64,000 nt of DNA, taken from Eledone cirrhosa. Taxonomy: Eukaryota. Positions within the stretch are counted from its first letter, which is position 1. Every line of letters begins with the position of its first letter. Where the stretch lies: positions 8,742,001 to 8,806,000 of the forward strand of contig OZ024761.1 of NCBI GenBank assembly GCA_964016885.1. The letters are read 5' to 3'. Shown here in pieces: positions 1-64,000 of this stretch. The position numbers were made by a program, and so were the translations under genes. The notes beneath the pieces are model-generated. The model was given only the letters and a program-made list of their open reading frames with translations. It had not been told where the DNA came from and searched no databases.

Positions 1-78
1 CTTACAGGGTCGATAAAATAAAGTACCAGTAATACACTGGGTAATTGCTGGCCTTGTGCCTAACATAGAAACAATTAC
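1..78 (+). mobile_element. 3' part of tRNA-derived SINE family B (Nin/Deu-domain-like)
   Basis: GGGTCGATAAAATAAAGTACCAGTAAT..CTGGGTAATTGCTGGCCTTGTGCC matches the fuller copies at 41292-41470 and 53622-53800. Confidence 0.75.
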
Positions 79-107
79 TATATATATATATATATATATA
101 TACACAA

Positions 108-141
<34 letters not shown>

Positions 142-216
142 CATCTCCAACCAGATCTATCATGAATGTAGTATATATAATTTGCCTCTCATTTACCATA
201 TATCTATATATATATC

Positions 217-620
217 ACGGGCTGGGTGCTTTTTGTTGTGTCACCTACACGACCACATACTAAATAGGGCTCAACTTTTACACGAGTCATTTCATTTTAC
301 GTCCGCTTTTCCCTGCTTGCAAGGGTGGGACGGGAACTGATTCTGGCTTGATTTCTACAGCTGGATGCCCTTCCTAACACCAACCTCATTTACAGTGAGT
401 GCTGGGTGCTTTTTTGCCGTGGCACCTCCACGACCACTTTGCAGTGGAATGATAGGGACTGGGGTCCCTATCATCTCATTTCTACAGCTGAGTAAACTGG
501 AGCAATGTGAAATAAAGTGTCTTGCTCAAGGAGACAACACATCACCCGGTCTGAGAATTGAACACACAACCTTTCGATTGTAAGGCCAATGCTCTAACCA
601 CTAAGCCATGTGCCTCCCGA
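217..620 (-). mobile_element. tRNA-derived SINE family A (CORE-like centre, RTE-type 3' tail)
   Basis: Reverse complement of the copies at 5934-6360 and 54063-54410; A box TGGCTTAGTGG and CCTTGAGCAAGACACTT core. Confidence 0.85.
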
Positions 621-678
621 GTATATATGATAATTAATTAGTAATCAATATTTGTATTTGTTCTTCCTCAATTTACAG

Positions 679-819
679 GAGAAATACACTTGTACTCGAC
701 TTGGTCAACATCCCGCAGAGAATACATTTCTAGCCCAGAGTCAGGGAGGCTACATTGCTTTATTTTCTTCTAAAACACCTTTCAAGATGGAAAAATCTAG
801 GAGATTTGAGAAACATAAG
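679..819 (+). CDS. WDR25: WD repeat-containing protein 25, penultimate coding exon
   Basis: tttacag|GAG acceptor and AAG|gtctgt donor, 141 nt, phase 0. EKYTCTRLGQHPAENTFLAQSQGGYIALFS..RRFEKHK resembles recalled WDR25 (ERFTC..[28 protein letters not shown]). Confidence 0.88.
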
Positions 820-889
820 GTCTGTACCCTCTTTGCTGACTTCCAGATTAACACATTTGCTGTGTGTATGTGTAAGTGTAATTCAAAGT

Positions 890-3800
890 GAAGGTACATA
901 ACTCAGTGGTTAGGGATTGGGGCTCATGATCATAAAGATGTGTCGGATTCCTGGATGGGGAGGGGAGTCCACTGTGTCCTTGAGCAAGACACTTTATTTC
1001 ACATTGCTCCAGTCCACTGTGTCCTTCAGCAAGACACTTTATTTCATGTTGCTCCAGTCCACTGTGTCCTTGAGCAAGACACTTTATTTCATGTTCCTCC
1101 AGCCCACTGTGTCCTTGAACAAGACACTTTATTTCACGTTGCTCCAGTCCACTGTGTCCTTGAGCAAGACACTTTATTTCACATTACTCCAGTCCACTGT
1201 GTCCTTGAGCAAGACACTTTATTTCACATTGCTCCAGTCCACTGTGTCCTTCAGCAAGACACTTTATTTCACGTTGCTCCAGTCCACTGTGTCCTTGAAC
1301 AAGACACTTTATTTCACGTTACTCCAGTCCACTGTGTCCTTCAGCAAGACACTTTATTTCACATTGCTCCAGTCCACTGTGTCCTTCAGCAAGTCACTTT
1401 ATTTCACGTTGCTCCAGTCCACTGTGTCCTTGAGCAAGACACTTTATTTCACATTGCTCCAGTCCACTGTGTCCTTCAGCAAGACACTTTATTTCACGTT
1501 GCTCCAGTCCACTGTGTCCTTGAACAAGACACTTTATTTCACATTGCTCCAGTCCACTGTGTCCTTGAGCAAGACACTTTATTTCATGTTGCTCCAGTCC
1601 ATTGTGTCCTTCAGCAAGACACTTTATTTCACGTTGCTCCAGTCCACTGTGTCCTTCAGCAAGACACTTTATTTCACATTACTCCAGTCCACTGTGTCCT
1701 TGAGCAAGACACTTTATTTCATGTTGCTCCAGTCCACTGTGTCCTTCAGCAAGACACTTTATTTCACATTACTCCAGTCCACTGTGTCCTTGAGCAAGAC
1801 ACTTTATTTCACATTGCTCCAGTCCACTGTGTCCTTGAGCAAGACACTTTATTTCACGTTGCTCCAGTCCACTGTGTCCTTCAGCAAGTCACTTTATTTC
1901 ACGTTGCTCCAGTCCACTGTGTCCTTGAGCAAGACACTTTATTTCACATTGCTCCAGTCCACTGTGTCCTTCAGCAAGACACTTTATTTCACATTGCTCC
2001 AGTCCACTGTGTCCTTGAACAAGACACTTTATTTCATGTTGCTCCAGTCCACTGTGTCCTTGAACAAGACACTTTATTTCATGTTGCTCCAGTCCACTGT
2101 GTCCTTCAGCAAGTCACTTTATTTCATGTTGCTCCAGTCCACTGTGTCCTTGAACAAGACACTTTATTTCATGTTGCTCCAGTCCACTGTGTCCTTGAAC
2201 AAGACACTTTATTTCATGTTGCTCCAGTCCACTGTGTCCTTGAACAAGACACTTTATTTCATGTTGCTCCAGTCCACTGTGTCCTTGAACAAGACACTTT
2301 ATTTCATGTTGCTCCACTCCACTGTGTCCTTGAGCAAGACACTTTATTTCATGTTGCTCCAGTCCACTGTGTCCTTGAGCAAGACACTTTATTTCATGTT
2401 GCTCCAGTCCACTGTGTCCTTGAGCAAGACACTTTATTTCATGTTGCTCCAGTCCACTGTGTCCTTGAACAAGACACTTTATTTCATGTTGCTCCAGTCC
2501 ACTGTGTCCTTGAACAAGACACTTTATTTCATGTTGCTCCAGTCCACTGTGTCCTTGAACAAGACACTTTATTTCATGTTGCTCCACTCCACTGTGTCCT
2601 TGAGCAAGACACTTTATTTCATGTTGCTCCAGTCCACTGTGTCCTTGAGCAAGACACTTTATTTCATGTTGCTCCAGTCCACTGTGTCCTTGAGCAAGAC
2701 ACTTTATTTCATGTTGCTCCAGTCCACTGTGTCCTTGAACAAGACACTTTATTTCATGTTGCTCCAGTCCACTGTGTCCTTGAACAAGACACTTTATTTC
2801 ATGTTGCTCCAGTCCACTGTGTCCTTGAGCAAGACACTTTATTTCATGTTGCTCCAGTCCACTGTGTCCTTGAGCAAGACACTTTATTTCATGTTGCTCC
2901 AGTCCACTGTGTCCTTGAACAAGACACTTTATTTCATGTTGCTCCAGTCCACTGTGTCCTTGAACAAGACACTTTATTTCATGTTGCTCCAGTCCACTGT
3001 GTCCTTGAACAAGACACTTTATTTCATGTTGCTCCAGTCCACTGTGTCCTTGAGCAAGACACTTTATTTCATGTTGCTCCAGTCCACTGTGTCCTTCAGC
3101 AAGACACTTTATTTCACATTGCTCCACTCCACTGTGTCCTTCAGCAAGTCACTTTATTTCACATTACTCCAGTCCACTGTGTCCTTCAGCCAGACACTTT
3201 ATTTCACATTGCTCCACTCCACTGTGTCCTTCAGCAAGTCACTTTATTTCACATTGCTCCAGTCCACTGTGTCCTTCAGCAAGACACTTTATTTCACGTT
3301 GCTCCAGTCCACTGTGTCCTTCAGCAAGTCACTTTATTTCACATTACTCCAGTCCACTGTGTCCTTCAGCAAGACACTTTATTTCACATTACTCCACTCC
3401 ACTGTGTCCTTGAGCAAGACACTTTATTTCACGTTGCTCCAGTCCACTGTGTCCTTCAGCAAGACACTTTATTTCACATTACTCCACTCCACTGTGTCCT
3501 TGAGCCAGACACTTTATTTCACGTTGCTCCAGTCCACTGTGTCCTTCAGCAAGACACTTTATTTCACATTACTCCACTCCACTGTGTCCTTGAGCAAGAC
3601 ACTTTATTTCACGTTGCTCCACTCCACTGTGTCCTTGAGCAAGACACTTTATTTCACGTTGCTCCACTCCACTGTGTCCTTCAGCAAGACACTTTATTTC
3701 ACGTTGCTCCAGTCCACTGTGTCCTTGAGCAAGACACTTTATTTCACGTTGCTCCACTCCACTGTGTCCTTGAGCAAGACACTTTATTTCACGTTGCTCC

Positions 3801-5697
3801 ACTCCATAGTGTCCTTCAGCAAGACACTTTATTTCACATTACTCCAGTCCATAGTGTCCTTCAGCAAGTCACTTTATTTCACATTGCTCCAGTCCACTGT
3901 GTCCTTCAGCAAGACACTTTATTTCACATTACTCCAGTCCACTGTGTCCTTGAGCAAGTCACTTTATTTCACATTGCTCCAGTCTACTGTGTCCTTCAGC
4001 AAGACACTTTATTTCACATTACTCCAGTCCACTGTGTCCTTGAGCAAGACACTTTATTTCACGTTGATCCAGTCCACTGTGTCCTTCAGCAAGACACTTT
4101 ATTTCACATTACTCCAGTCCACTGTGTCCTTGAGCAAGACACTTTATTTCACGTTGATCCAGTCCACTGTGTCCTTCAGCAAGACACTTTATTTCACATT
4201 GCTCCACTCCACTGTGTCCTTCAGCAAGTCATTTTATTTCACATTGCTCCAGTCCACTGTGTCCTTCAGCAAGTCACTTTATTTCACATTGCTCCACTCC
4301 ACTGTGTCCTTCAGCAAGTCATTTTATTTCACATTGCTCCAGTCCACTGTGTCCTTCAGCAAGACACTTTATTTCACATTGCTCCACTCCACTGTGTCCT
4401 TCAGCAAGTCATTTTATTTCACATTGCTCCACTCCACTGTGTCCTTCAGCAAGTCACTTTATTTCACATTACTCCAGTCTACTGTGTCCTTCAGCAAGTC
4501 ATTTTATTTCACATTGCTCCAGTCCACTGTGTCCTTCAGCAAGTCACTTTATTTCACATTACTCCAGTCTACTGTGTCCTTCAGCAAGTCATTTTATTTC
4601 ACATTGCTCCAGTCCACTGTGTCCTTGAGCAAGTCACTTTATTTCACATTGCTCCAGTCTACTGTGTCCTTCAGCAAGTCATTTTATTTCACATTACTCC
4701 AGTCCACTGTGTCCTTCAGCAAGACACTTTATTTCACGTTGCTCCAGTCCACTGTGTCCTTCAGCAAGTCACTTTATTTCACGTTGCTCCAGTCCACTGT
4801 ATCCTTCAGCAAGACACTTTATTTCACATTACTCCAGTCCACTGTGTCCTTCAGCAAGTCACTTTATTTCACGTTGCTCCAGTCCACTGTGTCCTTCAGC
4901 AAGACACTTTATTTCACATTACTCCAGTCCACTGTGTCCTTGAGCAAGTCACTTTATTTCACATTGCTCCAGTCCACTGTGTCCTTCAGCAAGTCACTTT
5001 ATTTCACATTGCTCCAGTCAACTGTGTCCTTGAGCAAGTCACTTTATTTCACATTGCTCCAGTCCACTGTGTCCTTCAGCAAGTCACTTTATTTCACATT
5101 ACTCCAGTCCACTGTATCCTTCAGCAAGACACTTTATTTCACATTACTCCAGTCCATTGTGTCCTTCAGCAAGACACTTTATTTCACATTACTCCAGTCC
5201 ACTGTGTCCTTCAGCAAGTCACTTTATTTCACATTGCTCCAGTCTACTGTGTCCTTGAGCAAGACACTTTATTTCACATTACTCCAGTCCATTGTGTCCT
5301 TCAGCAAGACACTTTATTTCACATTGCTCCAGTCCATTGTGTCCTTCAGCAAGACACTTTATTTCACATTACTCCAGTCCATTGTGTCCTTCAGCAAGAC
5401 ACTTTATTTCACATTGCTCCAGTCCATTGTGTCCTTCAGCAAGACACTTTATTTCACATTACTCCAGTCCACTGCAAGACACTTTATTTCACATTACTCC
5501 AGTCCATTGTGTCCTTCAGCAAGACACTTTATTTCACATTACTCCAGTCCATTGTGTCCTTCAGCAAGACACTTTATTTCACATTACTCCAGTCCATTGT
5601 GTCCTTCAGCAAGACACTTTATTTCACGTTGCTCCAGTCCACTGCAAGACACTTTATTTCACATTGCTCCAGTCCACTGTGTCCTTGAGCAAGACAG
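890..5697 (+). repeat. 45-bp minisatellite (~105 copies) expanded from the core of a family A SINE
   Basis: Unit ACTGTGTCCTTGAGCAAGACACTTTATTTCACATTGCTCCAGTCC, preceded by a degenerate SINE head at ~890-965; the same core occurs at 6019-6055. Confidence 0.95.
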
Positions 5698-5933
5698 TTA
5701 GCACCAACCACATTTATGATGTGGACTGGGTGCTTTTTGTCATAGCACCCAAATTACCAACTGATAGGTTGGACTTTCATCATCATCATTTAATGTTTAT
5801 CTTCCATGCTAGCATGGGTTAGACAGGAATTGTCCCACTTGAGGCATTTATATATATATATATACATATATATTATATTTTTATATATATACACATCATA
5901 TATATTTTTTATATTATATATATACATATATAT

Positions 5934-6360
5934 GGAGGCACATGGCTTAGTGGTTAGCGCACTGGCCTTGCAATCGAAAGGTTGTGAGTTCAATTCTCAG
6001 ACCGGGTGATGTGTTGTTTCCTTGAGCAAGACACTTTATTTCACATTGCTCCAGTTTTACTCAGCTGTAGAAATGAGATGATAGGGACTGGGGTCCCTAT
6101 CATTCCACTGCAAAGTGGTCGTGGAGGTGCCACGACCAAACAAGCACCCAGCCCACACTGTAAAGTGGTCGTGTAGGTGCCACGGCAAAAAAGCACCCAG
6201 CTCACACTGTAGAGTGGTCGTCGAGGTGCCACGGCAAAAAAGCACCCAGCACTCACTGTAAATGAGGTTGGTGTTAGGAAGGGCATCCAGCTGTAGAAAT
6301 CAAGCCAGAATCAGTTCCCATCCCACCTTTGTAAGCAGGGAAAAGTGGACGTAAAATGAA
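5934..6360 (+). mobile_element. Full-length tRNA-derived SINE family A
   Basis: GGAGGCACATGGCTTAGTGG (A box), GAGTTCAATTC (B box), core, internal ~45-bp repeats, tail GGACGTAAAATGAA. Confidence 0.88.
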
Positions 6361-7154
6361 ATTAAATGAAATATATTTTATATATATACATATATTATAT
6401 TTTATATATATATATCACCATCATCATCATCATCATTTAGTGTTCATTTTCTACGCTAGCATGAGTTGGACAGGCTGTCCTTTTGTGAGAGTTTTGGTTG
6501 GAGGACTGTTTTGCTCACGCTGAGCTAATTTTGATTTGATTTGCCCTTCCTAATGCCCACCACATCTATTGAGTATGGTGGGTGATTTTAGTCGTGACAC
6601 CTATACTATCATTCTACAGCATAGACTGGGCAGTTTTTGTTGTCGCCAACATGACCCCTTTACAGTGTGGGCTGGAGGCTTCACTGGATGAACACTTCGG
6701 CTTGTCCTTATGGTAGTGGGTGGGGGAGATGCATATTATATATATATATATATATATATATACATGCATACTATATATATATATATATATATATATATGC
6801 ATACTATATATATATATATACATGCATACTATATATATATATACATGCATACTATATATATATATATATATATATACATGCATACTATATATATATATAT
6901 ATATACATGCATACTATATATATATACACACACATTTATATATTATATTATATAATATAATATATATATATATGTATTATATATACATTTACATACTTAC
7001 ATATATTTTTTTTATATATCATCACCATTTAACGTCCATTTTTCCACACTAGGATGGGTTAGATGAATAATTATATATACATATATTTTATATATAAATA
7101 TATATACACACACATATATATATATCCACATATATATTATATTTTTAATTGCAG

Positions 7155-7376
7155 TTAATGGGTTACAAGATTGGTTTTGACATTTCTTCAGATGGCCGAT
7201 TTGTAAGTAGTGGTAGTTCCGATGGTAAAGTTTATACGTACCACTTCTATAACGGTTCTATGATGAAGACTCTTTATACTGGCTTCAATGTTAGCATGGA
7301 TATCGCATACCATCCTGTTTTGCCCAGTACATTAGCCTGTTGCAGTTTGGATGGTGAAATACAAATTTGGCATTAA
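7155..7376 (+). CDS. WDR25: WD repeat-containing protein 25, last coding exon
   Basis: ttgcag| acceptor in phase 0. LMGYKIGFDISSDGRFVSSGSSDGKV..YHPVLPSTLACCSLDGEIQIWH* matches the WDR25 C-terminus (..YHPVLPSVLATCSW..IWH*); AATAAA near 8065 and 8162. Confidence 0.9.
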   Translation, partial: LMGYKIGFDISSDGRFVSSGSSDGKVYTYHFYNGSMMKTLYTGFNVSMDIAYHPVLPSTLACCSLDGEIQIWH

Positions 7377-7544
7377 AGAGAGACTCACCCCACCAAGCAA
7401 GACCCGCCCGAGACCTTGTTTATATGGTGAACAAAATGTATGATAGTTATATCACACCATAGACACCACAACCACCACCCAATCCCATCATCTGATGATT
7501 TCATCACAATTTATTTATCTAAAAGTCTAAAGTCTGTCTTGAGC

Positions 7545-8040
7545 CTAGAGACATATCAGGTCAGAACTTATCCTAGTTTCTGTTGCATGAAACAACTGAG
7601 AGTACAAAACTACCCTCCTTAGACAGGATGCCAGTCCATAGCAGAGTTAAAGTCTGTCCAAAGCCTCCAGAGACTTATGAGGCCAATGCTAATCCTAGTT
7701 TCTGTTGTGTGAAGTGACAGAGGACAAGACTTTTCCCTGGACAGGACGCCAGTCCATAGCATGGTTAAAGTCTGTCTCATCAGGTTGGTGCTAATCCCAG
7801 TTTCCTTGACGTGAAGTGACTGAGAGTACAAACAAGACTTCCCCCTGGACAGAACGCCAGTCTATCACATGGTTAAGCTCCCCAGCTACTGCTGCTGGTA
7901 TTAATTTTTAGCTGGGTATACTGGGGCAACATGAAATGAAGTGTTTTACTCAAGAACACAATGCTCCACCCAGTCCAAGAAGAATCAAACCCACAACATT
8001 ATAATCATATGTCAAACACCTTCACCAGGCCACAAACCTT
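7545..8040 (-). mobile_element. Degenerate SINE with a triplicated 3' segment, in the presumed WDR25 3' UTR
   Basis: Three copies of CCTAGTTTCTGT..GACAGGACGCCAGTCCATAGC, then an antisense CORE-like and tRNA-head segment. Confidence 0.55.
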
Positions 8041-8649
8041 CACACAATTTATTCATATAATCAAATAAACAGCATAAAAAGATCTGAGAAAGAAAAAAAA
8101 GGTTAAAAAAAACCCCAAAAGAATAGAACATATAAAAAAAACAAAAACAATATCAAGTGTAAATAAAGACATCAAACCAGTGAGAAGCTACAAGGTGTCA
8201 TATATTTTATTTGAATTTTTGGTTGACTGATTTTCAGCATTTAAAACATAAATTAAAAGTTTGTAAGTTTGTCCCTCAGTACTGTGTCACCGCAGTGTTG
8301 ACAGACAAGTCAGTATTTGGTTTGATTTGATGATCATATTTTTTTTCTTTACACAGGGGCGGGGTAAATATTTACATGTCCTTGGCAAAAATCTGCTTTT
8401 CTTTACACTGGACTAAATATTTATATGTATTTTGCAAAATTCAGCTTTTTTTTCCTATATTAAAGTAAAAAGTTTATAAGCCTCTTGCAAAAATGTATAT
8501 AAATTTTTTACTTTAATGTCTTTTTTTCCTACATAGTTACAATTTACACTCCTTCGCAAAAATCTGCTCTTTTTTTTTGTGGGAAATGAAGGCATGGGTT
8601 TCTTATTAAAAGTTTCAATTTCTTTTACACATACACACATTTGTACATT

Positions 8650-8815
8650 AAACCCCGAGCAAGATGGCTAGACAACATCCTTGTGTTTGGCTGATCTCGG
8701 GGGGGGGGGGGGGGGATCCTGTCAAATTAGTTGGAGACTAGGTTGCTTCTGACAGGACCAGCTGGAAGAAGTGTTTGAGAAGTACTCTGCCCCCACAACC
8801 CTCTCAGGAATAAGT
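8650..8815 (+). mobile_element. LINE (RTE-like) ORF C-terminal remnant
   Basis: PRARWLDNI..VASDRTSWKKCLRS..PPQPSQE*; a related segment lies at ~10330-10400. Confidence 0.55.
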
Positions 8816-9234
8816 GATGACAGTAGATGACATATGGAGGGTGTGGTGGGTGTAGGTTTGTACAAAGACATGACTGTAAATAGATATGATTGCCTTATAG
8901 TCATAAAGTTCCTTCCCTGTTCTACCAACTTAACTGTGTGGGAATGGTGATGGTGGTGGTAGTGACATCTCCAGAGATGAAAAGCAACAATAATAATGGT
9001 TTTTAATTTAGGCACAAAACCAATAAATTTTGGGTGGAGAGGGCAAGTTGATAAAAATAGATATACCAGTTGACAATTGTAGATATAGCAGTAGATAATA
9101 TATTAAGGCTACAGTATGGCCATAACCTGTTATTTCCATCAATAATCAATGGACAGATCAATAACCAATCACAGGTGTAACTGTTATCAAATATGTGACA
9201 CAGCATGGCTAAATCTCATTACAATGAATCAATC

Positions 9235-10025
9235 ATCATCGTTTAACAACAACTTTCCACGCTAGCATGGATGCACTTCCTAACACCAACTTCATTTACA
9301 GTGAGTGCTGGGTGCTTATTGTCATGACACCTACAGGACCACTTTCCTGTGTGGGCTGGGTGCTTATTGTCATGACACCTACACAACCACTTTACAGTGT
9401 GGGCTGGGTGCTTATTGTCATGACACCTACACAACCACTTTACAGTGTGGGCTGGGTGCTTATTGTCATGACACCTACACAACCACTTTACAGTGTGGGC
9501 TGGGTGCTTATTGTCATGACACCTACATGACCACTTTACTGTTGTGACACCTACAGGACCACTTTACTGTGGGCTGGGTGCTTATTGTCATGACACCTAC
9601 ACAACCACTTTACAGTGTGGGCTGGGTGCTTATTGTCATGACACCTACATGACCACTTTACTGTTGTGACACCTACAGGACCACTTTACTGTGGGCTGGG
9701 TGCTTATTGTCATGACACCTACACAACCACTTTACTGTATGTAGGCTGGGTGCTTAACGTCGTAACACCTACACGACCACTTTACTGTGGGCTGGGTGCT
9801 TATTGTCATGACACCTACAGGACCACTTTACTGTGGGCTGGGTGCTTAATGTCATGACACCTACACGACCACTTTACAGTGTGGGCTGGGTGGTTATTGT
9901 CGTAACACCTACAGGAACACTTTACAGTGTGGGCTGGGTGGTTATTGTCGTAACACCTACAGGAACACTTTACAGTGTGGGCTGGGTGGTTATTGTCGTA
10001 ACACCTACAGGAACACTTTACAGGT
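9235..10025 (-). repeat. ~45-bp tandem repeats derived from the SINE family A body
   Basis: Unit GTGGGCTGGGTGCTTATTGTCATGACACCTACACAACCACTTTACAGT, preceded by the antisense SINE/RTE tail (catcatcatcgtttaac..ttccacgctagcatgg). Confidence 0.85.
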
Positions 10026-10459
10026 GCAAACTGTTTATAAAATAAATATTTATCCAATTCAGCCAGTTGTGAGAAGGGTGGGTGGGTGACACATCAGTGC
10101 TTTCATACTTTCTTTTTCTCATTCTCATCTAAATGGTGGTGTTGATGGTAGGTGGTAGTGTGGGAGGTGGTGGTAGTGTTGATGGTGGGAGGGTTGTGGT
10201 GGTGGTAGAGGGGATGCAGCAGAGGAGTGAATAATGCAGATATCCCTTTCTGGATCCCATCCAAATAGCCGATGTACAAATTGACCCCAATATTCAACTG
10301 GCATTTTGTTTATCAGCCTCATCTGATCAATTGAAGTCAGTTGCTTCTGACGGGACCCGCTGGAAGGAGTGTTTGAGGACTCAGCACCCCCACCACCGCC
10401 ATGACCACTTCCAACCGAATGGAAAGTTGCAAAGCTGGCGTAAACAGAACAGAGCGCAG

Positions 10460-13189
<2,730 letters not shown>

Positions 13190-13389
13190 NNNNNNNNNNN
13201 NNNNNNNNNNNNNNNNNNNNNNNNNNNNNNNNNNNNNNNNNNNNNNNNNNNNNNNNNNNNNNNNNNNNNNNNNNNNNNNNNNNNNNNNNNNNNNNNNNNN
13301 NNNNNNNNNNNNNNNNNNNNNNNNNNNNNNNNNNNNNNNNNNNNNNNNNNNNNNNNNNNNNNNNNNNNNNNNNNNNNNNNNNNNNNNNN
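13190..13389. other. Assembly gap (200 N)
   Basis: Run of N. Confidence 1.
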
Positions 13390-14185
13390 CTCATTGACAA
13401 TATGTTTTATAAACATTTCTTTCACTGAAGAAAGGAACACTTCATGGTTTGGTCCGTTTAGAAAGCGCAAGAGACAGTCAATTGACCGTTTCCCCAGACA
13501 CACCTGACCCAAGCAGTACTTGATGCAGTCTTTGCTGAGATCGTTGTAGCTGTGTAGTACAGCTGCATTATAAAATGTATCCACTGTTTTCTCATCTAGG
13601 TAGCACTGGAAAATGACACAGGCAAGATACTTCCGTAGTTTGTCCAGCATGTAGCGGTCGGTGAGGCCCATTATGTTGAGAAGGTCGTTCCTGGTCAGTT
13701 TGTTCTTTGGCCAGTTAAGCTGTTGGATAGTGACACACTTGAGACTGCAACCATGTAGATAGTGGACGATGACCTCTAGAGCTTGTGGGGTCGTGTAGCC
13801 AATCTTGACTTCGTGTGTCTCGGCCTCCACAAAATCACTGAGAAACATCGCACTGAACACTTCCGACCGACTCGTCACAGCTTCCTGATTGACAAGTATC
13901 TTTTTGCCGTTGTCCGTCACAAAGGCTGTGTTTCTCTTTGTGTTACTCAAGCAGCAGTCTTGTGTGTCCGAGGAAGAGTTATTTCCAGGCAACGCCTGTT
14001 TAGGATAGGCCAGTTGTCTGTCTATGGTCTGTAAAGTAGTCGTTACGTTGAGGTGACGAGACAAGTAATTCAGACCCAATATAACAACCTTCGATAAATA
14101 ACTCTCCGGTTCATTTTTTATGATGTTCAGCAACAGATCAAAACCACGAAACTGCACTAACAATTTTTCTTGGACATTTCGGCAT
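13390..14185 (-). CDS. ARMC5: Armadillo repeat-containing protein 5, exon 6 (BTB/POZ domain); the stop codon falls in the gap
   Basis: ttttttcttctag| acceptor, phase 2. BTB-like TAFVTDNGKKILVNQEAVTSRSEVFSAMFLSDFVEAE..VHYLHGC..TDRYMLDKL. Confidence 0.88.
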
Positions 14186-14329
14186 CTAGAAGAAAAAAAC
14201 ATACATAAGACAAACATTAAGTTTATTGATTAACCTTTCTAAGATTATATTTCTAGTGAAAGACACTGGACCTCAAACCATTTCTCTTCACATTTATCAC
14301 TGGTTCTACTCCTATCATTCTTCCTTCAA

Positions 14330-14900
14330 ACATCAACACATGACCCAACCATCTCATTCCTCTTCACAACATTCATTACTGGCTCTCTACTCTCACCCTG
14401 TCACTTTCATCCTTCCCCAACACATGACCCAACCATCTCATTCCATTTCTCTTTACAACATTCATTACTGGCTCTCTACTCCTCTCACCCTGTCACTTTC
14501 ATCCTTCCTCAACACATGACCCAACCATCTCATTCCATTTCTCTTCACAACATTCATCACTGGCTCTCTACTACTCTCACCCTGTCACTTTCATCCTTCC
14601 TCAACACATGACCCAACCATCTCATTCCATTTCTCTTCACAACATTCATTACTGGCTCTCTACTCCTCTCACCCTGTCACTTTCATCCTTCCTCAACACA
14701 TGACCCAACCATCTCATTCCATTTCTCTTCACAACATTCATCACTGGCTCTCTACTACTCTCACCCTGTCACTTTCATCCTTCCTCAACACATGACCCAA
14801 CCATCTCATTCCATTTCTCTTCACAACATTCATCACTGGCTCTCTACTTCTCTCACCCTGTCACTTTCATCCTTCCTCAACACATGACCTAGCCATCTCA
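14330..14900. repeat. 92-bp minisatellite (~6 copies) in ARMC5 intron 5
   Basis: AACACATGACCCAACCATCTC recurs at 14511, 14603 and 14695. Confidence 0.92.
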
Positions 14901-14981
14901 TATTCAACAGCCCCACTCATGCTAGTGCAGGATTTGTAGAAAGGAAGAAAATGGATGTGAATGAATCAGTTTCTTACTTAC

Positions 14982-17295
14982 CTACATAAAAACGGAAGAC
15001 ATGCAACCACAGAATCCTGCTGAGGGGTTTTTTTGGTCAAGTGTTGTGCTAGCAGGGAATTACCAAAGTGGATTTCAGCCACTTGGCTGAAGTCATTCAG
15101 AATAAGCTGACCAGCCTTAAACAGGTCGTCCAAGTCCTTGATGTAAGAATCAACAGCAAATGCACTGTTGAAATTTAACATGGTCCCTCTTGATGGGGTC
15201 CAAAACATTTTGTTTTGGCTGTCTTTTCTTTGGTCCCACGATGTCATCAGTTCAAGGAATATCATGGCGGGGGCCATGAATGTAATAAGTGACTCAAAAC
15301 AGAATGGGTTACGTACAACCCTGCTGAGAATCCGGATGCTGCGGGGGTAAGCAAACGGAACTTTGCCAATGTAGTGTAGTAAGCACCAGAAACTCTCCAC
15401 AGTGGCGAGGAATTTGGATGGATTTTCTTTCTGAGAAACTCTCGATAGCAACACCAAGATGTTGTTCTCTGTCGTGCGAAGTGCCACATAGCTATCACTC
15501 ATCATCATTCTTTCCCGTTTCTTGTAAAGATTTTCTTTTGCGGACTCCTCGTTCTCCGTGTTACTGATGGAAGAATCTTTTGAGAGACACTGTGCCGATG
15601 ATTTCTTTTTGTTTTTTTTCCATTCTTTTGGTGTTTCTTCTGACACCGACACTACAGAATTTAGCTGTTCTCCTTCGTTGCTATCTCCAGCAGTTGAGGC
15701 TATTTTGGAGGTAAGCACAACAGCAGCTTCCTGCAAACTATCCTGGGGTTTTTCATCATCACTTTCCGCTGAACTGAAATCATCGCGTAACTGAGAGTTG
15801 TAGTCGGGGCTCCAGTCCGGAGAGTGGTAAGACGAGTTACTGAAAGGACTGAGAGCCGAGGAACCATTTGAGGTCTCGTTGCCGAAATCCTGCTTACAAG
15901 TCTGTCCATCTGTGAAATTATCTGCACTCCATTTCACGTCAGTTTGGTAGGTGGGGCTGTCGATACGAAATATATAGCGTTGTGCTGTCTGATCTGGTTG
16001 TTTCTTCTTGTCCTCACCCACTGAAAATTCTTGTTGGCAAATATTTTCTTCCATATCACCATCACCACCGCCAACATCAACATCCATTTTATCTTTTGTT
16101 TCATCATCATCATTATCACAGCCATCACCACCACTACGCTCCTCCTCATTATCATCATCATCTTCTCCACTTAAAGACAAACTTAACGACTCTGATGCCA
16201 ATTTGTTTGAAAGATCTTTCGTCTTAGATGTGTCTTGTTTTAAAAATTTCACTTGGGAACTTTCAGATTCTGGTGTTGTTTCCGAGGAATGGCAACTGCT
16301 TAATACTGACAATGGTCTTTTAGAATTACTTGTGGAATGTATTTCATCTTTGGCTGTTACAGAATCAGTTTCTATAAATTTAGTTGATAAATCAACAGCA
16401 ATTGAGGAAGACTTTCTGCTGGGGTTTGAAACTTTTTTTGAGGAATCGAGGCAACTGACAACAGTGTCTATGTTTTCAGTAGTTTTTTTAGTATAATTTA
16501 GCTGTGATGGTAGATTTGCTGACACGCATTTCGTTTTGGAGTCCTTCTCACTGTTGTTCAAATGAGATTTAGTGTTTATATTTCGCTCGGTTGATGACAA
16601 ACCTTTAGAATTAGGTTTAAATTCTTTGAGTGGATCACCTCGCAAGACTGAACTCTCTTTCATTCTGGAATCACTGTTGCTGTTCTCATTCAACTTAGAA
16701 GATTTTCTTGAAGAAGGGGAACTTTTGCTTTCTCTTTCCCTTCTGTCTGGTGACTTTGTGCGTTTTTTCGTCGGGTAACACACTATGTTTTCAATGAGAC
16801 ACTTTACAAATGGTTCTGTTTTCGGCAAGTTAAACGAAAAGCCAGCACAGCGCTGAAGATGAATAAATAATACAGGAACAAGCCCCCTCTCCAGTAGCAT
16901 ATCGAAACTGACCTCGTCATAGAGGAAGTTGACTAGAGCGCTGATGATACGGGTTGTGAAGGGTGCTGTAGATCAAATCTTTGAGGGCCTCGATGAAAAC
17001 CATCAGTACATCACTTTGCCGCAGTTTCACTCGGTTGACAGCCTCGTTACAAAACAAACACAACGCATTGAGTATTTCAATCTTGCGTACGGTCGACACT
17101 TCATCGTCAAACTTGTTCTTCATGGTCTGAATTCCTCCTGAGCTCCCCAGTGGTGGACGTATGAAGTTGTGCCGACTCAGGTAAATGAGTACACGCAGGG
17201 CATTCTGAGAGAGTGTGCCACTTTCGTTAGAGATTTCTACCAATGTTGTAAGACCATCTGCAGTCAACACTTGCTGGGCAAATTCTACTGAACAA
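14982..17295 (-). CDS. ARMC5: ARMC5 exon 5 (ARM repeats plus long acidic/Ser-rich linker); contains a +1 frameshift at 16951-16953
   Basis: cccgttcctag| acceptor and AG|gtaagt donor. Motifs CSVEFAQQVL, RPPLGSSGGI, ALCLFCNEAVNRVKLR, (R)IISALVNFLYD..GLVPVL, LLSRVSQKENPS and RILSRVVRNPFCFE match ARMC5 orthologs as recalled. Confidence 0.9.
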
Positions 17296-17321
17296 CTAGG
17301 AACGGGAAAGAAAGAAGAAAG

Positions 17322-24966
<7,645 letters not shown>

Positions 24967-25008
24967 GATATTAAATAAATGGAAACTATATTTATAAAAC
25001 CATATTTA

Positions 25009-25070
25009 TTTCATTATATATATTTCAGGGATATCATATTAACAATATGTTATGCCTTCTTCAGACAAAA
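25009..25070 (-). ncRNA. Putative type I hammerhead ribozyme (degenerate) downstream of the Penelope ORF
   Basis: Minus strand reads TTTTGT-CTGAAGA-AGG..CCT-GAAA-TATATA-TA^ATGAAA; stem I has 2 GU pairs and stem III is palindromic. Confidence 0.55.
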
Positions 25071-26407
25071 TACAATATAGACAGTTTTATAGATAAATAG
25101 ATTTGACATACCGTTCAACATCGACTTGTATTTGAAAAAGTTGATTTGGCAGTGAAAAATTGTAAACAGAAAGAAAGAAAGAAAGAAAGAAGGAAAGAAA
25201 GAAAGAAAACGAAGAAAAAGAAGAAAAAAGAAGAAATGCATGCCACAAAATAGAGAGATGGAAAGATAGATAAAGAGAAGAACTTCATGTAAAGAAACAG
25301 AGAGAGATATATAGAGAGAGGAAATAGATAGAGATAGATATATATATAGAGAAAAAAGTAGGTAGTTGAACATCCGTTGAATGACGTATCAATGATACAT
25401 TTATTTATTTATTTATTTATTTAGCTCTAGTATTAATGTAAGGGAGATATATGTGGTTAGGAAAGAAACCAGCCGTTATATAGAGAGAAAAATGAAAAGT
25501 AACCAGACATAGGCGAGGCAGAATTTAAAAACCCTATGTTTTAATGTAGAAATATTAGTTCGTATAAAAACCAGGCACCATAATGTAAATATCAGTATTC
25601 CTGAATGAGACACGTATCCATAATGTGTGAAAAGTAATGATCTTATGTCTAGTTTTAAAAATTCATATGTTTATATGATAACTACAAACATCGATGTGAA
25701 TTTACGTGATCAACTCTGCAAACCCCTATTTCACACGGAGAACATTCTCATTGTGCTATAAAAATTTAAGTATACATATATGTGTATATATACACATATA
25801 TATAGAGTCTATATTAATTTTAACAATACTATTCTTGTCTTTACTCTACATGATTATCTATCAAGCAGAAATAGAGAACAGATTTCAATATATTAATAAA
25901 AAATAAAAAATATCAGAAACAAAAACAAAAAAATAATAATAATAATAATAATAAACAAATAAATAAAATAGAAAACTAAAAAATATTACATATTAAAAAT
26001 AAAATATTAAAAATATTAAAAATATTAAAATAATAAAAATAAAATGCCACGCAAGTCGACCACAAAGATCAACCCTTCAAAATTAATTGACAATATATTG
26101 CCAAGTTCATTATAAGCATCAGAGTCGAAAATAGATAAAGCTAAAAATTATTTACCAAATCGCGTCTAGCAGAAATCATTTCAAAAGTTTAGGATGCCCA
26201 TTTGGTCTACATATATTCTTATATTTAATATAGAAGTTTATCTAGTGTAACGTTTATTCGATATATTTGGAGCATCAACTTTTAGGGTAGTTTAATTTTC
26301 CTGAAGAATGTTTAAGATAAAAATAAAAATAAAAAGAAGAATAAAAAGAAGAAATCGAAAGATTTATCGGCTAGTTTCCCAAATAATTACAAATCAAACT
26401 AAATATA

Positions 26408-27595
26408 CTACATTTTAAATTTAAATTTATATTTAAAAGTTGAGTTCAATCTATGTTTGCAGCAACTGAATAAATTTGTCCGTAGATTAAGGGAATTTTT
26501 AGATTTTAGTATAAAGAATATCTCCTCCGCGCAGAGGTCACATGTCTCAGAGGATGAATTAAAAGGAATCCCTCTTGAGACTATATTCCAAGCCGTCGAA
26601 TATCTAACGTTATCTTGCCTAAGTTGCCAGAGTACGCCTGATAGTGCTGTTGAAGATTTTTTGCTTGGATCTGTGAAAGAATTCTTGTGGTTATTATAGC
26701 GAAGTTTAAATTCCGTCGATGTGGAACCGACGTAGTTAAAAGAATTAGAGTCCGTTTTAACATTACAGTTGTATATTATATTTTTAACTAAGCAGTTGTT
26801 ATTTAACGGACATTTAGATCTATCTCTAGAGTTACATTTGTTAACTTGTATATTATTTATGCTATTATCGCTAGGTTTTAAGTTCCTATTATTTATTCTA
26901 TTAATATTTGTGCTAAATTTTTGGTGGATGAGTAGGTTAATTTTATAGTATGTCTATTGAAAATTGAGTGATACCTATGTGTTCTAGGGAAGCGATTATC
27001 AAGAGCTTTAAAAAATAGTTTAGCGATGTGGGTTTTAATGTTTAGTGAGAAAGGGGGGGCAAACCATATTATGTTCCTAGTTCTATTTCTTTTTTGGCTT
27101 TTGGAATTATTGTAATGCTTTCTATTATAGTTGTTAAGGTTGTGGCCCGTAATTAAAATAGTTGTTATTTTGTTTAGTTTGTCTATCATTATCTATGTAC
27201 ATAATCTTATCACTATATCCTGCTCTAGCTAACGCTTCATTGTAGTACTGGGCTTTTTCGTCGAAAATCTTTCTATTAGACGAGATTCTAGAGATACGTT
27301 TTTGAACAGAGTTTACTATAGTGTTTTTGACAGATCTGGGGTGGTTAGAGTTAAAGCTGACATAGTTTGAGTTTTCATTCAACTTGTGAAATGGATAGTG
27401 AAGACATGTGTTGAGATTTAATGTTATATCTAGGAAATTGACTATTCTATGGTTGTTCTCAATTTCTATTTTTAGATTAAAGTAATTAAAAAATTTTGTA
27501 ATTTGTTTTCTTTTTCTATTTAGTTCAGAGTTATTATTATCAATAAGTAAAAGCATGTCATCTCTATATAAACCTCCGGTAGTACCAGGTATTTC
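26408..27595 (-). mobile_element. Penelope-like retroelement, 5'-truncated: RT C-terminal half, thumb/linker and GIY-YIG endonuclease, with 2 frameshifts
   Basis: GLYRDDMLL (RT catalytic motif), [41 protein letters not shown], then CPLNNNCLVKNIIYNCNV..YVGSTSTEFKLRYNNHKNSF..CDLCAEE..CCKH; stop at 26408-26410. Confidence 0.9.
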
Positions 27596-27612
27596 CTATG
27601 TAGCGAATTGAT

Positions 27613-27756
27613 TAAAAATAGAGAACAACCATAGAATAGTCAATTTCCTAGATATAACATTAAATCTCAACACATGTCTTCACTATCCATTTCACAAGTT
27701 GAATGAAAACTTAAACTATGTCAGCTTTAACTCTAACCACCCCAGATCTGTCAAAA
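27613..27756 (+). mobile_element. Inverted duplication of Penelope RT segment 27325-27475
   Basis: Near-perfect reverse complement (GAGAACAACCATAGAATAGTCAATTTCC..CCCCAGATCTGTCAAAA). Confidence 0.92.
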
Positions 27757-28336
<580 letters not shown>

Positions 28337-28643
28337 TAAATTGAAACAAAATGAAAACGTAATTTCATTTCTCACTCTTAGTATGGCACTTACTTAAATG
28401 TAAGTATGCATGTATACGTACATACATATATGTATACAGACGTACAGTAGCATGCACATATATATATATATATACATATATATATACATATGCATACAGG
28501 TACACATACATATATGCACGTATCAGTTTAGCGGCGCTAACGTCGCTTTGTTCGTTTGTAAACAAACTGAACAGCCTGAATTTATGCCATACGGTGTTAA
28601 GGCAACCACGTCACCTTTTTGTTCAACACTGACACAGGAACGA
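28337..28643 (-). repeat. Inverted partial copy of the 465-bp unit
   Basis: Reverse complement of unit sequence; forms a ~280-bp-arm palindrome with 28645-28922. Confidence 0.93.
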
Positions 28644-29040
28644 GGGTGACGTGGTTGCCTTAACACCGTATGGCATAAATTCAGGCTGTTCAGTTTGTTT
28701 ACAAACGAACAAAGCGACGTTAGCGCCGCTAAACTGATACGTGCATATATGTATGTGTACCTGTATGCATATGTATATATATATGTATATATATATATAT
28801 ATGTGCATGCTACTGTACGTCTGTATACATATATGTATGTACGTATACATGCATACTTACATTTAAGTAAGTGCCATACTAAGAGTGAGAAATGAAATTA
28901 CGTTTTCATTTTGTTTCAATTTATCGTTTTCGGTATGCCTGACCGATTTAACTCACTCAATATGCAAATTAGGCTGCTCAGCCGTTAATTTTCATAAGGA
29001 AAGTATATACTTTCGAACGTTCAACTATCTGGCAGATGGT

Positions 29041-29086
29041 AAACGGTGCTGATGATAGCTAACAAGCTTGAAACTAGTACATCGTT
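29041..29086 (+). ncRNA. Type I hammerhead ribozyme, copy 1
   Basis: AACGGTG-CTGATGA-T-AGCT-AACA-AGCT-T-GAAAC-TA-GTA^CATCGTT; stem I AACGGTG/CATCGTT; palindromic ACTAGT stem III; predicted cut after 29079. Confidence 0.82.
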
Positions 29087-29505
29087 CCTGTGTCAGTGTT
29101 GAACAAAAAGGTGACGTGGTTGCCTTAACACCGTATGGCATAAATTCAGGCTGTTCAGTTTGTTTACAAACGAACAAAGCGACGTTAGCGCCGCTAAACT
29201 GATACGTGCATATATGTATGTGTACCTGTATGCATATGTATATATATATGTATATATATATATATATGTGCATGCTACTGTACGTCTGTATACATATATG
29301 TATGTACGTATACATGCATACTTACATTTAAGTAAGTGCCATACTAAGAGTGAGAAATGAAATTACGTTTTCATTTGTTTCAATTTATCGTTTTCGGTAT
29401 GCCTGACCGATTTAACTCACTCAATATGCAAATTAGGCTGCTCAGCCGTTAATTTTCATAAGGAAAGTATATACTTTCGAACGTTCAACTATCTGGCAGA
29501 TGGGT

Positions 29506-29551
29506 AAACGGTGCTGATGATAGCTAACAAGCTTGAAACTAGTACATCGTT
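29506..29551 (+). ncRNA. Type I hammerhead ribozyme, copy 2
   Basis: Identical motif; predicted cut after 29544. Confidence 0.82.
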
Positions 29552-29971
29552 CCTGTGTCAGTGTTGAACAAAAAGGTGACGTGGTTGCCTTAACACCGTA
29601 TGGCATAAATTCAGGCTGTTCAGTTTGTTTACAAACGAACAAAGCGACGTTAGCGCCGCTAAACTGATACGTGCATATATGTATGTGTACCTGTATGCAT
29701 ATGTATATATATATGTATATATATATATATATGTGCATGCTACTGTACGTCTGTATACATATATGTATGTACGTATACATGCATACTTACATTTAAGTAA
29801 GTGCCATACTAAGAGTGAGAAATGAAATTACGTTTTCATTTTGTTTCAATTTATCGTTTTCGGTATGCCTGACCGATTTAACTCACTCAATATGCAAATT
29901 AGGCTGCTCAGCCGTTAATTTTCATAAGGAAAGTATATACTTTCGAACGTTCAACTATCTGGCAGATGGGT

Positions 29972-30017
29972 AAACGGTGCTGATGATAGCTAACAAGCTT
30001 GAAACTAGTACATCGTT
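29972..30017 (+). ncRNA. Type I hammerhead ribozyme, copy 3
   Basis: Identical motif; predicted cut after 30010. Confidence 0.82.
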
Positions 30018-30253
30018 CCTGTGTCAGTGTTGAACAAAAAGGTGACGTGGTTGCCTTAACACCGTATGGCATAAATTCAGGCTGTTCAGTTTGTTTACAA
30101 ACGAACAAAGCGACGTTAGCGCCGCTAAACTGATACGTGCATATATGTATGTGTACCTGTATGCATATGTATATATATATGTATATATATATATATATGT
30201 GCATGCTACTGTACGTCTGTATACATATATGTATGTACGTATACATGCATACT

Positions 30254-30257
<4 letters not shown>

Positions 30258-30350
<93 letters not shown>

Positions 30351-30364
30351 ATATATATATATAT

Positions 30365-30462
<98 letters not shown>

Positions 30463-30549
30463 ATATATATATATACATGTATATATATATATACATGTAT
30501 ATATATATATATATATATACATGTATATATATATATATATATATACATG

Positions 30550-30581
<32 letters not shown>

Positions 30582-30738
30582 CATGTATATATATATATAC
30601 ATGTATATATATATATACATGTATATATATATATATATATACATGTATATATACATATATATATACATATATATATACATGTATATATACATATATATAT
30701 ACATATATATATACATATATATATACATATATATATAC

Positions 30739-30773
<35 letters not shown>

Positions 30774-30800
30774 CATGTATATATATATATATATATATAC

Positions 30801-30869
<69 letters not shown>

Positions 30870-31003
30870 CATGTATATATATATATATATATACATGTAT
30901 ATATATATATATATACACATATATATATATATACATGTATATATATATATATATACACATATATATATACATGTATATATATATATATATACATGTATAT
31001 ATG

Positions 31004-31053
<50 letters not shown>

Positions 31054-31575
31054 CATGTATATATATATATACATGTATATATATATATACATGTATATAT
31101 ATATATACATGTATATATATATATACATGTATATATATATATATATACATGTATATATATATATATACATGTATATATATATATATACATGTATATATAT
31201 ATATATACATGTATATATATATATATACATGTATATATATATATATACATGTATATATATATATATACATGTATATATATATATATACATGTATATATAT
31301 ATATATACATGTATATATATATATACATGTATATATATATATACATGTATATATATATATACATGTATATATATATATACATGTATATATATATATACAT
31401 GTGTATATATATATACATGTATATATATATACATGTGTATATATATATACATGTATATATACATGTATATATATGTATATGCATGTATATATATGTATGT
31501 ATATATGTATATGTATGTATATATATATGTATATGTATGTATATATGTATGTATATGTATATGTATGTGTATATG

Positions 31576-31608
<33 letters not shown>

Positions 31609-32407
31609 ATATGTATATGTATATATATGTATGTATATGTATGTATATATATGTATATGTATGTATATGTATGTATATATATGTATATGTATGTATATAT
31701 ATGTATATGTATGTATGTATATATATGTATATGTATGTATATATATGTATATGTATGTATGTATATGTATATGTATGTATATGTATGTATATATATATGT
31801 ATGTATATATATATGTGTATGTATATATATATGTGTATGTATATATATATGTGTATGTATATATATATGTGTATGTATATATATATGTGTATGTATATAT
31901 ATATGTGTATGTATATATATATGTATATATATATGTATATGTATATATATATGTATATGTATATATATATGTATATATATGTGTATGTATATGTATATAT
32001 ATGTGTATGTATATGTATATATATGTGTATGTATATGTATATATATGTGTATGTATATGTATATATGTGTATGTATATGTATATATGTGTATGTATATGT
32101 ATATATATGTGTATGTATATGTATATATATGTGTATGTATATGTGTATATATATGTGTATGTATATGTGTATATATATGTGTATGTATATGTATATATAT
32201 ATGTGTATGTATATGTATATATATATGTGTGTATGTATATGTATATATATGTGTATGTATATATATATATATATGTGTGTGTATATGTATATATATATAT
32301 ATGTGTATGTATATGTATATATATATATATGTGTATGTATATGTGTATGTATATGTATATATATATGTGTATGTATATGTATATATATATATATGTATAT
32401 ATATATG

Positions 32408-32440
<33 letters not shown>

Positions 32441-33138
32441 GTGTATATATATATATGTGTATATATATATGTGTATGTATATGTATATATATATATATGT
32501 GTATGTATATGTATATATATATATATGTGTATGTATATATATATATATATGTGTATGTATATGTATATATATATATGTGTATGTATATGTATATATATAT
32601 ATATGTGTATGTATATGTATATATGTGTATGTATATGTATATATATGTGTATGTATATGTATATATATATATATGTGTATGTATATGTATATATATATAT
32701 ATGTGTATGTATATGTATATATATATATATGTGTATGTATATGTATATATATGTGTATGTATATGTATATATATGTGTATGTATATGTATATATATGTGT
32801 ATGTATATGTATATATATATATATGTGTATGTATATGTATATATATATATATATGTATGTATATGTATATATATGTGTATGTGTGTATGTATATGTATAT
32901 ATATATATATGTGTATGTATATGTATATATATATGTGTATGTATATGTATATATATATGTGTATGTATATGTATATATATATGTGTATGTATATGTATAT
33001 ATATATATGTGTATGTATATGTATATATATATATATATGTGTATGTATATGTATATATATATGTATATGTATATATATATATGTATATGTATGTATATAT
33101 ATATGTATATGTATGTATATATATATATGTATATGTAT
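30258..33138. repeat. Compound (TA)n/TACATG/TATG microsatellite
   Basis: Direct inspection. Confidence 0.97.
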
Positions 33139-33410
33139 CATCATCATCATCATCATCACCGTTTTACGTCCGTTCTTCCACGCTAGCATGGGTTAGACGG
33201 GTTGTCCTGTTGTGGGCAGTGTCTGGTCGGCTGACCATGCCTTGCTCATACAGGAACTGATCTGGCTTGATTTCTACAGCTGGATGCCCTTCCTAACACC
33301 AACCTCATTTACAGTGAGTGCTGGGTGCTTTTTCGTGGCGCCTACACGTCCACTTTACAGTGTGGGCTGGGTGCTTTTTTGCCGTGGCACCTCCACGACC
33401 ACCTTGCGGT
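33139..33410 (-). mobile_element. 3' half of SINE family A with (GAT)n tail
   Basis: catcatcat..cgttttacgtcc..ccacgctagcatggg..gctggatgcccttcctaacaccaac. Confidence 0.75.
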
Positions 33411-33440
33411 GGGGGGGGGGGGGCATATTGTTTATATGCT

Positions 33441-33978
33441 TCAGCATGTACCCATGGGAGGTCGGGTACCCTGTATTACTGCGTGACGCCAGAAGTCACG
33501 GTCGTGTGTCATTGACTTTGAGAGGTGTAGTTGGGTAAGGTCGGCTTTTATCACCTCATCCCAAGTCATCTTGGGTCTCCCCACTCCGCGGTTTCCATCA
33601 ACTTCTAGTGCTCTGCACCTTTTTATGCAGCTGTCATCCTTCATACGCATCACATGTCCATACCAGCGTAACCGCCTCTCCTGCACGCAGCATTTGATTC
33701 CTCTTATGCTCAGTCTCTCTCTCAATTCATTTATGCTTTGTCGTTCACGTATATTACTGTTACACATCCATCGGAGCATGCAGGCTTCGTTTCTCTCTAA
33801 TCTACGTAGGTCTTCCACCTTCAGCGCCCAGGTCTCACTACCATGCAACATCGCTGTTCGGATACACGCATCATACAGTCTGCCTTTCATTCTGAGGGAG
33901 AAGCCTTTTGCAGCTAGCAGTGGTAGTAGTTCCCTAAACTTCTTCCATCCCGTTCTTACCCTAGTTATTGTACTTTCT
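33441..33978 (-). mobile_element. RTE-clade LINE, 3' fragment
   Basis: RVRTGWKKFRELLPLL..KGRLYDACIRTAMLHGSETW..RRLRWYGHVMR..GRPKMTW. Confidence 0.9.
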
Positions 33979-34414
33979 GTATGTATATATATATGTATAT
34001 GTATGTATATATATTTCGTTTCTGAATTTGTTTAGCAAGATTCTTTATCTGAAATCGTGTGTTGAAACCGATATTGTTATACTTTGGGAGGGTCATGTTG
34101 CCAATAAGAAACACACGCACCAGTTGCTTTCACTTCAATTTAATTTATTATATATTTATAAATTTACAAATTTATAAATTTCTGGTTGGTTGGTTGGTTC
34201 CACAACCAGATAGTTGTTTATATATATATAGTCATAGTTCTTTCGTCACACACTCTGTGACCTCTTCAGTGACTGGGGATTTCTTTCTTCGTTTCTGTGC
34301 CTTTCCTTTCTTCTATCTATCCTACGCCATTTTGGCGTAGGATATACAAACTAAGGAAAAAATTATGTATTTTGTTAGAGGTGCCTACTGACTGTAGTTG
34401 GTTTCACTTTGCAC

Positions 34415-35672
34415 TTAGATAAGGCGGGTCTTCTCTATTACTGTGTAGCGCCAAAGATCTCGGTCCAGTGACATTGTCTTGGAGAGGTGTAAGTGTGTGA
34501 GGTCGGAATTTATCAAGTCGTCCCAGGTTTTTCTGGGTCTGCCTACTCCGTAGCTACCGTCTATTTTTATTGCTCTGCACTTTTTTATACAGCTGTCGTC
34601 TTTCATGCGCATCACGTGACCATACCAACGTAGTCTTCTCTCGAGTAAACAACATCTGATCACTCTTATTTCTAATTTTTTCCTTAGTTCGTTTATGCTT
34701 TGCCGTTCACGTATATTACTATTACACATCCAGCGGAGCATGCAAGCTTCGTTTCTTTCCAGTCTGCGTATATCCTCTGCACACAATGCCCAGGTCTCAC
34801 TGCCATGTAACATTGCTGTTCGTATGCAGGCATCATACAGCCTGCCTTTCATTTTTAGAGAGAACCCTTTAGCGGCCAATAGTGGTATAAGCTCTCTGAA
34901 CTTTTTCCATCCCGTTCTGACTCTAGCTACTGTACTTTCAGGTAACGGAAGCTGTCCACTATTTCTATAGAACCATCTATGCAATGGAATGAGTTAGTTG
35001 CTGCTACTTATTGCACCAGAGCACCGGCCACATATAAAATCTATATTCTTAGTTAGCTTACCTGTGATCCCACTACATCTTTTATGCACCCATACTTTGC
35101 ATTTGGGACATAAAATGGAGTTTCTGCCTACCCCTTTCCTACACACTGAGCATGGCCATTTCCCAGATGGGACCAGTGCCCTCTTCTCCTTCCTACATAT
35201 TAGGACTTTAGTCTTAGACAAGTTAACTTTAAGGCCTTTTGATTCTAGGCCATGCTTCCATGTTTGGAATTTCTTCTCTAGTTCAACCATTGATTCAGCT
35301 ATGAGCGTTAGATCATCTGCGGCCGGTCTTGAGCTCCTCCGTTATAGCTTGGAGGGCGATAATAAATAGGAGGGGGCTAAGGACGGAGCCCTGATGAACA
35401 CCAACTTTTACCCTATACTCTTCACTATATTCATTGTTAATTCTAACCTTGCTGACTGTTTCTTTATACATGGCTTGTATAGCTCTCACAAGCCATTCAT
35501 CTACACCTAGTTTTCTTAGAACCCACCAGATAATGGAGCGGGGGACTCTGTCAAAGGCTTTCTCCAGGTCTACAAAAGCTAAGTAGAGGGGTTTACTTTT
35601 AGCTAGGTACTTCTCCTGTAGTTGTCGTACAATGAAAAGAGCATCAGTGGTACTTTTACCTGACACAAACCC
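34415..35672 (-). mobile_element. RTE-clade LINE RT fragment, internally deleted and frameshifted
   Basis: [43 protein letters not shown], Cys-rich WPCSVC..WVHKRC insert, YDACIRTAMLHGSETW. Confidence 0.92.
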
Positions 35673-35703
<31 letters not shown>

Positions 35704-35949
35704 CATATGTATATATATATGTATATATGCATATATATATATATATATGCATATATATATATATATATGCATATATATATATATATATGTATATATGCAT
35801 ATATATATATATATATGTATATATGCATATATATATATATATGCATATATATATATATATATATGTATATATGCATATATATATATATATGTATATATGC
35901 ATATATATATATACATATGTATATATATATATATATATACATATGTATG

Positions 35950-36455
35950 TATATATGGGATTTGAACACAGAATATAAAGAGACATAACTCTATGCCACA
36001 AAATATGTTGTCCTACGCTCTACCAATTGCTGCTAATCCACTGCCCAATGATGATAAAACTACTAATAATAATTGTTTCTACTTTTAGGCACAAGGCCAG
36101 CAATTATCCCAGTACATTACTGGTACTTTATTTTATCGACCCCCGTAAGGATGAAAGGCAAAGTTAACCTCAGCCGGATTTGAACTCAGGCCGTAAAGGG
36201 ACGTAACTCTATGCTGGAAAGCATGGCGTCCGACGCTCTACCGATACTGCCAATCCACCGTGTGTGTGTAATAATTGTTTCTACGTTAGGCACAAGGCCA
36301 GCAATTACCCCAGTACATTACTGGTACTTTATTTTATCGAAACCCGTAAGGATGAAAGGCAAATTTAACCTCAGCCGGATTTGAACACAGATCGTAAAGG
36401 GACGTAACTCTATGCTGGAAAGCATGGCGTCCGACGCTCTACCGATACTGCCAAA
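35950..36455 (-). mobile_element. Tandem SINE family B copies
   Basis: Reverse complements of GGCAGTATCGGTAGAG..GAGTTCAAATCC..GCCTTTCATCC..GATAAAATAAAGTACC. Confidence 0.8.
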
Positions 36456-36512
36456 TCAAATGATAGTTTTCTCAAGTCCCAATGCAAAAAAAAAGAAAAA
36501 AAAGACACTTAC

Positions 36513-36653
36513 TTGATTCGTCCTAAGTCAGCCATTGTCTTAACTGCAGCACATTTGACCATGTGAGGTGCAAATTTGGAGAGACGAGACATAACTGCAA
36601 TACCATTAGTGTTGATAATAGTCTTGTTTAGCTGGGTAGAGTCAGAAAACAGC
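36513..36653 (-). CDS. ARMC5: ARMC5 exon 4
   Basis: ccaccag| acceptor and |gtaagt donor, 141 nt, phase 2/2. (R)LFSDSTQLNKTIINTNGIAVMSRL..AAVKTMADLGRI(N) joins in frame to CSVEFAQQ. Confidence 0.82.
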
Positions 36654-36717
36654 CTGGTGGTTGGGAGACAACAGATAACTATTCAGACGTTAATTATATA
36701 TATACACACACACACAC

Positions 36718-36772
<55 letters not shown>

Positions 36773-36968
36773 TAATATAGAAGGTGAGTAATATTGTAGA
36801 ACAATAAAACTATGCATATATCAGATAAGTAGCACTCAACAGTTGGTAGAACTGGAGTATATATAATAAAGATGAAATAAAAGATGGTTATAAGAGTTCC
36901 ATATATTTATGTAGACTTTGCACTTTCCTATAAACAAGTGCTATTATGCCTCATATGATGTTACCTTC

Positions 36969-37034
36969 TTTTATCTGAAGAGAACACAATTTCTGTCCCA
37001 GGATGATTTTGTATTCGAAATGCGCATAATAAAA
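36969..37034 (+). ncRNA. Type I hammerhead ribozyme inside an inverted repeat
   Basis: TTTTAT-CTGAAGA-GAACACAA..TTGTATTC-GAAA-TGCGCA-TA^ATAAAA; perfect stem I; palindromic ATGCGCAT stem III. Confidence 0.75.
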
Positions 37035-37199
37035 TATATGGAACTCTTATAACCATCTTTTAATTTCATTTTTATTATATATATAGACATATATATAATT
37101 AATACAAAAGGAAAATGAAGAATATTATTTAAATTCCATCTATAGTTTCTACAATTATTTCGATGGTGATAAATGTGGCATGTATATATATATATATAT

Positions 37200-37785
37200 T
37201 ATGCTGGTACCACAAAACATCCAGCCCACACTGTAAAGCGATCATGTAAGTGCCACCACAAAAAACACCCAGCACATACTGTCAATGTGGTTGGCGTTAG
37301 GAAGGGCATCCAACCATAGAAAACCAGCCAGTAACACTCCTATACGAGCAAGACAAGGTCACCTGACCCAACTTGCCTCTAAATGGGAAAAACCCGTCTA
37401 ACCCATGCTAATGTGGAAGATAAATGTTAATCGAGGATACGACATATATATATATATATATCATCATCATCACCGTTTTACGTCTGCTCTTCCACGCTAG
37501 CATGGGTTAGACAGGTTGTCTTTTTGTGGGCAGTGTCTGGTCGGCTGACCTTGTCTTGTTCATACAGGAACTGATTCTGGCTTGATTTCTACAGCTGGAT
37601 GCCCTTCTTAACACCAACCTCATTTACAGTGTGGGCTGGGTGCTTTTTTGCCGTGGCACCTCCACGACCACTTTGCAGTGGAATGATATGGACCCCAGTC
37701 CCTATCATCTCATTTCTACAGCTGAGTAAACTGGAGCAATGTGAAATAAAGTGTCTTGCTCAATGAAACAACACACCACTCGTAT
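37200..37785. mobile_element. Two tail-to-tail SINE family A fragments (+ ~37200-37440; - ~37460-37785)
   Basis: Similarity to 5934-6360 in opposite orientations. Confidence 0.7.
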
Positions 37786-38015
37786 GTATGTATGTAAAAA
37801 GTAAACAGAAATAACAACACAATCGGTGCAGTATATGGAAGGTATATATTAGGTTAACACTTGATATACCAGGAAGAGGGTCTTAATGTTTAGGACGCTA
37901 GTCCTTCATCAGAAGGAAGAATGAGAAATAAAATAGATTGATGGGACGGGCGGGATGGAATTGGAAAAAAATGTCTTTAGATAAAAATAATAGGTCCATT
38001 CATGTTGACACACCA

Positions 38016-38079
<64 letters not shown>

Positions 38080-38457
38080 GCACAGTTGTGTGAAGAACAT
38101 AACAGTCCTCCTAGTGTTGGTGACCAACAAAATAAATGCACCCAGTACACATTGTAAAGTAGTTGGTGTTAAGAAGGGCATCAAGCCATAGAAAGCTTGC
38201 TAAATAAGGGGTTGTGAGGACTCCCTCAGTTATGTCAACGTCATGACAACCTCTCTTGTGCATCCTGTGGAATGTTAGACTGTACATAAGTGAGACAAAG
38301 ACTGCTAGCTGGTCTGGGAGGTCAGTAGCCCCACTTCAGTACTGACTTGGTCAATATAGACCTGTCCAACCCTTGCTAGCAGGGAAAGTGGATGTTAAAC
38401 GATGATAATGATGATAACGATGATTATAATTATGAGGAAGATGATGAAATAGTTTAC

Positions 38458-38644
38458 CTGAGGGTGTGACAGTAAGTTAGTTGGCATTCAGAGTTGTTAG
38501 TGTATTCTAGAAGCTGGACAATTCTCTGTGTTATATCTGTCTTATGGATGATTCTACGACAGGCGCAGTCTACTGCAAGGTTAGCTAGGGTTCGACAACA
38601 ACGACGCTGAATACTCTCCTTGTTACTCTCCAGAAGGATGCATT
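38458..38644 (-). CDS. ARMC5: ARMC5 exon 3
   Basis: ttttttctccag| acceptor and AG|gtaaac donor. (Q)CILLESNKESIQRRCCRTLANLA resembles ARMC5 DSIQNRTARALGNLA. Confidence 0.88.
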
Positions 38645-38752
38645 CTGGAGAAAAAAACAAAAAAACATGAATAAATAAAGACAATAATAACAATATAAAT
38701 ACAACTAATTATATTGTGAGATTTTGAGACTGAAGTTTGTTGTGGTTGTTTA

Positions 38753-39661
38753 ACACATTAGTATTTACATTACTCTATATATACTATTGTATTTTCATGG
38801 TAAAGGCTTTACCTCACATAACATTTACATTACTCTATATATACTATTGTATTTTCATGGTAAAGGCTTTACCTCACATAACATTTACATTACTCTATAT
38901 ATACTATTGTATTTTCATGGTAAAGGCTTTACCTCACATAACATTTACATTACTCTATATATACTATTGTATTTTCATGGTAAAGGCTTTACCTCACATA
39001 ACATTTACATTACTCTATATATACTATTGTATTTTCATGGTAAAGGCTTTACCTCACAACATTTACATTACTCTATATATACTATTGTATTTTCACGGTA
39101 AAGGCTTTACCTCACATAACATTTACATTACTCTATATATACTATTGTATTTTCACGGTAAAGGCTTTACCTCATAACATTTACATTACTCTATATATAC
39201 TATTGTATTTTCATGGTAAAGGCTTTACCTCACATAACATTTACATTACTCTATATATACTATTGTATTTTCATGGTAAAGGCTTTACCTCACATAACAT
39301 TTACATTACTCTATATATACTATTGTATTTTCACGGTAAAGGCTTTACCTCACATAACATTTACATTACTCTATATATACTATTGTATTTTCATGGTAAA
39401 GGCTTTACCTCACATAACATTTACATTACTCTATATATACTATTGTATTTTCACAGTAAAGGCTTTACCTCACATAACATTTACATTACTCTATATATAC
39501 TATTGTATTTTCACAGTAAAGGCTTTACCTCACATAATATCGAATCTTTGAGATTTTGACATTATTTATTTTGAGAACACTACCTTAATGTAGGTATGAG
39601 GAGCTAGCTATAGCCAATTTCAACAGAAAAAGGTGAGAGAATTCTGGCCGGATATGGCCGG
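38753..39661 (+). repeat. piggyBac-type MITE with an internal 60-bp unit expanded ~13 times
   Basis: Unit ACATTTACATTACTCTATATATACTATTGTATTTTCATGGTAAAGGCTTTACCTCACATA, followed by the rest of the MITE seen at 52252-52459. Confidence 0.85.
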
Positions 39662-39665
39662 TTAA

Positions 39666-40376
39666 CCCTTTAGCATTCAAACCGGCCGTGTTCGGCCAGA
39701 TTCTCTCACCTCTTTCTGTTCAAACCAGCCATAACCAGCTGCCCATACTAATGTTAAGGTAGTGTTCTTAAAATAAATAATATAAAAATCTCAAAGATTC
39801 GATGTTATGTGAGGTAAAGCCTTTACCGTGAAAATACAATAGTATATATAGAGTAATGTAAATGTTATGTGAGATATTATGTAAGATAAAGTCTTTACCA
39901 TGAAAATACAATAGTATATATAGTGTAATGTAAATGTTATGTGAGATACTATGTAAGATAAAGTCTTTACCATGAAAATACAATAGTATATATAGTGTAA
40001 TGTAAATGTTATGTGAGATACTATGTAAGATAAAGTCTTTACCATGAAAATACAATAGTATATATAGTGTAATGTAAATGTTATGTGAGATACTATGTAA
40101 GATAAAGTCTTTACCATGAAAATACAATAGTATATATAGAGTAATGTAAATGTTATGTGAGATATTATGTAAGATAAAGTCTTTACCATGAAAATACAAT
40201 AGTATATATAGTGTAATGTAAATGTTATGTGAGATATTATGAGAGGTAAAGCCTTTACTGTGAAAATATAATAGTATATATAGAGTAATGTAAATGTTAT
40301 GTGAGATACTATGTAAGATAAAGTCTTTACCATGAAAATACAATAGTAAATATAGTGTAATGTAAATGCTAAAGGG
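39666..40376 (-). mobile_element. Complete piggyBac-type MITE with an internal ~72-bp expansion
   Basis: TTAA|CCCTTTAGCATT...AATGCTAAAGGG|TTAA termini. Confidence 0.88.
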
Positions 40377-40965
40377 TTAACTCAGTATTCCCTTTTGTCT
40401 AGAATGGATTTAGGGAAGGATAACTGGGGTGTGTCCTTTTTCCCTTTAGGATCTCTTGTCGATCGGACATGAAGGTTAATAATTCTCTTCTAACTCGAGC
40501 AGGAGTGCCTTTCCATTGTCAATTTGGATTGATCATCTGCAAAGCCATATTGTTCTCAGAACCACTACACCAGTCTTTCGATGCGTGAAGCTGGAACTAC
40601 TGGCACCCATTGATTTGGCAGGATTTTTTTTTTTTTTAGATAGCCATTGACTCTTATGAGTTCTTCCGCCCTTTGTCAGGTTTTGCTTTTTGTCCTGCAG
40701 GGTGTCCAAAATAAACCTCATCACCAAGTAAACTTGGTGGAGTTGCCAGTTTAGTCGCCGATAACCCGACCATGCGACAGGTTGTACTGGGTTACATGTT
40801 ACCAGTAGTACTTGAGAGTGATCTGACATAAATAATGTGTTGATTAGCTGCTTCAGTTTATAAAAAGGGTTTGGATTTTTGCTCATTTCTCAGACATAAA
40901 CTAAAGGGGGTCAACGTATATCCGAGTATATAGGGTATATATAAAGTGTGTGTATGGGTACTTAC

Positions 40966-40996
40966 GGAGAACTCTGATACCTTGATACTTGATAAC
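40966..40996 (-). CDS. ARMC5: ARMC5 exon 2 (31-nt microexon)
   Basis: cttctcctcag|GTTATCAAGTATCAAGGTATCAGAGTTCTCC|gtaagt encodes VIKYQGIRVL and supplies the phase 0 to 1 link between exons 1 and 3. Confidence 0.8.
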
Positions 40997-41291
40997 CTGA
41001 GGAGAAGAAGAAGAGAGGAAAATTAGACAAACAGACTATACTGCTTTCCTTCCTTAGTCACTTGGCTGAAAAATACTTTTATTTTAGGGGAGATGTTATA
41101 TTTATAGCCTTCACAATTGTAGGAAGGAACAAGTGGCTGTAGACGTCATGATGGTTTGGTGGGAGATACCATAGAAGCTGGAGATTCTGGTCTGGGGTTC
41201 AATCCTGGTCAGGAGATACACATACGGGGTTCATACTTAACTTCCTCAGTTTTTGTTGTAGTGCACCTGAGCACTACACAATAAGGTAAAT

Positions 41292-42060
41292 TGGCAGTAT
41301 CGGTAGAGGGTTGGACGCCATGCTTTCTAGCATAGTTACGTCCCTTTATGGTCTGAGTTCAAATCCCGCCGAGGTTAACTTTGCCTTTCATCCTTACGGG
41401 GTCGATAAAATAGAGTACCAGTAATGCACTGGGTAATTGCTGGCCTTGTGCCAAAAATAGAAACAATTATTAATCTCTTTACTTACGGGGTCGATAAAAT
41501 AAAGTACCAGTAATGCACTGGGTAATTGCTGGCCTTGTGTCAAAAGTAGAAACAATTATTATTATCATGAAATATAAAAACAGTAAGAGAGGGACCGGGG
41601 AAATAATAATTTTCTCTTTTAGACCCGTAACTCCTGATGGAGTTGTAGAGGCACCATATTGATATACGGTATTCCAAGGGATCAAGATAATAATCAATAG
41701 CTAGAAATGATTATTCCATCCTTACATTCTACCTTTGCAAAGTTCCTCACAGAACTGCTGGAGCACCAGAGAAAATACCATTGTGGTATTTGTCCAGATC
41801 CCTTTATGTTCTGAGTTCAAATCCTTGCTCAGATTGACTTTGCTTTTCATCCTTCTGAAGGGTCGATAAAATAAAGTACCAGTTACGTACTGGGGTTGAT
41901 ATGCTATAGTAACAGTCAAGTACTGGGGTTGATAAAATATAGCACCAGTTAAGTAGTGGGGTTGATAAAATAAAGTACCAGTTAAGTAGTGGGGTTGATA
42001 AAATGAAGTACCAGTCAAGTACTAGGGTTGATAAAATAAAGTACCGGTTGAGTACTGGGG
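41292..42060 (+). mobile_element. SINE family B cluster (41292-41560; 41790-42060 with a repeated tail)
   Basis: tRNA-like head with B box GAGTTCAAATCC and GCCTTTCATCC..GGTCGATAAAATAAAGTACC domain. Confidence 0.8.
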
Positions 42061-42274
42061 CTCATAGTTGTAGTGATGGTAGTAGTAGGGGTGTTAGTAG
42101 TAGTGGTAACAGTAGCAGCAGCAGTATTAGTAGTAGTAATAGTTACAGTAGTAGCAACAGTAGTAACAATAGTGGTAACAGTAGTAGTGGTAGTAGTAAC
42201 AGAAGTAGTAGCAGCAACAGTAGTAGTGGTGGTAGTAGTAACAGAAGTAGTAGTAGTAGTAGTAGTGGCCTCAC

Positions 42275-43561
42275 CTGTTTCCTGACAATCTGTTCCACAC
42301 AGAAATTTCCGAGGACGCTGAGCAGAAGGTCCGTAATGTCGTTGACAGGCTTAGCATCGCTTGAACGCTGGGTGGTATAGTTGGTGGTAGTAGTGTTGGT
42401 GGTAGTATTACTGGTGGTGGTAGTATTGGTGGTGTAGTTGATGGTATAGTTGATGGTGTTGGTGGTAGTATTAGTGGTGGTGTAGTTGAGCGTATTAGTG
42501 GTAATATTGTTACTGGTGGTGGTGTTGGTAGTATTGGTGCTAGTATTTGGGGTGGTATTGTTACTGGTGGTGGTGTTGGTAGTATTGGTGCTAGTATTTG
42601 GGGTGGTATTGTTACTGGTGGTGGTGTTGGTAGTATTGGTGCTAGTATTTGGGGTGGTATTGTTACTGGTGGTGGTGTTGGTAGCATTGGTGCTAGTATT
42701 TGGGGTGGTATTGTTACTGGTGGTGGTGTTGGTAGCATTGGTGCTAGTATTTGGGGTGGTATTGTTACTGGTGGTGGTGTTGGTAGCATTGGTGCTAGTA
42801 TTTGGGGTGGTATTGTTACTGGTGGTGGTGTTGGTGCTAGTATTTGGGGTGGTATTGTTACTGGTGGTTGTGTTGGTGATACTACGACCGGTGTTGGTAT
42901 TACTAGTGGTGTTACCATCCTGCCATCGGCTAGCAGACTTTTTATTGTCTCTACTTGATGATGCTGATGATGATGAATGTGTTGATGATGATGATGCTGC
43001 TATAATCAGTGACGCAGCTGATGTGAGATTTGCTGTATTGGTGGTGGTGGTCGAGGTGGTACAGGATGGAATATCGAGGTCCCAGTTACTGGACACACAG
43101 CGACTATATCCTTCATGTCTGCGGACAGTAATTGACTTCTTGATCTTGTTATATGGTCCTCCGATGCCTGTGGAACAACCGGACAAGTCTTTAATCTCCG
43201 TGGTGGCCAGCAAGTTTCTTCCAGCGCTTCCTTTTTTCTCTTCATCATCTTCGCGTTGTAGTTGTTGTCGTTGGTGCTGCGCTTTTTCCTGGCCATGATC
43301 ATCCGATTCTTTTGCTATCACAGACTCATCGGAATCCGAGAAAATATTCTGCGGTTTCTTTAACAAGCAGAACAACTTGGGCACAATATTAAGCTCGATT
43401 AGTTTATTCCTGGCCTCCTTGTTGCGAGAGAACGAGGTCCTGAGCTTCAAGAGTGCCTGGTGTAGGACAGTCGAACAGCTGGGCGAATCGAACGTTACTT
43501 TATCGTTCGATATGGCCCAGTTCAATCTATTGATCAGCTCACGACACGACACAGAATCCAT
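42275..43561 (-). CDS. ARMC5: ARMC5 exon 1 (429 codons, including a T/N-rich coding minisatellite)
   Basis: ATG at 43561 and CAG|gtgagg donor. ALLKLRT and ITDLLLSVLGNFCVEQIVRKQ resemble ARMC5 ALLALRT and TLDLALSILADCCTE. Confidence 0.82.
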
Positions 43562-44586
43562 TAACTTCTGATGTCGTTCGTCACACGAATTCTTCTATTT
43601 TTCTACTGTTGCTCATAATATATAAATTTATATATATATATATATACACACACCTGATGCGAACGCCCTGGATATGTGTAGTGTTGTCGTCCGTACTGTG
43701 TATATATATAGATATATATATATATAGATATATACACACACACTGAAATCTATGTATGTCTGTACGTACGCACAAATTATATGACCGGTGTAAATTAAGT
43801 GCCAATTAATAGATGTCTAAATTGCATATATACATTTGTTTGTGTGTAAATTGTTAAACTTAAATAGTATATATACACACTCACACACACACCTCAAGAA
43901 ATGGACAGATTTAAACTAAATGAAGTTTATATTATATATAGTATATCACCTCGAACAAGGACTCGCTTGTTCAATATATACCAGTTCAGGAGTATCTACA
44001 TATATTTATACATACATACATATTGTAATTGTTTTTAAAAGGAGCGGGCTGGTTAAGAAAGAGGTACCCTCGTATAAGAGGAGCAATCTGTACATGTATT
44101 TAAGTTCTACTACACTAGATGATGTCTAAAAAGATATATTATATAGATAAGAGTGTGTATATATATATATATATACATATGTGTGTGTGTAGTGCCCTTA
44201 TATGTGCTATGTTACGGTTAAATTAATATAGGTGTCAATGAGACCTTTTAAACAAGCTATGTCATCAGCCGAATATACGAAAGCTTGCTTATAAAACACG
44301 TAATGAAGTGAGGTTTATTAAATTAAACTCCACTTTTCTTTTGCCGGTTGTTGTGATTGATGTCGAGTTTTGCGACAGTGGAGTTGTTAAAATAAACAAC
44401 AAAACGAAATATTCCTACTGCTGTTGTTGTTGTTGTTGGTGGTGGTATTAATACCCTGCCTTATGTTGTTGTTGTTGATGATGATGATGATGATGATGGC
44501 GAACTGTTAAAACGAGGCTAGGCAGCTGTTTTTTTAATTGTAATATACATATATATAAATATATATATATATATACATACATATAC

Positions 44587-44617
<31 letters not shown>

Positions 44618-44711
44618 CACACGTATGTCTGTAGAGAGAGAAAAAAAGGGGGTAGATATATATGTGTGTGTGCGTGTAGCGAGAGATAGAGGGAAAGAAA
44701 GAAGGAATGGT

Positions 44712-44743
<32 letters not shown>

Positions 44744-45184
44744 GAGAGAGAGAAGGAGGGATGAGGGAAGGATAACTAAAAATAAGAGAGCAAGAGAATA
44801 TAGAACGAAGAGAAAGTATAAAGAGTGTTAGTGTGAGTGAGAAGGGGAGGGATCGTGATTGCTGTAATTGGTTATCGGCTGTTTCCGTTACGTGTCGTTC
44901 TTGACACGAATAATGTCGAGGATGGTCGACATAATTGTACGTAAATATGGACTGTAAAATATGTGAACTATCTAAATTGATAATAATACAATATAATAAT
45001 AATAACAATGACGACGGTATATATATACACACACGACCGACATTCCTCGCTGACTTAAAACAGAAAGCTATGGGGCAATTATATTTAACAGCTGGCGTAC
45101 GTTCATCTTCACAGCCGATATTTATAAGATCAAGAACCTTTCAGCGCTGTATTTTTAATTATTAATTATTTCATTACTAAGACA

Positions 45185-45610
45185 ATAATTTGGCATATGG
45201 TGCTCTCAACGGGATCATAAAGCATGGCTTGGATGCTGCAGGCTTCCACTCCCAGATCGAGCTGGCGGGGCTGGACCGAGGAGGCGGCGTGATCATCATC
45301 CCGTTCCGCTGTGGTAAACCCCTCATCTGGGATGCCACATGCAGCGACCCTTTCTCCAGCGGCAACCTGGTGCAGTTTGCGACTAACCCAGGCTCTGCTG
45401 CACTTCTCTCCGATAGGTTTGCGGTCGAGCCCGTAGCAGTGGAGACTTCTGGTGTCATTGGCCGTAGGGCCACCTCCCTACTCGCCACCATCGGCACAGA
45501 GTTGGCTACCCTAGGGTGTGAGCCTTGCAGAAATGGCTCTTCCAGTGCGTCTCCCTCACCATCCTCCGTTGAAACGTCTTCACTATTCTGTCCGCAGGTG
45601 CGGCTGGGCG
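45185..45610 (+). mobile_element. REL-endonuclease non-LTR retrotransposon (CRE/NeSL-like) 3' remnant
   Basis: GKPLIWDATC..FAVEPVAVETSGVIG, then shifted-frame WLFQCVSLTILR; homologous to 50720-52090. Confidence 0.7.
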
Positions 45611-46300
45611 GCCAGCTTGTGGGCCCCCATTTACTCCCCATAGTGAGAGATGGGGAGACGGAGGCAGTGACACTGGTAGTTTGGTTCCATCGTGTTCGGA
45701 CCTGGTATTTATTTATTTACCACACTACAATAACTGAATTTTAAAGGGCTTTATTTAGTGAACAATAAAAGCAAGAAAGATAACTCCAGTATTTGTCCTT
45801 CCCACCCCTCTATGTAGAACTATTTCAACCGGATGCATTATCTCCCTTGGAAGTTGGTGAAACACCAAAATAAACCTAATATATATATATACATAATTCA
45901 TACATACATATATATACATACACTCACTGTTGTTTACTAAATGTTGGCTTTATTCTCCATACACGGAAAGTCTGTAAGAGAACATCATATATGAATATCT
46001 GGATATACATAGCGTGATGTATTTGTATATATGAGTGTATATATATATATTTATATATTTCTCTATTTATATACACACACATACATATGTACGCCATATA
46101 CATCTCTGTTAAGTGATAGACAAATATATATATATATATTAGGTTGCATAGACAGACTTATATATACTAAAGTGCACACGCACTCTCTCATGTACCCAGA
46201 TTTACGCATACGCAAAAGCAGACTAATTGTCAAACACATAAACAATATTGATTGATGAATAGATAGGTACACATACACGATCATATATACACACACACGG

Positions 46301-46352
<52 letters not shown>

Positions 46353-46482
46353 CGAAGGAAAAGTGGTAAGGAACCAAGTGGACCATAACGCACCAAAGTA
46401 CTCAATACTTAGGGTAGTAGAGTGGGTAATAGGAGTAAGTAAGACCCCGACGGCTGAGCTCAAGCCGTTTCGACGGCTACTC

Positions 46483-46542
46483 TACAACCTCAAGTATTAT
46501 GTTGAGAAATGGTTTAACCAGTTTCAAACTGGTTCTATCCTA

Positions 46543-46591
<49 letters not shown>

Positions 46592-46652
46592 GATAGAACC
46601 AGTTTGAAACTGGTTAAACCATTTCTCAACATAATACTTGAGGTAGTAGAGT
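46483..46652. repeat. ~60-bp inverted repeat closed by a (TA)n loop
   Basis: ACCTCAAGTATTATGTTGAGAAATGG..CTATCCTAA / TTAGGATAG..CCATTTCTCAACATAATACTTGAGGT. Confidence 0.9.
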
Positions 46653-46709
46653 ATGATTATAATATAAAGAATGGGGACTCGACGACTGAACTCTTGCCAT
46701 TTCAATAGC

Positions 46710-46810
<101 letters not shown>

Positions 46811-46890
46811 GTCCGATATACATACATAAACACAGACCAGCAAATATAACCAGGTGTATAACCAGTAATATTTAGTCTAAGGGGTAGATA

Positions 46891-46976
<86 letters not shown>

Positions 46977-47849
46977 AAAACTAGTTAGCCGAAAGGGTAG
47001 ACGACATAGATAGACATATATCTAATGATAATGAAATTATCCTGTACAGTTAGGTAGTCTAGTGGGTAGACAGATAGACAGCCAAATATAGGGACCAATA
47101 ATAGTTAGTCTAAGGGGCAGATAGACAGACAGATATACACACACAAACATACATAGACCAACAGGTATTCGGAGTAAGTTCTCGAGCCAACGGAAGAGGC
47201 TCTACGCAGTCACTCGCCGTGCTAGAAGTAGCAGCGAAATTCCTTCATATATATACTCTTCTATTGTGTGCGTGTGTATGTTTTAAGCGACTTTGGCTTA
47301 TGTAGTCCTTCATATACGAAAAAAAAGCCCTCAGCCTCAGGAGTGTGTTGTGCAAGTGCTCCTTTCTTCCTTTTGTTCTCTTCTTCAACCTACAGGTTTA
47401 TATACAGAGAAGGCCCAATCACTCGGGCCACTTTTAATAGATAGATTTCTTTATTAGCCACAAGGGCGCAACAAGAAAGGGGACAATACAAAGACATGCC
47501 GGGGATTTTACATACAGTCGTGTAAAAAATATAAAAACAAACAATTTCAACAATCGAAATCCCCAATAGGGGGGAGGCGCCACAAATGGGTTGTTTAATA
47601 CCCCGTCGATAGAACAACCCTCAACTCAAGGAGCGTGTTGTGCAAGTGCTCCTTTTAATAGATAGATAGATAGATAAATAGACAAACGAACGGAGACCAA
47701 TAGACAGGCGCTGACTCAGTCCAACAGACAGTTAGTTTGATGGGTACACAAAGTAATCGACAGATTAGAAAGACAAATTAGATAGACAGGCAGGTGGAGA
47801 CTTTTACTAATAGACAGGAGCACAGAGAGACCAACAGACGGGAGCACAC

Positions 47850-48310
47850 ACAAACCAACGGGTAGATAGAGGGGGTCACACACTGACCAACGGGTAGACA
47901 GAGGGGGTCACACACTCACCAACGGGTAGGTAGACGGGATCACACACTGACCAACGGGTAGGTAGACGGGATCACACACTGACCAACGGGTAGGTAGACG
48001 GGATCACACACTGACCAACGGGTAGGTAGACGGGATCACACACTGACCAACGGGTAGGTAGACGCGATCACACACTGACCAACGGGTAGATAGTCGGGAT
48101 CACACACTGACCAACGGGTAGGTAGACTGGATCACACACTGACCAACGGGTAGATAGTCGGGATCACACACTGACCAACGGGTAGGTAGACTGGATCACA
48201 CACTGACCAACGGGTAGATAGTCGAGATCACACACTGACCAACGGGTAGATAGACTGGATCACACACTGACCAACGGGTAGATAGTCGGGATCACACACT
48301 GACCAACAGG
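47850..48310. repeat. 32-bp minisatellite (~14 copies) upstream of the ZNRF3-like gene
   Basis: Unit GACCAACGGGTAGGTAGACGGGATCACACACT. Confidence 0.93.
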
Positions 48311-48549
48311 TAAACAGACGGAAAGTTAGACAAAAAGGATTGACAGACGGGCGGTGATCAAGAATAACGAATAGAATACACACACACACTCAAACTCTCT
48401 CTCTTGCACGTACGCACACACTCAAACACATACACTCACACACATACTCTCTCGCTCACTCACACACTGACATACACAACACATACACTCACACACATAC
48501 TCTCTCGCTCACTCACACACTGACATACACAACACATACACTCACACAC

Positions 48550-48606
<57 letters not shown>

Positions 48607-48687
48607 GACACACACACGTTGACTAACAGACAGACAGACCATCTTTGTGTTCAATCAATTTGTTTATTTTCTCTGTTTCACTCCAAC

Positions 48688-49806
48688 ATGGCTGTCGCTG
48701 GTGACGGCAGCATAGCTTTACAGTCTGTCAGTTCGGTTCTGTCTCAACTCGTATCCCCAAATTGCGGACAATGGGTCAATATCCGACCGTCCGGTTGGTG
48801 GTTCTATCACCCTCGGGCCGTACATTACCTCCAGTTAGCCTCACACCTCTGTATTCTGCTCTTTCTCTGTACAGTGCCCGTTAGTTTGGCCAACGACATG
48901 GACAGAACGGCCTATATTAATATACAGATGCCGCACGATTTCGCTGCTCAACCCCAAACTGGTTCAGCATCCGAGACTGGGCCAGGCCCTGAAACCGAAC
49001 CCGAACTCGAAACTGGATCTAACTCTGGCTCCGATTCAAATTCTTCGTCTTCGCCACCACCATCTTCTTCGTCGTCGTCGTCTTCTTCTTCTTCTTCTTC
49101 TTCTACATCGTCGTCTCCACCATCATCACCGCCACCACTATCTACATCATCACCAACACCAACATCACCAACATCATCATCATCATCATCATCATCATCG
49201 TCGTTGTCGGCATCATCACCACCACCATCATCATCATCATCACCACCGTCAACATCACCAACTTTCCAGACAAAAGAGGATCCGTCTGAAAGCTCTGTTT
49301 ATTCTATACTGCCGGATCGGAGTGGGGAATCGCCGAGAAACGACGACAACGACGACGACGACAACAATAACATCAACAACAATGACAACAACAATAATGA
49401 TAATTATTATAACAATAACAATAACAATAACAACTACTACTATTACTACTACTACTACTACAAATACAACAAAGCAAATAAAAACAACCACAACAACAAT
49501 AATGATGGAAATCTTAGTAATAATAAGGATGATAATAATAGTCGCAGTTACGCCACAACCACCACCAACAGCAATACACAGGACAACAACAACAACAGCA
49601 ACAGTAGACAGGACATCAACACTGCCACCACCACCACCAACAACAACAACAGGAAGAGCCGAAGTAAACCATCTCGAAGACAACTACGACGACAACACAG
49701 TACTAACGAAGTCAGTAAGTCTACCCCTCCTGGGTATTCAATACGGGTGGAAGGTACATATGCCGAGGCAGGTAATATGAAAGCAATTCAAGGGACCCTG
49801 TACAGA
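48688..49806 (+). CDS. ZNRF3: ZNRF3/RNF43-like transmembrane E3 ligase, exon 1 (signal peptide and start of PA domain with a very large low-complexity insert)
   Basis: caacATGG start; hydrophobic HLCILLFLCTVPVSLA; RTAYINIQ resembles ETAFVEVV and VEGTYAEAGNMKAIQGTLYR resembles LTGRFSRAG..AEGEIVQ; donor AGA|gtgagt. Confidence 0.7.
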
Positions 49807-49953
49807 GTGAGTTGCTTCGTTTGTTTTTAGGGTTTTTTCTTTCTTTCCCTCGCCCCTAATCTACACTCGCTTTTTCTACTGTATTTTTTAATATTGTATT
49901 TGCTTAAGGTATTCTTCGAGTAATTGAGCGAATGGTAAAATAGGGGCACCACC

Positions 49954-50532
49954 AAGCTATTAGCTGTCAGAAGTGAAAGTTTCGTCAACCTTCTCAATCG
50001 TAAACATCCTTTATTTCCGTATTACCACGCGTTATTTTAATAAAGCATATCGATGTAAGTGGAGTTACTTAAATGAAATTATAGGTGCCCCTTAAAAGGG
50101 CCAAATTAGAAAACAAATATATGGTTATCAAATTTTTTTCACCAACCCTATACATAAATAACCATGACTTGTTTTCTAATTAACTTAAATTTGTTTTCTA
50201 ATTTGGCCCTTTTAAGGGCCACCTCCTATATTTTCATTTAAGTAACTCCAATTACATCGATATGCTTTATTAAAATAACTGTTTCTACTTTAGGCACAAG
50301 GCCAGCAATTACCCAGTGCATTACTGGTACTTTATTTTATCGACCTCGTAAGGATGAAAGGCAAAGTCAACCTCAGCGGGATTTGAACTCAGATCGTAAA
50401 GGGACGTAACTATGCTGGAAAGCATGGCGTCCGACCCTCTACCGATACTGCCAAACTCGTGTTAATACGGAAATAAACGATGTTTACGATTGAGAAGGTT
50501 GACGAAACTTTCACTTCTGACAGCTCATAGCA
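49954..50532. mobile_element. Foldback/MITE-like palindrome with a family B SINE (-, 50280-50455) inserted in the right arm
   Basis: 49954-50028 is the inverse of 50458-50532, and 50030-50120 is the inverse of 50190-50279. Confidence 0.8.
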
Positions 50533-50719
50533 TGATAGTGCCAAAATAGGTAGAGTAGATTAGTTGGTGGAATTTAATCTTATATATGTCTTCCACTATA
50601 CATTCTTCATTCAATACTGTAGTTTTATCTAGTGCGTTGTGTGTTGATGTTCTCTCTCTTTCACTCGCTATCCACATCTCTCACTGTTCTCATCTCTCAC
50701 TGTTATAAGCAAATGGGAA

Positions 50720-52090
50720 CCCCGCGGCCCCGGCAGATAGAATAGAGAAGGCGTTTTCCCGTAGGATGGTGAGGGAGACACGTTGGAAGAGAGATTCCAG
50801 CTTGTGAGGCTCACACCTGCGGGTAGCCAACTCCATGCTGGTGGTGATGAGTAGGGAGGTGGTCCTAGGGCCAAGGACACCAGAAGTCTCCAATGCTGCG
50901 GGTAGCCAACTCTGTGCCGATGGTGATCAGTAGGGAGGTGGTCCTAGGGCCAAGGACACCAGAAGTCTCCAATGCTGTGGGTAGCCAACTCTGTGTCGAT
51001 GGTGATGAGTAGGGAGGTGGTCTTAGGGCCAAGGACACCAGAAGTCTCCAATGCTGTGGGTAGCCAACTCTATGGTGATGAGTAGGGAGGTGGTCCTAGG
51101 GCCAAGGACACCAGAAGTCTCCAATGTTGCGGGTAGCCAACTCTATGGTGATGAGTAGGGAGGTGGTACTAAGGCCAAGGACACCAGAAGTCTCCACTGC
51201 TACGGGTAGCCAACTCTGTGTCGATGGTGATGAGTAGGGAGGTGGTCCTAGGGCCAAGGACACCAGAAGTCTCCAATGTTGCGGGTAGCCAACTCTATGG
51301 TGATGAGTAGGGAGGTGGTACTAAGGCCAAGGACACCAGAAGTCTCCACTGCTACGGGTAGCCAACTCTGTGTCGATGGTGATGAGTAGGGAGGTGGTCC
51401 TAGGGCCAAGGACACCAGAAGTCTCCAATGTTGCGGGTAGCCAACTCTGCTGATGGTGATGAGTAGGGAGGTGGTCCTAGGGTCAAGGACACCAGAAGTC
51501 TCCAATGCTGTGGGTAGCCAACTCTATGGTGATGAGTAGGGAGGTGGTCCTAGGGCCAAGGACCCCAGAAGTCTCCAATGCTGCGGGTAGCCAACTCTGC
51601 CGATGGTGATGAGTAGGGAGGTGGTCCTAGGGTCAAGGACACCAGAAGTCTCCAATGCTGCGGGTAGCCAACTCTGTGCCAATGGTGATGAGTAGGGAGG
51701 TGGTACTAAGGCCAAGGACACCAGAAGTCTCCAATGCTGTGGGTAGCCAACTCTGTGTCGATGGTGATGAGTAGGGAGGTGGTACTAAGGCCAAGGACAC
51801 CAGAAGTCTCCACTGCTACGGGCTTGACTGCAAACCTGTCGGAGAGCGACCAATATTTGGAGAGTTTACATACCTTGTCTCAAAGTTCATCAGAGCCTGG
51901 ATTAATCACAGATTGCATCAGGTTGCCGTTGCATGTGGTATCCCAGATGAGAGGTTTACCACCACAGAATGGGAAGCTACTTATGCCGTCTGGCCTTTTA
52001 CTGTCCCCTCAGTCCAGCCCCACCGGCTCAAGCTGGGAGGGGAAGCTTGCAGCATCCAAGCCATGCTTTATGATCTCGTTAAGAGCAATA
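50720..52090 (-). mobile_element. REL-type LINE remnant containing a ~67-73-bp minisatellite (50815-51820)
   Basis: RPDG..GKPLIWDTTC..FAVKPVAVETSGVLG..LFQRVSLTILRENAFSIL; the ETSGVLGPRTTSLLIT segment is repeated ~14 times. Confidence 0.8.
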
Positions 52091-52164
52091 TGGAGTGGAA
52101 TATATATAATTTTTATGACATTGATATTAATTTCATTCATATCTATCTATCTCTCTCTATATAT

Positions 52165-52890
52165 ATATAAAGCACATCTCTAAAATTGTCAAGAAGGCTG
52201 AGGGTGTCCCTCAGTAAGACTTTGTCAGCTGCTCTCCAAATATCTATTTAACTCTTTAGCATTTACATTACTCTATATTTACTATTGTATTTTCATGGTA
52301 AAGGCTTTATTTCACATAATATCGAATCTATGGGATTTTGATATTATTTATTTTGAGAACAATACCTTAAGATCTGTATGAGTGGCCAGTTATAGCCAGT
52401 TTGATCAGAAAGAGGTGAGAGAATTCTGGCTGGATATGGTCAGTTTAAATGCTAAAGGGTTAAAGCTATATATTGCTATGATGCATCCACACTTAGAATT
52501 TGCATCATCAGTCTGGAACCCCTATCTTGCTCAGAATATTGATCTCCTGAAAACTGTTCAGAGATGTGCAACCAGACGTATACCCTCCTCCAGGCATCTA
52601 CCATATTCTGAATGTCTTGCTTCCCTGGGCATGGATACATTAAAGCTCAGATGTCTGGCAACTGACTTGGTAGATACCCAACAAGATTATTAAATATCTT
52701 GCCAATAACAACCCTGAGCACCTTTTTGAATGCCATATGTCTAACAAATATTGACATGCTTACAAAATCTGATAACACTACAGCTCCCATGACTTTCGGA
52801 AACATTTTTTCAGGCCCAGACTTGCTGAAGCATGGAACATACAACCTGCATCAGTTGTTAGCTGTCGGGACACTGCATTCTTCAAAACTT
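52165..52890 (+). mobile_element. CR1/L2-like LINE 3' remnant
   Basis: KLYIAMMHPHLEFASSVWNPYLAQNIDLLKTVQRCATRRIP..LPYSECLASLGMDTL. Confidence 0.8.
52252..52459 (+). mobile_element. piggyBac-type MITE (~208 bp) with TTAA target-site duplication
   Basis: TTAA|CTCTTTAGCATTT...AAATGCTAAAGGG|TTAA; removing it restores LINE codons I-Y-L-K-L-Y. Confidence 0.88.
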
Positions 52891-53621
52891 CCATCATCAT
52901 CCATCATTATCCTCGTTTAACGTCCACTTTCCACGCTAGCATGGGTTAGACGGGAGTTGTCCCACTTGAGGCAAGGTTGGTCGGGTGACAGTGTCTCGCT
53001 CATATAGGACTATCTGGCAGGTTTTCTACGGCTGGATGCCCTTCCTAACACCAACCACATTTACAGTGTGGAACTGGGAACTTTTTACCGTGTTACCTAC
53101 ACGGCCCCATTACAGCGTGGACTGTGTTTTTTTTCTCGTGACACCTACACGATCTCGATCTCATTATCTCATTTATTTGGACTGGATGTTGTGGTACCAA
53201 CTTTATAGAGAGGGGGGGGGAGTGGGAGGATAGGGTAGGGGTAGTGGATTGGGGTGTATATTTGGTTAAGAGGTGCCTACTGGCTGTAGGTTTCGCTTTG
53301 TACATAGGCAAGGCAGGTCTTCTATAATTTGCCAATACTATACCTGATATTCCCCCTCCATATTTACACATGCATGTGTATGTGTGTCTATCATGACTCA
53401 TAGATTGTTCACTTTCCTGACATTTGTACTCTATTCTATATACTATACATGAACCTTTGATGAGTTGTAGTGCACCTGAGCACTGTACAGAATAATTTTC
53501 ATTAATATATTATTTTATATATCATTGTTATAACAATGATATTAATTTCATTCATATATATATATATATATATATATATTTATTAAAATAACAGATTAAA
53601 GTTTATTATGACTATATGATT

Positions 53622-53800
53622 GGTAGTATCGGTAGAGGGTCGGACGCCATGCTTTCTAGCATAGTTACGTCCCTTTACGATCTGAGTTCAAATCCCGCCG
53701 AGGTTGACTTTGCCTTTCATCCTTACGGGGTCGATAAAATAAAGTACCAGTGAGGCACTGGGTAGTTGCTGGCCTTGTGCCTAAAGTAGAAACAATTATT
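53622..53800 (+). mobile_element. SINE family B
   Basis: Near-identical to 41292-41470. Confidence 0.85.
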
Positions 53801-53909
53801 ACTATATATATATATATATATATTTGTAGTAAGGTTGCTTGGATGCGTCCATAGGCGGTATGCCGGTTGAGCACTCTACGCTCCTTCGGATTTGCTTCAA
53901 AATCACTAG

Positions 53910-54002
53910 ACGTATCTGAGGAACTTGCGAATCCAGAGTAAGGTTTGATCCACAAACAGATCGCACCTCAAGCTGTTCACCGGAGAAACAATTGTAATAC
54001 GT
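53910..54002 (+). ncRNA. Hammerhead-like motif with a long irregular domain II
   Basis: ACGTAT-CTGAGGA-(62 nt)-GAAAC-AATT-GTA^ATACGT; perfect stem I; palindromic ACAATTGT; base of stem II is unpaired. Confidence 0.55.
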
Positions 54003-54062
54003 AATAAATTGTGTCCCGATGCATCACTGATTCTTTGTTTTCCATATTATATATATATATAT

Positions 54063-54410
54063 GGAGGCACATGGCTTAGTGGTTAGAGCATTGGCCTTGC
54101 AATCGAAAGGTTGTGAGTTCAATTCTCAGACCGGGTGATGTGTTGTTTCCTTGAGCAAGACACTTTATTTCACATTGCTCCAGTTTACTCAGCTGTAGAA
54201 ATGAGATGATAGGGACTGGGATCCCTATCATTCCACTGTAAAGTGGTCGTGGAGGTGCCACGGCAAAAAAGCACCCAGCACTCACTGTAAATGAGGTTGG
54301 TGTTAGGAAGAGCATCCAGCTGTAGAAATCAAGCCAGCATCAGTTTCCGTCCCACCCTTGCAAGCAGGGAAAAAGCGGATGTAAAAATGAAATGATGAAT
54401 GAAATGATGA
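54063..54410 (+). mobile_element. Full-length SINE family A
   Basis: Near-identical to 5934-6360, with fewer internal repeats. Confidence 0.88.
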
Positions 54411-54465
54411 TGTGGCGATGTATTTGTTTTCCAAGGTTTTTGATATGTTTTGATATGTTTAAACA

Positions 54466-54700
54466 GATATTGTTATATTTGTGGAGGGTCATGTTATCCT
54501 AAAATTGCCAGAAAAATATAGTAAAACACACTCACTGTCTGGTTGGGTTTTCGCTTCAGTTTCAATATATTTTTTTTATATTTCCATATAAAAAAAACAT
54601 TTTCTGAAACCGAAGCAAAAACCAAACCAGACTGAGTGTGTTTTACTATATTTTTCTGGCAGTTTTAGGACAACATGGCCCTCCCCAAATATAACAATAT
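54466..54700. mobile_element. Palindromic MITE-like element (~95-bp arms)
   Basis: ATATTGTTATATTTGTGGAGGGTCATGTT.. / ..AACATGGCCCTCCCCAAATATAACAATAT; a related half-copy lies at ~34070-34140. Confidence 0.75.
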
Positions 54701-55172
54701 ATATATATCATTGTTATGACTATAATATTAATTTCATTCATGTCTAATATATATATATATATATATAAATACATAATCGGAGAAAGCTAAAAGCGATATG
54801 CCGGCCAAATTCCAACTCACTCAACAAACATTAGGAAATACCTGAGTATATTCCCAATTAAACGTTTGGGGTGCTAACTATATTGTATTGTGTGCATAAT
54901 TGGCTGTATCATTTCATATGAGATATATCAAATATATCATTTCCCAGACGACTCGTTTCATTATAAGATTTCTATATATTTATTATTTGTCTGACCCGAA
55001 TTTTCTTGGTCGTTTTTTCGGCTGTGCGAATGATTTTAAGCATTATCTCAGTGTGTTGGTATTAAACGTTAGTTATAGCTCTGGTTTTTTCCAAACTATT
55101 GAGCACTTTGCCACACTTTTCGAAGATTGTGTTTCATTATTTCGTGGGCCGAGATTCCGATTCTCGATAATT

Positions 55173-55223
<51 letters not shown>

Positions 55224-55293
55224 TGGCTTTTCAATACACATACATCTTGCTTATATATATATATATATATATTTTTTTTTCTCACCTGCTCAG

Positions 55294-55479
55294 ATAAATC
55301 CTACCTGTGATCCTGATACTGAAGACAATGAGAAAGTTGTGATGAACTTCCCCAAGGGGTGGGTCGGATTGTTGTATTACTCAAACACCTCCTCGACGTC
55401 GGCCTCTTCCTCCACTTCCTATTCCAGCCTCCTCTCTTCCGGTAAAGACAAGAAAACAAACTGTTCTGTGAATGATAAG
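55294..55479 (+). CDS. ZNRF3: ZNRF3/RNF43-like exon 2 (PA domain)
   Basis: ctgctcag| acceptor and AAG|gttggt donor, phase 0/0. INPTCD..KGWVGLLYY..NCSVNDK resembles MHPLGLC..GWVGVVKL..CLTVLGK. Confidence 0.75.
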
Positions 55480-55499
55480 GTTGGTATACTCTGTTTGCT

Positions 55500-55508
55500 G
55501 CGGCGGTG

Positions 55509-55539
<31 letters not shown>

Positions 55540-55603
55540 TTGCTGTTGTTGTTGTTGTTGTTGTTGCTGTTGCTGCTGCTGCTGCTGTTGTTGTTGTTGT
55601 TGT
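55500..55603. repeat. (CTG)/(TTG) trinucleotide microsatellite, intronic
   Basis: Lies directly after the exon 2 donor. Confidence 0.9.
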
Positions 55604-55639
55604 AGAATTGCTGTTTCATCAGAAAGGTGGTTTACCATT

Positions 55640-56070
55640 CCTAGTAATGTAGATTTTGATGAAGGATGGGCACTGAACTATTCAGGTGTGGTGCCAGAGT
55701 GGGGATAATCATAAGCCCCCTGCTGTTGGAATGACTTAATGGAGTGGATCCCATTAATAGGAAGGATTTGCCTCTTGAAGCTTAGGCTGAAAGAAAGATC
55801 TTGGTCAGTGGTGCAAGTTTATACACCAAACAAGGAGTCCAGATACAGATCTTTCCTTGATGAAGTCACTGCTGCATTAGATGTTGTTAAGACTGAGTCA
55901 TATATCCCGATGGGAGACCTCAATACACAACCTGACATGGAAAGGAGTGGGGGGATGGAATGGTGATCCCGAACTAAATACAAATCGAGAGGCCTTATTA
56001 GAATTCTGTTCTAGCAATGGGCTCTCTATTATGAATACCTTCATTTGGCACAAAGACATCCATAAATAAT
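55640..56070 (+). mobile_element. LINE (RTE-like) APE endonuclease remnant
   Basis: RICLLKL..VVQVYTPN..MGDLN..LLEFCSSNGLSIMNTF..HKDIHK. Confidence 0.8.
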
Positions 56071-56084
56071 CCTGCTCTCAGTAG

Positions 56085-56262
56085 ATGCTTGCATGGGTTG
56101 GGCAGGTCCTTCTCAGCACAGCATCTCTCTATTCGCTGCATTCCTTCGTCATCTCCTCCGTGAGTCTCAGATCAGCTCTCACCACCATTGCCCATGTCTT
56201 CCTTGGTCTACCTCTACTCTGGCTTCACTCAATTCACTGCATTCCTTCGTCATCTCCTCTGC
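56085..56262 (-). mobile_element. RTE LINE C-terminal/3' fragment
   Basis: Minus strand reads RGRPRKTWAMVVRADLRLTEEMT..PTHAS. Confidence 0.7.
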
Positions 56263-59200
56263 GAGTCACAGTAATTTGAGGTCACCTCTCACCAGCAGGA
56301 GTCACAGTAATTTGAGGTCACCTCTCACCAGCACAAGTCACAGTAATTTGAGGTCACCTCTCACCAGCACGAGTCACAGTAATTTGAGGTCACCTCTCAC
56401 CAGCACGAGTCACAGTAATTTGAGGTCACCTCTCACCAGCAGGAGTCACAGTAATTTGAGGTCACCTCTCACCAGCACGAGTCACAGTAATTTGAGGTCA
56501 CCTCTCACCAGCACGAGTCACAGTAATTTGAGGTCACCTCTCACCAGCACGAGTCACAGTAATTTGAGGTCACCTCTCACCAGCACGAGTCACAGTAATT
56601 TGAGGTCACCTCTCACCAGCACAAGTCACAGTAATTTGAGGTCACCTCTCACCAGCAGGAGTCACAGTAATTTGAGGTCACCTCTCATCAGCAGGAGTCA
56701 CAGTAATTTGAGGTCACCTCTCATCAGCAGGAGTCACAGTAATTTGAGGTCACCTCTCACCAGCACAAGTCACAGTAATTTGAGGTCACTTCTCACCAGC
56801 AGGAGTCACAGTAATTTGAGGTCACTTCTCATCAGCACGAGTCACAGTAATTTGAGGTCACTTCTCATCAGCACGAGTCACAGTAATTTGAGGTCACCTC
56901 TCACCAGCACAAGTCACAGTAATTTGAGGTCACCTCTCACCAGCACGAGTCACAGTAATTTGAGGTCACCTCTCACCAGCACGAGTCACAGTAATTTGAG
57001 GTCACCTCTCACCAGCACGAGTCACAGTAATTTGAGGTCACCTCTCACCAGCACGAGTCACAGTAATTTGAGGTCACCTCTCACCAGCACGAGTCACAGT
57101 AATTTGAGGTCACCTCTCACCAGCACGAGTCACAGTAATTTGAGGTCACCTCTCACCAGCACGAGTCACAGTAATTTGAGGTCACCTCTCACCAGCACAA
57201 GTCACAGTAATTTGAGGTCACCTCTCACCAGCACAAGTCACAGTAATTTGAGGTCACTTCTCATCAGCAGGAGTCACAGTAATTTGAGGTCACCTCTCAT
57301 CAGCACAAGTCACAGTAATTTGAGGTCACCTCTCACCAGCACGAGTCACAGTAATTTGAGGTCACCTCTCACCAGCACGAGTCACAGTAATTTGAGGTCA
57401 CTTCTCATCAGCAGGAGTCACAGTAATTTGAGGTCACTTCTCATCAGCACGAGTCACAGTAATTTGAGGTCACTTCTCATCAGCAGGAGTCACAGTAATT
57501 TGAGGTCACTTCTCATCAGCAGGAGTCACAGTAATTTGAGGTCACCTCTCACCAGCACAAGTCACAGTAATTTGAGGTCACTTCTCACCAGCAGGAGTCA
57601 CAGTAATTTGAGGTCACCTCTCATCAGCAGGAGTCACAGTAATTTGAGGTCACTTCTCATCAGCAGGAGTCACAGTAATTTGAGGTCACTTCTCATCAGC
57701 AGGAGTCACAGTAATTTGAGGTCACTTCTCATCAGCACAAGTCACAGTAATTTGAGGTCACCTCTCATCAGCACAAGTCACAGTAATTTGAGGTCACTTC
57801 TCATCAGCAGGAGTCACAGTAATTTGAGGTCACCTCTCATCAGCACAAGTCACAGTAATTTGAGGTCACTTCTCATCAGCAGGAGTCACAGTAATTTGAG
57901 GTCACCTCTCACCAGCACGAGTCACAGTAATTTGAGGTCACTTCTCATCAGCAGGAGTCACAGTAATTTGAGGTCACCTCTCATCAGCACAAGTCACAGT
58001 AATTTGAGGTCACTTCTCATCAGCAGGAGTCACAGTAATTTGAGGTCACTTCTCATCAGCACAAGTCAGAGTAATTTGAGGTCACCTCTCATCAGCACAA
58101 GTCACGTAATTTGAGGTCACTTCTCATCAGCACAAGTCACAGTAATTTGAGGTCACCTCTCATCAGCACAAGTCACAGTAATTTGAGGTCACTTCTCATC
58201 AGCAGGAGTCACAGTAATTTGAGGTCACCTCTCACCAGCACGAGTCACAGTAATTTGAGGTCACTTCTCATCAGCAGGAGTCACAGTAATTTGAGGTCAC
58301 CTCTCATCAGCACAAGTCACAGTAATTTGAGGTCACTTCTCATCAGCAGGAGTCACAGTAATTTGAGGTCACCTCTCATCAGCACAAGTCACAGTAATTT
58401 GAGGTCACCTCTCATCAGCACAAGTCACAGTAATTTGAGGTCACTTCTCATCAGCACAAGTCACAGTAATTTGAGGTCACCTCTCATCAGCACAAGTCAC
58501 AGTAATTTGAGGTCACTTCTCATCAGCAGGAGTCACAGTAATTTGAGGTCACCTCTCATCAGCATAAGTCACAGTAATTTGAGGTCACTTCTCATCAGCA
58601 GGAGTCACAGTAATTTGAGGTCACCTCTCATCAGCACGAGTCACAGTAATTTGAGGTCACCTCTCATCAGCACAAGTCACAGTAATTTGAGGTCACTTCT
58701 CATCAGCACAAGTCACAGTAATTTGAGGTCACCTCTCATCAGCACAAGTCACAGTAATTTGAGGTCACTTCTCATCAGCAGGAGTCACAGTAATTTGAGG
58801 TCACCTCTCATCAGCACAAGTCACAGTAATTTGAGGTCACTTCTCATCAGCAGGAGTCACAGTAATTTGAGGTCACCTCTCATCAGCACGAGTCACAGTA
58901 ATTTGAGGTCACCTCTCATCAGCACAAGTCACAGTAATTTGAGGTCACTTCTCATCAGCACAAGTCACAGTAATTTGAGGTCACCTCTCATCAGCACAAG
59001 TCACAGTAATTTGAGGTCACTTCTCATCAGCAGGAGTCACAGTAATTTGAGGTCACCTCTCATCAGCACAAGTCACAGTAATTTGAGGTCACTTCTCATC
59101 AGCAGGAGTCACAGTAATTTGAGGTCACCTCTCATCAGCACGAGTCACAGTAATTTGAGGTCACTTCTCATCAGCAGGAGTCACAGTAATTTGAGGTCAC

Positions 59201-62200
59201 TTCTCATCAGCAGGAGTCACAGTAATTTGAGGTCACCTCTCATCAGCACAAGTCACAGTAATTTGAGGTCACTTCTCATCAGCAGGAGTCACAGTAATTT
59301 GAGGTCACCTCTCATCAGCACAAGTCACAGTAATTTGAGGTCACTTCTCATCAGCACAAGTCACAGTAATTTGAGGTCACTTCTCATCAGCAGGAGTCAC
59401 AGTAATTTGAGGTCACCTCTCATCAGCACAAGTCACAGTAATTTGAGGTCACCTCTCATCAGCACAAGTCACAGTAATTTGAGGTCACCTCTCACCAGCA
59501 CAAGTCACAGTAATTTGAGGTCACTTCTCATCAGCAGGAGTCACAGTAATTTGAGGTCACCTCTCACCAGCACGAGTCACAGTAATTTGAGGTCACCTCT
59601 CACCAGCACAAGTCACAGTAATTTGAGGTCACCTCTCACCAGCACGAGTCACAGTAATTTGAGGTCACCTCTCACCAGCACGAGTCACAGTAATTTGAGG
59701 TCACCTCTCACCAGCACGAGTCACAGTAATTTGAGGTCACCTCTCACCAGCACAAGTCACAGTAATTTGAGGTCACCTCTCACCAGCACAAGTCACAGTA
59801 ATTTGAGGTCACTTCTCATCAGCAGGAGTCACAGTAATTTGAGGTCACCTCTCATCAGCAGGAGTCACAGTAATTTGAGGTCACCTCTCACCAGCACGAG
59901 TCACAGTAATTTGAGGTCACCTCTCACCAGCACAAGTCACAGTAATTTGAGGTCACTTCTCATCAGCAGGAGTCACAGTAATTTGAGGTCACTTCTCATC
60001 AGCAGGAGTCACAGTAATTTGAGGTCACTTCTCATCAGCAGGAGTCACAGTAATTTGAGGTCACTTCTCATCAGCACAAGTCACAGTAATTTGAGGTCAC
60101 CTCTCATCAGCACAAGTCACAGTAATTTGAGGTCACTTCTCATCAGCAGGAGTCACAGTAATTTGAGGTCACCTCTCATCAGCACAAGTCACAGTAATTT
60201 GAGGTCACTTCTCATCAGCAGGAGTCACAGTAATTTGAGGTCACCTCTCACCAGCACGAGTCACAGTAATTTGAGGTCACTTCTCATCAGCAGGAGTCAC
60301 AGTAATTTGAGGTCACCTCTCATCAGCACAAGTCACAGTAATTTGAGGTCACTTCTCATCAGCAGGAGTCACAGTAATTTGAGGTCACTTCTCATCAGCA
60401 CAAGTCAGAGTAATTTGAGGTCACCTCTCATCAGCACAAGTCACGTAATTTGAGGTCACTTCTCATCAGCACAAGTCACAGTAATTTGAGGTCACCTCTC
60501 ATCAGCACAAGTCACAGTAATTTGAGGTCACTTCTCATCAGCAGGAGTCACAGTAATTTGAGGTCACCTCTCACCAGCACGAGTCACAGTAATTTGAGGT
60601 CACTTCTCATCAGCAGGAGTCACAGTAATTTGAGGTCACCTCTCATCAGCACAAGTCACAGTAATTTGAGGTCACTTCTCATCAGCAGGAGTCACAGTAA
60701 TTTGAGGTCACCTCTCATCAGCACAAGTCACAGTAATTTGAGGTCACCTCTCATCAGCACAAGTCACAGTAATTTGAGGTCACTTTTCATCAGCACAAGT
60801 CACAGTAATTTGAGGTCACCTCTCATCAGCACAAGTCACAGTAATTTGAGGTCACTTCTCATCAGCAGGAGTCACAGTAATTTGAGGTCACCTCTCATCA
60901 GCACAAGTCACAGTAATTTGAGGTCACTTCTCATCAGCAGGAGTCACATTAATTTGAGGTCACCTTTCATCAGCACGAGTCACAGTAATTTGAGGTCACC
61001 TCTCATCAGCACAAGTCACAGTAATTTGAGGTCACTTCTCATCAGCACAAGTCACAGTAATTTGAGGTCACCTCTCATCAGCACAAGTCACAGTAATTTG
61101 AGGTCACTTCTCATCAGCAGGAGTCACAGTAATTTGAGGTCACCTCTCATCAGCACAAGTCACAGTAATTTGAGGTCACTTCTCATCAGCAGGAGTCACA
61201 GTAATTTGAGGTCACCTCTCATCAGCACGAGTCACAGTAATTTGAGGTCACCTCTCATCAGCACAAGTCACAGTAATTTGAGGTCACTTCTCATCAGCAC
61301 AAGTCACAGTAATTTGAGGTCACCTCTCATCAGCACAAGTCACAGTAATTTGAGGTCACTTCTCATCAGCAGGAGTCACAGTAATTTGAGGTCACCTCTC
61401 ATCAGCACAAGTCACAGTAATTTGAGGTCACTTCTCATCAGCAGGAGTCACAGTAATTTGAGGTCACCTCTCATCAGCACGAGTCACAGTAATTTGAGGT
61501 CACTTCTCATCAGCAGGAGTCACAGTAATTTGAGGTCACTTCTCATCAGCAGGAGTCACAGTAATTTGAGGTCACCTCTCATCAGCACAAGTCACAGTAA
61601 TTTGAGGTCACTTCTCATCAGCAGGAGTCACAGTAATTTGAGGTCACCTCTCATCAGCACAAGTCACAGTAATTTGAGGTCACCTCTCATCAGCACAAGT
61701 CACAGTAATTTGAGGTCACTTCTCATCAGCAGGAGTCACAGTAATTTGAGGTCACCTCTCATCAGCACAAGTCACAGTAATTTGAGGTCACCTCTCATCA
61801 GCACAAGTCACAGTAATTTGAGGTCACTTCTCATCAGCAGGAGTCACAGTAATTTGAGGTCACCTCTCATCAGCACAAGTCACAGTAATTTGAGGTCACT
61901 TCTCATCAGCAGGAGTCACAGTAATTTGAGGTCACCTCTCATCAGCACAAGTCACAGTAATTTGAGGTCACCTCTCATCAGCACAAGTCACAGTAATTTG
62001 AGGTCACTTCTCATCAGCAGGAGTCACAGTAATTTGAGGTCACCTCTCATCAGCACAAGTCACAGTAATTTGAGGTCACTTCTCATCAGCACAAGTCACA
62101 GTAATTTGAGGTCACTTCTCATCAGCAGGAGTCACAGTAATTTGAGGTCACCTCTCATCAGCACAAGTCACAGTAATTTGAGGTCACCTCTCATCAGCAC

Positions 62201-64000
62201 AAGTCACAGTAATTTGAGGTCACCTCTCACCAGCACAAGTCACAGTAATTTGAGGTCACTTCTCATCAGCAGGAGTCACAGTAATTTGAGGTCACCTCTC
62301 ATCAGCACAAGTCACAGTAATTTGAGGTCACTTCTCATCAGCAGGAGTCACAGTAATTTGAGGTCACTTCTCATCAGCAGGAGTCACAGTAATTTGAGGT
62401 CACCTCTCATCAGCACAAGTCACAGTAATTTGAGGTCACCTCTCATCAGCACAAGTCACAGTAATTTGAGGTCACTTCTCATCAGCAGGAGTCACAGTAA
62501 TTTGAGGTCACCTCTCATCAGCACAAGTCACAGTAATTTGAGGTCACTTCTCATCAGCAGGAGTCACAGTAATTTGAGGTCACCTCTCACCAGCACAAGT
62601 CACAGTAATTTGAGGTCACTTCTCATCAGCAGGAGTCACAGTAATTTGAGGTCACCTCTCATCAGCACAAGTCACAGTAATTTGAGGTCACTTCTCACCA
62701 GCACAAGTCACAGTAATTTGAGGTCACTTCTCATCAACAGGAGTCACAGTAATTTGAGGTCACCTCTCATCAGCACAAGTCACAGTAATTTGAGGTCACC
62801 TCTCATCAGCACAAGTCACAGTAATTTGAGGTCACCTCTCACCAGCACGAGTCACAGTAATTTGAGGTCACCTCTCATCAGCAGGAGTCACAGTAATTTG
62901 AGGTCACCTCTCATCAGCACAAGTCACAGTAATTTGAGGTCACCTCTCATCAGCACAAGTCAGTAATTTGAGGTCACCTCTCATCAGCACAAGTCACAGT
63001 AATTTGAGGTCACCTCTCATCAGCACAAGTCACAGTAATTTGAGGTCACCTCTCACCAGCACAAGTCACAGTAATTTGAGGTCACCTCTCATCAGCACAA
63101 GTCACAGTAATTTGAGGTCACCTCTCACCAGCACAAGTCACAGTAATTTGAGGTCACCTCTCATCAGCACAAGTCACAGTAATTTGAGGTCACTTCTCAT
63201 CAGCAGGAGTCACAGTAATTTGAGGTCACCTCTCATCAGCACAAGTCACAGTAATTTGAGGTCACCTCTCATCAGCACAAGTCACAGTAATTTGAGGTCA
63301 CTTCTCATCAGCAGGAGTCACAGTAATTTGAGGTCACCTCTCATCAGCACAAGTCACAGTAATTTGAGGTCACTTCTCATCAGCACAAGTCACAGTAATT
63401 TGAGGTCACTTCTCATCAGCAGGAGTCACAGTAATTTGAGGTCACCTCTCATCAGCACAAGTCACAGTAATTTGAGGTCACCTCTCATCAGCACAAGTCA
63501 CAGTAATTTGAGGTCACCTCTCATCAGCACAAGTCACAGTAATTTGAGGTCACCTCTCATCAGCACAAGTCACAGTAATTTGAGGTCACTTCTCATCAGC
63601 AGGAGTCACAGTAATTTGAGGTCACTTCTCATCAGCAGGAGTCACAGTAATTTGAGGTCACCTCTCATCAGCACAAGTCACAGTAATTTGAGGTCACTTC
63701 TCATCAGCAGGAGTCACAGTAATTTGAGGTCACTTCTCATCAGCAGGAGTCACAGTAATTTGAGGTCACCTCTCATCAGCACAAGTCACAGTAATTTGAG
63801 GTCACCTCTCATCAGCACAAGTCACAGTAATTTGAGGTCACTTCTCATCAGCAGGAGTCACAGTAATTTGAGGTCACCTCTCATCAGCACAAGTCACAGT
63901 AATTTGAGGTCACTTCTCATCAGCAGGAGTCACAGTAATTTGAGGTCACCTCTCACCAGCACAAGTCACAGTAATTTGAGGTCACTTCTCATCAGCAGGA
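56263..64000. repeat. 36-bp minisatellite (>210 copies, runs off the window)
   Basis: Unit AGTCACAGTAATTTGAGGTCACYTCTCAYCAGCASR. Confidence 0.97.

Follow-up and report, generated by a model that had tools for sequence, protein, structure and literature searches.

A tandem array of 466-nt repeats in the window (the whole 64-kb stretch of DNA that was analysed) is preceded by an inverted copy of the repeat that begins 2 nt from the predicted cleavage site of a hammerhead ribozyme. We give an even chance to the account that the locus is a recent insertion of the hammerhead repeat into a TA satellite, made in trans by the RT of a Penelope-like element (PLE), and that its left arm was copied off the end of a self-cleaved RNA. 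The class of the element and the layout of the insertion are already known.

Structure of the insertion

Positions in the unit were numbered from the predicted hammerhead cut, +1 being the first base on its 3' side. Read on the minus strand from 28643, the sequence is that of the unit from +3 (TCGTTCCTG...), and it runs to 28336 (+310) with zero mismatches over 308 nt (Table 1). This exact match bears out the preliminary description, which had placed the start of the inverted copy 2 nt from the predicted cut. If the G at 28644 is taken to be complementary to +1, +2 being lost, the arm reaches the predicted scissile bond; its end thus lies 0–2 nt from this bond. In the forward array, the predicted 3' cleavage products start at 29080, 29545, and 30011, with periods of 465, 465, and 466 nt. 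Two 1-nt homopolymer indels are the sole differences between units and are all that sets the five pieces of the locus (28336–30258) apart. Set against the diversity of the family, this near-identity points to one recent event and one source RNA.

The spacer of the palindrome consists of +3 to +30, and the arms diverge beyond +310. The whole insertion, comprising the inverted arm and 3.5 forward units, is embedded in (TA)n-type satellite, and no target-site duplication is readable at either of its outer ends. The locus thus has the anatomy of a PLE-type insertion: an inverted, 5'-truncated copy joined head-to-head, and a (TA)n target. According to the available sections of PMC8557442 and PMC3846280, both features are typical of PLEs; together with the neighbouring PLE described below, these sources support the earlier statement that the inverted-plus-tandem layout is Penelope-typical. 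The chance that one of the two inner breakpoints falls within a 3–5-nt window of the 466-nt unit is 1.3–2.1%, or 4.2% with all four ends counted, each figure referring to a single case (n = 1) chosen post hoc.

Table 1. Features of the insertion, the neighbouring PLE, and the second hammerhead-associated palindrome.
Feature	Position	Strand	Description
Decayed, 5'-truncated PLE	24970–27612	−	RT YRDD motif to GIY-YIG-type endonuclease remnant; long 3' UTR; ends approximate
Predicted type I hammerhead at 3' end of neighbouring PLE	25007–25072	−	Predicted cut after 25015; beside satellite
Inverted arm of neighbouring PLE	27613–27756	+	141/144 identical to 27468–27325; break mid-RT, unrelated to any ribozyme
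Left flank, (TA)n/TACATG satellite	27757–28335		3–4-nt microhomology to unit +310
Inverted arm	28336–28643	−	Unit +3 to +310; 308/308 identical to forward units
Junction base	28644–28644		Single extra G; head-to-head, without microhomology
Tandem array, non-LTR retrozyme by sequence	28645–30258	+	~3.5 units of 465/466 nt, +31 to +248
Predicted type I hammerhead, copy 1	29042–29086	+	Predicted cut after 29079
Predicted type I hammerhead, copy 2	29507–29551	+	Predicted cut after 29544; U-U at stem II base
Predicted type I hammerhead, copy 3	29973–30017	+	Predicted cut after 30010
Right flank, TA-rich satellite	30259–33138		5-nt microhomology to unit +248
Second case, inverted arm	36858–36910	−	Other hammerhead family; starts at +1 to +4 of predicted cut, ends at +55 in (TA)n
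Second case, forward arm	36911–37083	+	Predicted hammerhead 36969–37034, cut after 37028; ends at the same +55

The predicted hammerhead

In each unit, the hammerhead motifs are CUGAUGA, GAAA, and GUA; stem I has 7 bp, stem II is short, and stem III is palindromic (ACUAGU). All elements of the type I core (CUGANGA, GAAA, NUH, and stems I–III) are present. With its 2-bp palindrome, stem III is dimer-type, a layout described in the available part of PMC4209133. The hammerhead descriptor gave six matches in the 64-kb window versus 0.01 per block-shuffled window. Against Rfam, the motif reached a weak HH9 match (18.5 bits versus a gathering score of 52; E = 0.057), there was no match at gathering level, and the G10.1-C11.1 pair is replaced by U-U. 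Since minimal PLE-type motifs depart from the canonical form (PMC4209133, same part), the low score and the U-U lower the predicted activity of the motif more than they do its identity. The free fold of the ribozyme is ordinary (z = −0.85). Self-cleavage by the motif is a prediction.

The repeat family

One unit (29795–30135) matched 4214 contigs (X1), 55 contigs (X4), and 91,046 reads (X22) in organism A and had 36 matches (X5) in organism B. Many of the 4214 contigs match at 90–99% identity, and their number is not a copy number. The repeat is thus a dispersed, multi-copy family. The 40 variants listed, of 132, fall at 37 distinct places. The 12 nucleotides of the core are free of them (P = 0.25, weak). 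Those inside the ribozyme lie in N7, loop II, and stem I; in one of them G-U has become A-U, and in another it has likely been swapped to U-G. The pattern of the ribozyme was not found in the metagenome contigs searched.

The locus has three consecutive units, each a few hundred base pairs long and with a type I hammerhead, in a region of ~0.31 GC, and the unit has no ORF on direct reading. In sequence terms, the element is a non-LTR retrozyme as defined in the available text of PMC7229834 and bioRxiv 10.64898/2026.07.22.740005. It is not an autonomous EN+ PLE, which would have an RT plus GIY-YIG ORF between pLTRs: the array is bounded by satellite and is not similar to the neighbouring PLE. 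Judged by eye, a loose end in one X4 contig resembles +286 to about +310 followed by (TA)n; based on this end, +310 may be a recurrent priming site.

Breakpoints in the family were located in X22, a set of RAD reads from another individual, for which 15 of 110 joints were listed. The read ends pile up at AATT, which points to a SphI/MluCI-type digest. Thirteen of the 15 listed joints change strand; one of these is a restriction-site chimera, and the other 12 fit head-to-head geometry. The count of 12 leaves out the 29825/30077 joint and two 'skip' joints, all three excluded beforehand. The 12 strand-switch joints lie away from AATT and are covered by 46–119 reads each, and in seven of the nine for which both ends could be placed, the short side matched its prediction exactly. 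Read-end piles and AT-rich loose ends were considered as real breakpoints and rejected, as they occur at AATT sites and are digest or ligation products.

None of the 12 head-to-head junctions found among the 15 listed joints has an arm at +1 to +3, the nearest being at +9 and +18. Under two visibility models and the inferred enzymes, this bounds the share of cut-site junctions at ~8–36%. The inferred digest is unable to reveal the +3/+31 junction itself, and this junction was also absent among the matches listed for the contig searches. Ten of the 21 located RAD breakpoints lie 31–59 nt upstream of the cut (29952–29980; unit +408 to +436). Six of these ten are forced by library geometry, and four of the six other junctions are there as well.

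The neighbouring PLE

The decayed PLE on the left lies in the same satellite as the array and has broken frames at 26408–27595. Its RT piece with the YRDD motif is 37% identical to P0001, and its endonuclease piece has 1616 relatives, with E values up to 1e-10. The element contains the CxxC and CxH motifs, a linker with one Cys changed, and the 3' hammerhead; both CxCX5C and DKT are present in P0001, the full-length homologue of the element. The available text of PMC8557442 gives a C-terminal EN, a CxCX5C linker, CxxC and CxH motifs, and a DKT motif as features of the Hydra clade and states that this clade inserts in (TA)n and carries hammerheads. The motifs of the neighbouring PLE therefore appear Hydra-clade-like. 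Pfam gave no match in three pieces of this PLE and nothing relevant in P0001.

The 466-nt unit has no detectable similarity to the UTR of the neighbouring PLE, which is accordingly a candidate type of helper and not a proven source. The inverted arm of this PLE is joined head-to-head yet breaks mid-RT, so the layout is ordinary PLE anatomy for which a ribozyme is not needed. The window search found no inverted arm for the hammerhead at 25015.

Other hammerheads and repeats in the window

A search of the window for other hammerheads, run after the cleavage hypothesis had been set, found three families in addition to that of the 466-nt unit. One of them, unrelated to that of the unit, provides a second case of an inverted arm near a predicted cut. 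Of four scoring schemes, three place the start of this arm at +1 or +4, and the fourth stretches a poor gapped match to −11. The arm appears to be essentially the predicted 3' cleavage product. We estimate the chance of such a start (+1 to +4) at ~2–5%. Thus, both window arms that start <500 nt from the hammerhead of their own family (2/2) begin ≤4 nt from the cut. The whole of 36858–37083 resembles a solo pLTR.

The fourth hammerhead family (34014–34360, minus strand; core 34269–34235) lies inside what appear, by eye, to be LINE RT remnants. A short palindrome occurs in this element near 34319–34345, and the window search found no inverted arm for the hammerhead at 34235. The segment 54467–54700 is a head-to-head palindrome (87%) that ends in (TA)n and is related to the 3' part of the 34235 element; it has no hammerhead, so the start of its arm cannot be set against a cut site.

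The window contains other repeats. A 36-nt satellite (56262–63997; 215 copies) has CTGATGA on the minus strand, followed by a small hairpin and AAA; it has no stem I and is not matched by the hammerhead descriptor. Two related satellite arrays, of 60-nt and 72-nt units, lie in inverted orientation at 38763–40380. The element at 49945–50542 is a nested, MITE-like inverted repeat into which a short interspersed repeat has been inserted.

Inverted arms in related PLE loci

Contigs from metagenomes and MAGs yielded 82 PLE loci that are related. Using a looser hammerhead descriptor, plus-strand matches were detected in 51 of these loci and minus-strand matches in two. Seven loci have a clear 5' inverted arm; six of these arms begin in the ORF and one at −152, so that none of the seven starts at the cut site. 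One unclear locus (L010) and one with a 3'-side inversion (L056) were excluded from the seven. The arm duplicates sequence within the body in the neighbouring PLE and in six of the seven related loci. No relative was found in the viral contigs searched.

Among ~19 repeats at contig edges, the starts at +2 (L036) and −5 (L071) were dismissed as due to assembly edges or chance, as was a match of 15 nt that L024 has at +1 in inverted orientation. A 281-nt spaced pair of hammerheads on the minus strand of one locus (L078:2628–2988) adjoins the 3' end of the PLE and is likely a retrozyme of another animal. Four loci (L079, L080, L081, and L082) are PLEs in records of prokaryote genomes, probably reflecting host contamination; L080 lies within a 491-kb contig.

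Pooling the out-of-sample junctions gave one arm at the cut site in 21. Under assumed chance rates, the best estimate of the share of cut-site arms is ~1%, with an upper bound of ~18%, and the likelihood ratio is ~1.0 versus no effect. There is thus no clear enrichment.

Origin of the inverted arm

The locus could have arisen in the following way. The endonuclease of a PLE would nick both strands of (TA)n, and each end would prime a cDNA. The right cDNA, primed at +248, would go 3.5 times round an RNA that is circular, or along an uncleaved multimer, and stop at +31; the left cDNA, primed at +310, would copy a linear, cleaved RNA up to its 5'-OH end (+1 to +3). The 3' ends of the two cDNAs would then be joined head-to-head with one extra base. 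In vitro, both strands of the target are cut and then extended by a PLE protein, as described in the available sections of PMC11167929. The same sections report that the hammerhead of Anolis Poseidon is dispensable in vitro and that no RNA-seq reads end at the hammerhead site.

The exact arm from +3 to +310, the 1-nt junction without microhomology, and the second arm at 36858–36910 count for a copy that ended at a cleaved RNA. Counting against are the absence of cut-site arms among the 12 family junctions and the seven related loci, the mid-RT arm of the neighbouring PLE, and the U-U in stem II, as well as the passage of the long arm through three intact ribozymes. On balance, a footprint of cleavage at 28336–28643 is plausible from the sequence, with the arguments for and against about level. 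The preliminary description had proposed a cDNA that ran to the end of a self-cleaved RNA; the second case speaks for this part, but as a general rule it does not hold, given the 12 junctions and seven relatives. Cut-site endings would be at most a minority route, with most arms stopping elsewhere. If such a route exists at 5–10%, the junction at 28643 very probably belongs to it.

The main rival leaves the same PLE-made retrozyme insertion in place and takes +3 as an ordinary truncation on uncleaved RNA, by chance or because the RT stalled in stem I. This reading is a serious contender that we place somewhat below even. An RT stalled in stem I would stop almost where the arm starts, with no cleavage involved. 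The 3' strand of stem I is +1 to +7, and both window cases (+3 and +1 to +4) lie inside it. Moreover, the listed family breakpoints are scattered, one of them (+9) adjoining the base of stem I, PLE arms begin anywhere, as in the neighbouring PLE and the related loci, and the pooled likelihood ratio is ~1.0. Against this, the two window arms near their own hammerhead both begin ≤4 nt from the cut, either junction allows a reading in which +1 was reached and 1 nt lost, and a stalled RT should have stopped closer to +7/+8, its point of entry into the helix.

In another reading, proposed for PLEs in the available text of PMC3846280, +3 is not an RNA end: a long first-strand cDNA folded back, primed itself at +3 in one of the earlier units, and was extended by 308 nt. 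The complete identity of the inverted arm to the forward units agrees with such self-priming, as does the repetition of body sequence in the arms of the neighbouring PLE and six of the seven related loci. We regard it as improbable: the end of the long arm has no microhomology to the sequence preceding +3, a loop of at least 436 nt would be required, and a fold-back of the short arm is limited to +310. A fold-back into the tandem array had been suggested earlier, as an alternative to a template switch. A short arm folding back on itself cannot yield 3.5 units, so the joining of two separate cDNAs fits better, and as a fold-back of the long arm would lack microhomology, two cDNAs, one per target end, are the simplest account. 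Finally, a perfect palindrome in low-complexity DNA, whose +3/+31 junction is absent among the matches listed for X1, X4, X5, and X22, could be an assembly or long-read fold-back artefact, a concern already raised in the preliminary description. This is very improbable. The arms are asymmetric, the left one ending in satellite where the right one goes on, and another part of the unit supplies the spacer; comparable head-to-head junctions occur in Illumina reads (46–119 each); and two further such structures with diverged arms are present in the window.

The available text of PMC8557442 calls it unclear whether hammerheads of PLEs and retrozymes cut in cells and whether the cut RNA serves as template. 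A broader proposition, that inverted arms of hammerhead PLEs and retrozymes in this genome are often complete 3' self-cleavage products extending from the cut site to the start of reverse transcription, seems doubtful to us; if true, the genome would preserve, in fossil form, where minimal hammerheads of the dimer type cleaved in vivo, and one insertion would have drawn on both a cleaved linear RNA and a circle. Were arms across the genome to start at the cut in excess, this would be direct and cheap evidence of cutting in cells and would support the mobilisation of retrozymes by PLEs. The locus at 28336–30258 suggests such a test without settling the question of cleavage.

Comparison with known systems

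The literature covered, which includes few subscription papers, contained no paper tying the starts of inverted arms in PLEs or retrozymes to the hammerhead cut. In their available sections, PMC8557442 and PMC3846280 do not tie arm starts to a ribozyme cut, and that of PMC13282606 does not mention ribozymes.

As in the non-LTR retrozymes of animals described in the available text of Cervera and de la Pena (2020, PMC7229834) and Li et al. (bioRxiv 10.64898/2026.07.22.740005), the element is a tandem unit, apparently low in GC and non-coding, with one type I hammerhead each and a short palindromic stem III, occurs as several consecutive units at high copy number, and co-occurs with PLEs. The likeness is one of DNA sequence. 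At 466 nt, the unit is slightly longer than the 150–450 bp of PMC7229834 and falls within the 51–972 bp of the bioRxiv study. It also has an inverted arm, which is mentioned neither in the main text of PMC7229834 nor in the available part of the bioRxiv study.

The locus shares the 5' head-to-head inverted arm and the (TA)n target with EN+ PLEs, including the Hydra clade, as described in the available sections of Craig et al. (2021, PMC8557442) and Arkhipova et al. (2013, PMC3846280). As in the Hydra clade, a hammerhead lies upstream of the 3' end, and the neighbouring element has Hydra-type motifs. Unlike these PLEs, the 466-nt unit has no ORF on direct reading, and it has no detectable similarity to the UTR of the neighbouring PLE.

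In the twin priming of L1, two target ends each prime a cDNA, and joining of the cDNA ends produces a 5' inversion. The present insertion differs in lacking a poly(A) and a TSD, in arms that overlap by 280 nt, and in a template that would be multimeric or circular.

In R2, as described in the available part of Eickbush et al. (2013, PMC3774820), the ribozyme is HDV-like, the 28S target is fixed, and the junction is direct. Its link between ribozyme and junction is the rule and was tested in vitro, whereas that of the 466-nt unit is a minority at most and predicted. What the two have in common is a genomic junction at the ribozyme cut: the 5' junctions of R2 track the cut with bases added or lost, and the inverted arm described here likewise meets its predicted cut with bases extra or missing.
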